From NCBI GenBank assembly GCA_041671645.1, contig JBAZBD010000001.1, positions 173,365-237,364 of the forward strand: a DNA stretch of 64,000 bases, written 5' to 3'. Shown in pieces: positions 1 through 64,000 of the stretch (positions are counted from its first letter, which is position 1; the number at the start of each line of letters is the position of its first letter). This DNA is from Patescibacteria group bacterium. Lineage in GTDB: Bacteria; Patescibacteriota; UBA1384; XYA2-FULL-43-10; 1-14-0-10-43-13. The notes under the pieces are model-generated. The model was not told where the DNA came from, searched no databases, and saw only the letters and a list, made by a program, of their open reading frames with translations. The position numbers and the translations under genes are program-made.

Positions 1-859
1 GGAATTTACCGAGTTCAATATTGACGTTGCACTTCTCAGCGATTTCGAGCGTGTTGGTCATGACTTCGGGATGATCTGGAAAATTATTGAACATCTGCTC
101 ACGAGTCAGAAGGGAGTAGTCGTCGCCCGTCATCGTCATTCTATTTGTATCTGAAATCAAGCGACCGGTTTGGAGACAGAGAAGAGCGTCCTGAGCAATG
201 GCATCGTCGGTGTTCACATAATGGGGATCGTTGGTAGCAATGGTTTTGAGACTAAATTCTGCGGCCAATTTGAACATATTCTCATTGACGGTAACCTGAT
301 CTGGAACGGTGTTGGGGTGTGCTTGAACTTCGAGATAGAAATCTTCCTTTGGGAAAATCTCGAGGTATTCTTGAAGAACTTTTCTTCCCTCGTCTAGCGA
401 TTCGAGGGATTTACGAGGGATTTCTCCCTGGACACAGGCCGAGCAGGCGATCAGTCCTTCGGCGTGTGCCTTGAGTGTCTCTTTGTCAATGCGCGGTTTG
501 TAATAATAGCCGTCTAGATGAGCGATCGTGACCAATTTGAGCAGATTTCTGTATCCGATTTCGTTCTTGGCCAGCAAGATCAGATGGTAGGCCTTGGCGT
601 CAACTGAAGGCTGTTTGTCGGTCAATTTTCTCGGTGCGACATAGGCCTCAACGCCGAGGATTGGCTTGATTCCCTCCTTGAGGCAAGTTTCATAGAACTC
701 GATAATGCCATACATCACGCCGTGATCGGTCAAGGCGAGGGCTGTCTGGCCGTCAGATTTGGCTTTTTTGATCAGATCAGGAACTTTGCCCATGCCGTCA
801 AGCATAGAATAGTGCGAATGCACGTGGAGATGGACAAAGTTAGGAAACTGCGTTTCCAT
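1..859 (-). CDS. dnaE: DNA polymerase III alpha subunit, N-terminal PHP domain (partial; runs off the window start)
   Basis: Minus-strand translation from the ATG at 857-859 reads METQFPNFVHLHVHSHYSMLDG...LTDHGVMYG...LGVEAYV, the classic DnaE PHP-domain N-terminus. There is no in-window stop. Confidence 0.8.
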   Translation of the reverse strand, partial: METQFPNFVHLHVHSHYSMLDGMGKVPDLIKKAKSDGQTALALTDHGVMYGIIEFYETCLKEGIKPILGVEAYVAPRKLTDKQPSVDAKAYHLILLAKNEIGYRNLLKLVTIAHLDGYYYKPRIDKETLKAHAEGLIACSACVQGEIPRKSLESLDEGRKVLQEYLEIFPKEDFYLEVQAHPNTVPDQVTVNENMFKLAAEFSLKTIATNDPHYVNTDDAIAQDALLCLQTGRLISDTNRMTMTGDDYSLLTREQMFNNFPDHPEVMTNTLEIAEKCNVNIELGKF

Positions 860-950
860 AAATTTCTAATTCCTAAATACTAATTTCTAATCAATGTCTA
901 ATTAATAATTTATAATTAAAAATTGATTAACAATTAAGAAATAAAAATTG
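860..950. repeat. AT-rich ~90 bp intergenic element (ttctaatt family). It is an inverted near-identical copy of 26761-26843.
   Basis: Its reverse complement matches 26761-26843 apart from a 6-nt indel. It sits directly against the dnaE start codon and upstream of the divergent gene at 1006. Confidence 0.75.
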
Positions 951-1005
951 GTAATTTGCGTATTTTCTAGCTAAATGTCGTCAAATGTGTTAAAGTAAGC
1001 AAACA

Positions 1006-2244
1006 ATGCAACACAACAACCAAAAATACGCCTTTGTGCTTGGTCGTGAGCGCGATTTGTGCTTGACGGAACTCTATGCAGTTCTAGTTCGTTTTGGTTT
1101 TTGTTTTACAGTTCCCAGTGTATATGACAATGTCGCAATCATCAATATTGAAAATGCGAACGAAAGTGATGTGGCGAGCTTGATTGAGAGTCTGGGCGGC
1201 ACGATGAAGATTTTCCGCATGATCGTCCCAGTCGATAAGCAAGTCAAGGACAGAATAATTTCTTATATTACGAGCTCAGAGAGAAGCCAGAAGAAATTCA
1301 ACTATACTATTTCTTCTTACTCACGACTTTTCAATTACAAATCGATCTTTGATCTCGGTCTTTCGATCAAAAAGGAGCTGAAAAAGGAGCTATCCTTGCG
1401 ATTCGTTGAAATTAGAGAGGGCAAGGACGCTTCAAGTATTTTGTCCTTGAAAAATCATTTTGTGGATCAAGGTTTTGAGTTTGGCTTGTTCGAAGCAGAT
1501 CTAGGCATTTTAATCGCTCTCACGGATGCGGAAGAGTGGGGCGAGCGTGATTATGATAAGCCATCTGGCGACAAGAGAAGCGGAATGCTTCCGCCAAAAT
1601 TAGCCAGGATGATGATCAATCTTGCGCTAGGATCGAAGAAACAAGAGGGAAAATCTCTCGTGATTGATCCTTTCTGTGGATCGGGCAATATTCTGATCGA
1701 AGCATTGCTTCTTGGCGCTGACGCGATGGGCTCGGACGTGAGCGAAAAAGCGGTTAATGATTCGATGAACAATATCAAATGGCTTGTTGAAAACCCGAAA
1801 TATAGAGACAAAATTACTGCCAAAAATCCGAAGCCGAAGGTGCATATAGACCAAGCCGATGCTTCCAATGTAGATTTTGCAAAACTACTTTCGACTTTCG
1901 ACTTTCGACTTTCAGACTACAACAGCGTAGCTGTGGTGGCCGAGCCGTTTCTGGGCGAGCCCAAGAAATTTAAACCTAGCTTGAACGCAGTCAAGGGCGA
2001 ATATGCAAAGATTCAGGAATTATACATTGATTTCCTCAAGAATATTCGACAATCAGGGCTTCCAATTAATTCGTTGGTTTTGATTTTTCCACTGGTAGAA
2101 ACGCTCGAAGGCAAGCTCTACAGTCTCTTCGACGCAAGTGTTGACGAAATTGAAAAAATTGGCTATAGTGTACTCACTAAACCACTTGTTTATGGTAGAG
2201 AATACCAGGTTGTGAAGCGAGAGATCGTTTTACTACAGTTTTAA
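1006..2244 (+). CDS. SAM-dependent RNA/DNA methyltransferase (UPF0020/THUMP-type, N6-adenine/N2-guanine MTase-like)
   Basis: Motif I DPFCGSGNILIEA and motif IV-like AEPFLGEP are present. The ORF is intact at 412 aa. Confidence 0.6.
   Translation: MQHNNQKYAFVLGRERDLCLTELYAVLVRFGFCFTVPSVYDNVAIINIENANESDVASLIESLGGTMKIFRMIVPVDKQVKDRIISYITSSERSQKKFNYTISSYSRLFNYKSIFDLGLSIKKELKKELSLRFVEIREGKDASSILSLKNHFVDQGFEFGLFEADLGILIALTDAEEWGERDYDKPSGDKRSGMLPPKLARMMINLALGSKKQEGKSLVIDPFCGSGNILIEALLLGADAMGSDVSEKAVNDSMNNIKWLVENPKYRDKITAKNPKPKVHIDQADASNVDFAKLLSTFDFRLSDYNSVAVVAEPFLGEPKKFKPSLNAVKGEYAKIQELYIDFLKNIRQSGLPINSLVLIFPLVETLEGKLYSLFDASVDEIEKIGYSVLTKPLVYGREYQVVKREIVLLQF
1888..1918. repeat. Heptanucleotide tandem repeat (TCGACTT)x3-4 inside the methyltransferase CDS, in frame
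   Basis: The sequence is tcgactttcgactttcgactttcagact and encodes STFDFRLSDY. Confidence 0.8.
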
Positions 2245-2272
2245 TTTGTAAATTATCCCAAAGGGGTACGTC

Positions 2273-2563
2273 ATGGCTCATAAAAAAGCCGCAGGTAGTA
2301 CAAGATTAGGTCGCGATTCCGTCTCCAAACGACTTGGAGTCAAGGTTTTTGGTGATCAATTTGTTACCGCTGGCGGAATCATCATCAGACAGCACGGTAC
2401 CAAATTTTATCCAGGACTCAACGTCGGAATGGGCGATGATTATACGATCTACGCTTCTATCGATGGCTTGGTTAGATTCCAGGAAAAACAGGTTACAGCT
2501 TTCAATGGCAACAAAGACAAGCGAACTTTTGTACATGTAGACGAAATTGTGGAAGGTAAATAA
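2273..2563 (+). CDS. rpmA: 50S ribosomal protein L27
   Basis: [29 protein letters not shown]...GTKFYPG is canonical L27. Confidence 0.95.
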
Positions 2564-3075
2564 TGCTTAAAATTCTCGAAAAATATACCAAGAAAAACAT
2601 TCCTGAAATTCGATCAGGCGACACAGTCAAGGTTCATATCCTGGTCAAAGAAGGCGCCAAAGAGCGCGTTCAGATCTTCGAAGGTCTAGTCATCGCTGTT
2701 CAGCATGGCCAGTCACTCGACGGTACTTTCACTGTTCGCAAAGAGTCCTTCGGTATCGGTGTTGAGAGAACATTTCCTCTTCACAGCCCAAGAGTTGTCA
2801 AAGTTGAGAGAATCAAACAATCCAAAGTCCGCCGAGCCAAACTTTACTTCATGAGAGAATTGACTGGCAAACACGCACGTCTCAAGGATCTCAACCGTGA
2901 TCACAAGGTTTGGGAAGAGAAGGGCGCCGAAGAAGAGCTAGAGAAGATTGCAGCTGAAACTGCTGCTATCGCTGAAGCCGCTGCTGCTGAAAAAGCTGCA
3001 GAGGAAGCCGAAATCGCAGCCAAAGTTGAGGCAGTCGCAGGCGACCGTATCGTAGAGGATAAAAAAGAAGACTAA
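2563..3075 (+). CDS. rplS: 50S ribosomal protein L19 with an Ala/Glu-rich C-terminal extension
   Basis: SGDTVKVHILVKEGAKERVQIFEGLVIAVQ...VRKESFGIGVERTFPLHSP...RRAKLYFMRE matches L19. The start overlaps the rpmA stop. Confidence 0.9.
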   Translation: MLKILEKYTKKNIPEIRSGDTVKVHILVKEGAKERVQIFEGLVIAVQHGQSLDGTFTVRKESFGIGVERTFPLHSPRVVKVERIKQSKVRRAKLYFMRELTGKHARLKDLNRDHKVWEEKGAEEELEKIAAETAAIAEAAAAEKAAEEAEIAAKVEAVAGDRIVEDKKED

Positions 3076-3103
3076 CTACCAAGTTATATACAGTGCTCCA
3101 AAA

Positions 3104-3137
3104 AATACCCAATCGAAAGATAATGGGTATTTTTTTA
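3104..3137 (+). terminator. Rho-independent terminator after rplS
   Basis: The stem aataccca/tgggtatt has loop atcgaaagataa and is followed by a T7 run. Confidence 0.75.
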
Positions 3138-3142
3138 ATTAA

Positions 3143-3337
3143 ATGCTATCATTGAAAAAACAACTTGGAGGAAATATGAACTCAGAAGAAATTGTCAAAG
3201 CAGTAGAAGCGGCTGTTGATACATACAAACAAGATCTTGATCAGGTGGGCAAGAAGCAAAAGCAAGTTCTAAGCGATTTTATTGGTCGTTTGGAGCAAGA
3301 AAAGATGGATAAGATACGGAAGGAAATAGTACTATGA
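3143..3337 (+). CDS. Small hypothetical protein; the likely start is the ATG at 3176 after GGAGG
   Basis: The ORF has the RBS ggaggaaat-ATG at 3176, and its stop overlaps the next gene's ATG (ATGA). Confidence 0.4.
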   Translation: MLSLKKQLGGNMNSEEIVKAVEAAVDTYKQDLDQVGKKQKQVLSDFIGRLEQEKMDKIRKEIVL

Positions 3338-5424
3338 AAGGCGCCGAAAAGGTTGGGGAAAATACAGGAGAAGAAATAAAGGGGCAAGAGGCAACGCCTG
3401 CCGCGGAGCCTAGTAATAGTGAAGTATTGAACAATCGTGCCGAGCAGGTCGTCGGTCTGAAGGGTCTTTCAGAAAATATTAGTAGCAGAAACAGCCAGAC
3501 AGCCGAACAAGTCGGTGGAAATTTGGACGCAGACGCGACTGAAATCGCTGGAGTCAAGGCAGAGATAGATAGAATTGGTGTACAGGAAGGTGGCGTTGCT
3601 CAAGCTAGATTGGCAGAATCACTTGAGAAAATCAGGCAAGAAGCAGGCTCTGACGGCGAGAATCCTGAGGAGATTGCCGCATTGGATAACTTGATCAAAC
3701 GGGTGAAGCCTAGCGCGGAGGAGAATAGTGAAGTTCAGCCTGACGTAGATTGGGACGAAAATTCGGCCAATTTTGATGAAGGCGACAAGCATATCGCGTC
3801 TGAAGGTGAGGAAACTCAGGACGCAGGGCCAGAGCAGAGAGACGACGATGAGAAAACAAAGATCTACGAAGAGCCGAATTTAGATCCTGCCGTCCAGAAG
3901 ATATATGAAGAGATTACAGCTCGTGCGGCCAAATGGACGCAAGAGGCACAGAGCGGCAAGTCTGGCGCGATTGCACAGACCGAATCGCGGAAAGACCCTG
4001 CTCGATACTCGGGCCAGATGAACTTCTTGAGCTCCAGAGGAGTTTGGGAAAGATTTGCCAAAGATTATCCCGAAAAAGCGTTGGCTTACGCTGATAAGAA
4101 TGAGGACATTGCCGAGGGCTTGGCGGCTTCTGCCCCGCGTGCAGAAAAATCCGATGGAGCGCCGAAAATTATTCCCGGCGAAGCAGGGCCCGAAATGCCT
4201 GCAGAAGAAGATGAAACGCCAGGCGAGGAATCAGAATCGGAGACAGACAAAATGATTCAGGAGCTTGGTCTCGAAGATGCTTCGCCTGAGAATCCAGTCA
4301 AAATGCAGTGGGCCAACGAGGATGGCGATGTCGAGGTATCAGTCACTGGGGTCAATGAAGAGCCAGGTGCTGATGGCAGGACGTATGCTAGGGCTTTTGA
4401 CGAGGAAACTGGCGCAGAGTTTGAGGTGCCGCTAGACGAATTGCAGTCGATCGATCTAGCTGTCGGGGAGGAGGACGATGGATCCCCAGACGAAGAGGGC
4501 GAAGCTCAGAAGAAGGAAGCGCCAACCGAGAAAGAGGGCGAGGATGAGCCGACTCAGGCCGAAGCAGACGAGAAGAATAATGCTTATCGTGAGAAGATCT
4601 CTCAAGAGAGACAGCTGCGGATACGTGACCGCCTAGAGAGACGGGGCAAAGAGCAGGCAGAGAGAGACGAAGTGGCAGTACAATCAATTACGATGAGCCT
4701 AGAGAAGGCTAGTACTGCTCTTGCGGAGACGAAAGCCGATACGGGAGAAGAGAGCATATCGAAAATCGGTCCGGCTCTGAAGCTGTTAAATGAAAGTGGT
4801 GCTACCAAGAGAGAGCTTGCTATCCAACTTCTGCCTTCTGTCAGAGCTTTTGCTCGAAACATGGATAAATCATCTTCTGACCCAACTGCAGCGGAAACCA
4901 TTACAGCACAGAAAATACTCGGTAATCGAGAAGCTGGCGACCAGAGGTTGCAAGAAGCATTTGTCAAAATTAATTCATTGAATCAGGAGACAGACAAAGT
5001 CTCTGGCGGCGAATCCATGGCGTATTTGATGAAATATATCGTGAAAAACTCCGAGGGTAAACTTGGCAACCCTGCCCAGAAAGATGACATTGAAGCTCCC
5101 CAGGCACAAAATGATACGGTTGAAGAGGCTGAACCTTTGACTGCGGAGCGACCAATTGCTAATCAGGCAGAAGGAGCTGATTTAGGCGGTGATGAAGTTG
5201 GGGACGAAGGAAATGAACCAGGGTCCAGGAACGCCGACACAGTTGAAGAACCAAGCACGGCCCAAGATGGAGATCAAGAAGCGGCAAATCCATATAGCGA
5301 TCCGGAGGCTCAGCCAGATGTAAATTGGGATGACAATTCGGCCGAATTCGATGAGGCTGATAGGGAAATTGCCCAGTCAGATCAGACCGAGAAAACAGAA
5401 GCAAAAGCAGACAGCGGGGAATAA
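3334..5424 (+). CDS. Very acidic (D/E/A-rich) low-complexity hypothetical protein with an internally duplicated motif
   Basis: The 696-aa ORF carries the motif QPDV(D/N)WD(E/D)NSA(N/E)FDE(G/A)D(K/R)xIA near both the N- and C-termini. I see no signal peptide. Confidence 0.6.
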   Translation: MKGAEKVGENTGEEIKGQEATPAAEPSNSEVLNNRAEQVVGLKGLSENISSRNSQTAEQVGGNLDADATEIAGVKAEIDRIGVQEGGVAQARLAESLEKIRQEAGSDGENPEEIAALDNLIKRVKPSAEENSEVQPDVDWDENSANFDEGDKHIASEGEETQDAGPEQRDDDEKTKIYEEPNLDPAVQKIYEEITARAAKWTQEAQSGKSGAIAQTESRKDPARYSGQMNFLSSRGVWERFAKDYPEKALAYADKNEDIAEGLAASAPRAEKSDGAPKIIPGEAGPEMPAEEDETPGEESESETDKMIQELGLEDASPENPVKMQWANEDGDVEVSVTGVNEEPGADGRTYARAFDEETGAEFEVPLDELQSIDLAVGEEDDGSPDEEGEAQKKEAPTEKEGEDEPTQAEADEKNNAYREKISQERQLRIRDRLERRGKEQAERDEVAVQSITMSLEKASTALAETKADTGEESISKIGPALKLLNESGATKRELAIQLLPSVRAFARNMDKSSSDPTAAETITAQKILGNREAGDQRLQEAFVKINSLNQETDKVSGGESMAYLMKYIVKNSEGKLGNPAQKDDIEAPQAQNDTVEEAEPLTAERPIANQAEGADLGGDEVGDEGNEPGSRNADTVEEPSTAQDGDQEAANPYSDPEAQPDVNWDDNSAEFDEADREIAQSDQTEKTEAKADSGE

Positions 5425-5440
5425 GTGCTAGGATTATGAT

Positions 5441-7807
5441 ATGAAATTGTTTAAAAACAATATAAAAAGAGTTGGCTCATTCAAGCTAAAAGATTTTGAG
5501 TTGGTCAAAAACCATTACCTTGCTAGAGCATCAGAACTTAATCGACTCATAAATGGATCTAACAAAACCGAATCTCTGGCCGAGAATTCAAAGCGAGCTT
5601 ATTATCTGCATTGTTTTATCGACGATATGAGGGATTTGGGCTATCCGGAGATCGCGGATGGTCTTGAGGAGGCCTTAGCCAAAAGATATCACGATCCGAA
5701 AATATTGTTGAATATCGCTGAAGCAGGACTGTCCAGGATTCTTTCCAGTTTCGAAGGCAAAATCAGATTGGGGGAGAACGAATACCATATTCGTAATGGC
5801 AAAGCATATTACCAAAGTGTTTTTGACAAATGGTACGAGCTAAAAGGTGTTCAAGTCTTTCTCCTTACTCCTGATCTGGGCGAAGAAGTCGTCCCAATTG
5901 ATGCCGAGGGCGAAAAGGGCATCAATGAATATCAAACTTTTCTTCGAGCATGGCGAGAATCCGGTGGCAGAGACAATTTTGATTTTAGCTCGACAGACGG
6001 TGATACGACTCCAGAGAACTACTTCGAATCTTCTGTAAATGAAATTAGTAAAATTATTGAGACTCCAATAAGTTCAGAGGCGATCTTGGCAAAAATCGGT
6101 AGCGAGCAAAAATTTGAAAGAATCTTCAAAGTCGCTGCTAGGTTGATCAAATTTGTCAAAGAAATTCGAGATAGCGGCGTCTCGCCAGTCTACCTTTTGC
6201 GAGACGGCCTAATGTTCGCCGAGGCACAGAAAGCGCTTGATTTCGCTTCAGGGCAGGACACGCTGAGCGGACAATTGATGATCAACCGCAAGTTGCTGAG
6301 TAAGGAACCGGATGACCATTATTATTGGGCATTGGCGTCCGATGCGCTTTACGTCGCTCTGCCGAAGAACGGCCGTGATTTTGATCTTTTTTACAAGAAT
6401 TATTGCCAGGAGATGGCTAGACTCAAGATAAAAGAGCCCGGGTTTAAAGAACTGCTTAGTCGACTTGGTTTATACGTTTCCTCCCAGTTATCACATCTCA
6501 AGGGGTCGAAGAAAATATTGGTTGTAGACACTGGTCTCCAGGGGTCTATTAACATGCTCACCAAATACGTTATTGATTTCCACACTGATCTGGATGTGCC
6601 AGTAGACGTGGAAATGTTCGTGGTTGGAGATTGGCTGAAGCGAATCTATCAGAAAAGATACGCCAGCGATTATTACCCGATCCTGAAAGACATTGAGATA
6701 TTCAATCGAAGTGACCATTTGTACAATTACAGATCTGGAAGTTTCGAATCGGGGAAAGTAGAAGTAACCATGGGTAGCGAAGCTGAACAATTGATGGCTC
6801 ATGTCGAATTGATAATCATCACGATGTTGTGCAAATTGATGGATGAGCAGAAATCGGCGCCCAAAGTATCTCCAGCTGAGGCGGCTTCAGGCGGTATGGC
6901 AAACCAGTATTCTCTCGATGGATTTAAGCTGGCAAAAACTTTGGCTGACCCCTCAAAACCCCTAACGTCTCACACTGTAGAATTGTGGGAAAACCATCAG
7001 GGCGAACGTCTCGTGGTTAAGACCGTTTCGGATGGCCTTGAGCACAGTTTATCAGCAGATATTATCGGTCAACGTTGCTTCACTCTGCTGGGTTTGCCGT
7101 CGCCCCGGACGTCCCTGATAGAGCACGACGACAAATATCGTTTGGTGATGGAGTTTCTCGACGGGTACAAGACACCAGATGATCCCCTAGCTCTGCCCCT
7201 GGGCCAAGAAAATAATCGAGTGATCCAATCTGGCATTCTAGCTGATATCTGGCTCCATCATTATGATCGGCAGCCTTACAATTTCATGTTCAAGGGCGAT
7301 GAGCCTGTATTTATTGATTTCGGAGGGTGTTTGACCTCTTCGCCAAGCGGCAAAATTACTGGTTTTCCGGCCGAAATTACAGATCAGGAAATATTGAATT
7401 GCATCAAAGCTTTTCAGGGCGATTATCCGGTCAATCAAGCGTATGGAGAAGTCATTTCTTTTAACCCAAGCTCGAAAAAGATTGTTGTCAAAGATGCTGA
7501 ACTTCTGGCTCGACTGGCTGATCAACTCTCCAAGGTTTCCGATGAACAAATCGAGGCGATTGTCAGTCAGAACATTTTGTTTTTCCAAAAACATAATCCA
7601 GACAGAATCCAACATATCCTGGACAATTTGGAGGAAAACTTGAAGATACCAATTGAGAAACTTCACTATGCTCATTACCATAATAATTTCCTCGAGGCAC
7701 GCGATACTTTTGCCCGCGTTAGAGATGAATTTGATTCTGATGAATCAAACTATATTCAGTTTGCGCTGAAGCAACGACGTGATATGTTGGTGAAAAGATT
7801 TAAATAA
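5441..7807 (+). CDS. Hypothetical protein with a C-terminal atypical protein-kinase-like (PI3/4K-like) catalytic core
   Basis: The C-terminal region has RLVVKTV (Lys), a hinge at VMEFLDG, the catalytic loop WLHHYDRQPYNFMF (HxDxxxxN / DRxxxN) and FIDFGG (DFG). The N-terminal ~500 aa is unrecognised. Confidence 0.6.
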   Translation: MKLFKNNIKRVGSFKLKDFELVKNHYLARASELNRLINGSNKTESLAENSKRAYYLHCFIDDMRDLGYPEIADGLEEALAKRYHDPKILLNIAEAGLSRILSSFEGKIRLGENEYHIRNGKAYYQSVFDKWYELKGVQVFLLTPDLGEEVVPIDAEGEKGINEYQTFLRAWRESGGRDNFDFSSTDGDTTPENYFESSVNEISKIIETPISSEAILAKIGSEQKFERIFKVAARLIKFVKEIRDSGVSPVYLLRDGLMFAEAQKALDFASGQDTLSGQLMINRKLLSKEPDDHYYWALASDALYVALPKNGRDFDLFYKNYCQEMARLKIKEPGFKELLSRLGLYVSSQLSHLKGSKKILVVDTGLQGSINMLTKYVIDFHTDLDVPVDVEMFVVGDWLKRIYQKRYASDYYPILKDIEIFNRSDHLYNYRSGSFESGKVEVTMGSEAEQLMAHVELIIITMLCKLMDEQKSAPKVSPAEAASGGMANQYSLDGFKLAKTLADPSKPLTSHTVELWENHQGERLVVKTVSDGLEHSLSADIIGQRCFTLLGLPSPRTSLIEHDDKYRLVMEFLDGYKTPDDPLALPLGQENNRVIQSGILADIWLHHYDRQPYNFMFKGDEPVFIDFGGCLTSSPSGKITGFPAEITDQEILNCIKAFQGDYPVNQAYGEVISFNPSSKKIVVKDAELLARLADQLSKVSDEQIEAIVSQNILFFQKHNPDRIQHILDNLEENLKIPIEKLHYAHYHNNFLEARDTFARVRDEFDSDESNYIQFALKQRRDMLVKRFK

Positions 7808-7818
7808 CAGAGGCATTT

Positions 7819-9183
7819 ATGACCACCGAAATTAATAGAGGCAAAGAGATGGAAAAGGTTCAAAATACCCGAGATCTATTTTTCTATCCAGAAGGCGAAG
7901 GAGCAAATAATCCGATCAGAATAATTATGGTTGGATCTTCCGAAAGCTCAAAAGATGAGCAAAAAAAAGAAATGGGCCAGATCGTAGCCGAAGAGAGCGC
8001 TAAGGGGATGGCCAAAATTGTAGAGAAGGGCAAGAAGGTCCTCTGGAGCATGGCTACGGGCTCGACTTTTAATTGGCCAGAAAATTTGCCGGTGTCTCTC
8101 GAGCAGACTGGCGTCGACCCCAAAGATATTATCCCGATTGTCAAAGAAGACGCTTGGGATCAAGATCGTAACCATTTCCCATCAGGCAATGGCTATGATT
8201 TTCGTGGAAAAAGAATTAATTCTTTTCATAAACTTTTTGGTTTGGAGCCGAAGAATGTTTCTGTATCTGATGGGCAAATCGAGGGGAATATCGTCGCGCC
8301 TGATTATGACATGTCACCCGAACAAGCCGTAGACTATATGAATGAAACGTGGTCGGCGCTTACTAAGACTGGTCAGGTTGAAGGCTTTACCACAACTGGA
8401 GTAGGCGAAGATATGCATGTAGGCGAATTTCAAATAAACAAGATGGGTTTGGAAAATCAGATCAAGCAAATGGATTTCTTCCTTCAGCCTGTGAACGATT
8501 ATAGCGACGAGAGAGGTCTGTTTCGATGGCTCAAGAATCCTGAAGAGTTTGCAAAGGAAAGCAACGTATTTGTCGAACGGGGCAAAGAGGGATGGCAAGC
8601 GACTGGTCGCACAGCCAAACTTGGCGAAGATATTGTTGGCGGGACAGTCATGGGGATGGGTTGGAGAGCCATGCTGGAGACTCCAGGAGGCGCTGTGTTT
8701 GCATTTGATAGCGGGAGCAAAGCATTGGCGGCCCGGTCTGCAATCCAGGGCTCTCTGTCAGGTGTGATCAAGGATTCTGATGGCATAGAAGTGCTCAAAG
8801 TTGAGGCAGAAAGAGGCGAAGGCATCGGGATTTGGGATGATCTAGCGAAGATTGTCGGCCAATATGAAGAGGATGGCATACTCGAGCACGGTTATTTTGA
8901 CAAAATAATGGCATCGTCTGAGACCGAAAATTCGAAAATTGGATTGATCAACAACATTCTTGAAGACATATACAGCGCATATATCGAAAAAAATATTTCA
9001 CCTCAGAAACCAGAGCAGAATGAGAAATATTTCCAGCCTCTATGGCGCCTTGTGAACCGTTATCTCGGGTATCGATCCCCGGTCTCTCTGTGGGTTAGCC
9101 AGTTGCAGAGGAGAGGCACACCGGTTACGCTCGTGATTACGCGTCAAGCGGCAGCAGAATTGCCCTCTGAAATGCTGGTTTGA
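7819..9183 (+). CDS. Hypothetical protein (454 aa)
   Basis: The ORF is intact, on the same strand and tightly spaced after the kinase-like gene. I recognise no motif. Confidence 0.55.
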   Translation: MTTEINRGKEMEKVQNTRDLFFYPEGEGANNPIRIIMVGSSESSKDEQKKEMGQIVAEESAKGMAKIVEKGKKVLWSMATGSTFNWPENLPVSLEQTGVDPKDIIPIVKEDAWDQDRNHFPSGNGYDFRGKRINSFHKLFGLEPKNVSVSDGQIEGNIVAPDYDMSPEQAVDYMNETWSALTKTGQVEGFTTTGVGEDMHVGEFQINKMGLENQIKQMDFFLQPVNDYSDERGLFRWLKNPEEFAKESNVFVERGKEGWQATGRTAKLGEDIVGGTVMGMGWRAMLETPGGAVFAFDSGSKALAARSAIQGSLSGVIKDSDGIEVLKVEAERGEGIGIWDDLAKIVGQYEEDGILEHGYFDKIMASSETENSKIGLINNILEDIYSAYIEKNISPQKPEQNEKYFQPLWRLVNRYLGYRSPVSLWVSQLQRRGTPVTLVITRQAAAELPSEMLV

Positions 9184-9202
9184 CATAAAATAAGGTTAGA
9201 TA

Positions 9203-9238
9203 AAAAATGCTTGCACAACATTCAGCAGGCATTTTTTG
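9203..9238 (+). terminator. Rho-independent terminator
   Basis: The hairpin is aatgcttgc...gcaggcatt and is followed by TTTTTT. Confidence 0.7.
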
Positions 9239-9301
9239 ATGGACAAAGATATCAAATTATGGTAAAGATATTCCAAACGCTATATGCGGGAGGGTGAGAA
9301 A

Positions 9302-9976
9302 ATGGCAGATGAGAAAATTCCAGTTTATCGATGGGAATTGACAGAAGAGGAACTTGGAATCAGAGTGACAGTGCGACGATTGCTGATCTACGATATCAGC
9401 ACGACAAGAGCTGAGGGTACGATTCTTTGTCGGGATAACATCGAAGGCAGAAACTTTGAAGATCATTGGGCTGCGGATTCTCGAGACGGACAATGGGTGG
9501 TTAAGTGCGTCAGAGATAAATCCGGCCCCTTCGATGAAAAGCTCGGTGAGCCGTTGTTTACCGGAGCGATAAATATCAACGGCTGGATCAAAGTGTTCAT
9601 TGCGAAGCGGATTGTGCATCATCTCCAGACTGGGGAAACACAGAATGTGATTCCGCTTTATACTGGGAAGGTCGGGGTTTGCCCGGGAGACTGTCAGTGC
9701 CGTGAGGTTGGTGCCTTTGGTAGCACTTCGCCGCCGAGACTCTGGAGGGATTTAATGGATGGCTATGAGCATCCCGCCAATTGCTTTTCTTGCAGCTGCG
9801 GAAGACACTGGTTCTTCAGCGCAGAGGATGAGCGTTTCTACTTTGTGGCAGACGATGAAGCCTGGGAAGAGCTGACTACCCACGACGGACAGTCGCGTTA
9901 CTGGTTGGGCTTTCAATATGATGCCCTGTATTTGTCGCAGACTTTGCGAAAGAGAGGCTTAATCCCTCTCGGTTAA
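9302..9976 (+). CDS. Cys-rich hypothetical protein (putative zinc-binding C-terminal half); the ORF could extend to 9284
   Basis: It contains CPGDCQC...CFSCSCGRHW. The RBS gggagggtgag precedes the ATG at 9302. Confidence 0.55.
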   Translation: MADEKIPVYRWELTEEELGIRVTVRRLLIYDISTTRAEGTILCRDNIEGRNFEDHWAADSRDGQWVVKCVRDKSGPFDEKLGEPLFTGAININGWIKVFIAKRIVHHLQTGETQNVIPLYTGKVGVCPGDCQCREVGAFGSTSPPRLWRDLMDGYEHPANCFSCSCGRHWFFSAEDERFYFVADDEAWEELTTHDGQSRYWLGFQYDALYLSQTLRKRGLIPLG

Positions 9977-9981
9977 TTATC

Positions 9982-10015
9982 AGACGGTTGCTATATGCTG
10001 CCGTCTATTTTATTT
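9982..10015 (+). terminator. Rho-independent terminator
   Basis: The hairpin agacgg...ccgtct is followed by attttattt. Confidence 0.65.
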
Positions 10016-10045
10016 GCATCATAATATTTGCGGTATAATTGGACT

Positions 10046-10408
10046 ATGTTTGATAAGACCAAAAACAAAAGTACTGGGAACGCGGGAGAGGACGCGGCGA
10101 CAGAATTTCTAAGGCGAAAAGGCTACAAGATTATCGACCGGAATTTAAGATTGTTTTGCGGTGAAATAGATATCTTGGCTGAATATAAGAAAGTGATTGT
10201 TATTGTTGAGGTGAAAACAGTTCGTGGCGCGGGATTTGGGTTAGCCCAAGATCTAGTTCGCTTCGCCAAGCAGAACAAATTGAGATTGTTAGCGAGGGCG
10301 ATTGCGCAGAAATATCCGGGCAGAATGCTCAGAATTGATGTCATTGGCGTTGATTATTCGTCGGGCGAGCCCAAAATAGAACACTTAGAAAACGCAGTCG
10401 AGGGATAG
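10046..10408 (+). CDS. yraN: YraN-family (UPF0102) endonuclease-like protein
   Basis: GEDAATEFLRRKGYKIIDRNLRLFCGEIDILAEY...IVEVKT matches the UPF0102 pattern. A TATAAT box lies 7 nt upstream of the ATG, suggesting a leaderless transcript. Confidence 0.7.
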   Translation: MFDKTKNKSTGNAGEDAATEFLRRKGYKIIDRNLRLFCGEIDILAEYKKVIVIVEVKTVRGAGFGLAQDLVRFAKQNKLRLLARAIAQKYPGRMLRIDVIGVDYSSGEPKIEHLENAVEG

Positions 10409-10451
10409 AAGCAATATTCACTATTGCGAGATATTATGTTAGATTTGGATT

Positions 10452-11855
10452 ATGAATAACAAACCAATTATTACTCGTTTCGCCCCCAGCCCTACAGGGG
10501 AACTCCATATCGGCAGTGCTAGAACTGCTCTTTTCGCATATTTGGCGGCCAAAAGCACCGGAGGCAAATTTTATTTGCGTATTGAGGACACTGATCGTAC
10601 TCGTTATGTCGAAGATTCAGACAAGAGATTGATCGAAGCGCTAGATTGGCTCAAATTGATCCCAGACAACAGAGACAAAATCGTTTTCCAATCCAAAAGG
10701 CTCGAAATTTATCGCAAATACGCGCTGGAATTAGTTGAAAAAGGCAAAGCTTACATTTGCACCTGTTCGAAGGAAAAGATCGATGCTGATCGTGCAACAC
10801 AGGAAAAATCTGGCAAATTGCCAGGTTATCTTGGACATTGTCGTGAGGCCAAGATCAAGTTGGAAGATGTCAAAGAGGGTGAATATGTCATTCGGATGAG
10901 AATGCCCAAGACTGGTAAGGTTGTGGTTCATGACTTGGTTCGAGGAGATGTTGAATTTGATTTATCACTATTCGACGATCAGATATTGCTCAAATCAGAT
11001 GGTTTCCCGACTTACCACTTGGCCTCTGTGGTCGACGATCACGAGATGGGGATTAATTCGGTTCTCCGAGCCGAAGAGTGGCTCTCCTCTACGCCAAAAC
11101 ATATTTTGATTTATGAAGCATTTGGCTGGGATCTGCCGGATTTTGGTCATTTCTCGATGATTTTGGCGCCAGACAAGAGCAAATTGTCGAAGAGACATGG
11201 CGCTGTCTCGGTCGAGCAGTTTATGAACGAAGGGTATCTCAGAGAGGCAATTATCAATTTTGTCGCGTTACTTGGCTGGAATCCCAAAACCGATCAGGAA
11301 ATATTCTCGCTCGAAGAGCTCGAGAAAGAATTCAAAATTGAAAATTTGAACAAGGCGCCGGCCGTCTTCGACATTGTGAAATTGAATAGCATAAATTCAC
11401 AATATTTAGTTAAGCTTCCTTTTGATCGGATCAAGCAAGAATTAGAACGCTTCGGCTTGGAAAAACCGACTCCCGAAATGATTGAAATTGCTCAGCGAGG
11501 CGGATTCGCGACAACAAAGAGTGCAGCCGAATACGTCCTTTCGTTGTTTGAAGAGAAGAAGTTCCCTCCTGAAATGTTAATTTTCAAACGATCCGACAAG
11601 AAAAATACTTTGTTGGCGCTTAAGCAAGTAAGCGATAAGCTCGTAAGCTTGGAAGAGTGGAGTTCAGATAAATTCCAGCAAGCTCTCCAATACACAGTGA
11701 TTGAAAACGGACTAGGTAACGGAGACGTCTTCTGGCCGATCCGTGTCGCACTTTCTGGCGAAGAAAAGTCCCCATCTCCAGTCGAGCTAGCTTTGGCCCT
11801 CGGAAAAGACGAGAGCATCAAGAGAATCCAAACGGCAATCAGGAAATTGAGTTAG
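10452..11855 (+). CDS. gltX: Glutamyl-tRNA synthetase
   Basis: The HIGH region RFAPSPTGELHIGSARTALF and the KMSKS-like KLSKRHG are both present. Confidence 0.95.
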   Translation: MNNKPIITRFAPSPTGELHIGSARTALFAYLAAKSTGGKFYLRIEDTDRTRYVEDSDKRLIEALDWLKLIPDNRDKIVFQSKRLEIYRKYALELVEKGKAYICTCSKEKIDADRATQEKSGKLPGYLGHCREAKIKLEDVKEGEYVIRMRMPKTGKVVVHDLVRGDVEFDLSLFDDQILLKSDGFPTYHLASVVDDHEMGINSVLRAEEWLSSTPKHILIYEAFGWDLPDFGHFSMILAPDKSKLSKRHGAVSVEQFMNEGYLREAIINFVALLGWNPKTDQEIFSLEELEKEFKIENLNKAPAVFDIVKLNSINSQYLVKLPFDRIKQELERFGLEKPTPEMIEIAQRGGFATTKSAAEYVLSLFEEKKFPPEMLIFKRSDKKNTLLALKQVSDKLVSLEEWSSDKFQQALQYTVIENGLGNGDVFWPIRVALSGEEKSPSPVELALALGKDESIKRIQTAIRKLS

Positions 11856-12592
11856 TTTATTTTCAACTTCGTTAGTTCAAATAGTTTCAAATAGATCTTT
11901 TTGTTAGTGGCTAGGAAGGCCTCGCAATATTCTCCTGCGCCAAACATTTTGGCGCGATATGTATTCAATCCCAATATTGCTTCTAGGTACGGGCGGTCTT
12001 TGAGCTGGGAAGTATGGGCCAGAACGGCCTCTTTTTTTATTTCTATCACCGAGTCGATATTGATGAGGCGATTGGCGTATATCGGTTGCCAGACACAATA
12101 TTGCCAAATTTCACCCTTAAAATTGTTTCTCGAGAGGACTTTACCAAGCATGGCAGAGACATCGTAGTGCTCGGGATGCGGATCAGTCAGCCCCGGAGAG
12201 CAGATAATATCGGGGTCAAAGCGCGATACTAGCTCGTCGAGAAGGTCTGGGACTCTTCCATCTATTTCATCGTTGCCCATGCCCCAGAAGCGTGTTTCGG
12301 CTCCAAGCAGAGCGGCAGCTTTCTCCGCTTCCTTACGCCTGACATCATTTTTGCGCTCTCTCATATAGACGATTACGGTCTTCCCGCCGTTTTTCTGATT
12401 TAGCGCGATCACCCCGCCACAGCCTAGGACATCGTCGTCGGGATGGGGCGCCAGTATGAGCAGGCGCTTGCCAGAGAACTGGTCAATAATCTCCTGTTTC
12501 AAGCTGAAACCGAGCGCTTGGCCGATCAATTGAAAACCGAAAATCTTGCGAAGATTGTTTAGACTCAACAAATAATCCATCATTTTGTTCAT
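11852..12592 (-). CDS. PIG-L/LmbE-family N-acetylglucosaminyl deacetylase; the ORF could extend to 12661
   Basis: LLILAPHPDDDVLGCGG and PHPEHYDVS are PIG-L motifs. The chosen start is MNKMMDY, with a TATAAT box just upstream. The 3' end overlaps gltX convergently. Confidence 0.8.
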   Translation of the reverse strand: MNKMMDYLLSLNNLRKIFGFQLIGQALGFSLKQEIIDQFSGKRLLILAPHPDDDVLGCGGVIALNQKNGGKTVIVYMRERKNDVRRKEAEKAAALLGAETRFWGMGNDEIDGRVPDLLDELVSRFDPDIICSPGLTDPHPEHYDVSAMLGKVLSRNNFKGEIWQYCVWQPIYANRLINIDSVIEIKKEAVLAHTSQLKDRPYLEAILGLNTYRAKMFGAGEYCEAFLATNKKIYLKLFELTKLKIN

Positions 12593-12649
12593 AGTCTGAT
12601 TATAGTACAAAAGGGAACTTGTTCCAAATTTGGAATAAGTGATACAATT

Positions 12650-13783
12650 ATGGTAATGCAAAAAGGTCGCGCAAAGGTTGTAATTGTGACAGCTGATTCT
12701 AAGGTTGGCGGAGGGTCAAGCCATATTTTGGGTTTGATCAGAAATCTAGACCGCGACAAATTTGAACTCCATTTAGTCTGCCCCTCGGGGTACCTTTCCA
12801 AATTGGCCAAGCAGATAAACTCTGTCGATGTCTACAACATCCCGATGAGCTCAAAGTTTGATTTGGAGTCAATATTTGCGCTCCGGACACGTCTTCGACA
12901 GATTCAGTCTGCTGGCAATCCTTTCACTCCGTTCCTAATCCACACTCATGGCCCCCGTGCCGGATTTTTTGCTAGTCTAGTTGCTCCGAGAATGGCAAGG
13001 AAAGTTTATACCGAGCATATTTACGATCAGAATTATCGACTTCCGAGCACGATCAATGGTTGGATTCAGAAGATGATGTTACGCAAGGTTTGCCTTGAGC
13101 AAGATTTGGTTTTGGCAGTTTCGACATCAGTTAAGAAGTTCTTGGTTAGTAACAAGTTTGCGGACGCGAATCAGGTTAAGGTCGTGCCAAACGGTCTCGA
13201 TGTAGAGGCTTGGTCAGCGCAAAAACGCAAGATTGAGCTTTCGGCAAACGCACCGATTATCGGTACACTAGGCACTTTGAACGCCCAGAAGGGGCAAAAG
13301 TTTTTGATCTCGGCTTTTAAGGAAGTTCTCAAAAAATTTGAGCATGCAACGCTAGAAATCATTGGCGATGGCCCATTATTTGAAGCCCTAAAGTCGCAAA
13401 CTAGAAGCTTAAAGATTGAGGGAAGAGTCAAATTCTTGGGAGCAAAGGAAAATCCGATTGAGTATATGCGCGATTGGAGTCTTTTCGCCTTGCCATCGAT
13501 ATCAGAAACCTTTGGCATCGCCGCCCTCGAAGCGATGGCGCTCGGCATTCCGGTCGTTGCCTCCAAAGTTGGCGGCTTGCCAGACATTATAGACAATCAG
13601 AAAAACGGGATTTTGGTGCCAGCCAAGGATGCGGAAATTCTGGCCAAGGCAATGCTAGGCGTGCTAGAACATCCAGCAGTTGCGGCCAAGCTTCGTCGCG
13701 AAGGCGAGAAGAGGGCAGCAGATTTCGATATCAAAAAAGTTGTCAGAGAAATTGAGGAAGTATATTTAAAATTAGTGGGATAA
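12650..13783 (+). CDS. GT4 (group 1) glycosyltransferase
   Basis: FALPSISETFGIAALEAMALGIPVVASKVGGLPDII is an EX7E motif. Confidence 0.85.
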   Translation: MVMQKGRAKVVIVTADSKVGGGSSHILGLIRNLDRDKFELHLVCPSGYLSKLAKQINSVDVYNIPMSSKFDLESIFALRTRLRQIQSAGNPFTPFLIHTHGPRAGFFASLVAPRMARKVYTEHIYDQNYRLPSTINGWIQKMMLRKVCLEQDLVLAVSTSVKKFLVSNKFADANQVKVVPNGLDVEAWSAQKRKIELSANAPIIGTLGTLNAQKGQKFLISAFKEVLKKFEHATLEIIGDGPLFEALKSQTRSLKIEGRVKFLGAKENPIEYMRDWSLFALPSISETFGIAALEAMALGIPVVASKVGGLPDIIDNQKNGILVPAKDAEILAKAMLGVLEHPAVAAKLRREGEKRAADFDIKKVVREIEEVYLKLVG

Positions 13784-13786
13784 CGG

Positions 13787-14092
13787 ATGGAACGAATTCT
13801 TGTAAACATTGATTCTGGCGGAGTCTCTGTGGTGGGCGTACTGGGCGACGAAGAGAAGCTGATATTGGAGAGACAAATCGATTTTGTCGGCAATTTTCAT
13901 CCATCTCGCGGGCTTCATTTCAATGACGAGGAAGCCCTGATCAGATTGCTCGAGCGGATCAGCGCAAATTATTTTGACAAAAGAATTGAGGCAAAAGCCT
14001 CGGGGATATTTGAGAAATTGGACAGAAGATTCTTCGAAGAGCTCAAACGTGAAGCTTTCAAAAGATCAAAAATAGAGTTACAATTAGCGTAA
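13787..14092 (+). CDS. Hypothetical protein (101 aa)
   Basis: The ORF starts 4 nt after the GT4 stop. Confidence 0.5.
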   Translation: MERILVNIDSGGVSVVGVLGDEEKLILERQIDFVGNFHPSRGLHFNDEEALIRLLERISANYFDKRIEAKASGIFEKLDRRFFEELKREAFKRSKIELQLA

Positions 14093-14111
14093 GAATTAAT
14101 GGGGAGGGGTT

Positions 14112-14432
14112 ATGGCCGATCAAGATGTGAAGAAAAGTCTAGACGATATCAAAGATGATCTATTTTCTGCGTTAAATATTGCCGGAGTGTCTGACTCTGA
14201 CAAGAAAGTTTTGGCTGCCAAGATGTACAGGGCGGTTGAGGACAGAGCGATTGCACGTTTCATGACTGAGGCGACAGAAGAACAAAAAGCCAAGATTGAT
14301 GAGATTGCGAAGCAAAACGATCCAAAATTGTTTGACCAATATATCGAGGACAATTACGCTAGCATCGAGCAGATCTTCCAAGAGGAAGCGCTCAAACTAA
14401 GAAGTGATCTAATCGCCAAATTCGGCAAATAG
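14112..14432 (+). CDS. Hypothetical protein (106 aa)
   Basis: The ORF has a GGAGGGG RBS. Confidence 0.5.
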   Translation: MADQDVKKSLDDIKDDLFSALNIAGVSDSDKKVLAAKMYRAVEDRAIARFMTEATEEQKAKIDEIAKQNDPKLFDQYIEDNYASIEQIFQEEALKLRSDLIAKFGK

Positions 14433-14442
14433 GAGGGATATT

Positions 14443-17019
14443 ATGGGAGAGAGCAAAGGCGGATCTGAAAAATCATTTTGGGGCAATTTATTTGGTGGGA
14501 AAAAAGAGACTTCAGCCTTAGAGGATTCGAAAAGGTTAGCAGAGGAATTTAAAAATATTGGAACTGGGTCACCGAAAAATGAGGTTAAGCCGGTTGGTAG
14601 TTTTCTAGACATTAAATCAGATGCCACAGCTATGCCAATCGATGTTAAGCAAGAACGGAAAGAAGTTCTTGATGAGGCACTTTTGACTACTGGAGTCCCT
14701 TCAGATGTTGATGCTGAGCTGAATCAATCTGAGCGTTTCCTTTCGTCGGACGAGTTTCAGCGTTGGATTGATTCTGCCGCTTCCAGTGTCAATGGTGAGT
14801 CTGTTGGTGTCGGAGAAGAACAGATCCAGGATCAAAAAGTGAAAGAGATTACCAGCGACCCTCTCCTCGAGGTCCAGAAAAGTCCGACCGAGGCTCTGAT
14901 TAAGTTCAAGGAAGCTCTTCGGAAAAATGCCAAGAATATTGCCCGAGTGGTGTTGGCCTGTGTAATTGTGGGTCTTGGGTCTACTGTGGTGAACAAAAAT
15001 ACCGAGAATCGTCCGCCGACATCGCAGATACTGCCTCCTACATCATCCGTGATACAGCAGTCGCCTGATGATTCTGCTGGGCCTGGATTTGTGCCTGATG
15101 ATACGATTCCAAATTTCAATCAGCCTGCCGTCATGCCGGGGCTAGATGGAAAATCGCCAGCAGACGATTTCCTCTCGCAAACCAATCCACGAGATATATT
15201 CGAGCCTCAGGGTGATATGAAGGGCGCCGCCAATCCGCTTATCGGTGGTGGCGTTGATCTGGCTAAGCCTGCCGTCGGACCGGATTTAACTCAAAGAGCT
15301 CCTGGTCTAGCTGATGGTGCTAACAACGCAGATAAAACTTTAGGAGATACCGATATTGGCGCTACAACGATTACCCCACCTCCACCGGACAAAATTGAAA
15401 GAGGCGACCTGGCTCCCAAGACGTTGCTTAGTGACCCACACAATACAAATTTCAAAAATGAACATTTTCAAGATCTTGAGGCTGGCAAAGCCCATGATAT
15501 CGCGAAGGAAATTCTAGATGGCTATCTCAACAATCCTGCCAAAAACACCAAGGGCGTGACTCTCACTCCTGAGCAAAATGAGCAGGTTATTGATGCAGTG
15601 AACAAAGAGATCATTAAGCAGGGTTACGCAAACCTTGATGGTTCTATCGACAAAGACAAAGAGGCCAATGTCCGCATGTTCGACCCCATGAAAGTCGTAC
15701 CAGAAGCCATAGATACAGTTTTGGCAGGGCAGACCACGGTGTCACAATCGCCGGATATGATGAAAATACCTACCCTCAATGATATCCCGACTCCCATCGA
15801 TAATATAACTCGTAATGGATCGTTGACACCAATAGCGACGGGTGAGGTTTTCGGGCCAAAAGTCGAGCTGACAAGCGTCGATAATATCAAACCTATCGCT
15901 GATGCGGCAAATGCAGACTCGGAAATCGACAAAGGGAAAACCGAAGAAAGCACAAATCCGCTCAAAGATGTTCTGGCTAATCCCAATATTACAATCGACA
16001 AGATTGAACCCGCTCCGCCCTCTACGGCTCAGGTTATAGCCAAAATATCGGGCGAAAAGCCAGATTTGACCTCAAATGAACTTTCAAAATTGAGACCTGG
16101 GATGGACAATGCATTGCCTGCGCTAGAGGATGACTCTGCTGGCGCGGTAAGCGTAGCGCCAGCCCCTGTGACAAAATTGGAAGTGGGCGCTCCATTAATC
16201 GTCCCTGATAATTCAGAGCCTCTGGTTGACCCAAATATAGGTCGCAAGGCATTTACCGGATTATTTGGTCGTGGAGTAATGTCAGCAGAAGAAGCGGACA
16301 AGGCTGGCGCCGTCAAGTGGGTCCCAGGCCAGAAGGTCGCTCCGAAACCTCAGGGTTCGGGGATCAAATGGCCGAGTCGAAGCAGTAGCGAAGTTGTGAA
16401 ATCAGAAAATGTGGTCACTGCTGACTCTGGTGATTTTCCGGGAGATTACAAAACTTCGAAAGAATCATCCGATTTCTCTGAGCAGGCGACGAAGGAAGCC
16501 GCGCTCAAAAGTCCAGCCGAAAGAGAGAAGGCGGCCCGGACATTCTTGAGACAGTCTGAGAAACTCGTGGCCAAAAACCCTGATGCGAAAATAGCCGAAG
16601 CTCAGCTTGATGAAACAAAAATGAAGCTTCTAACTCTTACCAGCGGTACAAGCGCGGAAAATGCTCAGAAGTTTAACGCTATTTGGAATAGGATATTCGT
16701 TGTCTTGCAGGAGAAAGGTGCTGGTGCTGTTGCTGACCTTGCCAAGGATATCAAGGATCACCCAGATAGAGTGTCGCAACATTTCCCAGGACTTGTCCCA
16801 GATAGCGCAGACAAACCTGCGGTCGCGCCGACTGAAGTTGGTGCGAGTAGCCCAGACGGAGAGTGGGTGGGAGTCGAGATGACTAGAGGAAAGTTCAAAT
16901 GGGCCCCAGTCATTCTGGAATTTCTAAAGAACTGGGATTTTCGAGGCAAGTTATATATTGGGTTAAAGACGATTATTAACGCAACTGATAACTCTGCAGA
17001 AAACCTTCAAGGCAAGTAA
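14443..17019 (+). CDS. Large (858 aa) P/S/T/D-rich membrane-anchored surface protein, hypothetical
   Basis: It has a single TM segment, NIARVVLACVIVGLGSTVV, followed by low-complexity extracellular sequence. The RBS is aggaggga. Confidence 0.6.
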   Translation: MGESKGGSEKSFWGNLFGGKKETSALEDSKRLAEEFKNIGTGSPKNEVKPVGSFLDIKSDATAMPIDVKQERKEVLDEALLTTGVPSDVDAELNQSERFLSSDEFQRWIDSAASSVNGESVGVGEEQIQDQKVKEITSDPLLEVQKSPTEALIKFKEALRKNAKNIARVVLACVIVGLGSTVVNKNTENRPPTSQILPPTSSVIQQSPDDSAGPGFVPDDTIPNFNQPAVMPGLDGKSPADDFLSQTNPRDIFEPQGDMKGAANPLIGGGVDLAKPAVGPDLTQRAPGLADGANNADKTLGDTDIGATTITPPPPDKIERGDLAPKTLLSDPHNTNFKNEHFQDLEAGKAHDIAKEILDGYLNNPAKNTKGVTLTPEQNEQVIDAVNKEIIKQGYANLDGSIDKDKEANVRMFDPMKVVPEAIDTVLAGQTTVSQSPDMMKIPTLNDIPTPIDNITRNGSLTPIATGEVFGPKVELTSVDNIKPIADAANADSEIDKGKTEESTNPLKDVLANPNITIDKIEPAPPSTAQVIAKISGEKPDLTSNELSKLRPGMDNALPALEDDSAGAVSVAPAPVTKLEVGAPLIVPDNSEPLVDPNIGRKAFTGLFGRGVMSAEEADKAGAVKWVPGQKVAPKPQGSGIKWPSRSSSEVVKSENVVTADSGDFPGDYKTSKESSDFSEQATKEAALKSPAEREKAARTFLRQSEKLVAKNPDAKIAEAQLDETKMKLLTLTSGTSAENAQKFNAIWNRIFVVLQEKGAGAVADLAKDIKDHPDRVSQHFPGLVPDSADKPAVAPTEVGASSPDGEWVGVEMTRGKFKWAPVILEFLKNWDFRGKLYIGLKTIINATDNSAENLQGK

Positions 17020-17041
17020 AAACGCTAATTGATTATATGGG

Positions 17042-17068
17042 AAAACGGCCTCCAAGGGGTCGTTTTTT
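17042..17068 (+). terminator. Rho-independent terminator
   Basis: The stem aaaacggcc/ggtcgtttt includes one G-U pair and is followed by a T-run. Confidence 0.7.
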
Positions 17069-17132
17069 CTATTTGGAGCTTGAGAAAAAGGGCAAAACAT
17101 GATAGTCTAACTTAGAATTATTCCGATAATAA

Positions 17133-17206
17133 TCCGAGATCGTCTAGTGGCAGGACAGCAGATTCTGGATCTGCTTACCTAGGTTCGAATCCTAGTCTCG
17201 GAACCA
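17133..17206 (+). tRNA. tRNA-Gln (anticodon CUG)
   Basis: A cloverleaf folds by eye: acceptor TCCGAGA/TCTCGGA, anticodon stem GCAGA/TCTGC with loop ttCTGga, T-arm CTAGG-TTCGAAT-CCTAG, and an encoded CCA. Confidence 0.85.
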
Positions 17207-17300
17207 AGATAAGAACGCCAAGAAATTGGTGTTTTTATTATGGCCTTGATATATTGTTTGCAAATGACTGATCTAATTAAAACTCTTTCGGGGAGGAAAA

Positions 17301-18107
17301 ATGGCAGGTGATGAGATAAAAGGCGGCGATCCCAAGGTCCAGATAGAGGCAGCTAAGTTTGCGATTCAGCAGTTTGTGAAAGATGTCGCCGAAAAAACCG
17401 GTGTTGACCCTGACAAACTAATCAGCGAAGTGAATGAATCGGGAGATTTCCAATTTCGTCAAATCGATCAAGAATTGTACGAAAAGCTGACTGATTTACA
17501 GAAAATCCTTGTCTCACTCTCGTATGGTCTCGAGGAATCGATCAGGGGCGAGGAATATCTAGCCAAGTATCCCGATCCTAGAGTACCTGAGTTTTGGCGC
17601 AGTTCAAGATTTGTCGAACATGTAGAGCCAAAGGAACCACCTAAGTATTGGGAAAAGAGCTATCCTGACGTTGAGTTCGGTAGCTATATATCGAAAGGCA
17701 CTTCGGGCATAGATTCTAGTATGGTAGCTAAATCGGGGCTGAAAATTAAGCTGGACGATAAATTAGTACTAACCAAAGAAGAACTTCAATTCGTCAAGGG
17801 TCTGGTCGGATTTGACCCCGAAATTAACGATAGAGAAAATCACGCTGTTGGCGGCAAGTCCAGAATGTATGCCAGCATGTGCCCCTACCATAAGACAAAG
17901 ATCCCTAATTTATTTGTCGAGCAAGAAAGGCTAGGGGGTACAGCATATAATAATGCCGAAGCGATCAATTTTATTGTCCATCAATACGACATTGGCGGTT
18001 ATGAAGATGGAAGTCCGATGAGCGGCACCCAAGGAGGTCCACTAAAAAAGACCGCTGACCCAAGGAGTCTATATGAAAAACCCGATTCCGATACGCCAGC
18101 GAGCTAG
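17301..18107 (+). CDS. Hypothetical protein (268 aa)
   Basis: The ORF has the RBS gggagg. Confidence 0.55.
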   Translation: MAGDEIKGGDPKVQIEAAKFAIQQFVKDVAEKTGVDPDKLISEVNESGDFQFRQIDQELYEKLTDLQKILVSLSYGLEESIRGEEYLAKYPDPRVPEFWRSSRFVEHVEPKEPPKYWEKSYPDVEFGSYISKGTSGIDSSMVAKSGLKIKLDDKLVLTKEELQFVKGLVGFDPEINDRENHAVGGKSRMYASMCPYHKTKIPNLFVEQERLGGTAYNNAEAINFIVHQYDIGGYEDGSPMSGTQGGPLKKTADPRSLYEKPDSDTPAS

Positions 18108-18199
18108 AATATCTTTATTTTAAGAACCAATATCCTGGCGCATATAGCCGTACCTAGTTAATAGTATTCTCAAGACGTCAAGCGAGGGTGATTTTTTCG

Positions 18200-18228
18200 T
18201 TGACAGATATGTCATTTTGTGTTAGTAT
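18200..18228 (+). promoter_or_regulatory. Sigma70-like promoter for the GGDEF gene
   Basis: TTGACA, a 17-nt spacer, TAGTAT. Confidence 0.55.
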
Positions 18229-18266
18229 TGTGTACATGTTTGGGCTCGCGGATACTTGATCTCTCG

Positions 18267-18298
18267 ACAGTTGTCTATAGAAAATTACAGACAATTGT
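18267..18298 (+). promoter_or_regulatory. Operator-like inverted repeat between the promoter and the RBS
   Basis: ACAGTTGTCT, a 12-nt spacer, AGACAATTGT: 10-bp arms with 1 mismatch. Confidence 0.4.
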
Positions 18299-18312
18299 TC
18301 GGGAGGAGTAGT

Positions 18313-18891
18313 ATGAATCGAAAAAACGACAGCGTAATTTGCTTGTCCGCCATCGCTTTAATTGGGATTGCGGCCACGGCAATTCTGACGGTTGAGAACA
18401 GGAGATTGGCTTCGCTTCTTGAGGAAGCGGCGACCGATCATCTGACCGGTATACCCACCAGAAGACACCTGATGAGAAGTCTCAAAAGGTTGGAAATGGG
18501 CGGCGTTCGTTCTCTGCCGCTGGCAGTTCTGGTCATCGATGCCAACGGTCTCAAGGAGACCAACGATTTGCATGGTCACAAAGCGGGAGATAGACTCCTG
18601 CAGGTGATAGCAGAGATAATTATTGAAAATGTCCGCCCCAATGACATTTTCGGCCGATTGGGCGGCGATGAATTTATCATCGTTCTGCCAAATACTGATT
18701 TGGATGGTGCTGAGCTTGTAGCCAAGAGGTTGCAAACAGCTTGCGCGTCTTCCTATTTCAAGTATCCCGTATCGGTTTCGATTGGGATTGCGGTTAGGGA
18801 AGATTTATCCAAACCGATTGATAAAATCATTCATGAGGCCGACCAAGAAATGTACAAGGCGAAAGCCGCGTACAAGAAGGCTCATGTTTGA
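18313..18891 (+). CDS. GGDEF-domain diguanylate cyclase with an N-terminal TM helix; the ORF could extend to 18256
   Basis: RLGGDEFIIVL gives the GGDEF motif, DANGLKETNDLHGHKAGD is typical, and the TM segment is ICLSAIALIGIAATAIL. Confidence 0.8.
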   Translation: MNRKNDSVICLSAIALIGIAATAILTVENRRLASLLEEAATDHLTGIPTRRHLMRSLKRLEMGGVRSLPLAVLVIDANGLKETNDLHGHKAGDRLLQVIAEIIIENVRPNDIFGRLGGDEFIIVLPNTDLDGAELVAKRLQTACASSYFKYPVSVSIGIAVREDLSKPIDKIIHEADQEMYKAKAAYKKAHV

Positions 18892-18912
18892 ACTAAATTT
18901 ACTGGTGGCACC

Positions 18913-18955
18913 TCGATATATATCGGAGTGCCACATTTTATTTGTAGAAACATTT
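18913..18955 (+). terminator. Rho-independent terminator
   Basis: The stem GTGGCAC...GTGCCAC has an inner CTCGATATATATCGGAG and is followed by attttattt. Confidence 0.7.
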
Positions 18956-18976
18956 TTTTCTTATTATACTTGACTC

Positions 18977-20257
18977 ATGTGTCTCACAATTCCAGGAAAA
19001 ATTGAATCGATAGATGACGTGGGTATCGCCACCGTATTATCATCCCGCGAAAAGGCTCAGATTGACCTCTCGCTTGTTTCTGACGTTTACCCCGGTGATT
19101 GGATACTTTATGCATCAAACAGGGCTGTCAAGGCAATCTCGGAGGAAGATGCCAAGGAGATCATAGCCTTGCTCGAAGACAATTATAGCCAGGTCGACGT
19201 TAGCCGTTTGCCCCTGCAGTTCAAGAAAATTATATACAAAGTTCGCTCGGGCAATTCTGATTTGACCAAGGACGAGATAGTTTATCTTTTGAACCTCAAA
19301 GGCAAGAATAACCTCGAAACTTTGTATGCCGAAGCCAATACTCTACGCAAAGACAGGATCAAGGATTTCGTTTGCATCCATGGCATTATTGAGTTCTCAA
19401 ATTATTGCAAAAATCTCTGCCTCTATTGTGGCATCCGAAAAGGTAATAAGGTCGAGCGATATCGGATGAAACGAGAAGAGATTGTTAAAGCTGCGAGGCA
19501 GGCAGTTGACGAGGAGGGCTACAAGCTCCTGGTCCTGCAAAGTGGGGAAGACGATGAGTATTCTGATGACGATTTGATCAAAATTGTAGCGGAAATCAAG
19601 AAAGAACTGCGAGTCTTTGTCTTTCTTTCTGTCGGCGAGAGAAGTATTAATTTTTACAAAAAAGCTTATGAAGCTGGGGCGTCTGGGGCTCTGATTCGAT
19701 TCGAAACCTCGGACCCCGAATTTTATTCAGAATTACGCCCGGGCCACAAATTGGACGACCGATTAAAATTAATCAAACAGATGACGGAGCTCGGCTACTA
19801 CATGGCGACAGGCAATATCGTCGGCTTGCCAGGGCAAAGTCTTGAAAGTCTGGCAGACGATTTGCTTTTGATCAAAAAGTTAAATGCGCCAATGATCAGC
19901 TCTGGCCCGTGGCTCCCAGCCAAAGGAACGCCGCTGGTGCAAGTCGAAAGTCGAAAGTCGAAAGTCGAAAGTTTGGAAATTATGCTGAAGTATATTGCAG
20001 TTGCTAGGTTCTTGATGCCGGAGGCGAAGATTCCGGTCACGACAGCGCTTGAGACGCTTGACCCAGAGAACGGACGACACAAGGGACTTTTGGCGGGTGC
20101 CAGCGCTCTAATGTTTAGCCTGACCCCAGAGAAATATGCGGGCGATTATTCTATCTATGACAACAAATATCGCGAGCGTGAGAAGGTCTGGCAGAAATAT
20201 GGCTTGTTTAAGGGTGAAGAGAGCTACGAAATGTTGGCTGATAGGCTTAAGGTTTGA
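18977..20257 (+). CDS. Fusion protein: N-terminal HypC/HupF-like domain plus a HydE/PylB/BioB-family radical SAM domain
   Basis: The N-terminus MCLTIPGKIESIDD...IDLSLV...GDWILY matches the HypC signature MC(L/I)x(I/V)PG. After that comes IIEFSNYCKNLCLYCGIRKGNKVERYRM (CxxxCxxC) with HydE-like motifs VLQSGED and GNIVGLPGQS. Confidence 0.75.
   Translation: MCLTIPGKIESIDDVGIATVLSSREKAQIDLSLVSDVYPGDWILYASNRAVKAISEEDAKEIIALLEDNYSQVDVSRLPLQFKKIIYKVRSGNSDLTKDEIVYLLNLKGKNNLETLYAEANTLRKDRIKDFVCIHGIIEFSNYCKNLCLYCGIRKGNKVERYRMKREEIVKAARQAVDEEGYKLLVLQSGEDDEYSDDDLIKIVAEIKKELRVFVFLSVGERSINFYKKAYEAGASGALIRFETSDPEFYSELRPGHKLDDRLKLIKQMTELGYYMATGNIVGLPGQSLESLADDLLLIKKLNAPMISSGPWLPAKGTPLVQVESRKSKVESLEIMLKYIAVARFLMPEAKIPVTTALETLDPENGRHKGLLAGASALMFSLTPEKYAGDYSIYDNKYREREKVWQKYGLFKGEESYEMLADRLKV
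19943..19972. repeat. Heptanucleotide tandem repeat (GTCGAAA)x4, in frame in the radical SAM CDS
   Basis: gtcgaaagtcgaaagtcgaaagtcgaaagt encodes VESRKSKVES. It is the reverse-complement unit of the repeat at 1888-1918. Confidence 0.8.
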
Positions 20258-20304
20258 TTTTATTATTGCCAGATGGGACTTTTTGTGCTAATATTTCTCT
20301 GTTT

Positions 20305-20379
20305 GGCGTCATCGTATAACGGTTAGTACGCCGCCCTCTCACGGCGGTAATTGGGGTTCGATTCCCCATGACGCTACCA
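20305..20379 (+). tRNA. tRNA-Glu (anticodon CUC)
   Basis: A cloverleaf folds by eye: acceptor GGCGTCA/TGACGCT with a G-U at 1:72, anticodon stem CCGCC/GGCGG with loop ctCTCac, T-arm TGGGG-TTCGATT-CCCCA, and an encoded CCA. Confidence 0.85.
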
Positions 20380-20383
20380 AAAA

Positions 20384-20410
20384 ACCATCAGCACAGCTGG
20401 TGTTTTTTTG
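20384..20410 (+). terminator. Terminator after tRNA-Glu
   Basis: The stem CATCAGC-aca-GCTGGTG is followed by TTTTTTT. Confidence 0.6.
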
Positions 20411-20473
20411 TTTTTGCAATCGAATATATGCAGAGCCACGATTATTTTGTCGTCCCACTTCTTCTGAAACAGT

Positions 20474-21733
20474 CTAGGGCTGATGCATATTTTTGGCTCG
20501 ATTTACGACATTCGGCCAGTTCCAGATAGAATCAATATAAAGCATGTTCACAATTTCGGATTTAAGGTAATGTTTTTCTTCCAAAACGCCAATGCACTTG
20601 ATCCATTTGTCTAGCTGAATATTATACAAATTTTCAATATCCTGCATAAGTGTTTGATCGTCTGGGCTGCTCAAAGTGCGGCCTTCTACATTGTCATCAT
20701 TTATTCTAGAAACAGTATCACTGAAAGAATAAATAACGTCCCTGATTCCTTTTTTATCACTTTGAATGTCCATATAATCGTATAACTTTGAGTGCATTGT
20801 CTCTTTGATTTCAACCGAATTAGACATACCTTTAACGTAAGCTAATAGTTCATCCTTAATTCTGTTATCGATTCCGGACGAAATTAAATATTGATTCAAG
20901 ATCGATTTTTCTACCAGAAAAATCTGACTGTCCGCATCGAGATTTTCTATGACTTTATCGTTTTGATATAGCTTGTCTGTATTATAGACAGTAAACAGTT
21001 GATGAAATTTATGTTGTTCCTCATGATCTTCTGTCGGCTTGTAGTCATATCTTGACACCGTCACCACACCTCTAAGTCCGTATGACTCTTTATACGAGAA
21101 CCCTCCAGACATTGAGGCGTCTTCTTCGTCGCCATATAATTTATTAAAATCATTACTGTTGCTACAAATAATGTTGAAATTTGCAGGAAGAGTTTTGACC
21201 TTGATTTCTCCTTCTGGCATATGGCCAGATAATGCCTCAAACAATTCTTGATCGGTATATTTTTGTCTCTGCTCCTGAACCAATCGATGTTTATCGAGAT
21301 AGTTTCTGATACCTTGTTCAAAACTACTTTTTTGATAGTAATTTAGCCCAATCGCTTTACCTTGAGTATCAACAATTTGAGATAGTTCCTGAACCGATAT
21401 ATCAGGATTACTCTTTATGGTATCGAAAAGTGTGTTAACAATTTTGTTGATACCTTCCCTTTGAGCTCTGAGTTTGGCCTTATAATCTAAAAATTTATCA
21501 AAAAAAGCGACTTTAGCTTTTTCGTCAGAATAATCTACCGCATCTTTTTCTTCCTTCAACTTGAAGAGCTCCTTTCCAGGATCAAACTGGCCGTCAAAAA
21601 CAATAGCGTCAGCTGCCTGATTTAGGCCATTTTCAAGATCCTCTTTTGACTCTTCGCTAGCGGCTCGCCAATCTTCGGCGTTTTCCATGCCCCAGGCGTT
21701 AAATTCATCTTGTTGCATACCTCTCTCGTTCAT
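20474..21733 (-). CDS. Hypothetical protein (419 aa)
   Basis: This is an isolated, intact minus-strand ORF. I recognise no motif. Confidence 0.6.
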   Translation of the reverse strand: MNERGMQQDEFNAWGMENAEDWRAASEESKEDLENGLNQAADAIVFDGQFDPGKELFKLKEEKDAVDYSDEKAKVAFFDKFLDYKAKLRAQREGINKIVNTLFDTIKSNPDISVQELSQIVDTQGKAIGLNYYQKSSFEQGIRNYLDKHRLVQEQRQKYTDQELFEALSGHMPEGEIKVKTLPANFNIICSNSNDFNKLYGDEEDASMSGGFSYKESYGLRGVVTVSRYDYKPTEDHEEQHKFHQLFTVYNTDKLYQNDKVIENLDADSQIFLVEKSILNQYLISSGIDNRIKDELLAYVKGMSNSVEIKETMHSKLYDYMDIQSDKKGIRDVIYSFSDTVSRINDDNVEGRTLSSPDDQTLMQDIENLYNIQLDKWIKCIGVLEEKHYLKSEIVNMLYIDSIWNWPNVVNRAKNMHQP

Positions 21734-21884
21734 ATAGACCTCAAATATTTAGTTTCTATACTAAAAATACAGCGGTTGGAGCCGAAACTCAAGCGTCGCT
21801 TCAGCTTCTCTCTGTCGATGACGCCTCGAATTTTACAACCGAATATGTTTAGAGTTATAATTAATTTAAGTTAACGGAGGGCGA

Positions 21885-23300
21885 GTGAAAAAACAGGGCT
21901 CCGCGATTTTAATTGCAGTTTTATTGGTTACGGCGATCGGTTCGCTGGCTTTTTCGTTTGGCAGAATATTGCTTGCTGATATTACCGGTGCCAACATTTA
22001 TGAAAATGGGGCCGGTGCGTATTATTCGGCCGAGTCCGGCGTAGAGGAGGGAATGTTGCGTTATCGTTTTGCTCCCACGGCCACTGTGCCGGCAAGCAAC
22101 TGGAATCTTGGCGCCTCGGATTGGGTATATCGCTCAGATTTGGCTGCAAAGACGGCCGAGACTGGCCTAGATGTTGGGATCGATAGAAATACAGCGATCA
22201 CGGCAAACGCCAATCAAACTTATGATCTAAGACTTGGCTACATAGGCAGTGGCGCTACTCAGCCGTTTTGGGGCGAAGATTTAGATGCGAATGGGCTTGA
22301 TATTAGTGACTTAGCCAGCGACAAATATGGAGCGACCATTCCATCACTGAGAGTGCCGAAGGACGAGGTGCTGAAGATATCGCTTCCAGCGAAGTTCAAT
22401 CTTTCTGGCCCAAACGGAGCTTTGAATTTGCTTGTGGTGTTTGAAAATCCGACAGATCCAGCAGGAACAGTTGATAAGGATAAAGCTGTAATTGAAGTCA
22501 AGGCTATCGCAAAACGGCCGACTAATCTAAACAGAACTTATGAATACAAAAAAATGGTTGCTTTCTCCAGTCCTGATGCTATCTCAAATATTGGAGGGAG
22601 CGATGATGATTACATTCCTCGGAATACTCCCTGGGACAGTGTAAACGGAAAAAAGGGCTTGGCAATAAATAATCTTTTGGGGGGTCTTGGGGTTGCTTAT
22701 GACCCGCCAGTATCTGGAACCGGCGGCACCGAGATCGAGTTATCATTCCGTCCACTTTTTAATAATATTAGAATCGGCCTCTCCACCCAGGGTTGCCAAA
22801 ACTATATTGGGACTCCGCTTGCTGCTTGCGACGGTACAACCGCGACTGTCATGCCCGGACCGGTCGCTCGGATTATCTCTTCTGGCCATTATGCGGACGT
22901 GATCAAGACGCTCGAGGTCAACGTTGACCGCCAGTCCGGCACGTTATATGATCTCTATGATAACGTAGTTTACTCGGCGAACAATGGGACTACTTATAGT
23001 TTAACTTTTCAAAATAGCGGTGATTGTGTCGCCAAGATTACGATTGGTGCAAAGGATTACCTGATTCCTGCAAGCACCGGGTCAGGACCAGGCAGCGTGG
23101 CAGTCAGTTATGGCAAAAACTCTAATTTGAATATATCGTTGACAGGAGTCAACACGCCTACAAGTGTATGTCTCGCCGATTCGACAATCCATCCGATGCA
23201 AGATATTACAGATGGCTGGTCGAGCCCTACTCTGGTCGGCGGCACCTACTTGCTTGATAGAAATAGAACCATTAGCGCAAGTACTTACATTCCAAAATAA
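21885..23300 (+). CDS. Hypothetical secreted/pilus-associated protein with a pilin-like N-terminal hydrophobic segment (GTG start)
   Basis: It begins MKKQGSAILIAVLLVTAIGSLAF, which resembles a class III (prepilin-like) signal but has no Glu at +5. The RBS is aacggaggg. A PilB-like ATPase and a receiver gene are adjacent. Confidence 0.5.
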   Translation: MKKQGSAILIAVLLVTAIGSLAFSFGRILLADITGANIYENGAGAYYSAESGVEEGMLRYRFAPTATVPASNWNLGASDWVYRSDLAAKTAETGLDVGIDRNTAITANANQTYDLRLGYIGSGATQPFWGEDLDANGLDISDLASDKYGATIPSLRVPKDEVLKISLPAKFNLSGPNGALNLLVVFENPTDPAGTVDKDKAVIEVKAIAKRPTNLNRTYEYKKMVAFSSPDAISNIGGSDDDYIPRNTPWDSVNGKKGLAINNLLGGLGVAYDPPVSGTGGTEIELSFRPLFNNIRIGLSTQGCQNYIGTPLAACDGTTATVMPGPVARIISSGHYADVIKTLEVNVDRQSGTLYDLYDNVVYSANNGTTYSLTFQNSGDCVAKITIGAKDYLIPASTGSGPGSVAVSYGKNSNLNISLTGVNTPTSVCLADSTIHPMQDITDGWSSPTLVGGTYLLDRNRTISASTYIPK

Positions 23301-23343
23301 ATTCAATGATCGCATAAAATTTTAATAATAAAGAGAGGAAAAT

Positions 23344-23739
23344 ATGGCAGAGTTAACAAAAGTTTTATTGGCCGATGATGACGCAATCTTGCACGAAATG
23401 TACGCTGAGAGGCTTCGGGCTGAGGGTTTCAACATTATTTCCGCCTACGACGGCGAGGAAGCGCTCGAGAAATTCAATGCCGAGAAGCCGGCTCTTCTCG
23501 TTCTCGATATTATGATGCCAAAAATGAATGGCATTGATGTCATGAAGAAAATCAGGGAGGGAGACATCAATCCAAACACCCCAATCATCCTTCTGACCGC
23601 GCTGGTCCAAGAGATCAACAAAATCAAAAAGATGATGAAAGAGGGCGATCAATATCTCATCAAAAGCGAGATCGTCCCAGCTAATCTGATCGAAGCAATC
23701 AAATCTACTCTCAAGAAAAGTTCAGCTAGCGCCGCCTAA
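23344..23739 (+). CDS. Single-domain CheY-like response regulator receiver
   Basis: KVLLADDDAILHEMY...LLVLDIMMPKMNG...IILLTAL. The conserved Asp residues and the T/K positions are present. Confidence 0.8.
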   Translation: MAELTKVLLADDDAILHEMYAERLRAEGFNIISAYDGEEALEKFNAEKPALLVLDIMMPKMNGIDVMKKIREGDINPNTPIILLTALVQEINKIKKMMKEGDQYLIKSEIVPANLIEAIKSTLKKSSASAA

Positions 23740-25789
23740 GAGTCTTGTATAGTTCTTCCAGAGTTGTCTGGCCTCGAAGTACCTTGTCGAGGCCATCTTC
23801 TCGTATTGTCGAGAGCTCATTGTATCTGAGTACCTCGTCATAATCGTCTGGCTCACCAGAGAGAGTTTGTTTGACGATATTGTGATTGATTTTAACCACT
23901 TCATGTAGGGGGATCTGACCTTTAAATCCGGATTCTGCACAAGCGCTGCAACCGATAGGTAGCCAGATTTTCTGAGCAGTTTTACCTAGGGTTAATTCTT
24001 TTTCAATATAATTTTTGAGCTTGTCTTCTAATGGACGATCCATCTCTTTTTTGCATTTATCACAAATACGGCGGGAGAGTTTCTCAAAAATAACGAGTTT
24101 TAGCAATTCGGAAATCTTGGTCTCGCTGATGCCCCAATCGTAGAGTCTCTTGATCGTCTCTGCGACGGAGGAGCCGGCCATCGAGATGATCAGGAAATGG
24201 CCGCTGGCTGCCAACTCAAAGGCTTTCTGGACCGTTTCGCGGCTATCAGCCCCGGTGATACCGATAACATCAGGATCGAGTTTCTCGACCTGGCTCATGG
24301 CAGTTTCTCTGTCGGCTGGATTCGAAATGCTGGTTTGATTGATTCCCGGAAGGCGGAATTTGACCGGATTCTCAAGTGTCACAATGTTGATTCCTTCCGA
24401 ATAGACCTGATCGATCAGGGCGTAGAAAAGTGTGCTCTTGCCAGACTCGCTAGGTCCAGTGATCATAATAATACCGCTTCTATCGATGCATGCCTCTGTG
24501 ACCAGTTTGAAATTTTTGTCTGAAAATTCTAATTCCCCCAGGTTCTTGAGGGCGGTCAATTTGTTGGTCAGTTTCATTGTAATCTTGAGGCCATCGAGGA
24601 CAGGAAAAGTAGCGAGACTATATTCGTAGGTCTCGTTTTCGATGTTTATCTTGAGTTTGCCAGTTTGTGGCTTGGTCTGGTCATCGTCGAGGGAGGAAAT
24701 CAGAGAAAAAGCACGAACCAGGAGATTGCCCATCGCTTTGGGCAGGGAGGTCCGCTTCTGCAGAAGGCCGTCGATCCTGAATCGCATTGTAATCTCCTCT
24801 TTTGACGGATCAAAATGAATGTCGGTGGCATTGTCTCTGACCGATTTTTTGATCAGATTCAGTACTGTCCTGACGACTGGGGCAACCTTGCCTTCGTTGC
24901 TAAGAGAGCTAATAAATTCAGGAGTTGGCTCGACGGCAACGATCAGGTTGCCCTCTCTCAGCCTGGCATATTGAGCCAAGACATGTGCCATACCGGTTTC
25001 GTCGGCCAATTTGATCTCGACTGTGCGCCCAGTAACCTTCTCAAGCAAATGGATCACTTCGTCGTCACCAGCGTCCAACATCGCCACGACCAAGACATTG
25101 TCTTCGTCTTCAATAGCTACGACGCGGTGGTTTTTGGCAAATGACTCAGGGATGATAGCCAGGATGGAGGAAGGAATTGTGAAGTGGCTGAGGTCGACGA
25201 AAGGAATTTTGTTTTTCTTGTCCTTGTGGGAAATGGGTGCGACAAAATCAGCGTCATCTTTCTCCACTGGCTCAATTGTTTTGATCTTGATAACTTCGGC
25301 TTTCTCTCTTGGCGCTTCCTCGACTTTGACCTCTACTTCGGGCGCTTCAACCTTCTCGCCAATTATCTTGATCGGGATATCGACTTCTTCATCTTCGTTG
25401 GTCTTGATCTTTTCTGGGGGGATATCGATCTCTTCTCCCTTGGATTCAGATTTGTCGCCATGCATTTTCTTGAACGAGCCGTATGAAGTGCAATTTTCGA
25501 GATTCAAGCCTCTATTGACCGCTTCTTTGATGTTATCCGCTGGCATCCATTTGACCACGTCGGTAGGAAGCATAATCATCTTTTTGGCTGCGCCAAGCTT
25601 GGGGTGGAGGATAGTTTTGGAGGGGTAATGGACAGTGTAGAAACTTCCGAAATTGGAATAGATGACCTTCTCGCCTTTTTCCAATGTCTCAGAAACGGTG
25701 TCAGCAAAAGCAATCGCTAATTTCAGCGCCTTCTTGATGTTGAGGTTTGTTTTTTTGGCGATCTCTCTCGCCAAATCTTCCCGTGTCAT
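23726..25789 (-). CDS. PilB/GspE-family type IV pilus / T2SS ATPase with an N-terminal HU/IHF-like (DNABII) domain; the ORF could extend to 25879
   Basis: The Walker A is ITGPSESGKSTLFYAL. There is a GspE_N-like region (IPSSILAIIPESFAKNHRVVAI...LVVAM) and a C-terminal CxxC...CxxC. The N-terminal ~90 aa (MTREDLAREIAKKTNLNIKKALKLAIAFADTVSETLEKGEKVIYSNFGSFYTVHY...) fits the HU fold pattern. A TATAAT box and the RBS aaggatggg precede the ATG at 25789. Confidence 0.85.
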   Translation of the reverse strand: MTREDLAREIAKKTNLNIKKALKLAIAFADTVSETLEKGEKVIYSNFGSFYTVHYPSKTILHPKLGAAKKMIMLPTDVVKWMPADNIKEAVNRGLNLENCTSYGSFKKMHGDKSESKGEEIDIPPEKIKTNEDEEVDIPIKIIGEKVEAPEVEVKVEEAPREKAEVIKIKTIEPVEKDDADFVAPISHKDKKNKIPFVDLSHFTIPSSILAIIPESFAKNHRVVAIEDEDNVLVVAMLDAGDDEVIHLLEKVTGRTVEIKLADETGMAHVLAQYARLREGNLIVAVEPTPEFISSLSNEGKVAPVVRTVLNLIKKSVRDNATDIHFDPSKEEITMRFRIDGLLQKRTSLPKAMGNLLVRAFSLISSLDDDQTKPQTGKLKINIENETYEYSLATFPVLDGLKITMKLTNKLTALKNLGELEFSDKNFKLVTEACIDRSGIIMITGPSESGKSTLFYALIDQVYSEGINIVTLENPVKFRLPGINQTSISNPADRETAMSQVEKLDPDVIGITGADSRETVQKAFELAASGHFLIISMAGSSVAETIKRLYDWGISETKISELLKLVIFEKLSRRICDKCKKEMDRPLEDKLKNYIEKELTLGKTAQKIWLPIGCSACAESGFKGQIPLHEVVKINHNIVKQTLSGEPDDYDEVLRYNELSTIREDGLDKVLRGQTTLEELYKTLRRR

Positions 25790-25950
25790 GTCTGCCCATC
25801 CTTTGAAAACATTATATCTTTTTCTGCCAGAAAAAGGCAAATAGATAGGGAAAAAAGGGGGAATTTGAGCGAGCGTCAAGCTTGATTACATTGCCTCAGA
25901 TTGACGTTGGCTCGCAAAAGCTGTACTTATTATTGCAGGGGGTTCCAGCT

Positions 25951-26535
25951 ATGCTCGAACAGATCTTAAGGTTTTCGACCATCACTACGATGGTGGCAGC
26001 TGGGATTGTCCAGCTTTGCTTTCTCTACTTTTATCATCGAGATAGCGTCCAAAGCGCTATAACTCTCAGGATAAATTTACGTGGTGCTCTTTGCGCCTCT
26101 CTCCTTCTGGTTACTGGATGGATTGTCTGGCCAGAAAATGTGCTTATAGATAAATCTGTGCTATGGCTTGGCTGTTTGACGATTATCGCCGGCATGAGTC
26201 TACGCCTTTGGGCGCAATTTACACTCAAGTCAATGTGGTCAGTAGGGACGAGAATACTGTCTGGCCATGTATTGACCGACCAAGGGCCATATCGATTTCT
26301 CCGTCATCCGATGTATGTCGGATACGGACTAGTAGGGATTGGGACGATCTTGCTCACGCAGAATATTTTGATACTCTGTGGTTGGTCTTTCTTCTTCATT
26401 TTGCTCTTCCAGAGAGCGCTTGAGGAAAGTACAGCCCTTTACCAGAAATTCGGCGAAAGTTTTCTGGGTTGGACTGGAGGGCGAATGATGCTCGGACCGC
26501 CAATCTGGCTGACTCTGTGGAAAATTAATCAGTAG
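25951..26535 (+). CDS. Isoprenylcysteine carboxyl methyltransferase (ICMT/PEMT) family membrane methyltransferase; the ORF could extend to 25882
   Basis: GPYRFLRHPMYVGY is the family signature. The protein has multiple TM helices. Confidence 0.75.
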   Translation: MLEQILRFSTITTMVAAGIVQLCFLYFYHRDSVQSAITLRINLRGALCASLLLVTGWIVWPENVLIDKSVLWLGCLTIIAGMSLRLWAQFTLKSMWSVGTRILSGHVLTDQGPYRFLRHPMYVGYGLVGIGTILLTQNILILCGWSFFFILLFQRALEESTALYQKFGESFLGWTGGRMMLGPPIWLTLWKINQ

Positions 26536-26552
26536 CTTACTTAAAATTTATC

Positions 26553-26590
26553 AGGACGGCGCTCAAAAAGAGCCCGTCTATTTTATTTCT
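26553..26590 (+). terminator. Rho-independent terminator
   Basis: The stem gacggcgctc...gagcccgtc is followed by tattttattt. Confidence 0.65.
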
Positions 26591-26637
26591 TAAAACAAAA
26601 AGTGTTTACAACTCTGTGGACTGCTTGGGGACAATTA

Positions 26638-26667
26638 AGTTGAAAGTTGAAAGTTAGAAGTTGAAAG
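26638..26667. repeat. Heptanucleotide tandem repeat (AGTTGAA)x4, intergenic
   Basis: The sequence is agttgaaagttgaaagttagaagttgaaag. Confidence 0.75.
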
Positions 26668-26760
26668 ACAAGGGTGGGAGGGAATAATTATGCAATAGTT
26701 CACGATGCAGTGGCATAAGGCTTATAATAAGACAGCTGACAAACTAGAAGTTCATTTTTT

Positions 26761-26843
26761 AATTTTTATTTCTTAATTGTTAATCAATTTTTAATTATAA
26801 ATTATTAATTAGACATTGATTAGAAATTAGTATTTAGAAATTC
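26761..26843. repeat. AT-rich ~85 bp element; inverted copy of 860-950, immediately upstream of dnaX
   Basis: It is near-identical to the reverse complement of 860-950, with one 6-nt indel. Confidence 0.75.
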
Positions 26844-26856
26844 CCCGAAGGGGTCT

Positions 26857-28413
26857 ATGGCTTTTTACCAAAAATATCGGGCAAAGAAATTCGGCGAGAT
26901 GGTCGGCCAAGAACATGTTGTTGGCACTATTTTGGCGAGCATTGCGGGCGATCGCATGGTTCACGCCTATCTTTTGGCGGGGCCAAGAGGGATCGGTAAG
27001 ACTTCAGTTGCCCGTCTTTTGGCCAAGGCAGTTAACTGTGAGAAAGTGGCCAAAGATCGCAAAGAGGGCAAGACTGATGGCGAGCCATGTGGCAAATGTA
27101 GTGCTTGTATTGAGATCGGAAACGGCCAAGCGATTGATGTGATAGAGATCGACGCCGCCTCGCATACCGGTGTTGACGAAATACGCGATGTGATCGAGAA
27201 AGCTCGTCTTTCACCCGTCAGATTGGCCAAAAAGGTTTATATAATCGATGAAGTCCATATGCTCTCCAAGAGCGCCTTTAACGCACTTTTGAAAACTCTG
27301 GAAGAGCCACCAAGCCATGCCATATTTATCTTGGCTACTACTGAAATTCACAAAATACCGGCAACTATAATTTCTCGAGTTCAGAGATATGATTTTCGTC
27401 GTGCGACCAAGGAAGATTTGGTAAAAAATTTGAAGCGCGTTGCAGCTGCTGAAAAAATGGACGTTTCTGATGAAGCGATTGAGCTTATAGCTATCCTGTC
27501 TGCAGGCGGGCATCGTGATGCACTCGGCCTTCTCGAACAGCTTTCTTCGGCCAAAGGCAAGATCATTTTGGAGTCGGCAAGAGAAATCTTGGGAGTATCA
27601 AGTCAAAAGGAAATTTTTGATTTTCTGGGGGCGATTTTTAATAACAACCCGGAGGAGGGATTAAAAATCGCCCATACTGTTTATGATCAGGGGCTTGATC
27701 TGCTTGAGTTCAATCGTGGTGTGATCGACCGTCTGCGCAAGATTATGGTTTTGTCCGTCTCTGATTCAAGCCTCTCTGATGAGACTCAGGATAGTGCCGA
27801 ACAGCTCAAAGAAATTGCGAAGGGTCAGAAGATTGAAAGACTTCTGTCGCTGATTAACATTTTTGTCGAGGCAGGGATGATGCTCAAAGATGTCTCGTAT
27901 CCTCTCTTGCCAATCGAAATGGCGGTTGTCAAATCAGTTGAAAGTATAAAGTTGAAAGTTGAAAGTGCGAATAAAGAAGAAAAATTGATCATTAGTATTC
28001 CCGAACCAAAGAAACCTGAACCAAAAATACCAGACCAAGAGCAGACCAAACCAGAATTGTCTGTTCCCCCTGACTCCGTGCCTGTGCCCGTGCTAGAAAT
28101 GACCAAGGATCTCTGGATTCGGATTATAGATGAGACCAAGAAGGAGAATTCTACACTGGCCGCTCTGCTTCGAGATGCTCATCCAACAGAAGTTACCGCC
28201 GAGAAATTGATCTTGGGGGTCAAGTTCAAATTTCACAAGGACAAGATTTCTGAGACCAAAAACATGGCGGCTCTCGAGAAGATCGTCTGCGCCGTGACTG
28301 GCTCTCCATATAATGTTTCGTGTAGACTGGTAAGCGACAAGCCCAAGGCCACATCTACCGATCCGAACGAGATCGAAAAAGCAGTAGGCGAGATCTTCGA
28401 TCTCAGTTCATAA
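26857..28413 (+). CDS. dnaX: DNA polymerase III gamma/tau subunit
   Basis: The Walker A is GPRGIGKTSVARLLAKAVNCE. The Zn motif CGKCSACIEIGNGQAIDVIEIDAAS is present. Confidence 0.9.
   Translation: MAFYQKYRAKKFGEMVGQEHVVGTILASIAGDRMVHAYLLAGPRGIGKTSVARLLAKAVNCEKVAKDRKEGKTDGEPCGKCSACIEIGNGQAIDVIEIDAASHTGVDEIRDVIEKARLSPVRLAKKVYIIDEVHMLSKSAFNALLKTLEEPPSHAIFILATTEIHKIPATIISRVQRYDFRRATKEDLVKNLKRVAAAEKMDVSDEAIELIAILSAGGHRDALGLLEQLSSAKGKIILESAREILGVSSQKEIFDFLGAIFNNNPEEGLKIAHTVYDQGLDLLEFNRGVIDRLRKIMVLSVSDSSLSDETQDSAEQLKEIAKGQKIERLLSLINIFVEAGMMLKDVSYPLLPIEMAVVKSVESIKLKVESANKEEKLIISIPEPKKPEPKIPDQEQTKPELSVPPDSVPVPVLEMTKDLWIRIIDETKKENSTLAALLRDAHPTEVTAEKLILGVKFKFHKDKISETKNMAALEKIVCAVTGSPYNVSCRLVSDKPKATSTDPNEIEKAVGEIFDLSS
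27936..27966. repeat. Heptanucleotide tandem repeat (AGTTGAA/AGTATAA) inside dnaX, in frame
   Basis: agttgaaagtataaagttgaaagttgaaagtg encodes VESIKLKVES. Confidence 0.8.
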
Positions 28414-28501
28414 TTTCTAATTCTTAATTTTTATTCAAATATTAATTAATAATTAAAAATTGATTAAAAATTAGAAACTACCAATTAACAATTACTCGAA
28501 T
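28414..28501. repeat. AT-rich ttctaatt-family intergenic element upstream of dnaB
   Basis: It shares ctaattaataattNNaattaaaaattgattaaNaatta with the element at 860-950. Confidence 0.65.
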
Positions 28502-29914
28502 ATGGCTCGCGAGCAAAACAATTCACAATCTAAAGACAAGACGTCTGGCAAGTCCGCATATTCTGGCATACGTGTGCCGCCCCAAAATATTGAGGCAGAG
28601 CGTAGCATTCTGGGGGCCGTCCTTTTGGACAAAGATGCGATTATCAAGGTGGCTGATTCTGTCTGGCCAGAAGACTTTTATGATTCTCGCAACGGTATAA
28701 TTTTTGAAGCGATGCTTAGGCTTTTCGAAAGTCGTATGCCGATTGATATCGTGACCCTCTCTGAAATGCTTGAAAAAGCGAGCCAGATCGAGACTGTCGG
28801 CGGATCGAGCTATCTAGCTGATATTGTCAACTCTACTCCGTCAGCCGCCAATGTGGTCCATTACAGCAAGATTGTGAAGGAAAAGGCGATATTGCGCCGC
28901 CTGGTCTCTGCTGGTACCGATATCACCGAGCTTGGTTTTGATGAAGAGGGAAACATTTCTGAGACACTTGATAAAGCCGAACAGAAACTCTTCTCTGTCT
29001 CTCAAAATTCTCTCAAAAACAAATTTATGCCGATCAAGGATGTCCTGACCGAGGCCTTCGACAGAATCGACAAAATTCACAAGGACAAGGATAAGGGAGC
29101 GCTTCGTGGAGTTTCTTCGGGTTTTCGTGATCTAGATGGTGTTACTGCTGGATTCAACAAATCTGATTTGATCATCCTAGCCGCTCGACCTGCTATGGGT
29201 AAAACTTCCTTTGCTCTGAATTTGGCCGAGAATGCGGCGATTGATGACAAGATACCGGTTGCAATATTTTCGCTCGAGATGAGCAAAGATCAGCTCGTGG
29301 ATCGTCTCCTCTCCTCTCAGGCTGGCGTAGACTCCTGGAAGCTCCGAACTGGTAATCTTTCCGACGACGATTTTCCAAAGATTGGCTATGCCATGGGCGT
29401 GCTTTCTGAGGCGCCGATATTCATAGACGATACTCCTAGCGCCAACGTGATGGAGATACGAGCCAAGGCTAGACGCCTTCAGATGGAGCACGGCTTGGGA
29501 CTGATCATCATCGACTATTTGCAGTTGATGCAGGGCCACTCCAGGAATTCTGATGGCAATCGTGTCCAGGAAATTTCAGAAATTTCCAGAGGTTTGAAGG
29601 GCTTGGCCCGTGAACTCGATATTCCAATCATCGCTCTCTCTCAGCTTTCTCGTGCGGTCGAACATCGTGATGACAAGAGACCACAGCTTTCTGACCTTCG
29701 TGAATCTGGCTCGATCGAGCAAGATGCTGATATCGTGATGTTTCTTTATCGTGAAGAGTATTATAATCAGGATACTGAGAAGAAAGGTATCACCGAAATA
29801 CTTATTCGCAAACATAGAAATGGTCCGACTGGTAATATCGAGCTTTTCTTCAACCCTTCACAAATGCGCTTCAATGATTTGGAGAGAAAACGAGTCTCGC
29901 AGGCGGAAGAATGA
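28502..29914 (+). CDS. dnaB: Replicative DNA helicase
   Basis: NIEAERSILGAVLLD matches the DnaB N-terminus. The Walker A is ILAARPAMGKTSFALN. Confidence 0.95.
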   Translation: MAREQNNSQSKDKTSGKSAYSGIRVPPQNIEAERSILGAVLLDKDAIIKVADSVWPEDFYDSRNGIIFEAMLRLFESRMPIDIVTLSEMLEKASQIETVGGSSYLADIVNSTPSAANVVHYSKIVKEKAILRRLVSAGTDITELGFDEEGNISETLDKAEQKLFSVSQNSLKNKFMPIKDVLTEAFDRIDKIHKDKDKGALRGVSSGFRDLDGVTAGFNKSDLIILAARPAMGKTSFALNLAENAAIDDKIPVAIFSLEMSKDQLVDRLLSSQAGVDSWKLRTGNLSDDDFPKIGYAMGVLSEAPIFIDDTPSANVMEIRAKARRLQMEHGLGLIIIDYLQLMQGHSRNSDGNRVQEISEISRGLKGLARELDIPIIALSQLSRAVEHRDDKRPQLSDLRESGSIEQDADIVMFLYREEYYNQDTEKKGITEILIRKHRNGPTGNIELFFNPSQMRFNDLERKRVSQAEE

Positions 29915-29947
29915 CAAATTGCTACCGAATAAATCAAAAGGAGCCTT

Positions 29948-30841
29948 GTGGAAAATGAATTTCAATCCGACCCGATTACCAATTCTGATATCTCTGCAGA
30001 CGAACCGGTCAAGTCGGCTGTAAATTTTGGTTATAATATCGATAGTGTTATAAAGGCAAATCTTTATTATCTAACGCCTGGGACAGCTGCGGCAGACGAG
30101 AAAATCTCTGGTTTGAGGGAGGCATATTCGAAAAACCCTACAGAAGCTCGGAGGATTTTGAGTCAGGAATATGTGAACTGTCTGAATCGTGGCGCTTTAG
30201 GAACCGCGGTTCTAATTAGAGATGATATACTCGACGGCGTTCTCGAGGTAGAGCCACAGATTCTATCTGAAGCGGCGTTCAATTGCCTCAGGGATCTGCT
30301 CAATGACAGACATTTGGACGCTGAAGGCGTCAGAACAATTTTGACTGAGTTCTTAAATGGTGAAGAAAAAATCATTGCCGAAGGAATGATCAAGGAAGCA
30401 ATAATTAAAAAAATAAAAAATTGTAATTGGCTTCACGCGAAAAGTTACATTGAAAATTTTTTTCCTGAGTTTAAGTCTGATCCGAACTGCATACTGGCTG
30501 CCCAAGAAAATTTTGAGGCATTCTTAAAGTCATCCTACAGGCAAGAGGCAGAAAAATTTATAGATTATTTTAAGTTGCCGATTGAAACTTCAGTTATTGA
30601 TGATGAGTTAAAACGAGCAGTAATTACAGATCTTGATAAAGTGAAGGACTTTAAGATTAACCCTAACTATACCAATACCCATCCAGCTGTAGGAATCGTT
30701 CGGAAGATGGATCAAGGTCTACCCCATAGTCTGGAGGGCTACGTTCTGACAGACGGGTTGAATTCAATCGTCGACAAACATCAGCTGTCGACCTTAGATG
30801 AATTAGCGGCAAAGATTGCTGAGATCAATAAGCCAGAGTAA
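29948..30841 (+). CDS. Hypothetical protein (297 aa; probable GTG start)
   Basis: The ORF is intact. The RBS aaaggag is 4 nt upstream of the GTG. Confidence 0.5.
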   Translation: MENEFQSDPITNSDISADEPVKSAVNFGYNIDSVIKANLYYLTPGTAAADEKISGLREAYSKNPTEARRILSQEYVNCLNRGALGTAVLIRDDILDGVLEVEPQILSEAAFNCLRDLLNDRHLDAEGVRTILTEFLNGEEKIIAEGMIKEAIIKKIKNCNWLHAKSYIENFFPEFKSDPNCILAAQENFEAFLKSSYRQEAEKFIDYFKLPIETSVIDDELKRAVITDLDKVKDFKINPNYTNTHPAVGIVRKMDQGLPHSLEGYVLTDGLNSIVDKHQLSTLDELAAKIAEINKPE

Positions 30842-30855
30842 TTAGAATCTAGAAT

Positions 30856-31872
30856 ATGGAAGTCAGAATGCAGAATGATCTATACAAATACTTAGAGAAT
30901 TTAACACCGCTTCGACAAAAGCAATTGCGGCACGCTGTTTTTGTCAATTTAATTGACAACGCTGAGGGCTTAACTACATTTTCCAAAATCGAGCGAGAGA
31001 AAATCAAAGAAGAATTCGTTTTCACTCCTTTTGAAGTTCTAGAGGAACAAACTTCTCGCGATGGCTCGACCAAGTGGGCGTTCAAACTAGCGGACGGTAA
31101 AGTGATCGAAACAGTGCTGATGGAATTTCATGACGGTCGCAACACCGTCTGCGTCTCTTCTCAGGTTGGCTGTCCGTCTGGTTGTCTCTTCTGCGCTACT
31201 GGTCAGCTTGGGTTTATCCGAAATTTGTCTAGTTGGGAAATACTGAGTCAAGCTCTATACGCCGGTAGGAAATTGAAAGCTCAGGACAAGAAGATTACCA
31301 ATATCGTATTTATGGGTATGGGCGAGCCACTTCTGAATTGGGACAACGTCTTGCCTGCGATCAAAGAATTGAATGACCCAGATTATTTCAATCTTGGCAG
31401 ACGTCACATGACTCTCTCGACCTGCGGACCCATCGCGGGGTTGGAGAAATTTATCGAAGCCGAGACCGGCGTGACTTTGGCTATCAGTTTGCATGCACCA
31501 AACCAAATTTTGAGGGAAAAGCTGATGCCGATCGCCAGAAGCAATAAGCTTCCAGATCTCGTAAATATACTTGACAAGTATGTCCGCTCGACACACAAGC
31601 GAGTGAGCTATGAATATCTCTTGCTGGACGGCGTGAATGACACTGATCAGTCTGCGATTGAATTGGCAAATTTGCTCAAAGGCAAGCTAGCTTTTGTAAA
31701 TCTGATAGTCTTCAACCCGATTGAAAAGTCCGCCTTTTCTCCCAGCAAACGCGACCGGGTGGATCGATTTCGAGAGATACTGGAGCGGAATCATATCGAA
31801 GTGACAGTGCGAGTCAGCCTAGGCGATGAAATATCAGCTGCCTGCGGCCAACTGGCCGGCGAGAAAAGTTAA
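30856..31872 (+). CDS. rlmN: 23S rRNA/tRNA m2A methyltransferase (radical SAM), RlmN/Cfr family
   Basis: CVSSQVGCPSGCLFCATGQLGF is the RlmN CxxxCxxC motif. Confidence 0.9.
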   Translation: MEVRMQNDLYKYLENLTPLRQKQLRHAVFVNLIDNAEGLTTFSKIEREKIKEEFVFTPFEVLEEQTSRDGSTKWAFKLADGKVIETVLMEFHDGRNTVCVSSQVGCPSGCLFCATGQLGFIRNLSSWEILSQALYAGRKLKAQDKKITNIVFMGMGEPLLNWDNVLPAIKELNDPDYFNLGRRHMTLSTCGPIAGLEKFIEAETGVTLAISLHAPNQILREKLMPIARSNKLPDLVNILDKYVRSTHKRVSYEYLLLDGVNDTDQSAIELANLLKGKLAFVNLIVFNPIEKSAFSPSKRDRVDRFREILERNHIEVTVRVSLGDEISAACGQLAGEKS

Positions 31873-31929
31873 AAGTTTGTAAAGTCTCGGGAACTCTTTT
31901 ATAATGTTGTCAACTAAGGGAAGGTATAT

Positions 31930-32436
31930 ATGCTAGAAGAGAATAAGAAAATTCTTGATAAATTGATGGGTCAGTACAGTGACAATGTTTCTGAACTAAA
32001 GGATCGCAAAGAAGCAGACAAACAGGAGCAGGAGACTTTCGCCAAAACTTTCAACGATTTGAAACACAATGTTATCTGGCCGGTGGTGATCGATATTGGC
32101 AATCAGCTCAATCAATATGGCCAGGATTATAGCATCTCGGAGGACACCGATTTTCTCGACGCGACGGCCAAGTATCATCCTTCCAATATTACAATTTTCA
32201 TCTATCCGAAAGTTGCAGAGAAGGCGATGTATACACCAGAGACGACCCCTTATGTTGCCTTTGTAGCCGACAAATACGCACGAAAAGTTGGAATTTTGGT
32301 CTCGACCATGATGCCTGACGGTTCGGGTGTGACTGGCAGCTATGGCACTTTTGAGCTGAATGTTATCACCAAGGAATTTGTCGAAAAAGAAGTTGTAAAT
32401 GTGCTCAAAGACACGCTGATTTTTCATCAAGAATAG
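31930..32436 (+). CDS. Hypothetical protein (168 aa)
   Basis: The ORF has the RBS aagggaagg. Confidence 0.5.
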   Translation: MLEENKKILDKLMGQYSDNVSELKDRKEADKQEQETFAKTFNDLKHNVIWPVVIDIGNQLNQYGQDYSISEDTDFLDATAKYHPSNITIFIYPKVAEKAMYTPETTPYVAFVADKYARKVGILVSTMMPDGSGVTGSYGTFELNVITKEFVEKEVVNVLKDTLIFHQE

Positions 32437-32511
32437 AAGTATTGCAAAATTGTCCCGCTGTTTGGAAAATAAAATAACGAGATAATTTTACAATTTTGAT
32501 TTGGAGGAATT

Positions 32512-32904
32512 ATGGAGCTAGACACAATTCGCAAGAGGATAGAGCAATTGGCCAAACTAAAAGAAGAGATCAAGATACAGAAAGAGTTGCTCAAGGGCGA
32601 ACTCGAAAATGAAGAGGAATATTTGAAGGTAGCCGAAGAAGCGAAGGCGGCCAATCAGAAGAAGAAGATAATCAGAGATGAGATCCTAGGCCGTGGGCCA
32701 AATCAGGAAACTTTAGCCAAGATCAAAGATGACAACGAGGAAATCTCAACTCTCAAGGAGATTCTTTCGGCCGAGCTAGTTCAAATTTTCCATGAGAATA
32801 ATACTGATGAGATCGCTGGTCAGAAGATCAAGGTCATCGGCACCCTTGTGCCAAACGCAAAGCAGTATGACAAGAAAAATTTCTCGGGATCATACGGTGA
32901 GTAA
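32512..32904 (+). CDS. Hypothetical coiled-coil protein (130 aa)
   Basis: The ORF has the RBS tggagg. It is Lys/Glu-rich with heptad-like periodicity. Confidence 0.5.
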   Translation: MELDTIRKRIEQLAKLKEEIKIQKELLKGELENEEEYLKVAEEAKAANQKKKIIRDEILGRGPNQETLAKIKDDNEEISTLKEILSAELVQIFHENNTDEIAGQKIKVIGTLVPNAKQYDKKNFSGSYGE

Positions 32905-32947
32905 AGTCTCGGATTAAGCTCGGATAATATTTGAAAATAATGCAGTC

Positions 32948-32990
32948 TGGGACTAAATAATATCATACTATACCATATTATTTAGTCCCA
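32948..32990. promoter_or_regulatory. Perfect 16-bp-arm inverted repeat (hairpin/operator) abutting a promoter -35 box
   Basis: tgggactaaataatat, an 11-nt loop, atattatttagtccca. No T-run follows. Confidence 0.6.
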
Positions 32991-32995
32991 TATGC

Positions 32996-33024
32996 TTGAC
33001 AAGTTGTGATCTGGTTGATATAAT
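32996..33024 (+). promoter_or_regulatory. Consensus sigma70 promoter
   Basis: TTGACA, a 17-nt spacer, TATAAT. Confidence 0.65.
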
Positions 33025-33030
33025 TGCTTA

Positions 33031-33547
33031 ATTTAGTACATTAAAAACTTGAGTTAGAGGGAACGAGATGGGGAGCGGAATTATATTTACCCCGATATAA
33101 TTTCAAAGAGAAATAATTTTTAAAATATATGGTTATTTCCCCCAGCTCGTTCCAACTAAAACAAAAATAACAAGCTATAAGGAATAGCAAGAAAACAAAA
33201 AGCCCATCCTTCGCATAAAGCTACGGAGGGCAAGAAGGAACAAAAACAAAATGCATTTAGACCAGGCTTAAATTAAATAATCATAACGCCTGACAAGATC
33301 TAATACGCAACCAATCAAAAAATTCTCCTATACATTGATAAAATATCAAGGAGGGGAGAAATCAGCATTAGAGACCTAGACCCACTCTCTTAAGGGATGC
33401 AAATCTCTTGGGGGAATCCAAAGTCGAAGCCTCTAAAAACGGGCATAAATGATGAAGCCGCAACATTATTAAAATATTGATTTGCGATCAGTCTTCAAAT
33501 CATTTCTGCCCAAACTAATAAGCCCAGTCGAAAGATTGGGTTTTTTA
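33031..33547 (+). ncRNA. Candidate ~520-nt non-coding RNA of unassigned class. It lies between a consensus promoter and an intrinsic terminator and has no ORF of 60 aa or more on either strand.
   Basis: A long-range stem GGAACGAG (33058-33065) / CTCGTTCC (33140-33147) encloses an inner GGGG...CCCC. There are A-rich spacers and several GGA motifs. The terminator is at 33522-33547. Confidence 0.35.
33522..33547 (+). terminator. Rho-independent terminator
   Basis: The stem cccagtc-gaaag-attggg is followed by TTTTTT and then TTGCCAaaaat, which is shared with 35146. Confidence 0.65.
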
Positions 33548-33667
33548 GTTGCCAAAAATATGGATTAAGCTTGCATAAATCATATTTTTGTGTCATATTG
33601 CGGGCAGAAGTTAGGCCACAATAGTGTGAGTCTAATTTAGTTTTCGCGCACCATAAAGGAGGACGCG

Positions 33668-35074
33668 ATGTCATTGTATAAGTTTGATTTCCCCAAAGGG
33701 GGAAAAGTCATCGAGGGTAAGACGAAGGCTCTTTACGAAGTGCTGGATTATCCCGGATTATTGATCGCTGAGTATAAGTCAGACATTACTGCGTTTGACG
33801 ATCCACGTTTTACAACGGTGTTTGGCACCAAAGCTCGCGATTCCAATGCAGTGACCTGCAGGATCTTCGAACTTTTGCAACAAGCCGGCTTGCCGGTTGC
33901 CTATCTTGGAAAGTTGTCAGAGACAGAATTTGTTGCTCCGCGTGTCCAGATGGCGCCGGTGGAACTCATCACCCGTCGCTTTGTTCACCCCAAGGGCAGC
34001 ATTCGGAAACGTCGACCCGAGTTGCCACCGCATTATCGCTTTGGCGAGCTGACATTCGAAGTTTGTCTGAAGACGCATAATGGTGGCAAGTATACCAACA
34101 TTTTTGGCGCAGAGGTCGATCTGGCCCTGCCGCGTGTCGATGACAAACCTACTGATGATCCGATGGTGTTAAACCCACTTGCTGACGAGTGGAAACTGAT
34201 TGGCAAGAGCCCGCTCTATGATCCAGAGGTCATAGCTACTGTCAAACGCGACGAAGTTTTGCACGGCGTCGACGAGATTACAGAATACCGCCGTTTACTC
34301 CATGCTGCCTTCCTGATCATCGAAGCATTCTTCAAATTGATCGGATGGACGACTTATGACCTTAAGGTCGAGTGCGGAAGACTGAAAGAAGACTTTCAGC
34401 CGGAGGTCGGTCCGCTCCTAAAAGCGGGGACGATCGTCATCGCTGATGTAATCGACCATGACTCCTGGAGAGTATTGGACGAATCTGGCCGTGAAATGTC
34501 TAAGCAAGTTTTTCGTGACATGATCTTGGCTGGCAAACTGGATCAGGATGAGATCGCCCAGATCTACTCTTCCGTCGTCAGAGCCGTCGAGAACTTTCGG
34601 GTTCAAGAACAGGCGCTCGTGCTCTGGCGCGGCTCGGAGGATGATAATTTTCCGGATCTTCAACTCAATGGATCGATGGGCCGGCTCGATCTGAACAATT
34701 TGCCTGGTATCAAGGTAGAACGCATCACCGGCTCCGGTCACAAGCAGACTATAGCTTGTCTGGATCGTCTAAACGCGTTACAGGCACGCTACAAGTATGG
34801 TGCGATTATTGTCGAGGTCGGTCGTAGCAACGGTCTCGGCCCGACACTGGCTGCTCACACAATCTGGCCTGTCATTTCCCGGCCCGCTTCACTTGAGAAG
34901 TGCCCCGGAGATATCTGGAGCAACCTGCGTTGTCCAAGCAACGATCCGATGGCGACAATCATCGACAAGGGGAATGCGGTTCTTTTCGCCCTCCGGCAGC
35001 TGGCACCGTTGAATCCCTACGTCGCCGCCTGGCTCCAATACGGCGTAGAGCAACTCGAAGCGACGCCAGTATAA
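33668..35074 (+). CDS. purC: Bifunctional SAICAR synthetase (PurC) plus AIR carboxylase/mutase-like (PurE-like) fusion, PAICS-like
   Basis: The N-terminus (GKTKALYEV...LLIAEYKSDITAFD...GTKARDSN and VECGRLKEDF...IVIADVIDHDSWR) matches PurC. The C-terminus (LVLWRGSEDD...SGHKQT...GRSNGLGPTLAAHTIWPVISRP...NAVLFALRQLA) follows the PurE pattern. The RBS is aaaggagg. Confidence 0.75.
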   Translation: MSLYKFDFPKGGKVIEGKTKALYEVLDYPGLLIAEYKSDITAFDDPRFTTVFGTKARDSNAVTCRIFELLQQAGLPVAYLGKLSETEFVAPRVQMAPVELITRRFVHPKGSIRKRRPELPPHYRFGELTFEVCLKTHNGGKYTNIFGAEVDLALPRVDDKPTDDPMVLNPLADEWKLIGKSPLYDPEVIATVKRDEVLHGVDEITEYRRLLHAAFLIIEAFFKLIGWTTYDLKVECGRLKEDFQPEVGPLLKAGTIVIADVIDHDSWRVLDESGREMSKQVFRDMILAGKLDQDEIAQIYSSVVRAVENFRVQEQALVLWRGSEDDNFPDLQLNGSMGRLDLNNLPGIKVERITGSGHKQTIACLDRLNALQARYKYGAIIVEVGRSNGLGPTLAAHTIWPVISRPASLEKCPGDIWSNLRCPSNDPMATIIDKGNAVLFALRQLAPLNPYVAAWLQYGVEQLEATPV

Positions 35075-35094
35075 GACATAATCAACCAAGATCC

Positions 35095-35145
35095 GAGAGC
35101 GGATCGCAATGAGTAATTATTACTCAAGCGGTTCGCTCTTTTTAG
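35095..35145 (+). terminator. Conserved terminator module, copy A (also at 37120-37170)
   Basis: The stem gagagcggatcgc...gcggttcgctc has an inner AGTA/TACT hairpin and is followed by TTTTT. Confidence 0.7.
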
Positions 35146-35173
35146 TTGCCAAAAATAATAGTTGTGGTACGAT
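35146..35173 (+). promoter_or_regulatory. Putative promoter
   Basis: TTGCCA, a 16-nt spacer, TACGAT. The same TTGCCAaaaat sequence follows the terminator at 33547. Confidence 0.4.
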
Positions 35174-35222
35174 ATCTGGCAATAGCAGATCTCATGCTAA
35201 ATCTTGCAAAGGAGGTAAGTCC

Positions 35223-35450
35223 GTGCTTATCTCAATAACCGATCGCATCGGCTCCGCTGTAGTTCGGGGCATGATCTCCGATCATAATCCTCCGCCAAAG
35301 CCAGAGGCTACCTCTGGCGCAAAGTTTCAGGTCGGGAACGACCCCATTACCGCAGAAGTTCTGCGCAGTATGAAGCAGAATCAAAACCGAGTCCGTCACG
35401 TTGAGGACCCAGATGATGGAAGACATTCCTCGTTACTGATGTGCAAGTAG
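35223..35450 (+). CDS. Possible small ORF (76 aa, GTG start). The same region could instead be a structured RNA.
   Basis: A strong RBS AAAGGAGG lies 7 nt upstream of the GTG. The sequence GGAGGUAAGUCCGUGCU also resembles the RNase P P4 5' strand GGAGGAAAGUCCGGGCU. Confidence 0.25.
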   Translation: MLISITDRIGSAVVRGMISDHNPPPKPEATSGAKFQVGNDPITAEVLRSMKQNQNRVRHVEDPDDGRHSSLLMCK

Positions 35451-35460
35451 TGCTAAGCCC

Positions 35461-35497
35461 ACCGGTGTTGTCTGATACGATAGCGCCGGTTTTTATT
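35461..35497 (+). terminator. Rho-independent terminator
   Basis: The stem accgg...ccggt is followed by tttttattt. Confidence 0.55.
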
Positions 35498-35595
35498 TGC
35501 ATTTTTTGTGCGTAATCGTTATAACGGTCTCATTGCAGGCGCTCGCAAGCAAAATACCAGAGCGCAAAATTTTCTGTACAAAAGGGGAACATATT

Positions 35596-37104
35596 ATGCA
35601 AGAACGGTATGCAGACACCAGAATCGAGCGAATCTGGAGTAACGAAGAGCTACTGCTTGGTTGGCAGACTGTCGAAAAAGCGTTAATCCAAGCTCGTTTC
35701 AATCTAAAACTGATGCCCGAGGTTGATTTTCGGGCGATCATGGAAGCTTTAGACTCAACACCGCCTAATGTTGATTGTTGGAAAGATTGGGACAATAGAC
35801 TGCATCATGACTTAAATGCTGCTCTCAAGGAGCGGATGCGTTTCATTCCTGGCGATCTTCAGCGTTGGTACCATAGTGGTATCACAAGTTATGATACTGA
35901 AGAGGCGGCGATGTTGCGCAAGATCATTATGGCGATCGAAATTTATGAAGCAGAGGTTGTTGAACTTTTAGGAGTAATCAAATCTCAAGCTTTAAAATAT
36001 CGATACACACCCATGATGGGTGTGACGCATGGACAGTGGGCTGACCCTCAATCATTCGGAAAGAGATTAGCTTGTTGGCATCAAGAGCTACAGATGGGGC
36101 TTACTTTACTTCGAGAGTTGAAGTTAAAACTCATCTATTCGAAAATGTCTGGTTTTGTCGGAAACTACACCGAAATAACACCTGAGATTGAAAAAGAGGC
36201 TCTGAGAATCCTCGGATTCAAACCCTATTATGGTGCAACTCAGATCGTACCTCGAACATTGTATGTTCCGGTGGCTTCAACGATTGGCATGATGTCGAAA
36301 ACAATCGCTAATATTGCGATGACCATCAGACTCGGAGCGAGAAGCGCTTCCGTTCTATATCATGAGCCGTTTGGCAAGCAACAAACCGGTTCGACAGCTG
36401 GTCCGCACAAGCGGAATACGATCAACGATGAAAAAGCTGGTGGCATGGATATCATGATCACCAAATACATCGAGATGATCATAGCGTGTTGTGGGACCTG
36501 GGAGGAGCGGGATATCGCTCACTCGTCTGTCGAAAGAAACGCGTGGCCGGACTTATTTCACGCCAGCATCCATCAGGCGAAAGTCATGACCAAAATGATT
36601 GGAGGCTTGGTTGTCTATCCCAAGAACATGATGCTCGAAATTGTGAAGACCAACGGTTGTTACGCGGCGAACGTCGCCAAAGAGCAATTAAAGGAGTGGG
36701 GCGAATCGTATGGCTTGAGCGCTGCTGATTGCTACAAAATCTTTCAACTGGCAGCTTTTAATCTCAGCTGTCCGATACAAGATGAAGATATCGGCAACGA
36801 TCCTGGTTTGATGGATGCGACATTGCGAAGCATCGAGCAGGAAGACTGTTCGGGCCATGCCCGGCGTAATATCCAATATCATATCTCTCTGGGCGAGCTT
36901 GAGCCAAGCGGCGTGCTTGATATTACGGATGAGACAATCAAAGTTTGGAATACCAAGCTTCGGGCGATCTTTGACAGCGTCGAGGTCAACGAGCGTTGGG
37001 ACGAGGTCTTCTCGCTCAAATATCTACTACGCAATGAAGCCAAGATCTTCGAGGAGGTATTTCCGGAACCTGAAGCCCATGAGGAATATGTACCTGGAGC
37101 GTAA
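35596..37104 (+). CDS. purB: Adenylosuccinate lyase (fumarate-lyase family); the ORF could extend to 35497
   Basis: The family signature is GSTAGPHKRN (GSSxMPxKxN). The N-terminus IERIWSNEELLLGWQTVEKAL matches PurB. The RBS aaagggga precedes the ATG at 35596. Confidence 0.8.
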   Translation: MQERYADTRIERIWSNEELLLGWQTVEKALIQARFNLKLMPEVDFRAIMEALDSTPPNVDCWKDWDNRLHHDLNAALKERMRFIPGDLQRWYHSGITSYDTEEAAMLRKIIMAIEIYEAEVVELLGVIKSQALKYRYTPMMGVTHGQWADPQSFGKRLACWHQELQMGLTLLRELKLKLIYSKMSGFVGNYTEITPEIEKEALRILGFKPYYGATQIVPRTLYVPVASTIGMMSKTIANIAMTIRLGARSASVLYHEPFGKQQTGSTAGPHKRNTINDEKAGGMDIMITKYIEMIIACCGTWEERDIAHSSVERNAWPDLFHASIHQAKVMTKMIGGLVVYPKNMMLEIVKTNGCYAANVAKEQLKEWGESYGLSAADCYKIFQLAAFNLSCPIQDEDIGNDPGLMDATLRSIEQEDCSGHARRNIQYHISLGELEPSGVLDITDETIKVWNTKLRAIFDSVEVNERWDEVFSLKYLLRNEAKIFEEVFPEPEAHEEYVPGA

Positions 37105-37119
37105 TTCTAAACAAGATCC

Positions 37120-37170
37120 GAGGGCGGATCGCAGAGAGTATACATACTCAAGCGGTTCGCTCTTTTTAGT
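37120..37170 (+). terminator. Conserved terminator module, copy B
   Basis: gagggcggatcgc...gcggttcgctc followed by TTTTT, ~85% identical to copy A. It sits between the convergent genes purB and 37166. Confidence 0.7.
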
Positions 37171-37906
37171 TCAAATGTAGAATATTTTCGATATATTTCT
37201 TCATTTTTATTTGGTCTTCGATGCTGTTGCCGACTTCGATTGCGGCATACGGAGCGAAATATTTCGGATAATATCGTTTGAGATAATCCATTTGTTTCAA
37301 ATCATCCATATAGTGACGGTCGTTGGTCCAAAAATCGTATTCAGGAATGAACATCTTAGCATCGGCTATAGCGCTCATATGGATGGCGCCAATTTTGTAT
37401 TTCTCGGCAATACCGATATTTATCTCATAACCAGGTAGATTTTGTAATCTGACACTCTCTAAGTGAGAAAGATCGAGACAGACGCCGGCAAAACCCTCGA
37501 GATCTTCGGCGGTCAAACCCTGTACGAAGGCACGGCCAGCATTTTCGATGTAAATCATATTTTTGTATTTGTCCAAGTCGTGGATTATCGGCCAGTCGAT
37601 GGTCGGATGCAGATTGACGGCCTTGGTACCAAAATTTCTGATCATAAAATCTAATTCGTTGGGATGCATATCAGAGCGGATATGAGCAAATGGGATCGAA
37701 ACTGGGCCGAGTTCCTTCACTATTGTTTTGAATAATTCTTCTCGTTCTTCTTGGCTATTGATACAGTTTGGGAAAAGAGCGAATTCCTTGATCTCAAATT
37801 TTTTCAGATCGCCAACATTTTTTCGCCAGTCAGGATTATTTAACGTTGTGAGTGAGACTAATATTTTCGTTTTCATAATAAGTATTAAAGCAAAAAGACG
37901 AGCCAT
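37166..37906 (-). CDS. Hypothetical protein (246 aa), possibly a TIM-barrel-like fold
   Basis: The ATG at 37906 follows the RBS ggaagg. I see no confident motif. Confidence 0.55.
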   Translation of the reverse strand: MARLFALILIMKTKILVSLTTLNNPDWRKNVGDLKKFEIKEFALFPNCINSQEEREELFKTIVKELGPVSIPFAHIRSDMHPNELDFMIRNFGTKAVNLHPTIDWPIIHDLDKYKNMIYIENAGRAFVQGLTAEDLEGFAGVCLDLSHLESVRLQNLPGYEINIGIAEKYKIGAIHMSAIADAKMFIPEYDFWTNDRHYMDDLKQMDYLKRYYPKYFAPYAAIEVGNSIEDQIKMKKYIENILHLN

Positions 37907-37950
37907 CAGCAACCTTCCAAAATCGTTTTTTAGCTGTTAGAATTCCTAAG

Positions 37951-39945
37951 ATGACTAACTTATTGGAAAACCTAAACAAACCGCAGCAAGAGGCTGTTTT
38001 GGCGACGGAGGGGCCTGTCTTGGTCTTGGCTGGAGCGGGATCTGGCAAGACGAAGGCGCTGACTCACCGGATCGCATATTTGATTCGCGAGAAGCATGTC
38101 TCGCCCTATTCTGTCTTGGCTGTCACCTTCACGAATAAGGCAGCAGCCGAGATGCAATCTCGTGTTTCGAGTTTGCTCTCTGGGAATAAGGAATTAGGAA
38201 TTATGAATAAGGGAAGTGAAAACCCTAATTCCTACTCCGATATTCCTAATTCGGCGGATGCATTCCGTCTACCTTGGATGGGGACTTTTCACTCCATTTG
38301 TGTTCGGATTTTGCGGCGCGAAGCTGATTTTGTCGGGTATTCTAGAAGCTTCACCATTTACGATTCACAGGATTCGCTTTCGGTGATCAAGAAGATTATG
38401 AAGGAGCAAAATGTCGATCCGAAACATTTCAATCCCAATTCCGTCCAGTATTTCATTTCCGGTGCCAAGAACGAGCTGATCGATTCGGCCGGTTACAAAA
38501 AGTATATCAACTCTCCGTTCGAGGCGGTCACCAGCAAAGTTTACGAGCGCTACGAGAAGTACTTGCGCGAAGCAAATGCGATGGATTTTGACGATCTGAT
38601 CATGCAATGTGTCTTCTTGTTTCAAAAAAATCCGGCTATTTTGGAAAAATATCAAAATTTATTTCGCTATATTCTAGTTGACGAGTACCAGGACACCAAC
38701 CAAGCACAGTATTTGTGGGCAAAGTTGTTGGCCGAGAAGCACAAGAATATTATGGTGGTGGGTGACGATTATCAATCTATTTACAGTTGGCGCGGTGCGA
38801 ATTTCAAGAATATTTTGAATTTTGAGCGTGATTACAAAAACGCGGTCGTGGTCAAATTGGAGCAAAATTATCGCTCGACCAAGACGATCCTGGATGCGGC
38901 CAACGAGGTGATCAAATACAACGAGAACAAGACCGACAAGAAACTCTGGACCGAGAAGGAAGAAGGCGCCGCAATCACGGTTTACGAGGCACTAAACGAA
39001 AAAGATGAGGCAGAATTCTTGGCCATGGAGATTAGATCGATGCGTAATCGCGGTATGGATTACAACGACTTTGCAGTTCTGTACCGGACGAATGCTCAAT
39101 CTCGTGCGGTCGAGGAAGTTTTCTTGCGTTTCAAAATGCCATATCGAGTTGTCGGCGGTCTTCGCTTTTACGAACGCAAAGAGATCAAGGATATGATTTC
39201 ATATTTGAGATTGATGTCCAATCCTGCTGACCACGAAGCCTTGAGCAGAATCGTCTCGTCTCCGCCGAGAGGAATTGGCGACAAAACACTCGAGCAAATT
39301 CGCGGATTTCGCTATGACGATCCGGAAGAGAAATTGATGAGCTTGCCCAAGAAAGTCCAGGATTTCTATAAAGTGTTGAAGGATTTGTCGCTTGCTTCGT
39401 TGACTGCTTCGCTCGATCAATTAATTATCAAAATTGCAGAGAGAACTGGTTTCAAAGAATATTTGCTCGACGGCACCCCGGAGGGAGAAGCGAGATGGGA
39501 AAACGTCGAAGAGCTCTCCACCGTAGCGGAGCAAGCCGAGGCCAATCATGAAATTAAAAAAGATCTTCAAGACGAAAACGACGACGTTGATCGTACAGTT
39601 CTGGAAGAGTTTCTAGAACAAGTTGCGTTGGTCCAAGATACCGATCAAATGAACGAGGGCGACGGTGTCGTCACTCTAATGACTTTGCACTCTGCCAAAG
39701 GACTAGAATTCAGCGTCGTATTTATCGTCGGCGCCGAAGAAGGAATATTTCCACATTCTCGCTCCCTCATGGACGCGTCCGAGATGGAGGAAGAGCGTCG
39801 CTTGGCTTATGTTGGCATCACTCGCGCCAAGGAGCGGCTCTATATGATCCATGCAGGAGAGCGCAACATTTATGGCCGTTTCCAATCAAATCCAAGATCT
39901 CGTTTCATCGATAATATTCCGGAACATTTACTGGATCAGATTTAA
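37951..39945 (+). CDS. uvrD: ATP-dependent DNA helicase UvrD/PcrA
   Basis: The Walker A is GAGSGKTKALTHRIAYLI. TFTNKAAAEM, ILVDEYQDTN and VGDDYQSIYSWRGA are present. There is an in-frame ~25-aa insertion at 38186-38252. Confidence 0.9.
   Translation: MTNLLENLNKPQQEAVLATEGPVLVLAGAGSGKTKALTHRIAYLIREKHVSPYSVLAVTFTNKAAAEMQSRVSSLLSGNKELGIMNKGSENPNSYSDIPNSADAFRLPWMGTFHSICVRILRREADFVGYSRSFTIYDSQDSLSVIKKIMKEQNVDPKHFNPNSVQYFISGAKNELIDSAGYKKYINSPFEAVTSKVYERYEKYLREANAMDFDDLIMQCVFLFQKNPAILEKYQNLFRYILVDEYQDTNQAQYLWAKLLAEKHKNIMVVGDDYQSIYSWRGANFKNILNFERDYKNAVVVKLEQNYRSTKTILDAANEVIKYNENKTDKKLWTEKEEGAAITVYEALNEKDEAEFLAMEIRSMRNRGMDYNDFAVLYRTNAQSRAVEEVFLRFKMPYRVVGGLRFYERKEIKDMISYLRLMSNPADHEALSRIVSSPPRGIGDKTLEQIRGFRYDDPEEKLMSLPKKVQDFYKVLKDLSLASLTASLDQLIIKIAERTGFKEYLLDGTPEGEARWENVEELSTVAEQAEANHEIKKDLQDENDDVDRTVLEEFLEQVALVQDTDQMNEGDGVVTLMTLHSAKGLEFSVVFIVGAEEGIFPHSRSLMDASEMEEERRLAYVGITRAKERLYMIHAGERNIYGRFQSNPRSRFIDNIPEHLLDQI
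38186..38252. repeat. AT-rich inverted-repeat insertion (aggaattaggaatta ... ctaattcctactccgatattcctaattc), in frame inside uvrD
   Basis: It is related to the intergenic taattcctaa/ttctaatt repeat family. It interrupts the conserved LLSG-(insert)-GTFHS region. Confidence 0.65.
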
Positions 39946-40539
39946 GCATTCATTTACATGCAAATTATTTAGTTCTATAATTATACCAATAGCATCTGGG
40001 GAGGGTTGCCTTTCCTTACGATGGTGTACTTAAAGTAATCCAGACGATTGAAACGGCTGAAACGATCTCCAATCTTCACTCACATCCATTAATGGAGGGG
40101 GGAGACTGATCAGACAGATATTCTCACCGCTTTAGCGAAACGAAGCAATTTCGAACCTATTTGGTTCTGCCTATGCTTTCGTATTATTTTAATGAACTGT
40201 CAGAAGGTAAGCTTCTAGTTTTAAAGAAGCTTGAAAAAGGAAGGTTTCCTATTTTGTGTTTTGCGACTATTCTATAATCATTTTTTGTACTTAATTTTGT
40301 ATTAAATTATCAGTCTCTATATTTGCCATAGCATTATGTTGTTGGTAAAATATTGGCATAGATTTCGGGGAGGGTTGTCGAACGTTTTCGGCTGTATATA
40401 GCTAAATGCGCTCCACATTCCTATTTTGCATTTGTTAATAATTGTTGTTCCTCTTTCTCCCGCCCCACCCGTCCTCCCCTCGGGCAGGGGAGGAGCCGTT
40501 TGACTAGTTTTGGCATTGTAGTAGAATGGTAAGTAATAT

Positions 40540-41538
40540 ATGAAAACCATTAAGCTTTTGCTAGCAGGGTTGGTGTTGCCGGCAGGTTTTGTTTCGGCCC
40601 TCACATTTGGTTCGCTCAGTCAATCTAACGCTACACCCTCAAGGGTGGAGAGGCCTTTCGTTGTGGAAATCTACTCGGCCGATGGAAATGTTGAAAAAAC
40701 GATAAGTGGTGTGAGTTATGAAACAGACTCGTATCTTATTGCCGAAAAGTTGGGGGCTTCACCTGTCAGGGCCGATAAGTTCACTGCTTTTCCTGAGATC
40801 AGGATGAATATCGGTAGCAAGATCACATTGTATAGGTCGCCCATGATATTATTGATCGACGGGAAGAACAAAACTGAGATTCGAAGCTGGTCCAAAACTG
40901 TTGGGGAATTACTTCTCGAGCAAAACATTGATTTAGCGAGCGAGGATAAGATAGCGCCTCCACTGGATACTGAAATTGCTGACGGCTCACAAATCAAGAT
41001 TACGAGAGTAGCGATTGCTCATATCGACAAATTAACTGATATCGAGTTCAAGACTATCAACAAGAATGATAACACTCTCGACAAGGGCAAGACTCGCGTC
41101 GAGCAAAAGGGCTTGAAGGGCCAGAAGAAGCTGACTTATGAGATTCGTCGCGAAGATGGTGTCGAAGTCGCAAGAAGATTGATCAACACAGAAATTGTGA
41201 CCAAGGCGATAGACCAGATTACGATTATTGGCACGAAGCCGGTGATTACTGGCTGGTGTAAATATAATGATCTGGTTCTAGACGCTTCGATCAAAAATGG
41301 TATCGATCCTGATAGAGTTTGCGCTCTGATGCGCAAGGAGAGCAACGGAAACGCTGATTCTGTTTCTGGCGGAGGCCATCTTGGCCTTTTCCAATACACT
41401 GAAGGATTTTGGGCTGACGCATCTGCCAAGGCTGGATACAGCGGAGCGTCATGGGACAACGCAAAGGCTCAGATCTATACCACGGCCTGGGCCTTGACTC
41501 ATGGCTACGCTGGTCGGTGGGCGGGAACATTTAAATAG
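40540..41538 (+). CDS. Secreted RpfB/YabE-like cell-wall hydrolase (G5 domain plus Rpf/transglycosylase-like C-terminal domain)
   Basis: It has a signal peptide MKTIKLLLAGLVLPAGFVSA and a G5-like segment (KGKTRVEQKGLKGQKKLTYEIRREDGVEV). The C-terminus is MRKESNGNADSVSGGGHLGLFQYTEGFWA. Confidence 0.7.
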   Translation: MKTIKLLLAGLVLPAGFVSALTFGSLSQSNATPSRVERPFVVEIYSADGNVEKTISGVSYETDSYLIAEKLGASPVRADKFTAFPEIRMNIGSKITLYRSPMILLIDGKNKTEIRSWSKTVGELLLEQNIDLASEDKIAPPLDTEIADGSQIKITRVAIAHIDKLTDIEFKTINKNDNTLDKGKTRVEQKGLKGQKKLTYEIRREDGVEVARRLINTEIVTKAIDQITIIGTKPVITGWCKYNDLVLDASIKNGIDPDRVCALMRKESNGNADSVSGGGHLGLFQYTEGFWADASAKAGYSGASWDNAKAQIYTTAWALTHGYAGRWAGTFK

Positions 41539-41552
41539 CTGAAAGCAGATGA

Positions 41553-42461
41553 ATGTCGATTGATTTAACTGATAAAGAACAACTTACAAAATATTTGAAG
41601 TCTAAGGGGTTATTGGCCAAGCAAAGTTTGGGCCAGAATTTTCTAGTTGATCGAGAGGTACTGGAAAAAATCGTAGAAGCGGCTGAGATAAAAACTAGCG
41701 ACACTGTAATCGAAGTCGGCCCAGGTCTTGGCACGTTGACGGAGGAATTAATTTTGCGGGCAGGCAAAGTCATCGCAATTGAGAAAGACGATAAGTTGGC
41801 AAAATTGTTGAGTTCACAATTTTGTCATCCTGAACTTGATTCAGGATCCAGTATTGTTAACCTAGATTCCGGATCTCAAGCCGCAGTCCGGAATGACAAT
41901 CTGGTTGTGCTAAACTCCGATATTCTAGCGGTCAATGTTCCGGAGCTGACGGGCGGAAAACCTTACAAAGTGGTGGCAAATATCCCTTATTACATTACGG
42001 CCAAAATCATCAAGTTGTTTCTGACCTCAGAGAATAAGCCTGAGTCAATCGTTTTGTTAGTGCAAAAAGAGGTGGCTGAGCGTATTTGCGCTAAGCCAGG
42101 ACAATTATCAATTCTCGCGCTATCTGTCCAAGCATTTGGCGAACCGGAAATTGTAAGCGTCGTGAAGCGGGATTCTTTTTTCCCAGCTCCTGCAGTTGAT
42201 TCGGCGATACTTCGTATCAGAATTCAGAATTCAGAATTCAGAATTCAACCGGAAGACGAGAGAGAACTTTTCCGTCTGATCCATATTGGCTTTGCCAGCA
42301 AGCGCAAAACTCTCATAAACAATTTATCGGCAGGACTTCGAATTGATAAAAAAGCAATAGCGGATATAATTAAATCAATCGGACTTGGCGAAAACGCCAG
42401 AGCACAAGAGCTGAGTCTGGAAGAGTGGAAGAAGCTATCATTAATATTGAAACTGAAATGA
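41553..42461 (+). CDS. rsmA: 16S rRNA (adenine1518/1519-N6)-dimethyltransferase
   Basis: GQNFLVD, the motif I EVGPGLGTLT and NIPYYIT are present. Confidence 0.9.
   Translation: MSIDLTDKEQLTKYLKSKGLLAKQSLGQNFLVDREVLEKIVEAAEIKTSDTVIEVGPGLGTLTEELILRAGKVIAIEKDDKLAKLLSSQFCHPELDSGSSIVNLDSGSQAAVRNDNLVVLNSDILAVNVPELTGGKPYKVVANIPYYITAKIIKLFLTSENKPESIVLLVQKEVAERICAKPGQLSILALSVQAFGEPEIVSVVKRDSFFPAPAVDSAILRIRIQNSEFRIQPEDERELFRLIHIGFASKRKTLINNLSAGLRIDKKAIADIIKSIGLGENARAQELSLEEWKKLSLILKLK
42217..42247. repeat. Heptanucleotide tandem repeat (CAGAATT)x4, in frame in rsmA/ksgA
   Basis: tcagaattcagaattcagaattcagaattcaacc encodes IRIQNSEFRIQ. Confidence 0.8.
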
Positions 42462-43960
42462 TGAAGTTAATCGGCGAGCCGACTCCTGATCAAAATCAAT
42501 CAGTCTCGAACGAAGGAGTTGAAGGTGATGATGGTCATTTTTCAGCCATTAATTATAATTCGGACGATCTGGTCGAGCCGACGTTCCCAGAATTTGACCT
42601 GCGCGACACTCGAGAATTCCAAGAGGTTTACGAGGAGACTCTGGACTTAGCCGAGAAGGTATCTGGTCATATTGCTACTATGCTCAAGTTCCAGGACAGT
42701 TCTCTGGAGGTTGAACTGATTGAGAAATCTATTCTGAGGGAAATTGCTGAGCGATTCCAGAATTTTAACGAGGGCAAGGTTGACCTGGCGGTTCGCGGCT
42801 TGGCATTAATTAACGCTGAATTGCAAGGCTTGCTTTCCTATCCTGCCACACCTCAGGGCTTTATGGATGCACAGTTCATTATCGATGATTTTCTAAAGGA
42901 GCAGCCGAAGTCAGATAAAGAAAAACTTGAAGGAGGCCTTTTCTCTCAAGAGATAATTGCTCGACGCTTACAACGTTTGTATGATAAATCTGACTTTAAC
43001 CTGCGCGATTACGAAGGTTTGACAACGAACACAACGGTGAGTCTCGAGCATCTCTTGAAGGAATTAATGCTTCACACTTTAACCACAGGGGCAAAGAATC
43101 CCGAAGAGCTTACAATTCTGGATCTGGGAGCCGGAGAAGGAAGACTCGCTATTCCTCTAGCCACTCTAGGTTATCATGTGAATGGCATCGATATCTCAAA
43201 GGGAATGGTCGAGAAAGTAGACGATCGGACAGAGCTGTTTTGGGATGGTTTTACAGGCAAGACCTCAGATAAACTTGCAGAATCGGCAAACACTGTCTTT
43301 GACGCTCTAAAAGTTTCTCCAAAGGTAGAAAACTTAGACGATCTGAAAAAAAACATCCAAATCCAGCAGGGCAATTTCTTCGATATTGACAGCGAAGATT
43401 ATGATAGGAGATTTGGCCCCGATAAGGCCGACGCTGCTATCGTTATGTGGCACACCTTTGGATTTGCGGGTGATCATGAAGGCCAAATGAAGGTATTAAA
43501 AAATATTTATGATAATGTGCGACCTGGCGGCATAGTCGCTATCGAGATGCCTGATCGTGAGTTTGGCGGTTATGGAAGGGCGGTTCGAGAATATCAGCGG
43601 TTGCATGGCCAGGATAACGATGCACAGAAGCCGATTCCGTTTGGGGCTCTAGTCGACGCACCCTCAAAGAGCGCCGGAAATCCGACAGAACAGAACGAAG
43701 AGCTTGAAACGCCAAGATATTTCCCAAGCAAAAATGAGATGATTGGTATATTAGAAGACGCTGATTTCAATCTCGCTGAGTGCTACGACTATTTTGTCCC
43801 GATTGATGGTCCTGACGGAAAACAACTGGCAGTCCTGGAACATCTGTTTGTCGCTGTAAGGCCTAGAGGCAAGAGTCAGAAGAATCTACGTGCCAAAACC
43901 GAAATAGCGCAAGAAGATTCATCACGTCTAGAGGAAGTAAGGAAGAGAATAGCTGCCTAA
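42425..43960 (+). CDS. Hypothetical protein with a class I SAM-dependent methyltransferase domain; the start could be at ~42458
   Basis: ILDLGAGEGRLAIPLATLGYHVNGIDIS is motif I, and VRPGGIVAIE is present. Confidence 0.65.
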   Translation: MEEAIINIETEMMKLIGEPTPDQNQSVSNEGVEGDDGHFSAINYNSDDLVEPTFPEFDLRDTREFQEVYEETLDLAEKVSGHIATMLKFQDSSLEVELIEKSILREIAERFQNFNEGKVDLAVRGLALINAELQGLLSYPATPQGFMDAQFIIDDFLKEQPKSDKEKLEGGLFSQEIIARRLQRLYDKSDFNLRDYEGLTTNTTVSLEHLLKELMLHTLTTGAKNPEELTILDLGAGEGRLAIPLATLGYHVNGIDISKGMVEKVDDRTELFWDGFTGKTSDKLAESANTVFDALKVSPKVENLDDLKKNIQIQQGNFFDIDSEDYDRRFGPDKADAAIVMWHTFGFAGDHEGQMKVLKNIYDNVRPGGIVAIEMPDREFGGYGRAVREYQRLHGQDNDAQKPIPFGALVDAPSKSAGNPTEQNEELETPRYFPSKNEMIGILEDADFNLAECYDYFVPIDGPDGKQLAVLEHLFVAVRPRGKSQKNLRAKTEIAQEDSSRLEEVRKRIAA

Positions 43961-44727
43961 TCTTGCTTCTCGGCGCCTTTCCACGCTAGTTCAAATAGAC
44001 CTCTCATACTCTCAGCGATGCTTTTGTTGTCGATAATTACGGCCAGCGGAACATCGCCTTTGTTATAGTTAGCGAAGGAAACTTTGTTTCCATATACCTG
44101 AATCTCTAGTTTACAGGGGAATAGGCTCTTTTTGACTATCCTTGTTTCCCGCAGCTCCTCAGCGTCGTGTGAAATATACTCTGCAGTATTCTTGTCCTCT
44201 GCGGCCGATACTATAACGCGAGCAGTAATTTCGGCTTTTACACGTTGCTTTACGTAAACGTCGCGAAGCCATTTCCATATCTCCATATTTGATTCATTGG
44301 CTTCAAGAAATGAATAGATCGGCTTGTTCTCTTGGATTGTGTCCTCGTAGAGCTTCTTGATTCCTTCTATCCCTTCCATGACCTGTACTCCTGGCTTGTG
44401 GTAGGTCAGATTGAATGCGGAGATGAGAGAGGGGAGAACGGCGTTGATCTCGCGCTCGGCCAGCGAAGCGGCGTGAATCTGGGCGTCGGTGTATTCCCTG
44501 ATCTTCTCAGGGTGAGCCAGGCGAAAATGCTTCTTCTTCTGCTTGCTGAACTCCTCGATGAAGCCAAGCCCCTTGAGAGCGTAGATCTTGTTGTAGCAAT
44601 CTCCCTTCTTGAGGCCGGTCCTCTTGATAATTTCGTGCGCAGGGAGCTCACCACCCTCGAGGAGGGCGCTGTAGATGTTGATTTCCTGGTCGGTCAAGCC
44701 GACCTTTTTGAGTATGTCTAGCTGCAT
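43957..44727 (-). CDS. TrmB-family (winged-HTH) transcriptional regulator
   Basis: The N-terminus LTDQEINIYSALLEGGELPAHEIIKRTGLKKGDCYNKIYALKGLGFIEE is a TrmB-like HTH. Confidence 0.6.
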   Translation of the reverse strand: MQLDILKKVGLTDQEINIYSALLEGGELPAHEIIKRTGLKKGDCYNKIYALKGLGFIEEFSKQKKKHFRLAHPEKIREYTDAQIHAASLAEREINAVLPSLISAFNLTYHKPGVQVMEGIEGIKKLYEDTIQENKPIYSFLEANESNMEIWKWLRDVYVKQRVKAEITARVIVSAAEDKNTAEYISHDAEELRETRIVKKSLFPCKLEIQVYGNKVSFANYNKGDVPLAVIIDNKSIAESMRGLFELAWKGAEKQD

Positions 44728-44877
44728 AATAGTATTATATACTGCTCCAAAGTAGTAGTCAAGACTTCGTGACAGGTATAGTCAAAATCTCGATTCTAAT
44801 AACAAAAAAGTGAGTCACGGAGCCAACAATCGGTAAATAAGACAGTCACGATATAGTGACAAATTGGTCATAAACCC

Positions 44878-44906
44878 TTGACAATCCCAAATAGGCATGC
44901 TATAAT
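44878..44906 (+). promoter_or_regulatory. Consensus sigma70 promoter
   Basis: TTGACA, a 17-nt spacer, TATAAT. Confidence 0.65.
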
Positions 44907-44912
44907 ATACCC

Positions 44913-45364
44913 ATCACGATGAGAAAGGCGAACAACCCACAGGAGGATTAGGCCGCTGCCCAGACTGATAGAACATTTACAACCAAATAGGTACATAGGT
45001 AGAAAAAGATCAAGCCCTATCAATAGATAAGGCGATCCCGATCACAAATGGCACAATCCGGCTCGTATCTCAGGAGATAAGAGCGCAAATTCACGCCACT
45101 TGAGATCATCCCCAGCACACTCAATTGAGTCGCAAGGGGAATTACCCGAATCCCGATCAAATTCCCGCCCCTTAGGCGGAAATATGGAAGATATTATCAA
45201 TATCCGGTTTGGCCGCACAGGTTCAAGCATTTACAAGATAATACATCATATATATAGGATCAGATTCAACCGACTTATGAGTAGTACATTTATCCATGAC
45301 ACAGGAGTTTAGCGATAAGTATAAAACTCACCCCCCATCCTTCGCAAGAAGGGTGATGGGGGGC
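44913..45364 (+). ncRNA. Candidate ~450-nt non-coding transcript of unassigned class, ending in a strong GC hairpin
   Basis: The region has no ORF with an RBS. Internal hairpins include GGGGAATT...AATTCCC and CCGCC-CCTTA-GGCGG. The terminal hairpin CACCCCCCATCC-ttcgcaagaa-GGGTGATGGGGGG is at 45329-45364, with no T-run after it. Confidence 0.3.
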
Positions 45365-45460
45365 TTCCTCAGGAGGGGCAATATTCGTAAGTGTCAACGG
45401 CGCGAATAACGGCGTTTGAGCTCATATCGAGCATATACGCCAGAATTAACGCCAGACCGG

Positions 45461-45585
45461 AATTACTAATTAATAGTTACTAATTACCTAATTAAATCTC
45501 AAGATCCGAGTGTCCAATTGGACATTAAATAATTGGGACTTATTTAGAAATTAGAGCAATTAGATCAATTAGAAATTCTATATAT
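45461..45585. repeat. AT-rich ttctaatt/aattag-family repeat cluster; it contains the 14-bp perfect palindrome TGTCCAATTGGACA (45511-45524)
   Basis: ttactaattaatagttactaattacctaatt ... ttagaaattagagcaattagatcaattagaaatt. Confidence 0.6.
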
Positions 45586-45699
45586 CTTTCTACCATCATT
45601 TCTGATCACTCGGCCGAAACGCCCTGAGAGAAATAGTTTGCTGTGTCCAAAATTTATGTGGCACACACTATCCTACTCTTTTCGCTTTGACGGTGATCG

Positions 45700-45830
45700 G
45701 AGCAGTTCTTCTGGCCTATTCGGCTGTGCTTGCCATCTATTATATAGGTGACCAGCCAGCTGAATTAGGCATCCCGGTAGAAGCACTGAAACCCGTAAGG
45801 GGGAGGTTAAGCTTCGGGAGGAGAATTATA
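45700..45830 (+). promoter_or_regulatory. Conserved ~110-130 nt 5' leader module, copy 1 (duplicated at 46676-46792)
   Basis: ccagctgaattaggcatcccggtagaagcactgaaacccgtaagggggaggttaagcttcgggaggag is ~90% identical to copy 2. The RBS GGGAGGAG can pair with the upstream CCCG. Confidence 0.55.
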
Positions 45831-46184
45831 ATGATACTGAACAATAAGCCAGAGGCCGTGGAGCTTCTGATGTCTCTCGGCTATCGCGAAGCCGACGGAA
45901 AATTTTCGAAAGACAATAATGAGGGCCACACAGTCGTGGTCGAATTCGTTGAAACTACAACCAATGACGGTACAACCGTGCCAATTATGGTGGTAGCGGA
46001 CCCATATTTCACCCCGGGTGGGGTGTTCCGTACCTCGAGTGAGGTATTCCATTATCCTATCGATGCGGGATCCCTGCACGAGGGGATCGGATATTTCCTC
46101 CATCAGGAGGATATAGAAGTCTGGGTGGACGAAGAGGGGGAGGAGCAATCCTCCAGCAGCAACAAAAACTACTGCTGGATATAA
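45831..46184 (+). CDS. Small hypothetical protein P1 (117 aa); the ORF frame extends upstream to 45687
   Basis: The start MILNNKPEAV is 7 nt after GGGAGGAG. It is followed by a conserved 3' hairpin and a terminator. Confidence 0.5.
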   Translation: MILNNKPEAVELLMSLGYREADGKFSKDNNEGHTVVVEFVETTTNDGTTVPIMVVADPYFTPGGVFRTSSEVFHYPIDAGSLHEGIGYFLHQEDIEVWVDEEGEEQSSSSNKNYCWI

Positions 46185-46526
46185 GCAGTAGCCATTAAAC
46201 TATTGGTTTTGCTTGTTGAGCCATTGTATCAACAAGCCGGGTGCCAGACTGAATTCTGGCAGTTCAAAGGAGGTTTTTATGACTTTGAACGTTTAGGTTT
46301 GCTGGTTGTCCGTTAACAATCAGATATGGTCGTAACACACTTGCACGACCAATCTCACCCTGAGGAGAGCAAGGGGTAAGTCAGCCCATTTCTGCCTAAA
46401 AAGCAAGCAGAAATAAAGAGACAAGGCCGATTCTCGATCGGCGTTGAGGTGATAACTTCAGGAGTTTCACCAATCGAGAAACAGGCTTCTATTGCCTGGG
46501 ACGAAAGTCCGAAAATAGCAATTTCA

Positions 46527-46549
46527 TCTCTCGCCACGAAGGTGAGAGA
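46527..46549 (+). repeat. Conserved 3' hairpin element H1 (copy also at 47187-47209)
   Basis: tctctcgcc-acgaa-ggtgagaga inside the shared aattcatctctcRccacgaaggtgagagaaaat. Confidence 0.6.
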
Positions 46550-46558
46550 AAATATCCC

Positions 46559-46610
46559 GAAGCGCACCGCAAAGTGAATTATTCACTTGGTGCGCTTCAA
46601 ACCTTTTGAT
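46559..46610 (+). terminator. Rho-independent terminator T1
   Basis: A 10-bp stem GAAGCGCACC...GGTGCGCTTC is followed by aaaccttttg. Confidence 0.7.
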
Positions 46611-46675
46611 TCTGAATGTATTAAATAAACTATTTATTTAGCCATGCCGAATTAAAACGACAAAATCCTTTAAGT

Positions 46676-46792
46676 ATTTCCTACTCGGCTGCGCCCTGCA
46701 CCTTTTCGAAGATGAATGGCCAGCTGAATAGGCATCCCGATAAAAGCACTGAAACCCGAAAGGGGGAGGTTAAGCTTCGGGAGGAGAAAAAG
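46676..46792 (+). promoter_or_regulatory. Conserved 5' leader module, copy 2
   Basis: cctactcggctgcgc...ccagctgaataggcatcccgataaaagcactgaaacccgaaagggggaggttaagcttcgggaggag. Confidence 0.55.
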
Positions 46793-47056
46793 ATGATCAC
46801 AAAAGGCACAATCCGCAAAGCGCGGGTTGAAAATATTGCGAACGGAAAGATCTCCGTTCGCACCGGAAATTATGCCGGAACTTCGGCACATGATGTTGCC
46901 GAGTTCGAAATCTCCGGCAATTTGCCGGAGATTGGGAGATTCATCTCCCTCAGCGTCCAGCATGAGCGCTGGACTGAAACGTGCCAGGATGGCGATGATC
47001 AGCTGCAATCATATTGCAGCCGGCATAGTGTCAGTAAATGGCACTATGTCGAGTAG
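46793..47056 (+). CDS. Small hypothetical protein P2 (87 aa)
   Basis: The start MITKGTIRKAR is 6 nt after GGGAGGAG. It is followed by hairpin H2 and terminator T2. Confidence 0.45.
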   Translation: MITKGTIRKARVENIANGKISVRTGNYAGTSAHDVAEFEISGNLPEIGRFISLSVQHERWTETCQDGDDQLQSYCSRHSVSKWHYVE

Positions 47057-47186
47057 AATGGTCAGCTGTTTAGAGATATCAGTGCAAAAAATAATCTTAT
47101 CGAATCATCTGCGGAAAGATGGATAAAGTTGCAGGACTGTATGTCTGCCGTCACTTGTCGAGGACGAATCAGAGACAACGAATTCA

Positions 47187-47209
47187 TCTCTCACCACGAA
47201 GGTGAGAGA
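47187..47209 (+). repeat. Conserved 3' hairpin element H2
   Basis: tctctcacc-acgaa-ggtgagaga, a perfect 9-bp stem. Confidence 0.6.
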
Positions 47210-47218
47210 AAATTACCG

Positions 47219-47264
47219 GAGAGACATTGCCATAACGGCGGTGTCTCTCAACCTTTTTCTTTTG
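47219..47264 (+). terminator. Rho-independent terminator T2
   Basis: The stem GAGAGACA...TGTCTCTC is followed by aacctttttctttt. Confidence 0.7.
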
Positions 47265-47289
47265 AGAAATAGACAAATCAACCATTTGA

Positions 47290-47580
47290 TTTATTTTTCC
47301 TCGAAAGAGGATTGATTTTTTTGACCTGCGGGTGCAAATGTGGCGGCTTGAGCCGCCTTAAGAGCACAAGTTCTTGAGAGCTAACGCTTTCAGGGCAAGC
47401 ATTTGAGAGCGGCAACCTATTAACCATAATTTATGGAGAGGAGGAACAAGTTGCCAACTCCTGCATTTCGCTCGCAGATCCAAATTATTTATTAAGAAAA
47501 CCGTCAATAGAAATATCGGCGGTTTTTTGTTATTCATTTTCTTTCGTCAATACTTTATACTAAATACAAACCACTAATTT
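47290..47580 (+). promoter_or_regulatory. Structured ~290-nt leader upstream of mntH with a terminator/attenuator hairpin (47497-47528); candidate riboswitch or attenuator
   Basis: Hairpins include GGCGGC-ttga-GCCGCC (47342-47357) and GGCAAC...GTTGCC. The attenuator hairpin AAAACCG...CGGTTTTTT sits just before the RBS gtgagggg. Confidence 0.4.
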
Positions 47581-47591
47581 GTGAGGGGAAT

Positions 47592-49058
47592 ATGTCGGAA
47601 GAAAAATACGTTGCAGAAGTAGCGGCTCAGTCGGACGGACACAAACATTTCACGATCTCGGAATTTCGCCATGAACTAGGCATTCCGCTCATTTTGGCTC
47701 GCAAGCTTATTGTTTGGGGTATCGTCGAAGTTGAGAGAACGGCCGATGGCACATTCCGTATCACCGAAGCAGAGCTCAATGAAGCGCGGGAAATTCTAAA
47801 GCATCCCTTCACCAAGGCGAAGCTTTTCTTTCGTGCTCTCGGGCCTGGAATCATTACAGGCGCGGCGGATGACGACCCTTCTGGTATAGGCACTTACTCT
47901 TCGGTCGGCGCACAGTATGGCTTTGGCTTGATATGGTTGGCGCCATGGCTCTTGCCACTTATGACAGCGGTGCAGGAAGCCTGCGCTCGTATCGGCATTG
48001 TCACCAACAGAGGGCTGGCTGGAGTGCTGATGAAACATTATCGCAAGTGGTTTGTTGCGATTATTATTTTGCTTTTGATCGTAGCCAACGTCGCCAACAT
48101 CGGAGCGGATATTTCCGCCATGTCTGCGACTGTCAATATGCTTGTCCCAGTAAACTATTATGTAGTGGCGGTCGCCCTGACCGTATTGATCATATTGATT
48201 GAGATAATGATACCGTATCGGGTCTACTCCAAAATATTAAAGTGGCTCACTTTGTCGCTCTTCGCCTATCTAATCACGGGATTCATCATCCATCCTGATT
48301 GGCTCATGATCTTCAAAGAGGCACTCACGCCCAATGTTATTTTCGACAAGGCATATATATTCGCAATAGTGGCAGTCTTTGGAACTACGATCAGCCCCTA
48401 CCTATTCTTCTGGCAAACTTCTGAGGAAGTGGAGGAGAAAAAGGTTGAGAGGCGTGAAGGGACATTACAGAAGCTGACCGGCCGAATTGCCCATATGAGA
48501 ACAGATGTGAGGACAGGGATGGTTTTTGCCAATCTAACATTCTTCTTCATCGTTCTAACAACTGCCAAGGTGCTCAATGCAAACGGAATTTTTAGCATTG
48601 ATTCGCCTCAGCAGGCAGCTGAAGCGCTTCGACCCTTTGCTGGTGACCAAGCATTTCTGCTATTCGCTCTAGGAATTCTGGGCACTGGTCTCTTGGCCAT
48701 ACCTGTCCTGGCCGGCTCGGGCGCTTACGCTCTTGCGGAGCTGATGAACTGGCGTGAGGGACTGGACGAGAAGTTCTCAAGGGCCAAGGCCTTTTATCTA
48801 GTTATTTCCTTCTCCGTGATCGTCGGCCTGCTCCTCAATTTCATCGGCATTAATCCGATGAAAGCACTCTACTACTCTGCATATCTCAACGGTATTATTT
48901 CGATTCCTCTTCTCTTCGTGATCATGATCGTGGGGAACGACAAGAGAATTATGGGCCGCGAGACTCATCCGGCTTGGGTCAAAATATTTGGCTGGGCCGC
49001 CTTTGCCTTCGCCTCGGCTGGACTAGTCCTGACCATTATATTGAGCTTGGTCAAATAA
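47592..49058 (+). CDS. mntH: NRAMP-family divalent metal (Mn2+/Fe2+) transporter with a ~70-aa N-terminal extension
   Basis: LGPGIITGAADDDPSGIGTYSSVGAQYGFGLIW matches the NRAMP DPGN region. There are ~11 TM helices. Confidence 0.8.
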   Translation: MSEEKYVAEVAAQSDGHKHFTISEFRHELGIPLILARKLIVWGIVEVERTADGTFRITEAELNEAREILKHPFTKAKLFFRALGPGIITGAADDDPSGIGTYSSVGAQYGFGLIWLAPWLLPLMTAVQEACARIGIVTNRGLAGVLMKHYRKWFVAIIILLLIVANVANIGADISAMSATVNMLVPVNYYVVAVALTVLIILIEIMIPYRVYSKILKWLTLSLFAYLITGFIIHPDWLMIFKEALTPNVIFDKAYIFAIVAVFGTTISPYLFFWQTSEEVEEKKVERREGTLQKLTGRIAHMRTDVRTGMVFANLTFFFIVLTTAKVLNANGIFSIDSPQQAAEALRPFAGDQAFLLFALGILGTGLLAIPVLAGSGAYALAELMNWREGLDEKFSRAKAFYLVISFSVIVGLLLNFIGINPMKALYYSAYLNGIISIPLLFVIMIVGNDKRIMGRETHPAWVKIFGWAAFAFASAGLVLTIILSLVK

Positions 49059-49066
49059 AATCCCCG

Positions 49067-49345
49067 CTATGCCTTAGGCAGCGGGGTGATTGCGTAGTTC
49101 TCCCTGAAAACGTACCCACTTATGTGGAGATGGAAATTTTCTCCATCCTTTGTTAGTACAAGTACTTTACCGACCATGATGTCGTTTAGTGTTATCAGAC
49201 GGTATCCAGACAGCTCCTCTGGAAGATTTTCAACCTCAAAAGTTTGGGTTGTCGGGTGAAAGTAGGCAGGCACCATGATGGGGCCTTGTTTAAGCTCTGG
49301 GCTTACACATATCATGTAAACCGGCGGTTTTGTTTCTCCTGACAT
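49067..49345 (-). CDS. Hypothetical protein (92 aa)
   Basis: The RBS aggagg is upstream of the ATG. The gene is convergent with mntH and has no overlap. Confidence 0.45.
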   Translation of the reverse strand: MSGETKPPVYMICVSPELKQGPIMVPAYFHPTTQTFEVENLPEELSGYRLITLNDIMVGKVLVLTKDGENFHLHISGYVFRENYAITPLPKA

Positions 49346-49436
49346 TACACATTCAACCTCCTACTAGATTTTGTTATAATATAGCACATATAAAGAAAAT
49401 ATGGTATAGTGAGGCGTAAAATTATCTAGGAATATC

Positions 49437-50132
49437 ATGGATAACGAGAAAAAAGGAACTTTATATATTGTCGCAACGCCGATCGGTAACCTCTCCGACA
49501 TGACTTTGCGTGGGCTCGAAATATTGAAAAGTGTTGATCTGATCGCTTGCGAAGACACCAGGAATACTGGGGTACTACTCAAACATTTTGAGATCAGCAA
49601 ACCTTTGGTTTCTTATTTTCAACATTCAAAAATTGGCAAAATAGAGCAATTAATCCAGGAATTGAAAAGCGGCAAAGACATTGCTTTGGTTTCTGACGCC
49701 GGAACTCCAGGCATTTCAGACCCTGGCGAATATTTAATTTCTCAAATACGAGATCAATTCCCTGAGATCAATGTTATTCCTATTCCGGGCGTGAGCGCAG
49801 TGGTTGCGGCCGCGAGTGTTTCCGGGCTAATTGATAAAGAATATTATTTTGCTGGGTTTTTGCCGAAGAAAAAGGGCCGACAGACCAAATTCAAATCTTT
49901 CTCAACTTTGGATTGCCCTATTGTTATCTACGAAAATGCATTGAGACTAGAGCGAACGCTCAAGGACGTGCAGACATATCTAGGCGAGGATACAGAAGTG
50001 TTCATCGCTCGTGAAATCACCAAAATGTTTGAAGAATATTGGGGCGGTAGTGTCTCAATTGTGCTTGAAAATCTCAAAAAGCATACTCTAAAAGGGGAAA
50101 TCGTACTAATTGTGAAGAGGCTGGTCAAATAA
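49437..50132 (+). CDS. rsmI: 16S rRNA (cytidine1402-2'-O)-methyltransferase
   Basis: LYIVATPIGNLSDMTLRGLEILKSVDLIACEDTR matches RsmI. Confidence 0.9.
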   Translation: MDNEKKGTLYIVATPIGNLSDMTLRGLEILKSVDLIACEDTRNTGVLLKHFEISKPLVSYFQHSKIGKIEQLIQELKSGKDIALVSDAGTPGISDPGEYLISQIRDQFPEINVIPIPGVSAVVAAASVSGLIDKEYYFAGFLPKKKGRQTKFKSFSTLDCPIVIYENALRLERTLKDVQTYLGEDTEVFIAREITKMFEEYWGGSVSIVLENLKKHTLKGEIVLIVKRLVK

Positions 50133-50198
50133 GGGTTGCCGATTGATCTCAAAACGGCTATACTAGCGGTGGAAAACGGCGTTGAGAGGAGGGGTACT

Positions 50199-50633
50199 AT
50201 GTATTGGACTATTCCGATTTTCCTGTTAGCAGTTTTTGTTTGCTTACGAAAAAAGCGAAAGCTGCAAGCGCAACTCAAGGAACTATATGACGTTCTGTGT
50301 GCAACCTACTATACAGAACAGGAACGACAGATAGCAGTGGGGCGAGCATGCGAAATTGCCGTCTTACTGTTTGGCCGGCTTGTTGAGAATTCTCTCGCAA
50401 AGCCTATCGTCTTCAAAGGTGAGAAGGTTCTCGCCGTCAAACTGGCAGTGCCCAAGGATTCTCCTTGTACCGTTTTTTTGACGCGCAAAGGCGAGTTTGC
50501 TATCAGCCCGACGGACGATAAGTTCGGCACCAAACAGCGCTGTCTCGCGCTGTTGAGCCATGAATACAAAATGGAGGCGCTCAAAATCGCCTTCAAGGAG
50601 ATGTTCGAAGAACACCTCAAAATCACGGCCTAA
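50199..50633 (+). CDS. Membrane-anchored hypothetical protein (144 aa); the ORF could extend to 50136
   Basis: The RBS aggagggg precedes the ATG at 50199. The TM segment is WTIPIFLLAVFVCL. Confidence 0.5.
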   Translation: MYWTIPIFLLAVFVCLRKKRKLQAQLKELYDVLCATYYTEQERQIAVGRACEIAVLLFGRLVENSLAKPIVFKGEKVLAVKLAVPKDSPCTVFLTRKGEFAISPTDDKFGTKQRCLALLSHEYKMEALKIAFKEMFEEHLKITA

Positions 50634-50705
50634 CGCCCCGATACTGAATCGGGGCATTTTTATTTGGCCATTGAGAGAAGTGATCGCTTTTGTTATCATC
50701 TATTT

Positions 50706-52130
50706 ATGAGCAAATATTATATTACGACCCCGATCTATTATATCAACGACGTTCCACATATTGGCCACGCGTACACTACGATCGCGGTGGACGTATTGGC
50801 GCGTTATCATCGCGCCAAAGGCGACGATGTTTTTTTCCTGACTGGTACTGACGAACATGGCGCCAAGATAGCTGAGGCGGCTGAAAAATTGGGCAAGACG
50901 CCTCGAGAATTTGCGGATGAACTGGTTCCGAAATTTGCTGACGTCTGGAAGAAGTTGAACATTTCATATGACCAATTTTTTCGCACGACCAACCCAAAGC
51001 ATGAGGAGTATGTTCAGGATTTTGTCGAGGATTTGCAAGAAAATGGCTATATCGAAAAGCGTGAATACGAAGGGCTATACTGTGTCGGATGCGAGAAATT
51101 CTTGAAAGAATCAGACCTAGTGGAGGGCTGTTGTCCAGATCACAAGAAGCCACCGGTCAAGCAAAAAGAGGAGAATTATTTCTTCAAGCTGTCAGAACTC
51201 CAGGACAAATTGCTTGAGCGGATAGAAAATGGGGAGCTGAAAATTGCCCCCGAATCACGAAAGAACGAGATTGTTGGCAAGATCAAGCAAGGTTTGGAGG
51301 ATGTCTCGATTTCTCGTGCGGCGGTAGAGTGGGGCGTCTCATACCCAGGCGATTCCAAGCAGACAATTTATGTTTGGATTGATGCCTTGCTCAATTATTA
51401 CACTGCTTGCGAGATATACGAGAAGGAGAAATTCTGGCCTGCCAGTCTGCATCTGATGGCGAAGGATATCGTCTGGTTTCATGCCGTGATCTGGCCAGCG
51501 ATGCTGATCGCTCTTGATCTGCCATTGCCCCGCAAGGTCTTTGCCCACGGTTTCTTTACCGTGAATGGCCAGAAAATGAGCAAGACGATTGGCAATGTGA
51601 TTGATCCAAATGTAATTATCGAGAAATATGGTGCCGATGCAGTCAGATTCTATCTACTCTCCGCCTTCCCTTTTGGCGAAGACGGCGATGTCTCGCTCGA
51701 AAAGCTGGCCCTCTCTTACAACAAGCTGGCCAATGATATTGGTAACTTGCTGCAGAGAACAATCTCGATGATGGTCAAGTATAACGTATCAGGTATAACG
51801 TATAAGGGAGAAGAAGATTCTGTAATACGTGATACGAAATACGAAATACGAATCGACAAAGAATTAGACAGTCTTGATTTCGCTGGGGCGTTGAAGAAAA
51901 TCACCGATGTAGCACAGGCAGAGAATAAATATATTGCTGACAGAGAGCCCTGGACTTTGGCAAAAGAGGGCAAGACGGAGGAGCTGACACAAACTTTACA
52001 GCATTCATACGATTGCTTGACCTCATTGGCTCAAGTGTTGCAGCCTTTCATGCCAGAAACGGCAGAGAAAATGGCTAGTCAATTAAAATCTCTAGAACCG
52101 ATGCCACTTTTCCCTCGAATTGAATCATAA
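50706..52130 (+). CDS. metG: Methionyl-tRNA synthetase (short form); the ORF could extend to 50664
   Basis: The HIGH region is YYITTPIYYINDVPHIGHAYTT, the Zn knuckle is CVGCEKF...CPDH, and KMSKT is present. Confidence 0.9.
   Translation: MSKYYITTPIYYINDVPHIGHAYTTIAVDVLARYHRAKGDDVFFLTGTDEHGAKIAEAAEKLGKTPREFADELVPKFADVWKKLNISYDQFFRTTNPKHEEYVQDFVEDLQENGYIEKREYEGLYCVGCEKFLKESDLVEGCCPDHKKPPVKQKEENYFFKLSELQDKLLERIENGELKIAPESRKNEIVGKIKQGLEDVSISRAAVEWGVSYPGDSKQTIYVWIDALLNYYTACEIYEKEKFWPASLHLMAKDIVWFHAVIWPAMLIALDLPLPRKVFAHGFFTVNGQKMSKTIGNVIDPNVIIEKYGADAVRFYLLSAFPFGEDGDVSLEKLALSYNKLANDIGNLLQRTISMMVKYNVSGITYKGEEDSVIRDTKYEIRIDKELDSLDFAGALKKITDVAQAENKYIADREPWTLAKEGKTEELTQTLQHSYDCLTSLAQVLQPFMPETAEKMASQLKSLEPMPLFPRIES
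51779..51855. repeat. Direct repeats inside metG, in frame: (gtataacgtat)x2 then (ATACGAA)x3
   Basis: agtataacgtatcaggtataacgtataag ... gatacgaaatacgaaatacgaatcg. Confidence 0.7.
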
Positions 52131-52989
52131 TTTTTGGAGGAAGATCATGCTTTTTGCATTCCTGGCGTCTCTTTTGAGCGCCGGTGAAGATATTATCAAC
52201 AAAATAATTTTGGGAAAGATGAAGCTGGCTGTGCAGGAGTATTTGCCGATCGCTTTTGCTTTCATCACCGTGATTTCGCTTTTCCTGGCTCCAATAGATT
52301 TTCGTTTTGATTCGACCGTCTTGAGCTTGCCACATTTGCTGATTTTTGTACTGCTGCTCGCTTCTTCTACAATTTGGAATATTCTTCTCGCCAAAAGTAT
52401 GAAAACAGAGCCGCTTCACGAGTACGAAGCTATTATCCTGACTGTGCCGCTGGCCACCGTGATCATGGCGATGATATTTCTCCCCGGCGAGAGGAACACG
52501 AGTGCGATTATCGCTGGTATTGTTTCGACTTTGGCACTGCTAATTTTCAAATTCAAGAAACATCACCTTAATTTTTCCAAAACAGCCTCCCGAACCGCTT
52601 TGGCGGTCGTGTTTATCGCCGTTGAAGCCATTTGTATCAAGACTCTGCTCGTTGACCTCTCTCCGGCTCTTCTTTATTTTTTCAGAGTATTCTTCCTCAC
52701 GATTATCTTCCACATCATCTTCAAACCGAATTATGACATTCTCAAAATTAAGCCAGTCAGGATGGGCTTGCTTGCGGCATCCCTGATCGGCGCTACGCTC
52801 ATGGTGTTAAAATACTCAGCCTTTGCAGAAATCGGCGTTGTTCACTCCACGATTATCCTCCTCCTGGCGCCACTTCTGACATATCTGGGCTCATATTTCT
52901 ACTTCAAGGAGCGCCGGAATTTTGTGCCAGACTTAGCTTGCGCTGGAGTTACAATCGCGTGCATAATATATGCAACACTAGCAAGGTAA
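52120..52989 (+). CDS. Polytopic membrane protein, DMT/EamA-like (tentative)
   Basis: It has ~9-10 hydrophobic helices, begins 8 bp before the metG stop, and its stop is immediately before tatD. Confidence 0.5.
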   Translation: MNHNFWRKIMLFAFLASLLSAGEDIINKIILGKMKLAVQEYLPIAFAFITVISLFLAPIDFRFDSTVLSLPHLLIFVLLLASSTIWNILLAKSMKTEPLHEYEAIILTVPLATVIMAMIFLPGERNTSAIIAGIVSTLALLIFKFKKHHLNFSKTASRTALAVVFIAVEAICIKTLLVDLSPALLYFFRVFFLTIIFHIIFKPNYDILKIKPVRMGLLAASLIGATLMVLKYSAFAEIGVVHSTIILLLAPLLTYLGSYFYFKERRNFVPDLACAGVTIACIIYATLAR

Positions 52990-53003
52990 TTATTAATTAG
53001 AAA

Positions 53004-53801
53004 TTGGAACACAACGTGTTCATCGATACTCACTGCCATTTGGATTTTCCAGAGTTCAAGACCGAAGTGCCGGGTGTGCTTGGTCGTGCCAAGGAAGCGC
53101 ACGTCGAGAGACTTGTCAACGTCGGCGTCGATTGCGACACTTCGAAGCATTCAGTTGACCTGGCTCGGAAATATCCCGAAGTATATGCTTCTGTCGGCAT
53201 CCATCCGCATAGCGCCAAAGAGCTGGACATCGAGTCCAGAGGTTGGTTGATGGCTCTCTCAAATCACGAGAAAGTGGTAGCGATCGGTGAGATAGGGCTC
53301 GACTATTATTATCTCAAGCGTTCGAGCAAATATGCACATTATCCTACCCGCGAAGAGCAAATGTTCTGTTTTGAGCAAATGCTTGATCTGGCCATGGAGA
53401 CAAATCTGCCAGCCATAATTCATGCTCGTGAGGCTGATGCCGATCTTCTCGGGATTTTGAAGTCTTACCACGGCCAACTTCGAGCGGTGATGCACTGCTT
53501 CTCGAGCAATTGGGAAGTGGCGGAAAAGTTGATCGATATGGGTTTTGCTCTCTCGTTCACTGGCAATATTACGTATAAAAATCCAGATATTGCGGAGGTG
53601 ATACGGAAGACTCCGCTAGCCAATATTATGATTGAAACAGATTCTCCTTATTTGGCGCCTGAGCTATACCGTGGCAAGAGAAACGAGCCCGCTTTTGTCG
53701 TTGAAGTAGCCAAGAAGATCGCCTTGATCAAGGGGATTTCTTTGGCTGAAGTTGAGATGGAAACGACCAAAAAAGCGATGAAGTTTTTCGGAATTAGATA
53801 A
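53004..53801 (+). CDS. tatD: TatD-family metal-dependent DNase/hydrolase (non-ATG start; the exact start is uncertain)
   Basis: IDTHCHLDFPEF, EIGLDYYY, HAREADADLL and IETDSPYL are present. Confidence 0.85.
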   Translation: MEHNVFIDTHCHLDFPEFKTEVPGVLGRAKEAHVERLVNVGVDCDTSKHSVDLARKYPEVYASVGIHPHSAKELDIESRGWLMALSNHEKVVAIGEIGLDYYYLKRSSKYAHYPTREEQMFCFEQMLDLAMETNLPAIIHAREADADLLGILKSYHGQLRAVMHCFSSNWEVAEKLIDMGFALSFTGNITYKNPDIAEVIRKTPLANIMIETDSPYLAPELYRGKRNEPAFVVEVAKKIALIKGISLAEVEMETTKKAMKFFGIR

Positions 53802-54041
53802 TCAATAACGGATTACCCCGAGACAAAGTCTTCCCTTCGGGAAAGGGGACCCTTAGGGTCGAATTGTTCAAATTACAAATGTCCAACAGAACAAGTCGCT
53901 CGAAAGAGCGGTTTCTGTGTTTAAACACATTGACAAATTGAGCTCAAAGTGATATAATGTATTGGTGATTAGTCAATCACCAACGGCTCTGCCGTAGGCT
54001 GATCAACGCAGCTATACAACAAATTCGAGCTGCCCATTTGC

Positions 54042-55163
54042 ATGTTGGGTCGGCTCTCAAGGGAGGAAATCATGCACAAATTTCTGTTATTGGCTGTACA
54101 GGTGACCCTCCGGATTATTCTAGGGATCATCCTGGGGATCTGGATAGTACTGTCCTCCATTGTCATGGGCGTGTACTACGCTCTGGAATACGCCTGGCGA
54201 AAGCTCAGCGAAGTTCAAGGGCAATGGAACAAGGCGGTTTCGCTCGGCGCCTACCTGGCTCCGATTTTGATCGTCTTGGCACTCGTTCTGTGGTGGCCTC
54301 AAAAAAAGGTCCACCGCGTCACCCCGTCTCCACGCTCTGCCCCGACTGCCAAAGCGCCGATCCAGGCGCCAACTCCTGATCAGGTAATCATCCCTGACGT
54401 TCCGCAGCCCAATATGCCGATCAAGTCAACGGGAAGCGGAAGCCTTTCAAACGTTCTGGTTATCCTTGACCCGGGTCACGGTGGCAACACCCCCTGGGAT
54501 GGGGTAGACCCGGGCTGCTACTGGCAGTTCAACGGCCAGGAGTATTATGAGGCGGCGTACACATATCGCATGGCCAAGGAGCTTGGCGATATGGTCCGTG
54601 CCGAAGGCGGCGATGTTGCTTACACGGCTTGGTCTCCGACCATGGAGGTGTCGACCTCGCCGCGCGTGGCGATGCCTTTGCCTGTTACTCCGCTTCTCCC
54701 GAACGGTGTGAAACTGACCAACAACGGGACAGGCCTCACGGCTCGTGCTGACGCGGCGAACGCTCTGTACCAGGCTCACAAGGCCAAGTACAGGGGCGTC
54801 TTCTTCCTCTCGCTGCATATCGACAGTATGGGCGAAGGTTGGGACGGGTTGCATGTCTGCTACGATCGACATGCGTCCGAGATGCCGCGCTTGGCTGAGC
54901 TGATCTCGCAAGGGATCAACGAGGGCCGGTATGGCCGACGCTATAAGGGTGTCGCCAAAGAGATAGTCGAAGCTCGTGGCCTCGCAGTGCTGAATCGGAA
55001 TCATAATCCGTTGAAGCACCGAGTGTTGATCGAGCTTGGGATCCCCGGTGATCCCAATGATTCGTGGCGCCTCAGAAATGAGGGCAACCGCCGGAAAATG
55101 CTGGAAAAAGTGGCTCTGCGGCCGCTACTCCAGCTTGCCGAGGAGGTGAAAAAAAGAAAGTGA
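54042..55163 (+). CDS. N-acetylmuramoyl-L-alanine amidase (Amidase_3 family) with an N-terminal TM anchor
   Basis: LVILDPGHGGNTPWDGVDPG and LSLHIDS match Amidase_3. The TM segment is LGIILGIWIVLSSIVMGVYYAL. Confidence 0.75.
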   Translation: MLGRLSREEIMHKFLLLAVQVTLRIILGIILGIWIVLSSIVMGVYYALEYAWRKLSEVQGQWNKAVSLGAYLAPILIVLALVLWWPQKKVHRVTPSPRSAPTAKAPIQAPTPDQVIIPDVPQPNMPIKSTGSGSLSNVLVILDPGHGGNTPWDGVDPGCYWQFNGQEYYEAAYTYRMAKELGDMVRAEGGDVAYTAWSPTMEVSTSPRVAMPLPVTPLLPNGVKLTNNGTGLTARADAANALYQAHKAKYRGVFFLSLHIDSMGEGWDGLHVCYDRHASEMPRLAELISQGINEGRYGRRYKGVAKEIVEARGLAVLNRNHNPLKHRVLIELGIPGDPNDSWRLRNEGNRRKMLEKVALRPLLQLAEEVKKRK

Positions 55164-55273
55164 GGGGGAACTGGCTAGTACCAATTGGTGCTAGCCTTTT
55201 CTCGTTTATGGGGGGATGTTGACATAAATTTGGCATCTGATAAGATTTACTGACACCGAAGGGGGGTGCAAAA

Positions 55274-55582
55274 ATGCAAGCAATCAGCGCACACTGGCTG
55301 ATCTGGCTGATCGGTTTTATCGTTTTTTCGGTACTTTGGCTTTTATGCTATTGCATGAAACTAGTACCGCTGTCGACCAAAGAGCAGATGATGTATGGAA
55401 TTAGTTCGGCCGGGGACTACTGTTTGATCGTAATCCTTCGGACCGTATCTCTACTCCTTGGCATCACCTGCCTCGTACTTCTGATTCTGGCTTTGATACA
55501 TGGAGCCAATTGGCTCGGAGCTGGATGTCTCGCACTTCATATCCTGGCCTTAGTATATGGCGCCAAGAGGTTCCTATACTAA
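55274..55582 (+). CDS. Small membrane protein (102 aa)
   Basis: The RBS is aagggggg. It has 3 TM helices. Confidence 0.5.
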   Translation: MQAISAHWLIWLIGFIVFSVLWLLCYCMKLVPLSTKEQMMYGISSAGDYCLIVILRTVSLLLGITCLVLLILALIHGANWLGAGCLALHILALVYGAKRFLY

Positions 55583-55635
55583 AAGAACAGGTGCTTGCCC
55601 AGATCGGGCGGGCACTCTGCGGGCAAAAAATGATC

Positions 55636-55665
55636 GCCCCCACTTGTTGAGGGCTTTTTTGTTGC
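55636..55665 (+). terminator. Rho-independent terminator
   Basis: The stem gccccca-cttgt-tgagggc is followed by TTTTTT. Confidence 0.55.
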
Positions 55666-55741
55666 CAAATTTCAGGCATTATTGACAGGTATTTCGAGAA
55701 ATGTTACATTACTTGTTACAGTAAACTAGCGAGACAATATT

Positions 55742-55954
55742 ATGAAAACTATTTCTACAAATGAACTTCAGGATCAGATTTCCAAGGTGATTAAGGAAGT
55801 CGAAGGCGGGGAAGTCTATCAAATCAGCCGATACTCCAAGTCGGTCGCTTATTTGGTGTCCAAACCAGAGTTTGAAAAATTAATTACTGGTAGCGAATGC
55901 AAAGAGTGTATGAAGGACATGCGGAAGATAGCAAAGAAAATTTCTAATTCTTAA
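55742..55954 (+). CDS. Phd/YefM-family type II antitoxin-like protein (orphan)
   Basis: MKTISTNELQDQISKVIKEVEGGEVYQISRYSKSVAYLVS matches the Phd/YefM N-terminus. No toxin ORF follows. Confidence 0.55.
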   Translation: MKTISTNELQDQISKVIKEVEGGEVYQISRYSKSVAYLVSKPEFEKLITGSECKECMKDMRKIAKKISNS

Positions 55955-56034
55955 TTAATAATTTCTAATCAATTACTAATTTTAAATTTCTAATTAATAA
56001 TTGAATAAAAATTAAGAACTAAAAACTAATAATT
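55938..56034. repeat. AT-rich ttctaatt-family intergenic element upstream of iscS
   Basis: aaaatttctaattcttaattaataatttctaatcaattactaattttaaatttctaattaataatt. Confidence 0.65.
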
Positions 56035-57264
56035 ATGGAAAATATTTACTTAGACAATGCGGCGACCACCAAACCTGATCAGAAGGTGATTGAGGCGATG
56101 AGTCGAGTCTCGGAGGAGGCATGGGGCAATCCATCTTCGATTCACTCTGTCGGCCAGGAGGCGGCCCTTGAGGTTGATAACGGTCGAGAGACCGTAGCTA
56201 AGTTTTTGGGTTGCGACGCTACCGAGGTGATATTTACCTCTGGCGGATCGGAAAGCGATAACCTCGCTTTGCGAGGGTTAGTCGGAAGTCTGAGGGCAGA
56301 AGCTGGAAGCATTTCCTCAAACCTCAAACCTCAAGCCACTAACACATTACCTCATATCATCACTGGTGCAGGTGAGCATCACGCCGTCCTCCACACTGTA
56401 CAAGAGCTCGAGAAGGAGGGTTTGATCGAGGCGACCTACCTCAATCCTGATGCGAATGGTTTAATTACTCCAGAACACGTCATCGAGGCGATCAGAGACA
56501 ATACGATTTTGGTCAGTTTGATGTACGTAAACAATGAGACAGGCGTCGTCACGCCGATTGCCGAGATCGGCAAAAGACTTTTAACTTTCAACTTTGAACT
56601 TTCAACTCGAAATAAATCCGCGAAGCGAATTTATTTCCACACTGACGCAGTTCAAGCGGCCGAATGGCTAGATATGAATGTCCAAGATTTGGGCGTTGAT
56701 TTACTCACTTTTACATCTCACAAGATCCATGGTCCAAAGGGCATTGGAGTATTGTACGCGAAAAAGGGTACGCCGATTAAACATCAAATTAGCGGTGGAG
56801 ACCAAGAGTTTCGGCTGAGAGCTGGAACGGAAAATGTCGCTTCAATCGCTGGGATCGCACAGGCGATCACAAATATCGAGCGAGGAGCGGCCGATAGAGT
56901 TCAAACGTTGCGCGATAGACTAATCGACGGAGTTGTGAAGAATATTTCTGATGCGATCGTGAACGGTGGCAAGGCACCACGATCTCCTCATATCGCCAAT
57001 ATCTCTTTCTTGAACGCCGAAGGCGAAGCAATTATATTGAATCTCGATTTCTTGGGTATCCAAGTCTCTTCAGGCAGTGCTTGCACATCGAGATCGCTCA
57101 ACCCAAGTCACGTGTTGTCCTCGATGGGAGTCCCGCCCGAGAAGGCACATGGCTCGATTCGCTTCTCCTTAAGTCGTGAGACTACCGCAGAAGAGATTGA
57201 TAAGGTGATTGAAGTATTACCAGGAATTATTCTTAAACTGCGACAAATGTCGCCATTTAAGTAA
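56035..57264 (+). CDS. iscS: Cysteine desulfurase (IscS/NifS)
   Basis: The PLP lysine motif SHKIHGPKGIGVLY and the active-site SSGSACTS are present. Confidence 0.9.
   Translation: MENIYLDNAATTKPDQKVIEAMSRVSEEAWGNPSSIHSVGQEAALEVDNGRETVAKFLGCDATEVIFTSGGSESDNLALRGLVGSLRAEAGSISSNLKPQATNTLPHIITGAGEHHAVLHTVQELEKEGLIEATYLNPDANGLITPEHVIEAIRDNTILVSLMYVNNETGVVTPIAEIGKRLLTFNFELSTRNKSAKRIYFHTDAVQAAEWLDMNVQDLGVDLLTFTSHKIHGPKGIGVLYAKKGTPIKHQISGGDQEFRLRAGTENVASIAGIAQAITNIERGAADRVQTLRDRLIDGVVKNISDAIVNGGKAPRSPHIANISFLNAEGEAIILNLDFLGIQVSSGSACTSRSLNPSHVLSSMGVPPEKAHGSIRFSLSRETTAEEIDKVIEVLPGIILKLRQMSPFK
56578..56608. repeat. Heptanucleotide tandem repeat (ACTTTCA/ACTTTGA)x4, in frame in iscS
   Basis: cttttaactttcaactttgaactttcaactcg encodes LLTFNFELSTR. 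It is the reverse-complement unit of the repeat at 27936-27966. Confidence 0.8.
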
Positions 57265-57372
57265 TTTTACGATTGATCATTACCCATTTTCCATTAATTT
57301 CCCATTGATCAATTCGAAAATGAACAATTAATGAGTAATGAAAAATGATAAATATTTTACGGAGTAAATCTT

Positions 57373-57759
57373 ATGCAGCAATATAGCAAACAAGTTATGG
57401 ATCATTTCAATAATCCGAGAAATGTCGGCGAGATCAAGGACGCCGATGGTATCGGCGAAGTTGGCAATATGAAGTGTGGCGACGTCATGTATATCTACAT
57501 CAAAGTCGGTAAACATGACGGCAAGGAGTATGTCGACGATATCAAGTTCAAAACGCTTGGTTGTGCTGCCGCGATTGCTTCTTCGAGCATGATGACTGAA
57601 TTGGTCAAGGGCAAGTCACTCGATGAGGCGGCCAAGATCTCTCGCGATGATATCAATGAAGCGCTTGGCATATTGCCACAACAAAAATATCATTGTTCGA
57701 TATTGTCCGCCGATGGAATTCACAGGGCAGTAGAAAATTATAAAAGTAAAAATAAATAG
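57373..57759 (+). CDS. iscU: Fe-S cluster assembly scaffold IscU/NifU-like
   Basis: NPRNVGEIKDADGIGEVGNMKCGDVMYIYIKV...KTLGCAAAIASSSMMTELVKGKSLDEA. Confidence 0.9.
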   Translation: MQQYSKQVMDHFNNPRNVGEIKDADGIGEVGNMKCGDVMYIYIKVGKHDGKEYVDDIKFKTLGCAAAIASSSMMTELVKGKSLDEAAKISRDDINEALGILPQQKYHCSILSADGIHRAVENYKSKNK

Positions 57760-58554
57760 GTGAAAGATATGTTTGACGGCAAACAAATTAGAGAAGAGAT
57801 ATTGAAAGAGCTAGCAGACAAGATTGTGCTCATGGACCCCAAGCCTATATTGGCTGAGATTGTTGTTGGCGAAGATCCAGTGGTTCTCAAGTACGCAGAG
57901 CTCAAGAAAAATTTGGCCGAAAAAGTTGGTATTACTTTCAATATTTATCAATTCGAATCAGATGCTCCAGAGGAAGAAATCCTAGAGTGTATCGAATTTC
58001 TAAATGATGACTTTGAAACAAATGGAATTATGATTCAAATTCCAATGCCAAAGTCCTTTGATCGTGCCAAACTTATCACGGCGATCAGCCCAGCCAAAGA
58101 TGTCGATGGCTTGCGCTATTGCCAGGGATTGGATTCGGATTTCCGACCGCCTGTTGCGGAAGCGATTCTAGAAGCTCTGAAGCGATCAGAGAAGGATTTG
58201 AAGACGAGTCAGATCGCTCTGATCGGTCATGGATTTCTCGTTGGCAAACCCCTAGAGAAGGCGTTAAAAGATTTAGATATTCAGGTCAGCGTTTTCGAAA
58301 GTGGCTCATCAATCGCAAAACTGGACAAATTTGATATTGTTATCTCCGCTACTGGCAAGGCCGGCATCATCAAGCCAGAGATGGTGTCAGATGACGTCGT
58401 CCTGATTGATGCTGGAACGGCTGAAGAAAACGGCGAACTCAAGGGCGATATCGATCCTGAAACATACAAAAAGGCCTTGTACTATACACCTGTCCCGGGC
58501 GGCATCGGCCCAGTCACAGTGGCGATGCTATTTCGCAATTTAGTTTCAAAATAA
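57760..58554 (+). CDS. folD: Bifunctional methylenetetrahydrofolate dehydrogenase/cyclohydrolase
   Basis: LIGHGFLVGKPL, ISATGKAGIIKPEMV and YYTPVPGGIGPVTVAMLFRN match FolD. Confidence 0.85.
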   Translation: MKDMFDGKQIREEILKELADKIVLMDPKPILAEIVVGEDPVVLKYAELKKNLAEKVGITFNIYQFESDAPEEEILECIEFLNDDFETNGIMIQIPMPKSFDRAKLITAISPAKDVDGLRYCQGLDSDFRPPVAEAILEALKRSEKDLKTSQIALIGHGFLVGKPLEKALKDLDIQVSVFESGSSIAKLDKFDIVISATGKAGIIKPEMVSDDVVLIDAGTAEENGELKGDIDPETYKKALYYTPVPGGIGPVTVAMLFRNLVSK

Positions 58555-58560
58555 TGTACT

Positions 58561-58592
58561 AAAAAAGGCTTAGCGAGTGCTAAGCCTTAGCT
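58561..58592. terminator. Bidirectional terminator between folD (+) and the small-protein operon (-)
   Basis: The stem aaggcttagc-gagt-gctaagcctt is flanked by an A-run and a T-run. Confidence 0.7.
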
Positions 58593-58596
58593 TATT

Positions 58597-58746
58597 CTAC
58601 CAGTCTTCGTGACCAGGTGGGTCTTTAACGAACCCATAGTTCACGCATCCAGTCGGTAGCTTTTCTTTTGCGGCGGGTTTATCCGCCTTCTTTTGTTTGG
58701 CTTGGGCAGAGTTTGTGCCGGTAGCCCCGGCATTTTTGGCTTTGCG
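58597..58746 (-). CDS. Small basic Lys/Ala-rich protein (50 aa); the ORF frame extends to 58797
   Basis: The RBS aaggagggg is 4 nt before the ATG at 58746. Confidence 0.4.
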   Translation of the reverse strand, partial: RKAKNAGATGTNSAQAKQKKADKPAAKEKLPTGCVNYGFVKDPPGHEDW

Positions 58747-58765
58747 CATTTCCCCTCCTTTACGG

Positions 58766-59008
58766 CTAATAGCCGTTGCGGGCGGCATAGCATCCAAGGA
58801 TCAGGAAGACGGCTGCTGTAGCAACCCACATCTTCATGAGTAGGTATGGGTCCAGTTTATCAAGCCAGCTTGGCTTGGGCGTAGGCCATCGTGGGTCATT
58901 CTTGGCCAGCGAGATTATCTCGTTTCTCCTGCAGACGATGCCAAGTGTGACCGTCAGAATCCCTACGAGCATCAGTGCAACCCATGTTGCGGTTACAATC
59001 AGAATCAT
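58766..59008 (-). CDS. Small membrane protein (80 aa, 2 TM)
   Basis: The RBS aggagg precedes the ATG. Confidence 0.5.
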   Translation of the reverse strand: MILIVTATWVALMLVGILTVTLGIVCRRNEIISLAKNDPRWPTPKPSWLDKLDPYLLMKMWVATAAVFLILGCYAARNGY

Positions 59009-59017
59009 TTTTTCCTC

Positions 59018-59386
59018 CTATCCCCGTGGGAACATTTCTTTTCCTGCAAAAACCATGCAGAAGAAGAGGGCCGCCGTGGCGATTATCCCGCCCCAGAAGA
59101 TTAAACTCTTGGGCATTTTTTGGCTTCGAGTATCTTTTTGAGATAGATAGCCGCCAAGGAAAATGGCCACGACTGACGTAATTGCGAGTTCGGTAATTGG
59201 CATACCTCTCTCGCAGATCCAGATAAAAGCCTGGATCGTAACTCCCGAAATGACTGCGCAGTATGACCACCAGAAGACGGCTTTGGCACCGTAACTGCCT
59301 TTCTGGCAAAATAACTTGCCGGAAATCATAATGCACAAGCCCGCAACAGCAATTGCTGCCGGGACGTAGAAAATTAATGCTCTCAT
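59018..59386 (-). CDS. Small membrane protein (122 aa, 4 TM)
   Basis: The RBS gggaggg precedes the ATG. Confidence 0.5.
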   Translation of the reverse strand: MRALIFYVPAAIAVAGLCIMISGKLFCQKGSYGAKAVFWWSYCAVISGVTIQAFIWICERGMPITELAITSVVAIFLGGYLSQKDTRSQKMPKSLIFWGGIIATAALFFCMVFAGKEMFPRG

Positions 59387-59421
59387 CAGTGCCCTCCCGT
59401 GTATGAGATACTTAGTTTTCT

Positions 59422-59625
59422 TCAGAAGTGAATGTCGCCACCCGCTCCGCCATGGTTACTCGGACTGTGCATCTGTTCATGTGCCAGCTCGCCAACAAGT
59501 AATATCCACCCGATAAAAGCGAGGTAAAAGCCCAGTTCACCAATTTTTGACTTTTTCCCTCGGGTGCAGAACGCAATGATTATTCCGATGGCCAGCATCG
59601 GAAGGCTGATGTACCATATAGGCAT
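59422..59625 (-). CDS. Small membrane protein (67 aa, 2 TM); the ORF frame extends to 59826
   Basis: The RBS aaggggg precedes the ATG at 59625. Confidence 0.45.
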   Translation of the reverse strand: MPIWYISLPMLAIGIIIAFCTRGKKSKIGELGFYLAFIGWILLVGELAHEQMHSPSNHGGAGGDIHF

Positions 59626-59635
59626 AAGAACCCCC

Positions 59636-59833
59636 TTATTCTTCCACGCTGTCCGGAATATGCCGGAATCCGCCACAAATGTGGCATAAGATTGTCTGCC
59701 GTTTGCAACGGCTGCAGAAATTGCCGACTTCGCTTGGCACGACTGCTTCACAATCAGACATGTACTTTGCCTGTGTCGCGGCAATGTCGGGACACGTACA
59801 TGCGAAAGGTTTCTTTTCGGGCTCATCTTTCAT
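59636..59833 (-). CDS. Cys-rich zinc-ribbon-like small protein (65 aa); the ORF frame extends to 59860
   Basis: MKDEPEKKPFACTCPD...CSRCKRQTILCHICGG. The RBS GGAGG is 8 nt before the ATG at 59833. Confidence 0.5.
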   Translation of the reverse strand: MKDEPEKKPFACTCPDIAATQAKYMSDCEAVVPSEVGNFCSRCKRQTILCHICGGFRHIPDSVEE

Positions 59834-59856
59834 ATCACAAGCCTCCCTTGACCGAA

Positions 59857-59885
59857 ACAATAAAATAAACTATGATGTTTGTCAA
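59857..59885 (-). promoter_or_regulatory. Sigma70-like promoter for the minus-strand small-protein operon
   Basis: Read on the minus strand: TTGACA, a 17-nt spacer, TATTGT. Confidence 0.5.
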
Positions 59886-59902
59886 TAGTAAACCAAGCAA
59901 AA

Positions 59903-61000
59903 ATGGCAAAAGAAAACGAAAAAAAGAAAATTAAGGTAGCAATTGGAATGTCCGGTGGAGTTGACTCTTCCGTCGCGGCCATGCTTCTCAAAGAGCAGGG
60001 CTTCGAAGTGGTCGGCCTTTTTTTGAAGCTCTGGAGCGATGAGAGCTGCGCTATATCTCGCGAAAATGCCTGTTGCGATGAGAAAGCCTTGGCTGACGCG
60101 CGCAAGGTGGCGGCGGAGCTCGAAATACCATTTTACGTTGTTGACGCCAGGGAAAAATTCAAGAAAGATATTGTTGATTATTATCTGGATGAATATCGGG
60201 CTCTGCGTACTCCAAATCCCTGCGTTCTTTGCAATAAGAAGATCAAGTTTGGCTGGATGCTCGAATTTGCAGAGCAGATCGGTTGCGAAAAAGTTGCGAC
60301 TGGACATTATTCGAGAATCGAAAAGACAGACCATTACAGATTATTCCGAGGCAAAGATAAGAACAAAGACCAAAGTTACTTTCTCTGGCAATTGGGCCAG
60401 GAGCAATTGTCTAAAATCATTTTTCCGCTCGGTGAAATGACCAAAGATCGGGTTCGTGCCTTGGCCAAGGAGAAAAATTTGCCAGTCTACGAAAAGGTCG
60501 AGAGCCAGGAGATATGTTTCGTGGCAGACGATTATCGAGAATTTCTGAAGCGTCATTTACCTCCAGAATATTTTGAATCTGGACGGATTGTCGACCAAAA
60601 GGGATATACAGTTGGTCAGCATGAGGGCTTGGTCAATTATACGATTGGACAACGAAAGGGCATTAGCCAATCAGCAAGTCAGCTAGCCAGCGAGTCAGTA
60701 AATAGACAACCGCTTTATGTTGTTGGGTTTAACTTGGAGAAGAATGAATTGATCGTGGGCGAAAATGCAGACACTTCACGAAGTGAAATGATTGTGGCTG
60801 ATGCATACATCAACAAGTTTGAAGACGTTAAGGTCAAGATTCGATATAGGGCCGAAGCTGTGACCTGCACTGTAAAATCCCTTATTCCTAATTCCTCATT
60901 CCTTATTCAATTTGAAACTCCTCAGCGCGCTGTGACACCTGGGCAATCGGCCGTGTTCTACTGCGGCGACGAAGTCGTTGGCGGGGGAATCATTCGATAA
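59903..61000 (+). CDS. mnmA: tRNA-specific 2-thiouridylase; the ORF could extend to 59879
   Basis: The PP-loop is KVAIGMSGGVDSSVAAMLL, and the catalytic Cys region is CNKKIKFGWMLE. Confidence 0.9.
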   Translation: MAKENEKKKIKVAIGMSGGVDSSVAAMLLKEQGFEVVGLFLKLWSDESCAISRENACCDEKALADARKVAAELEIPFYVVDAREKFKKDIVDYYLDEYRALRTPNPCVLCNKKIKFGWMLEFAEQIGCEKVATGHYSRIEKTDHYRLFRGKDKNKDQSYFLWQLGQEQLSKIIFPLGEMTKDRVRALAKEKNLPVYEKVESQEICFVADDYREFLKRHLPPEYFESGRIVDQKGYTVGQHEGLVNYTIGQRKGISQSASQLASESVNRQPLYVVGFNLEKNELIVGENADTSRSEMIVADAYINKFEDVKVKIRYRAEAVTCTVKSLIPNSSFLIQFETPQRAVTPGQSAVFYCGDEVVGGGIIR

Positions 61001-61001
61001 A

Positions 61002-61049
61002 CCCCTTCTAACTTCCCCTTCTAACTTCCCCTTCTAAAGGGGAAGAACC
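61002..61049. repeat. 13-mer tandem repeat (ccccttctaactt)x2.5 ending in the hairpin CTTCCCC-ttctaaa-GGGGAAG
   Basis: ccccttctaacttccccttctaacttccccttctaaaggggaag. Confidence 0.7.
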
Positions 61050-61068
61050 ATGGCTATAATAGCAACAG

Positions 61069-63114
61069 ATGGAAAAACTCGATTTTCAAACAAAGATTAT
61101 ATATTTGCCCTCAGTTGGGATCAAAGGCGCCAAGAAATTTGAGCGGCTTGGACTTTTCTCGATCTCAGATTTAATTTACTATTTTCCACGACGTTATGAG
61201 GATTACACTAGAATCTCCAAGATCTCAAATATTGCGGCAGAGCTAGCCGATGATTGGCAAAATAACAACAATTTTACGGTCAAAGGTCAGATATTAGCAA
61301 TTGCCAACAAAAAGACGCGGAGGCGCGGTTTTACGGTCACGGAGGCGGTGGTAGATGACGAGTCGGCTAGTCTAAAAGTGGTTTGGTTCAATCAACCTTA
61401 CTTGGCCAAAATGTTGCACAACGGTAGCTTCGTCATATTGAACGGCAAGGTTAATTTTGATCGTTTTTCTGGCGGATACGCCATGGAGTCGCCGGTCAGG
61501 GTAGACCGACCGAGAATCGCTCCAATTTACAGCGTCACTTCGGGTGTGACTAGTTTCTATATCGCCAAGTTGATCAACACAATTTTGCCCATTGCTGATG
61601 AAATCGAAGAGTATTTGCCGGCCGAAATTATTCAAAAATACGATTTGTTGCCGATCGGCGAGACTATTTCGAATATTCACAATCCAAAAGATAATATTTC
61701 TCTTGCCAAGGCCCAGGCGCGTCTGGCTTTTGATGAACTTTTCTTCATCTCTCTCCAATCTGCGATTGCCAAAGCGGAAAGAAGCGGCGAGAAGTCCTAT
61801 AAAATTGAAACTGACTTGGACGAATTGAAATCTGAGATTGCCAAATTGCCATTTGAATTAACTGGAGATCAGAAGAAGGCACTCTGGGAGATTGTCAAAG
61901 ATCTGGGTAACCCTCACCCGATGAGCCGACTGCTCAACGGAGATGTTGGGAGTGGCAAGACGATAGTAGCGGCTCTGGCGGCTTGGTCCGTCAAGCAAGC
62001 GGGCATGAAGTCGCTTCTGATGGTACCGACAGAGATTTTGGCAAATCAACATTTTGAGACACTCACGAAGCTATTTGGCGATGGCGTTGGGATTTTCACC
62101 TCATCGAAGAAAATGGCCAAAGATACAGATTGGATTATTGTCGGAACCCAGGCTTTGATCCAAAAGGGTGTTAGTTTTTCAGATATTGGACTGGTAATCG
62201 TTGACGAACAACATCGCTTCGGGGTTGATCAGAGAGCTGCTTTGCAGGGTAAATTAGAGGCAAAGAAGGAAGCAATGACGCCTCACTTCCTGAGTATGAC
62301 AGCCACGCCGATACCACGGACTTTGCACTTGGCACTCTTTGGCGATTTGGACTTGAGTATAATTCGTGAGAAACCAGCCAATCGTAAGGAGATCAAAACA
62401 CGTTTCGTCGAGCCGTTCAATCGAGATAAGGCCTATGAATTTATCAGAGCTCAGATTCGGGCTGGCCGCCAGGCCTTTGTTATCTGTCCGTTGATTGAGG
62501 AGAAGGAACGAGAAATCAAAGAGAATTTGTTTGAGGAGGATAGGAAGTCGGTAATTTCTGAGTTTGAGAAGCTAAAAACTATTTTTTCTGAGCTAGAAAT
62601 AGCAATGTTACACGGCAAGCTGAAAGCCAAAGAGAAGGATCAGATTATGTCCGAATTTGCTTCTGGCAAGACACAATTACTCGTCTCTACCTCGGTGATC
62701 GAGGTAGGAGTTGACGTGCCCAACGCGACCGTAATGATGATTGAGGACGCCGAAAGATTTGGTCTGGCTCAGATTCACCAATTTCGAGGACGAGTCGGTC
62801 GGGCAGAGCACCAATCTTTTTGCTTTCTATTTTCAAATTCTACGAGCGACAAAGCATTGACTCGATTAAAGGCACTTGAATCGACAACGGACGGCTTCAA
62901 GCTGGCCGAGATAGATTTGGAGACGAGGGGAGCGGGATCGATCTTCGGCACCAGCCAATCTGGCTTGATAGATCTCAGGATGGCTTCATATTCGGACTAC
63001 CATCTGATCCAGATGGCGAGTGAGGCGGCCAAGGAAACGGTCAACAAAATCAAAACTCTTCCAAAACTTGCCAAAAAGTTGGATAATTTTATCTATAACA
63101 AACATTTAGAGTAA
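61069..63114 (+). CDS. recG: ATP-dependent DNA helicase RecG
   Basis: LLNGDVGSGKTIVAALA, VIVDEQHRFG, SMTATPIPRTL and GRVGRAEHQSFC are present. Confidence 0.9.
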   Translation: MEKLDFQTKIIYLPSVGIKGAKKFERLGLFSISDLIYYFPRRYEDYTRISKISNIAAELADDWQNNNNFTVKGQILAIANKKTRRRGFTVTEAVVDDESASLKVVWFNQPYLAKMLHNGSFVILNGKVNFDRFSGGYAMESPVRVDRPRIAPIYSVTSGVTSFYIAKLINTILPIADEIEEYLPAEIIQKYDLLPIGETISNIHNPKDNISLAKAQARLAFDELFFISLQSAIAKAERSGEKSYKIETDLDELKSEIAKLPFELTGDQKKALWEIVKDLGNPHPMSRLLNGDVGSGKTIVAALAAWSVKQAGMKSLLMVPTEILANQHFETLTKLFGDGVGIFTSSKKMAKDTDWIIVGTQALIQKGVSFSDIGLVIVDEQHRFGVDQRAALQGKLEAKKEAMTPHFLSMTATPIPRTLHLALFGDLDLSIIREKPANRKEIKTRFVEPFNRDKAYEFIRAQIRAGRQAFVICPLIEEKEREIKENLFEEDRKSVISEFEKLKTIFSELEIAMLHGKLKAKEKDQIMSEFASGKTQLLVSTSVIEVGVDVPNATVMMIEDAERFGLAQIHQFRGRVGRAEHQSFCFLFSNSTSDKALTRLKALESTTDGFKLAEIDLETRGAGSIFGTSQSGLIDLRMASYSDYHLIQMASEAAKETVNKIKTLPKLAKKLDNFIYNKHLE

Positions 63115-63131
63115 ATTTCTCTGGGAAATCT

Positions 63132-63653
63132 ATGGGGGATTTCATTGAACGAAACAAAATAGCGATCGGGGTGCTCTTGCTTATTTTGACTTTGGCCAGC
63201 GGCGGGTATTTGCTCTGGCGAGAGAATTATTTGAAGCCCGACACGAGCAAAAGATTGGAAGATGCAGAGAAGCAGATAGCGGAGCTCAAAAATGCCAGTC
63301 AGAAGGCTCCTTCTGTCCAAGAGGTCAAGCCGGAGGAAATAATCCAGGCTGCAGAGGGCAAGAGCGTAGAAACGGCTCCTGCCGCACCTGTGGTAAAGCC
63401 AACCGTCAAAGCTACCGTCCCAGCGCCAGTTGTGACAGCACCGGTTGTTGCGCCAGTCGCTGGGAAAATTAATATCAATACTGCTGATGCAACCGAGCTA
63501 GACAAATTGAAGGGGATAGGCCCAGTATTGGCACAGAGAATTTTGGATTATAGAACGAAAAATGGTTCGTTTAAATCGACTGATGAACTCAAAAACGTCT
63601 CCGGCATAGGAGATAAAATATTTGAGAAGTTTAAGAACGATATAACGATCTAA
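63132..63653 (+). CDS. comEA: ComEA-like competence protein (N-terminal TM plus C-terminal tandem helix-hairpin-helix)
   Basis: The C-terminus INTADATELDKLKGIGPVLAQRILDYRTKNGSFKSTDELKNVSGIGDKIFEK matches ComEA. Confidence 0.8.
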   Translation: MGDFIERNKIAIGVLLLILTLASGGYLLWRENYLKPDTSKRLEDAEKQIAELKNASQKAPSVQEVKPEEIIQAAEGKSVETAPAAPVVKPTVKATVPAPVVTAPVVAPVAGKININTADATELDKLKGIGPVLAQRILDYRTKNGSFKSTDELKNVSGIGDKIFEKFKNDITI

Positions 63654-63654
63654 T

Positions 63655-64000
63655 TTATACGGATAGGACTTCTTGGACTTCTTTGGCCAGAGACCTCTCG
63701 TCATCACGAACCTTGGTAATTTTGGCCAGCATAGCGTCAGCTTTGGTCAATTTGTCTTGCAATTCTTTGATTGAGTCTTCGAGGTCGCCCTTGGCTAGTT
63801 TGATCTTGCTCTCCAAATCGGCCAGATTGTCGCCATCATCGTCATCTGCGGCGGCAACGGAGGAGGTTGGTTTGGCATCATTTTCGTGCATCTTGATCAG
63901 GTCAGCGGCAGCGACAATGCTGTTGTCATCTGATTTTTCGCTGATAGGAGCTGAAACTGGAGCGTCGGCTAAGCCGTCCGAGCCAGCACCAAACTCAAAA
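63655..64000 (-). CDS. Hypothetical acidic coiled-coil protein, C-terminal part (partial; its 5' end lies beyond the window)
   Basis: The minus-strand ORF is open to the window edge: ...AAADDDDGDNLADLESKIKLAKGDLEDSIKELQDKL... Confidence 0.45.
   Translation of the reverse strand, partial: FEFGAGSDGLADAPVSAPISEKSDDNSIVAAADLIKMHENDAKPTSSVAAADDDDGDNLADLESKIKLAKGDLEDSIKELQDKLTKADAMLAKITKVRDDERSLAKEVQEVLSV

Follow-up and report, generated by a model that had tools for sequence, protein, structure and literature searches.

A predicted structured leader RNA between a TrmB-like regulator gene and variable gene arrays in Patescibacteria

In a 64,000-nt stretch of a Patescibacteria genome (hereafter the window), the ORF-free DNA beside a TrmB-like regulator gene encodes, as judged from conservation and predicted folding, a conserved structured RNA. 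This RNA is the strongest part of our finding and was overlooked in the original prediction, which had described an island with a promoter, an ORF-free stretch, duplicated leaders, 3' hairpins and terminators. All of these were recovered in place and all exceeded chance, and the island is flanked by genes for a TrmB-family regulator and an Nramp transporter, as had been called (TrmB-like, mntH). The island represents one copy of a four-part unit that recurs in a clade of ultra-small Patescibacteria and consists of a methyltransferase, a TrmB-like regulator, a strong promoter followed by a structured leader RNA, and an array of variable genes (Table 1). We tentatively propose, at slightly less than an even chance, that the TrmB-gated promoter and the cis-acting leader RNA would together serve the variable cassette array.

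Table 1. Features of the island and its flank, in window coordinates. Loop nucleotides are bracketed.
Feature	Position	Strand	Remarks
SAM-dependent methyltransferase	42425-43960	+	Methyltransf_23/25; 511 aa; convergent with TrmB gene
TrmB-family winged-helix regulator, 256 aa	43957-44727	-	Pfam PF01978, E=3e-10; divergent from RNA
TrmB gene promoter TTGACT-17-TATAAT	44734-44762	-	11/12 consensus match
Control region, three GTCA-N8-TGAC palindromes	44758-44882		44758-44773, 44845-44860, 44867-44882
5' domain, rod-like hairpin	44911-44971	+	helices P1, P2, P2b, P3; cap loop with CAGGAG
Single-stranded AGMACMUUNACAA, boxA-like	44970-44982	+	follows 5' hairpin; in 13 loci
Conserved 3' hairpin AUUUAUCC..AC[AGGA]GU..GAUAAGU	45278-45330	+	covariance model R1
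CUUCCUC[AGGA]GGGGC hairpin	45364-45379	+	Shine-Dalgarno-like, no start codon; read from sequence
GGCG...ACGCC hairpins	45396-45462	+	distal end of conserved leader; alignment with L003 and L004
AT-rich spacer	45461-45714	+	short tandem repeats AATTACT x4.7, AATTAGAGC x2.8
Cassette 1 leader module	45715-45830	+	long hairpin, then three-tier hairpin
Cargo ORF1, 117 aa, ORFan	45831-46184	+	coding score 0.32, in real-gene range
Two-hairpin element, second loop CUGAAU	46205-46261	+	also in L007, downstream of unrelated gene
Cassette 1 trailer	46527-46598	+	3' hairpin 46527-46549; terminator-like hairpin 46559-46598, then AAACCUUUU
Cassette 2 leader module	46680-46792	+	
Cargo ORF2, 87 aa, ORFan	46793-47056	+	coding score weak, 0.12, yet best in own frame
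Cassette 2 trailer	47187-47249	+	3' hairpin 47187-47209; terminator hairpin 47219-47249, then AACCUUUUUCUUUU
Inter-cassette element TTTTCTTTTGAGAAATAGACAAATCAAC..TTGATTTATTTTTCCTCGAAAGAGG	47255-47310	+	common to several genomes
Possible degenerate third cassette	47403-47535	+	promoter-like site (10/12); Shine-Dalgarno site and 14-codon TTG ORF; terminator ~47495-47528

The recurring unit and its control region

The window was compared within a set of 13 distinct loci from related Patescibacteria/Saccharibacteria. Results showed the same order of SAM-methyltransferase, TrmB-like regulator, divergent promoter with GTCA-N8-TGAC palindromes and RNA 5' start in 13/13 loci; the 3' hairpin of the RNA is also kept in 12/13, and variable ORFans or defence-like genes lie downstream. 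The methyltransferase adjoins the TrmB gene in all related loci, where the partners measure 512-1119 aa (mostly 900-1119), the window version being short. The regulator has 44 homologues (33-65% identity), and each one retrieved stands next to the same RNA start. Flanks of the unit vary among genomes. The unit is chromosomal and adjoins ksgA and Nramp in five distinct loci (the window, L007, L010, L016 and L012, with ksgA cut by the contig end in L012), and the island resembles its surroundings in GC content and GC skew.

The promoter predicted for the RNA, TTGACA-17-TATAAT at 44878-44906 (+), scored 12/12 against the consensus and carries an upstream TG, which makes it an extended sigma-70 promoter. 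In 13/13 loci a near-consensus promoter stands at a distance of ~117-212 nt from the TrmB start, mostly ~165 nt. On the other strand, the -10 of the TrmB gene promoter ends 7 nt ahead of the ATG, so the TrmB mRNA is probably leaderless. The first palindrome shares positions with the TrmB promoter, the last with the -35 of the RNA promoter; a palindrome occupies the TrmB-promoter position in 12/13 loci (the exception is L014) and the -35 position in 10/13. The palindromes are probably operators. When the sense strand of the first 3 kb was scanned in 8 loci by consensus scoring, a cut-off of at least 10/12 that would pass over weak non-consensus promoters ahead of the cassettes, the conserved promoter was returned alone, except for the site at 47403 in the window.

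The predicted leader RNA

ORFs within 44907-45700 scored negative for coding in all frames and none has a ribosome-binding site, which upholds the description of this stretch as ORF-free. Conservation covers the first 0.55 kb of the predicted RNA, where a rod hairpin at the 5' end is followed by a boxA-like single strand, the 3' hairpin and more hairpins; no Rfam 15 family matches the RNA. Independent minimum-energy folds gave the same architecture of the 5' domain in 8/13 loci, and the 5' domain of the window fits the common fold of the related loci. In a manual alignment that took the structure into account, 94.8% of cells in the 5' domain were paired, compared with 72.8% in shuffles, and 12/18 pairs showed compensatory change. 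The covariance model of the 3' hairpin found one match per locus in 12/13 loci (55-74 bits sense, at most 23 antisense), the window scoring 65 bits at the expected position and strand. In this hairpin 93.8% of cells pair, six pairs show compensatory change, and 0/500 shuffles reached the observed covariation. Many of the pairs are G-U, so the RNA fold is specific to the transcribed strand.

Three or four hairpins of the leader carry an AGGA loop closed by C-G (C[AGGA]G) at conserved places, among them the P3 helix of the 5' domain, the 3' hairpin and the YYY[AGGA]GGG hairpin, and AGGAG occurs 5 times in the window leader (0.9 expected). CUCAGGAGGGGC at 45368-45379 has no start codon at the right spacing, and equivalent sites exist in several loci: behind the 3' hairpin, YYYAGGAGGG is kept in the window, L007, L010, L013 and L014, and L003 has TCCAGGAGAG at that place. 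Further downstream, 45396-45462 gave a BLAST match of 95% over 21 nt to L004. The single strand AGMACMUUNACAA matches 6-8 of the 10 specified positions of GYTCTTTAANA (PMC5725501), a consensus other than the lineage's own rRNA boxA, with 6/10 in the window and up to 8/10 in L002, L020 and L022. With a match of this extent the boxA resemblance is a lead only; the element also resembles the local -35 context.

The original prediction had the transcript end after ~450 nt at a 13-bp GC hairpin. The hairpin is present (45329-45364, +), and its homologue in L013 (91% over 32 nt) is followed by a T-run. In the window it is followed by CUUCCUCAGG with no U-tract and is thus not a canonical terminator, and conservation runs on to about 45462, so the discrete transcript was not supported. 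In the related loci, the interval from the conserved RNA to the first cargo gene showed no consistent terminator, the exception being L023, where the 3' hairpin is missing and a good terminator lies at about +300. Conservation that goes on beyond the GC hairpin, together with the lack of another strong promoter ahead of the cassettes, makes a long leader of the array the most likely role of the RNA, whose start, end and processing are all predicted.

Cassettes and variable cargo

The predicted duplication of a 5' module was confirmed: 45715-45825 and 46680-46788 share 83% identity across 111 nt. Identity rises to 95% in the final 60 nt (45766-45825 and 46729-46788), and shuffles gave 0 matches for the repeat. 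In the predicted fold of both copies, the three-tier hairpin sets CCCG against the CGGG within the GGGAGGAG ribosome-binding site, as expected, and this pairing covers only part of the site. ORF1 and ORF2 are, as had been stated, unrelated to each other. ORF1 matched only itself in 5.8 billion proteins and in an exhaustive HMMER search, with no Pfam or PADLOC match; the database search with ORF2 likewise returned a self match only, and its AlphaFold2 model (pLDDT 43) was uninformative.

Each cassette ends in the conserved 3' hairpin TCTCTCRCCACGAAGGTGAGAGA, for which 0 matches are expected by chance, followed by a terminator hairpin, both as predicted. Hairpin plus terminator gave folding z-scores of -7.0 and -5.8 in cassettes 1 and 2, and the U-runs are set off from the terminator stems by AAACC and AACC, respectively. 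Where the trailer of copy 1 has a G-U pair, copy 2 has A-U, and the pairing thus holds on the + strand only. The two-hairpin element behind ORF1 shows compensatory changes in both stems between the window and L007; a Shine-Dalgarno site and a mini-ORF of five codons (46279-46296) come after it. Pieces 90-100% identical to the inter-cassette element stand 30-60 nt ahead of the following cargo gene in L013 and L016. At the end of the island, a degenerate third cassette is a weak reading of the sequence.

The idea of a cassette system, of co-regulated small proteins or of RNA regulation holds as architecture, by virtue of arrays in several related loci, where unrelated cargo genes lie between locus-specific repeated structured modules downstream of the conserved promoter and RNA. 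In the window and several other loci the intergenic modules are repeated within the locus at 78-98% identity around unrelated cargo. The modules are homogeneous within a locus and different between genomes; some modules are common to different genomes, with compensatory changes. Some cassettes are shared among loci together with their leader, the last module of L003 is cut at a fixed junction, and other loci have quite different leader sequences at the position of the cassette leaders of the window. The downstream genes are unrelated ORFans or defence-like genes whose content differs among genomes. Defence-like and toxin-antitoxin cargo in other loci includes ThiF+JAB, HepT/MNT, Csx3 and GIY-YIG, and the majority of cargo consists of ORFans without a match to defence models.

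Proposed mechanism, alternatives and meaning

In the array-leader model that we favour, the TrmB-like protein would bind the GTCA-N8-TGAC palindromes and gate both its own promoter and that of the RNA, which would act in cis as the leader of the array rather than as a free small RNA. The 5' hairpin and the Shine-Dalgarno-like AGGA loops would guard the transcript, and the boxA-like element would let RNA polymerase cross ~1-2 kb of untranslated, hairpin- and terminator-rich sequence; through such proposed readthrough a single regulated promoter would serve the whole array. Each cassette leader may then set translation by partly occluding the ribosome-binding site, and the 3' hairpin and a leaky terminator may stabilise or attenuate each cistron. 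Against this model, the inter-cassette hairpins of the window look like terminators and would cut a polycistronic transcript unless overridden, and L023, with its early terminator and missing 3' hairpin, also speaks against it.

Parts of this scheme are known elsewhere. Shine-Dalgarno-like 5' stabilisers have been described (PMC4113751), and the STAB-SD and 5' stem-loop stabilisers of Gram-positive cry3A and aprE resemble the present leader in having AGGAGG without a start codon in a long 5' UTR and a stem-loop at the extreme 5' end, whereas here there are several sites, inside conserved covarying hairpins. BoxA antitermination of long non-coding arrays is also known (PMC7665894, PMC5725501). 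The boxA/Nus leaders of rRNA operons, lambda nut and CRISPR arrays share with our RNA a hairpin followed by an A/U-rich ..UUAACAA single strand near the 5' end, and a long untranslated transcript that faces termination signals; the present leader is far larger than a nut site, and its match to GYTCTTTAANA is partial (6-8/10).

Unlikely is a stand-alone trans-acting RNA, a CsrB/RsmZ-like sponge whose AGGA-loop hairpins would titrate a GGA-binding protein or 30S subunits. The GGAGG ribosome-binding sites in the cassettes would be subject to the titrated factor as well, and the cassettes would be mere neighbours or targets. The CsrB repeat is CAGGA(U/A/C)G in hairpin loops; the C[AGGA]G loops recurring at conserved places in three or four short hairpins are similar, and, as for CsrB/RsmZ, the promoter is strong, and here conserved. 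The RNA has only 3-5 GGA sites compared with about 18-22 in CsrB, most loci are without a terminator defining a small RNA, sequence and Rfam similarity to CsrB/RsmZ is absent, and no extended complementarity was found between the RNA and the cassette modules. Consistent with a sponge, csrA is reported among the highly expressed genes of ultra-small groundwater prokaryotes (PMC9938205). A tblastn search with E. coli and B. subtilis CsrA gave no match in 336 kb, a small part of each genome.

Distinctly unlikely, in our view, is an undescribed integrase-independent cassette system in which a TrmB-gated promoter and a ~0.5-kb AGGA-loop leader would stand ahead of a row of unrelated ORFan or defence genes, each enclosed by 5' and 3' hairpin modules particular to the genome. 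These modules would be capture or exchange units as well as handles for a common RNA-level control, via a protein or ribosome binding the AGGA loops.

It is improbable that the island derives from a mobile element as a relic or domesticated immunity region, with a repressor, a divergent early promoter and operators, a nut-like site made up of a hairpin and boxA, and small accessory genes between terminators. The layout parallels the lambda cI/PL-nutL-N region, and the defence-like and toxin-antitoxin cargo of other loci and the differing flanks would suit such an origin; yet integrase, replication and structural genes are absent, the RNA motif is missing from 2.9 million IMG/VR contigs, and both the chromosomal setting beside ksgA/Nramp in five loci and the unremarkable GC content and skew point away from it. 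BrxR/CapW-type regulator-led defence loci also place a conserved winged-helix regulator and a promoter ahead of interchangeable cargo that includes defence-like genes; here the regulator is of the TrmB family, promoter and cargo are separated by a long conserved structured RNA, and the cargo is mostly ORFans.

We judge as no more probable than an immunity region that the ~110-nt leader modules act as riboswitches sensing a ligand, or as RNA thermometers, and open the GGGAGGAG site. The partial CCCG/CGGG occlusion in both copies would fit, as would the three substitutions between the 60-nt cores, which lie in loops or preserve pairs (G-U and A-U), and the apical part of the upstream hairpin, which differs in sequence and still folds. 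The folding z-score of copy 2 is only -1.35, however, and the two known copies, at 83-95% identity, allow no covariation test. The suggested riboswitch found no match in the Rfam scan at the gathering score or at E<=10, and the exact degenerate core pattern of the module was absent from 596 Gb of species-representative genomes and also from JGI metagenomes. The quite different leaders at this position in other loci make a conserved aptamer a poor fit.

An integron-like or other site-specific capture array, with the hairpin modules as recombination sites in single-stranded DNA and the strong promoter as array promoter, is very improbable: a row of unrelated, mostly ORFan genes behind one predicted upstream promoter, content variable between relatives, repeats uniform within and differing between genomes, as in chromosomal integrons, and the shared cassettes with leaders and cut L003 module would agree with it, but the called genes of the 13 loci include no tyrosine or other recombinase, R''...R' attC core pairs (RYYYAAC ... 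GTTRRRY) number 0 on either strand of 44728-47591 (0.5 expected), conserved sequence stands on both sides of each ORF, with the 110-155 nt conserved 5' of each cassette up to the start codon not being attC-cassette geometry, and the 0.55-kb structured RNA and TrmB regulator replace intI/attI. Integron identity was rejected, no IntI-type integrase or attC core being present.

We propose the TrmB-adjacent array leader, with its 5' rod hairpin and 3' hairpin downstream of the TrmB-divergent promoter, as a candidate new RNA family; our search turned up no regulatory RNA like it described from the phylum Patescibacteria. If correct, it would be a sizeable new class of structured RNA with recurrent AGGA-loop hairpins. 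The uniform flanking modules around unrelated genes within a genome raise the testable question of how cassettes are gained. Patescibacteria have genomes of ~0.87 Mb with little non-coding DNA, and the clade still keeps ~1-2 kb of untranslated, structurally constrained RNA behind a strong promoter and ahead of a row of genes that varies among strains. Should the leader enable interchangeable accessory or defence genes to be expressed from one regulated promoter, it would offer a compact way to carry a flexible gene pool in a minimal genome.

A conserved methyltransferase-TrmB unit with variable cargo

We used the TrmB-like protein as a search handle and obtained 44 homologues at 33-65% identity. 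The neighbourhoods of eleven TrmB homologues, one genome match and the window gave 13 distinct loci. All 13 carried a SAM-methyltransferase, usually of 900-1119 aa, convergent with the TrmB gene, and 0.9-2.2 kb without called genes, divergent from it. The genes that follow this gene-free stretch on its strand vary between loci; the majority have no Pfam match, and some are defence-like (ThiF-E1 with JAB, HepT/MNT, Csx3, HD, helicases and GIY-YIG). The flanks of the unit also vary, with ksgA-Nramp, dnaA-dnaN-recF and glycosyltransferase clusters among them, and conservation therefore attaches to the unit, not to its neighbourhood. Queried against PDB sequences, the methyltransferase and TrmB matched generic methyltransferases only, and no description of this locus was found in the literature.

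Every feature listed in the original prediction was present where it had been placed. A near-consensus promoter lay about 117-212 nt (mostly ~165 nt) from the TrmB start in 13/13 loci; in the window, the TrmB gene's own promoter (11/12) ended 7 nt upstream of its ATG. Of the 13 loci, 12 have a GTCA-N8-TGAC palindrome at the TrmB promoter and ten a second one that overlaps the RNA promoter's -35, giving this promoter a regulated appearance.

The window differed from its relatives in some respects. Its methyltransferase has only 511 aa vs mostly 900-1119 aa elsewhere (512 aa in locus L022); the protein lacks the N-terminal ~600 aa (no Pfam match), and its GTG start codon overlaps the ksgA end. 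Nramp lies downstream of the array in the window and between ksgA and the methyltransferase in L007, L010 and L016, indicating that the unit relocated or the region was rearranged. The cargo of L007 is an overlapping five-gene operon including a ThiF/E1-like and a JAB-domain protein, which resembles ubiquitin-like defence systems, with HepT/MNT genes beyond it; the gene that opens this operon shares 78% identity with the one that opens the L013 cargo. A second promoter of the leader type, with an identical extended context (CATTGACAAAT), precedes ~100 nt of untranslated sequence and a GC-rich gene elsewhere in the window.

Positions of features in the window and in related loci
Feature	Locus	Position	Strand	Remarks
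Methyltransferase	window	42425-43960
TrmB-family regulator	window	43957-44727	minus	leader promoter points away from this gene
Leader-RNA promoter	window	44878-44906		TTGACA-17-TATAAT with upstream TG; 12/12 match
21-nt repeat	window	45040-45060 and 46795-46815		same sense, 1 mismatch
GC hairpin	window	45329-45364		no U-tract
Third AGGA loop	window	45364-45379
Tandem repeat AATTACT	window	45461-45494		4.7 copies
Tandem repeat AATTAGAGC	window	45549-45573		2.8 copies
Cargo ORF1	window	45831-46184		hypothetical protein WC227_01055
Two-hairpin element	window	46205-46261		also in L007
Mini-ORF	window	46279-46296		MTLNV, stop
Cargo ORF2	window	46793-47056		hypothetical protein WC227_01060
Element shared with L013 and L016	window	47255-47310		just upstream of cargo genes in both
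Nramp	window	47592-49058
92-aa ORF between Nramp and rsmI	window	49067-49345	minus	no Pfam match; coding score moderate (0.22)
Second leader-type promoter	window	53931-53959		TTGACA-17-TATAAT
GC-rich gene	window	54042-55163
Mini-ORF	L007	about 1925-1945	minus	MKHFY, stop
Cargo operon	L007	2024-5794	minus
Terminator, 9 bp	L023	about 7700-7680	minus	RNA +299-320

A conserved structured RNA, the probable array leader

No credible ORF was found for ~0.9 kb downstream of the leader promoter in the window, and ORFs within this stretch scored negative in all frames (codon model trained on 25 long window genes). The ORF-free transcript predicted here is a structured RNA conserved between the loci. It starts with YGUYACGAUGAG, and independent folds in 8/13 loci yielded an identical four-helix rod with a CAGGAG-containing loop on top. 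In a hand alignment of eight loci, 94.8% of cells in this 5' domain were paired vs 72.8% in column shuffles, and both sides changed in 12/18 pairs, figures that are somewhat inflated by the structure-guided alignment. Pairing fell to 31-47% when partners were slid by 1-3 columns, and apical helix P3 showed four or five pair types at each position. The rod is followed by a conserved single strand, AGMACMUUNACAA, which is boxA-like (the window sequence for comparison with rRNA boxA is AGAACAUUUACAA). Downstream of a variable middle lies a 3' hairpin, AUUUAUCC..AC[AGGA]GU..GAUAAGU, with 93.8% of cells paired and six compensatory pairs, a covariation reached by 0/500 shuffles. Its covariance model found exactly one strong match per locus, at the expected place, in 12/13 loci (55-74 bits on the sense strand, at most 23 bits antisense); frequent G-U pairs tie the fold to the transcribed strand. 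In six loci this hairpin is followed by a third AGGA loop, YYY[AGGA]GGG, and the window leader contains five AGGAG vs 0.9 expected.

At either threshold, gathering score or E ≤ 10, Rfam returned only tRNAs for the window; ten related loci, at gathering score, gave the same result, and the island itself had no Rfam match. RNase P or tmRNA in disguise was rejected, as short similarities seen by eye were unconserved in relatives and Rfam gave nothing. A search of metagenomes with the leader-RNA pattern (TTTATCCAN...) gave zero matches and was uninformative, since most relatives have CCTTGAC. We judge it unlikely that the leader encodes a small protein, as in-leader ORFs score negative and their peptides are unconserved. 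An NTG codon at RNA +9 to +15 (window 44913-44945) is kept in 13/13 loci (ATG in 11, TTG in one, CTG in one); it opens ORFs of 5-19 codons that share an MRK start and differ in length and remaining sequence. A 21-nt repeat (~0.01 expected by chance) has one copy in an insertion that only the window's leader RNA carries and the other in ORF2 codons 2-8; it may be a recombination scar.

The original prediction of a discrete ~450-nt transcript ending at the GC hairpin was not borne out. This hairpin has no U-tract (the homologous L013 hairpin has one), and conservation with L003 and L004 extends past it, via GGCG...ACGCC hairpins, to ~45462. Ahead of the first cargo gene, no intrinsic terminator followed the conserved RNA consistently across loci, and sense-strand sites of at least 10/12 in the first 3 kb of eight loci comprised the conserved promoter only, plus one at 47403 in the window. 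Judged from consensus scans and folding, the RNA would most simply head a polycistronic array as its long leader, and a free 450-nt RNA would be the less simple reading. In L023, the most divergent locus, the promoter and 5' RNA start are kept, the 3' hairpin is absent and a clean terminator lies at about +300, so a short RNA may be made there. In the window, AT-rich short tandem repeats occupy the spacer before cassette 1.

A trans-acting sponge RNA is the main rival to a cis-acting leader and is considered unlikely; its AGGA loops would bind a CsrA-like protein or 30S subunits. No CsrA gene was found in 336 kb of locus sequence, a small part of each genome. Base-pairing of the leader RNA with the cassette modules was rejected, as complementarity did not exceed 9-11 nt.

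Cassettes and locus-specific modules

Cargo ORF1 and ORF2, both from a Patescibacteria MAG that includes a contig of 867,751 bp, are mutually unrelated. Each ORF matched only itself in word-indexed searching of 5.8 billion proteins, exhaustive HMMER with ORF1 over 1.84 billion representatives found no relatives bar one marginal match, and Pfam and PADLOC gave no match for either. The coding signature was normal for ORF1 (0.32 vs 0.25-0.43 in real genes) and weak for ORF2 (0.12), for which AlphaFold2 with no alignment gave a pLDDT of 43. The modules preceding them, which contain GCACTGAAACCCGNAAGGGGGAGG, are indeed duplicated; identity is 83% over 111 nt and 95% over the last 60 nt, vs the ~90% claimed. 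Within the 60-nt core the copies differ at three positions, each of which is in a loop or leaves a pair intact. Behind each ORF, the hairpin TCTCTCRCC-ACGAA-GGTGAGAGA (3' hairpin sequence TCTCTCRCCACGAAGGTGAGAGA) is followed by a second, terminator-like hairpin. Copy 1 of the 3' hairpin has a G-U where copy 2 has an A-U pair, indicating pairing on the plus strand only. Shuffled sequence held no repeats like these modules or hairpins. That the leader modules act as a riboswitch or thermometer, as had been suggested, found no comparative support and appears improbable. The leader-module pattern had 0 matches in genome contigs and metagenome contigs.

The cassette pattern, unrelated ORFs between repeated modules, recurred in L003, L002, L020, L013, L016 and L010. 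In L003, three unrelated genes of 214, 196 and 177 aa are set apart by copies of a multi-hairpin module of 240 nt that are 95-98% identical; the final copy breaks off at a fixed junction, and upstream of each ORF stands CCCCUAAAGGAGGGG, a hairpin containing its ribosome-binding site. The other five loci have the same repeat type with different sequences. L007 also has the window's two-hairpin element, there following an unrelated gene, and both of its stems carry compensatory changes. In both genomes the element precedes an AGGAGG Shine-Dalgarno site and a 5-codon mini-ORF, an arrangement that may serve translational coupling or encode a leader peptide. A few cargo genes are common to several loci along with their leaders. 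These results establish a conserved unit, a regulated-looking promoter, an RNA structure, and variable cargo with locus-specific modules.

The layout would also fit a relic of mobile-element immunity, but this clashes with the chromosomal conservation, and the RNA motif is absent from viral contigs (IMG/VR); we consider it as improbable as the riboswitch or thermometer. Integron-like cassette capture is the least probable, as two defining tests failed, with no integrase among the called genes and no attC cores in the island; it keeps its appeal as an analogy, since homogenised flanks around unrelated genes are otherwise unexplained.

A tentative model of array expression

We tentatively favour a model, a little short of even confidence, in which a TrmB-gated promoter, a cis-acting protective and antiterminating leader and per-cassette tuning modules act together. 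The TrmB-like protein would gate both promoters through the palindromes. The leader RNA would work in cis. Its AGGA loops, which are Shine-Dalgarno-like, and the hairpin at its 5' end may shield the transcript, for which the STAB-SD stabiliser of cry3A is a precedent (PMC4113751). The boxA-like element may bring Nus-type antitermination, allowing polymerase to pass 1-2 kb of untranslated, hairpin-rich RNA, as precedented by boxA antitermination in CRISPR arrays and suhB (PMC7665894, PMC5725501). Within each cassette, the partly occluded ribosome-binding site would tune translation, and the 3' hairpin with its leaky terminator would tune stability or attenuation.
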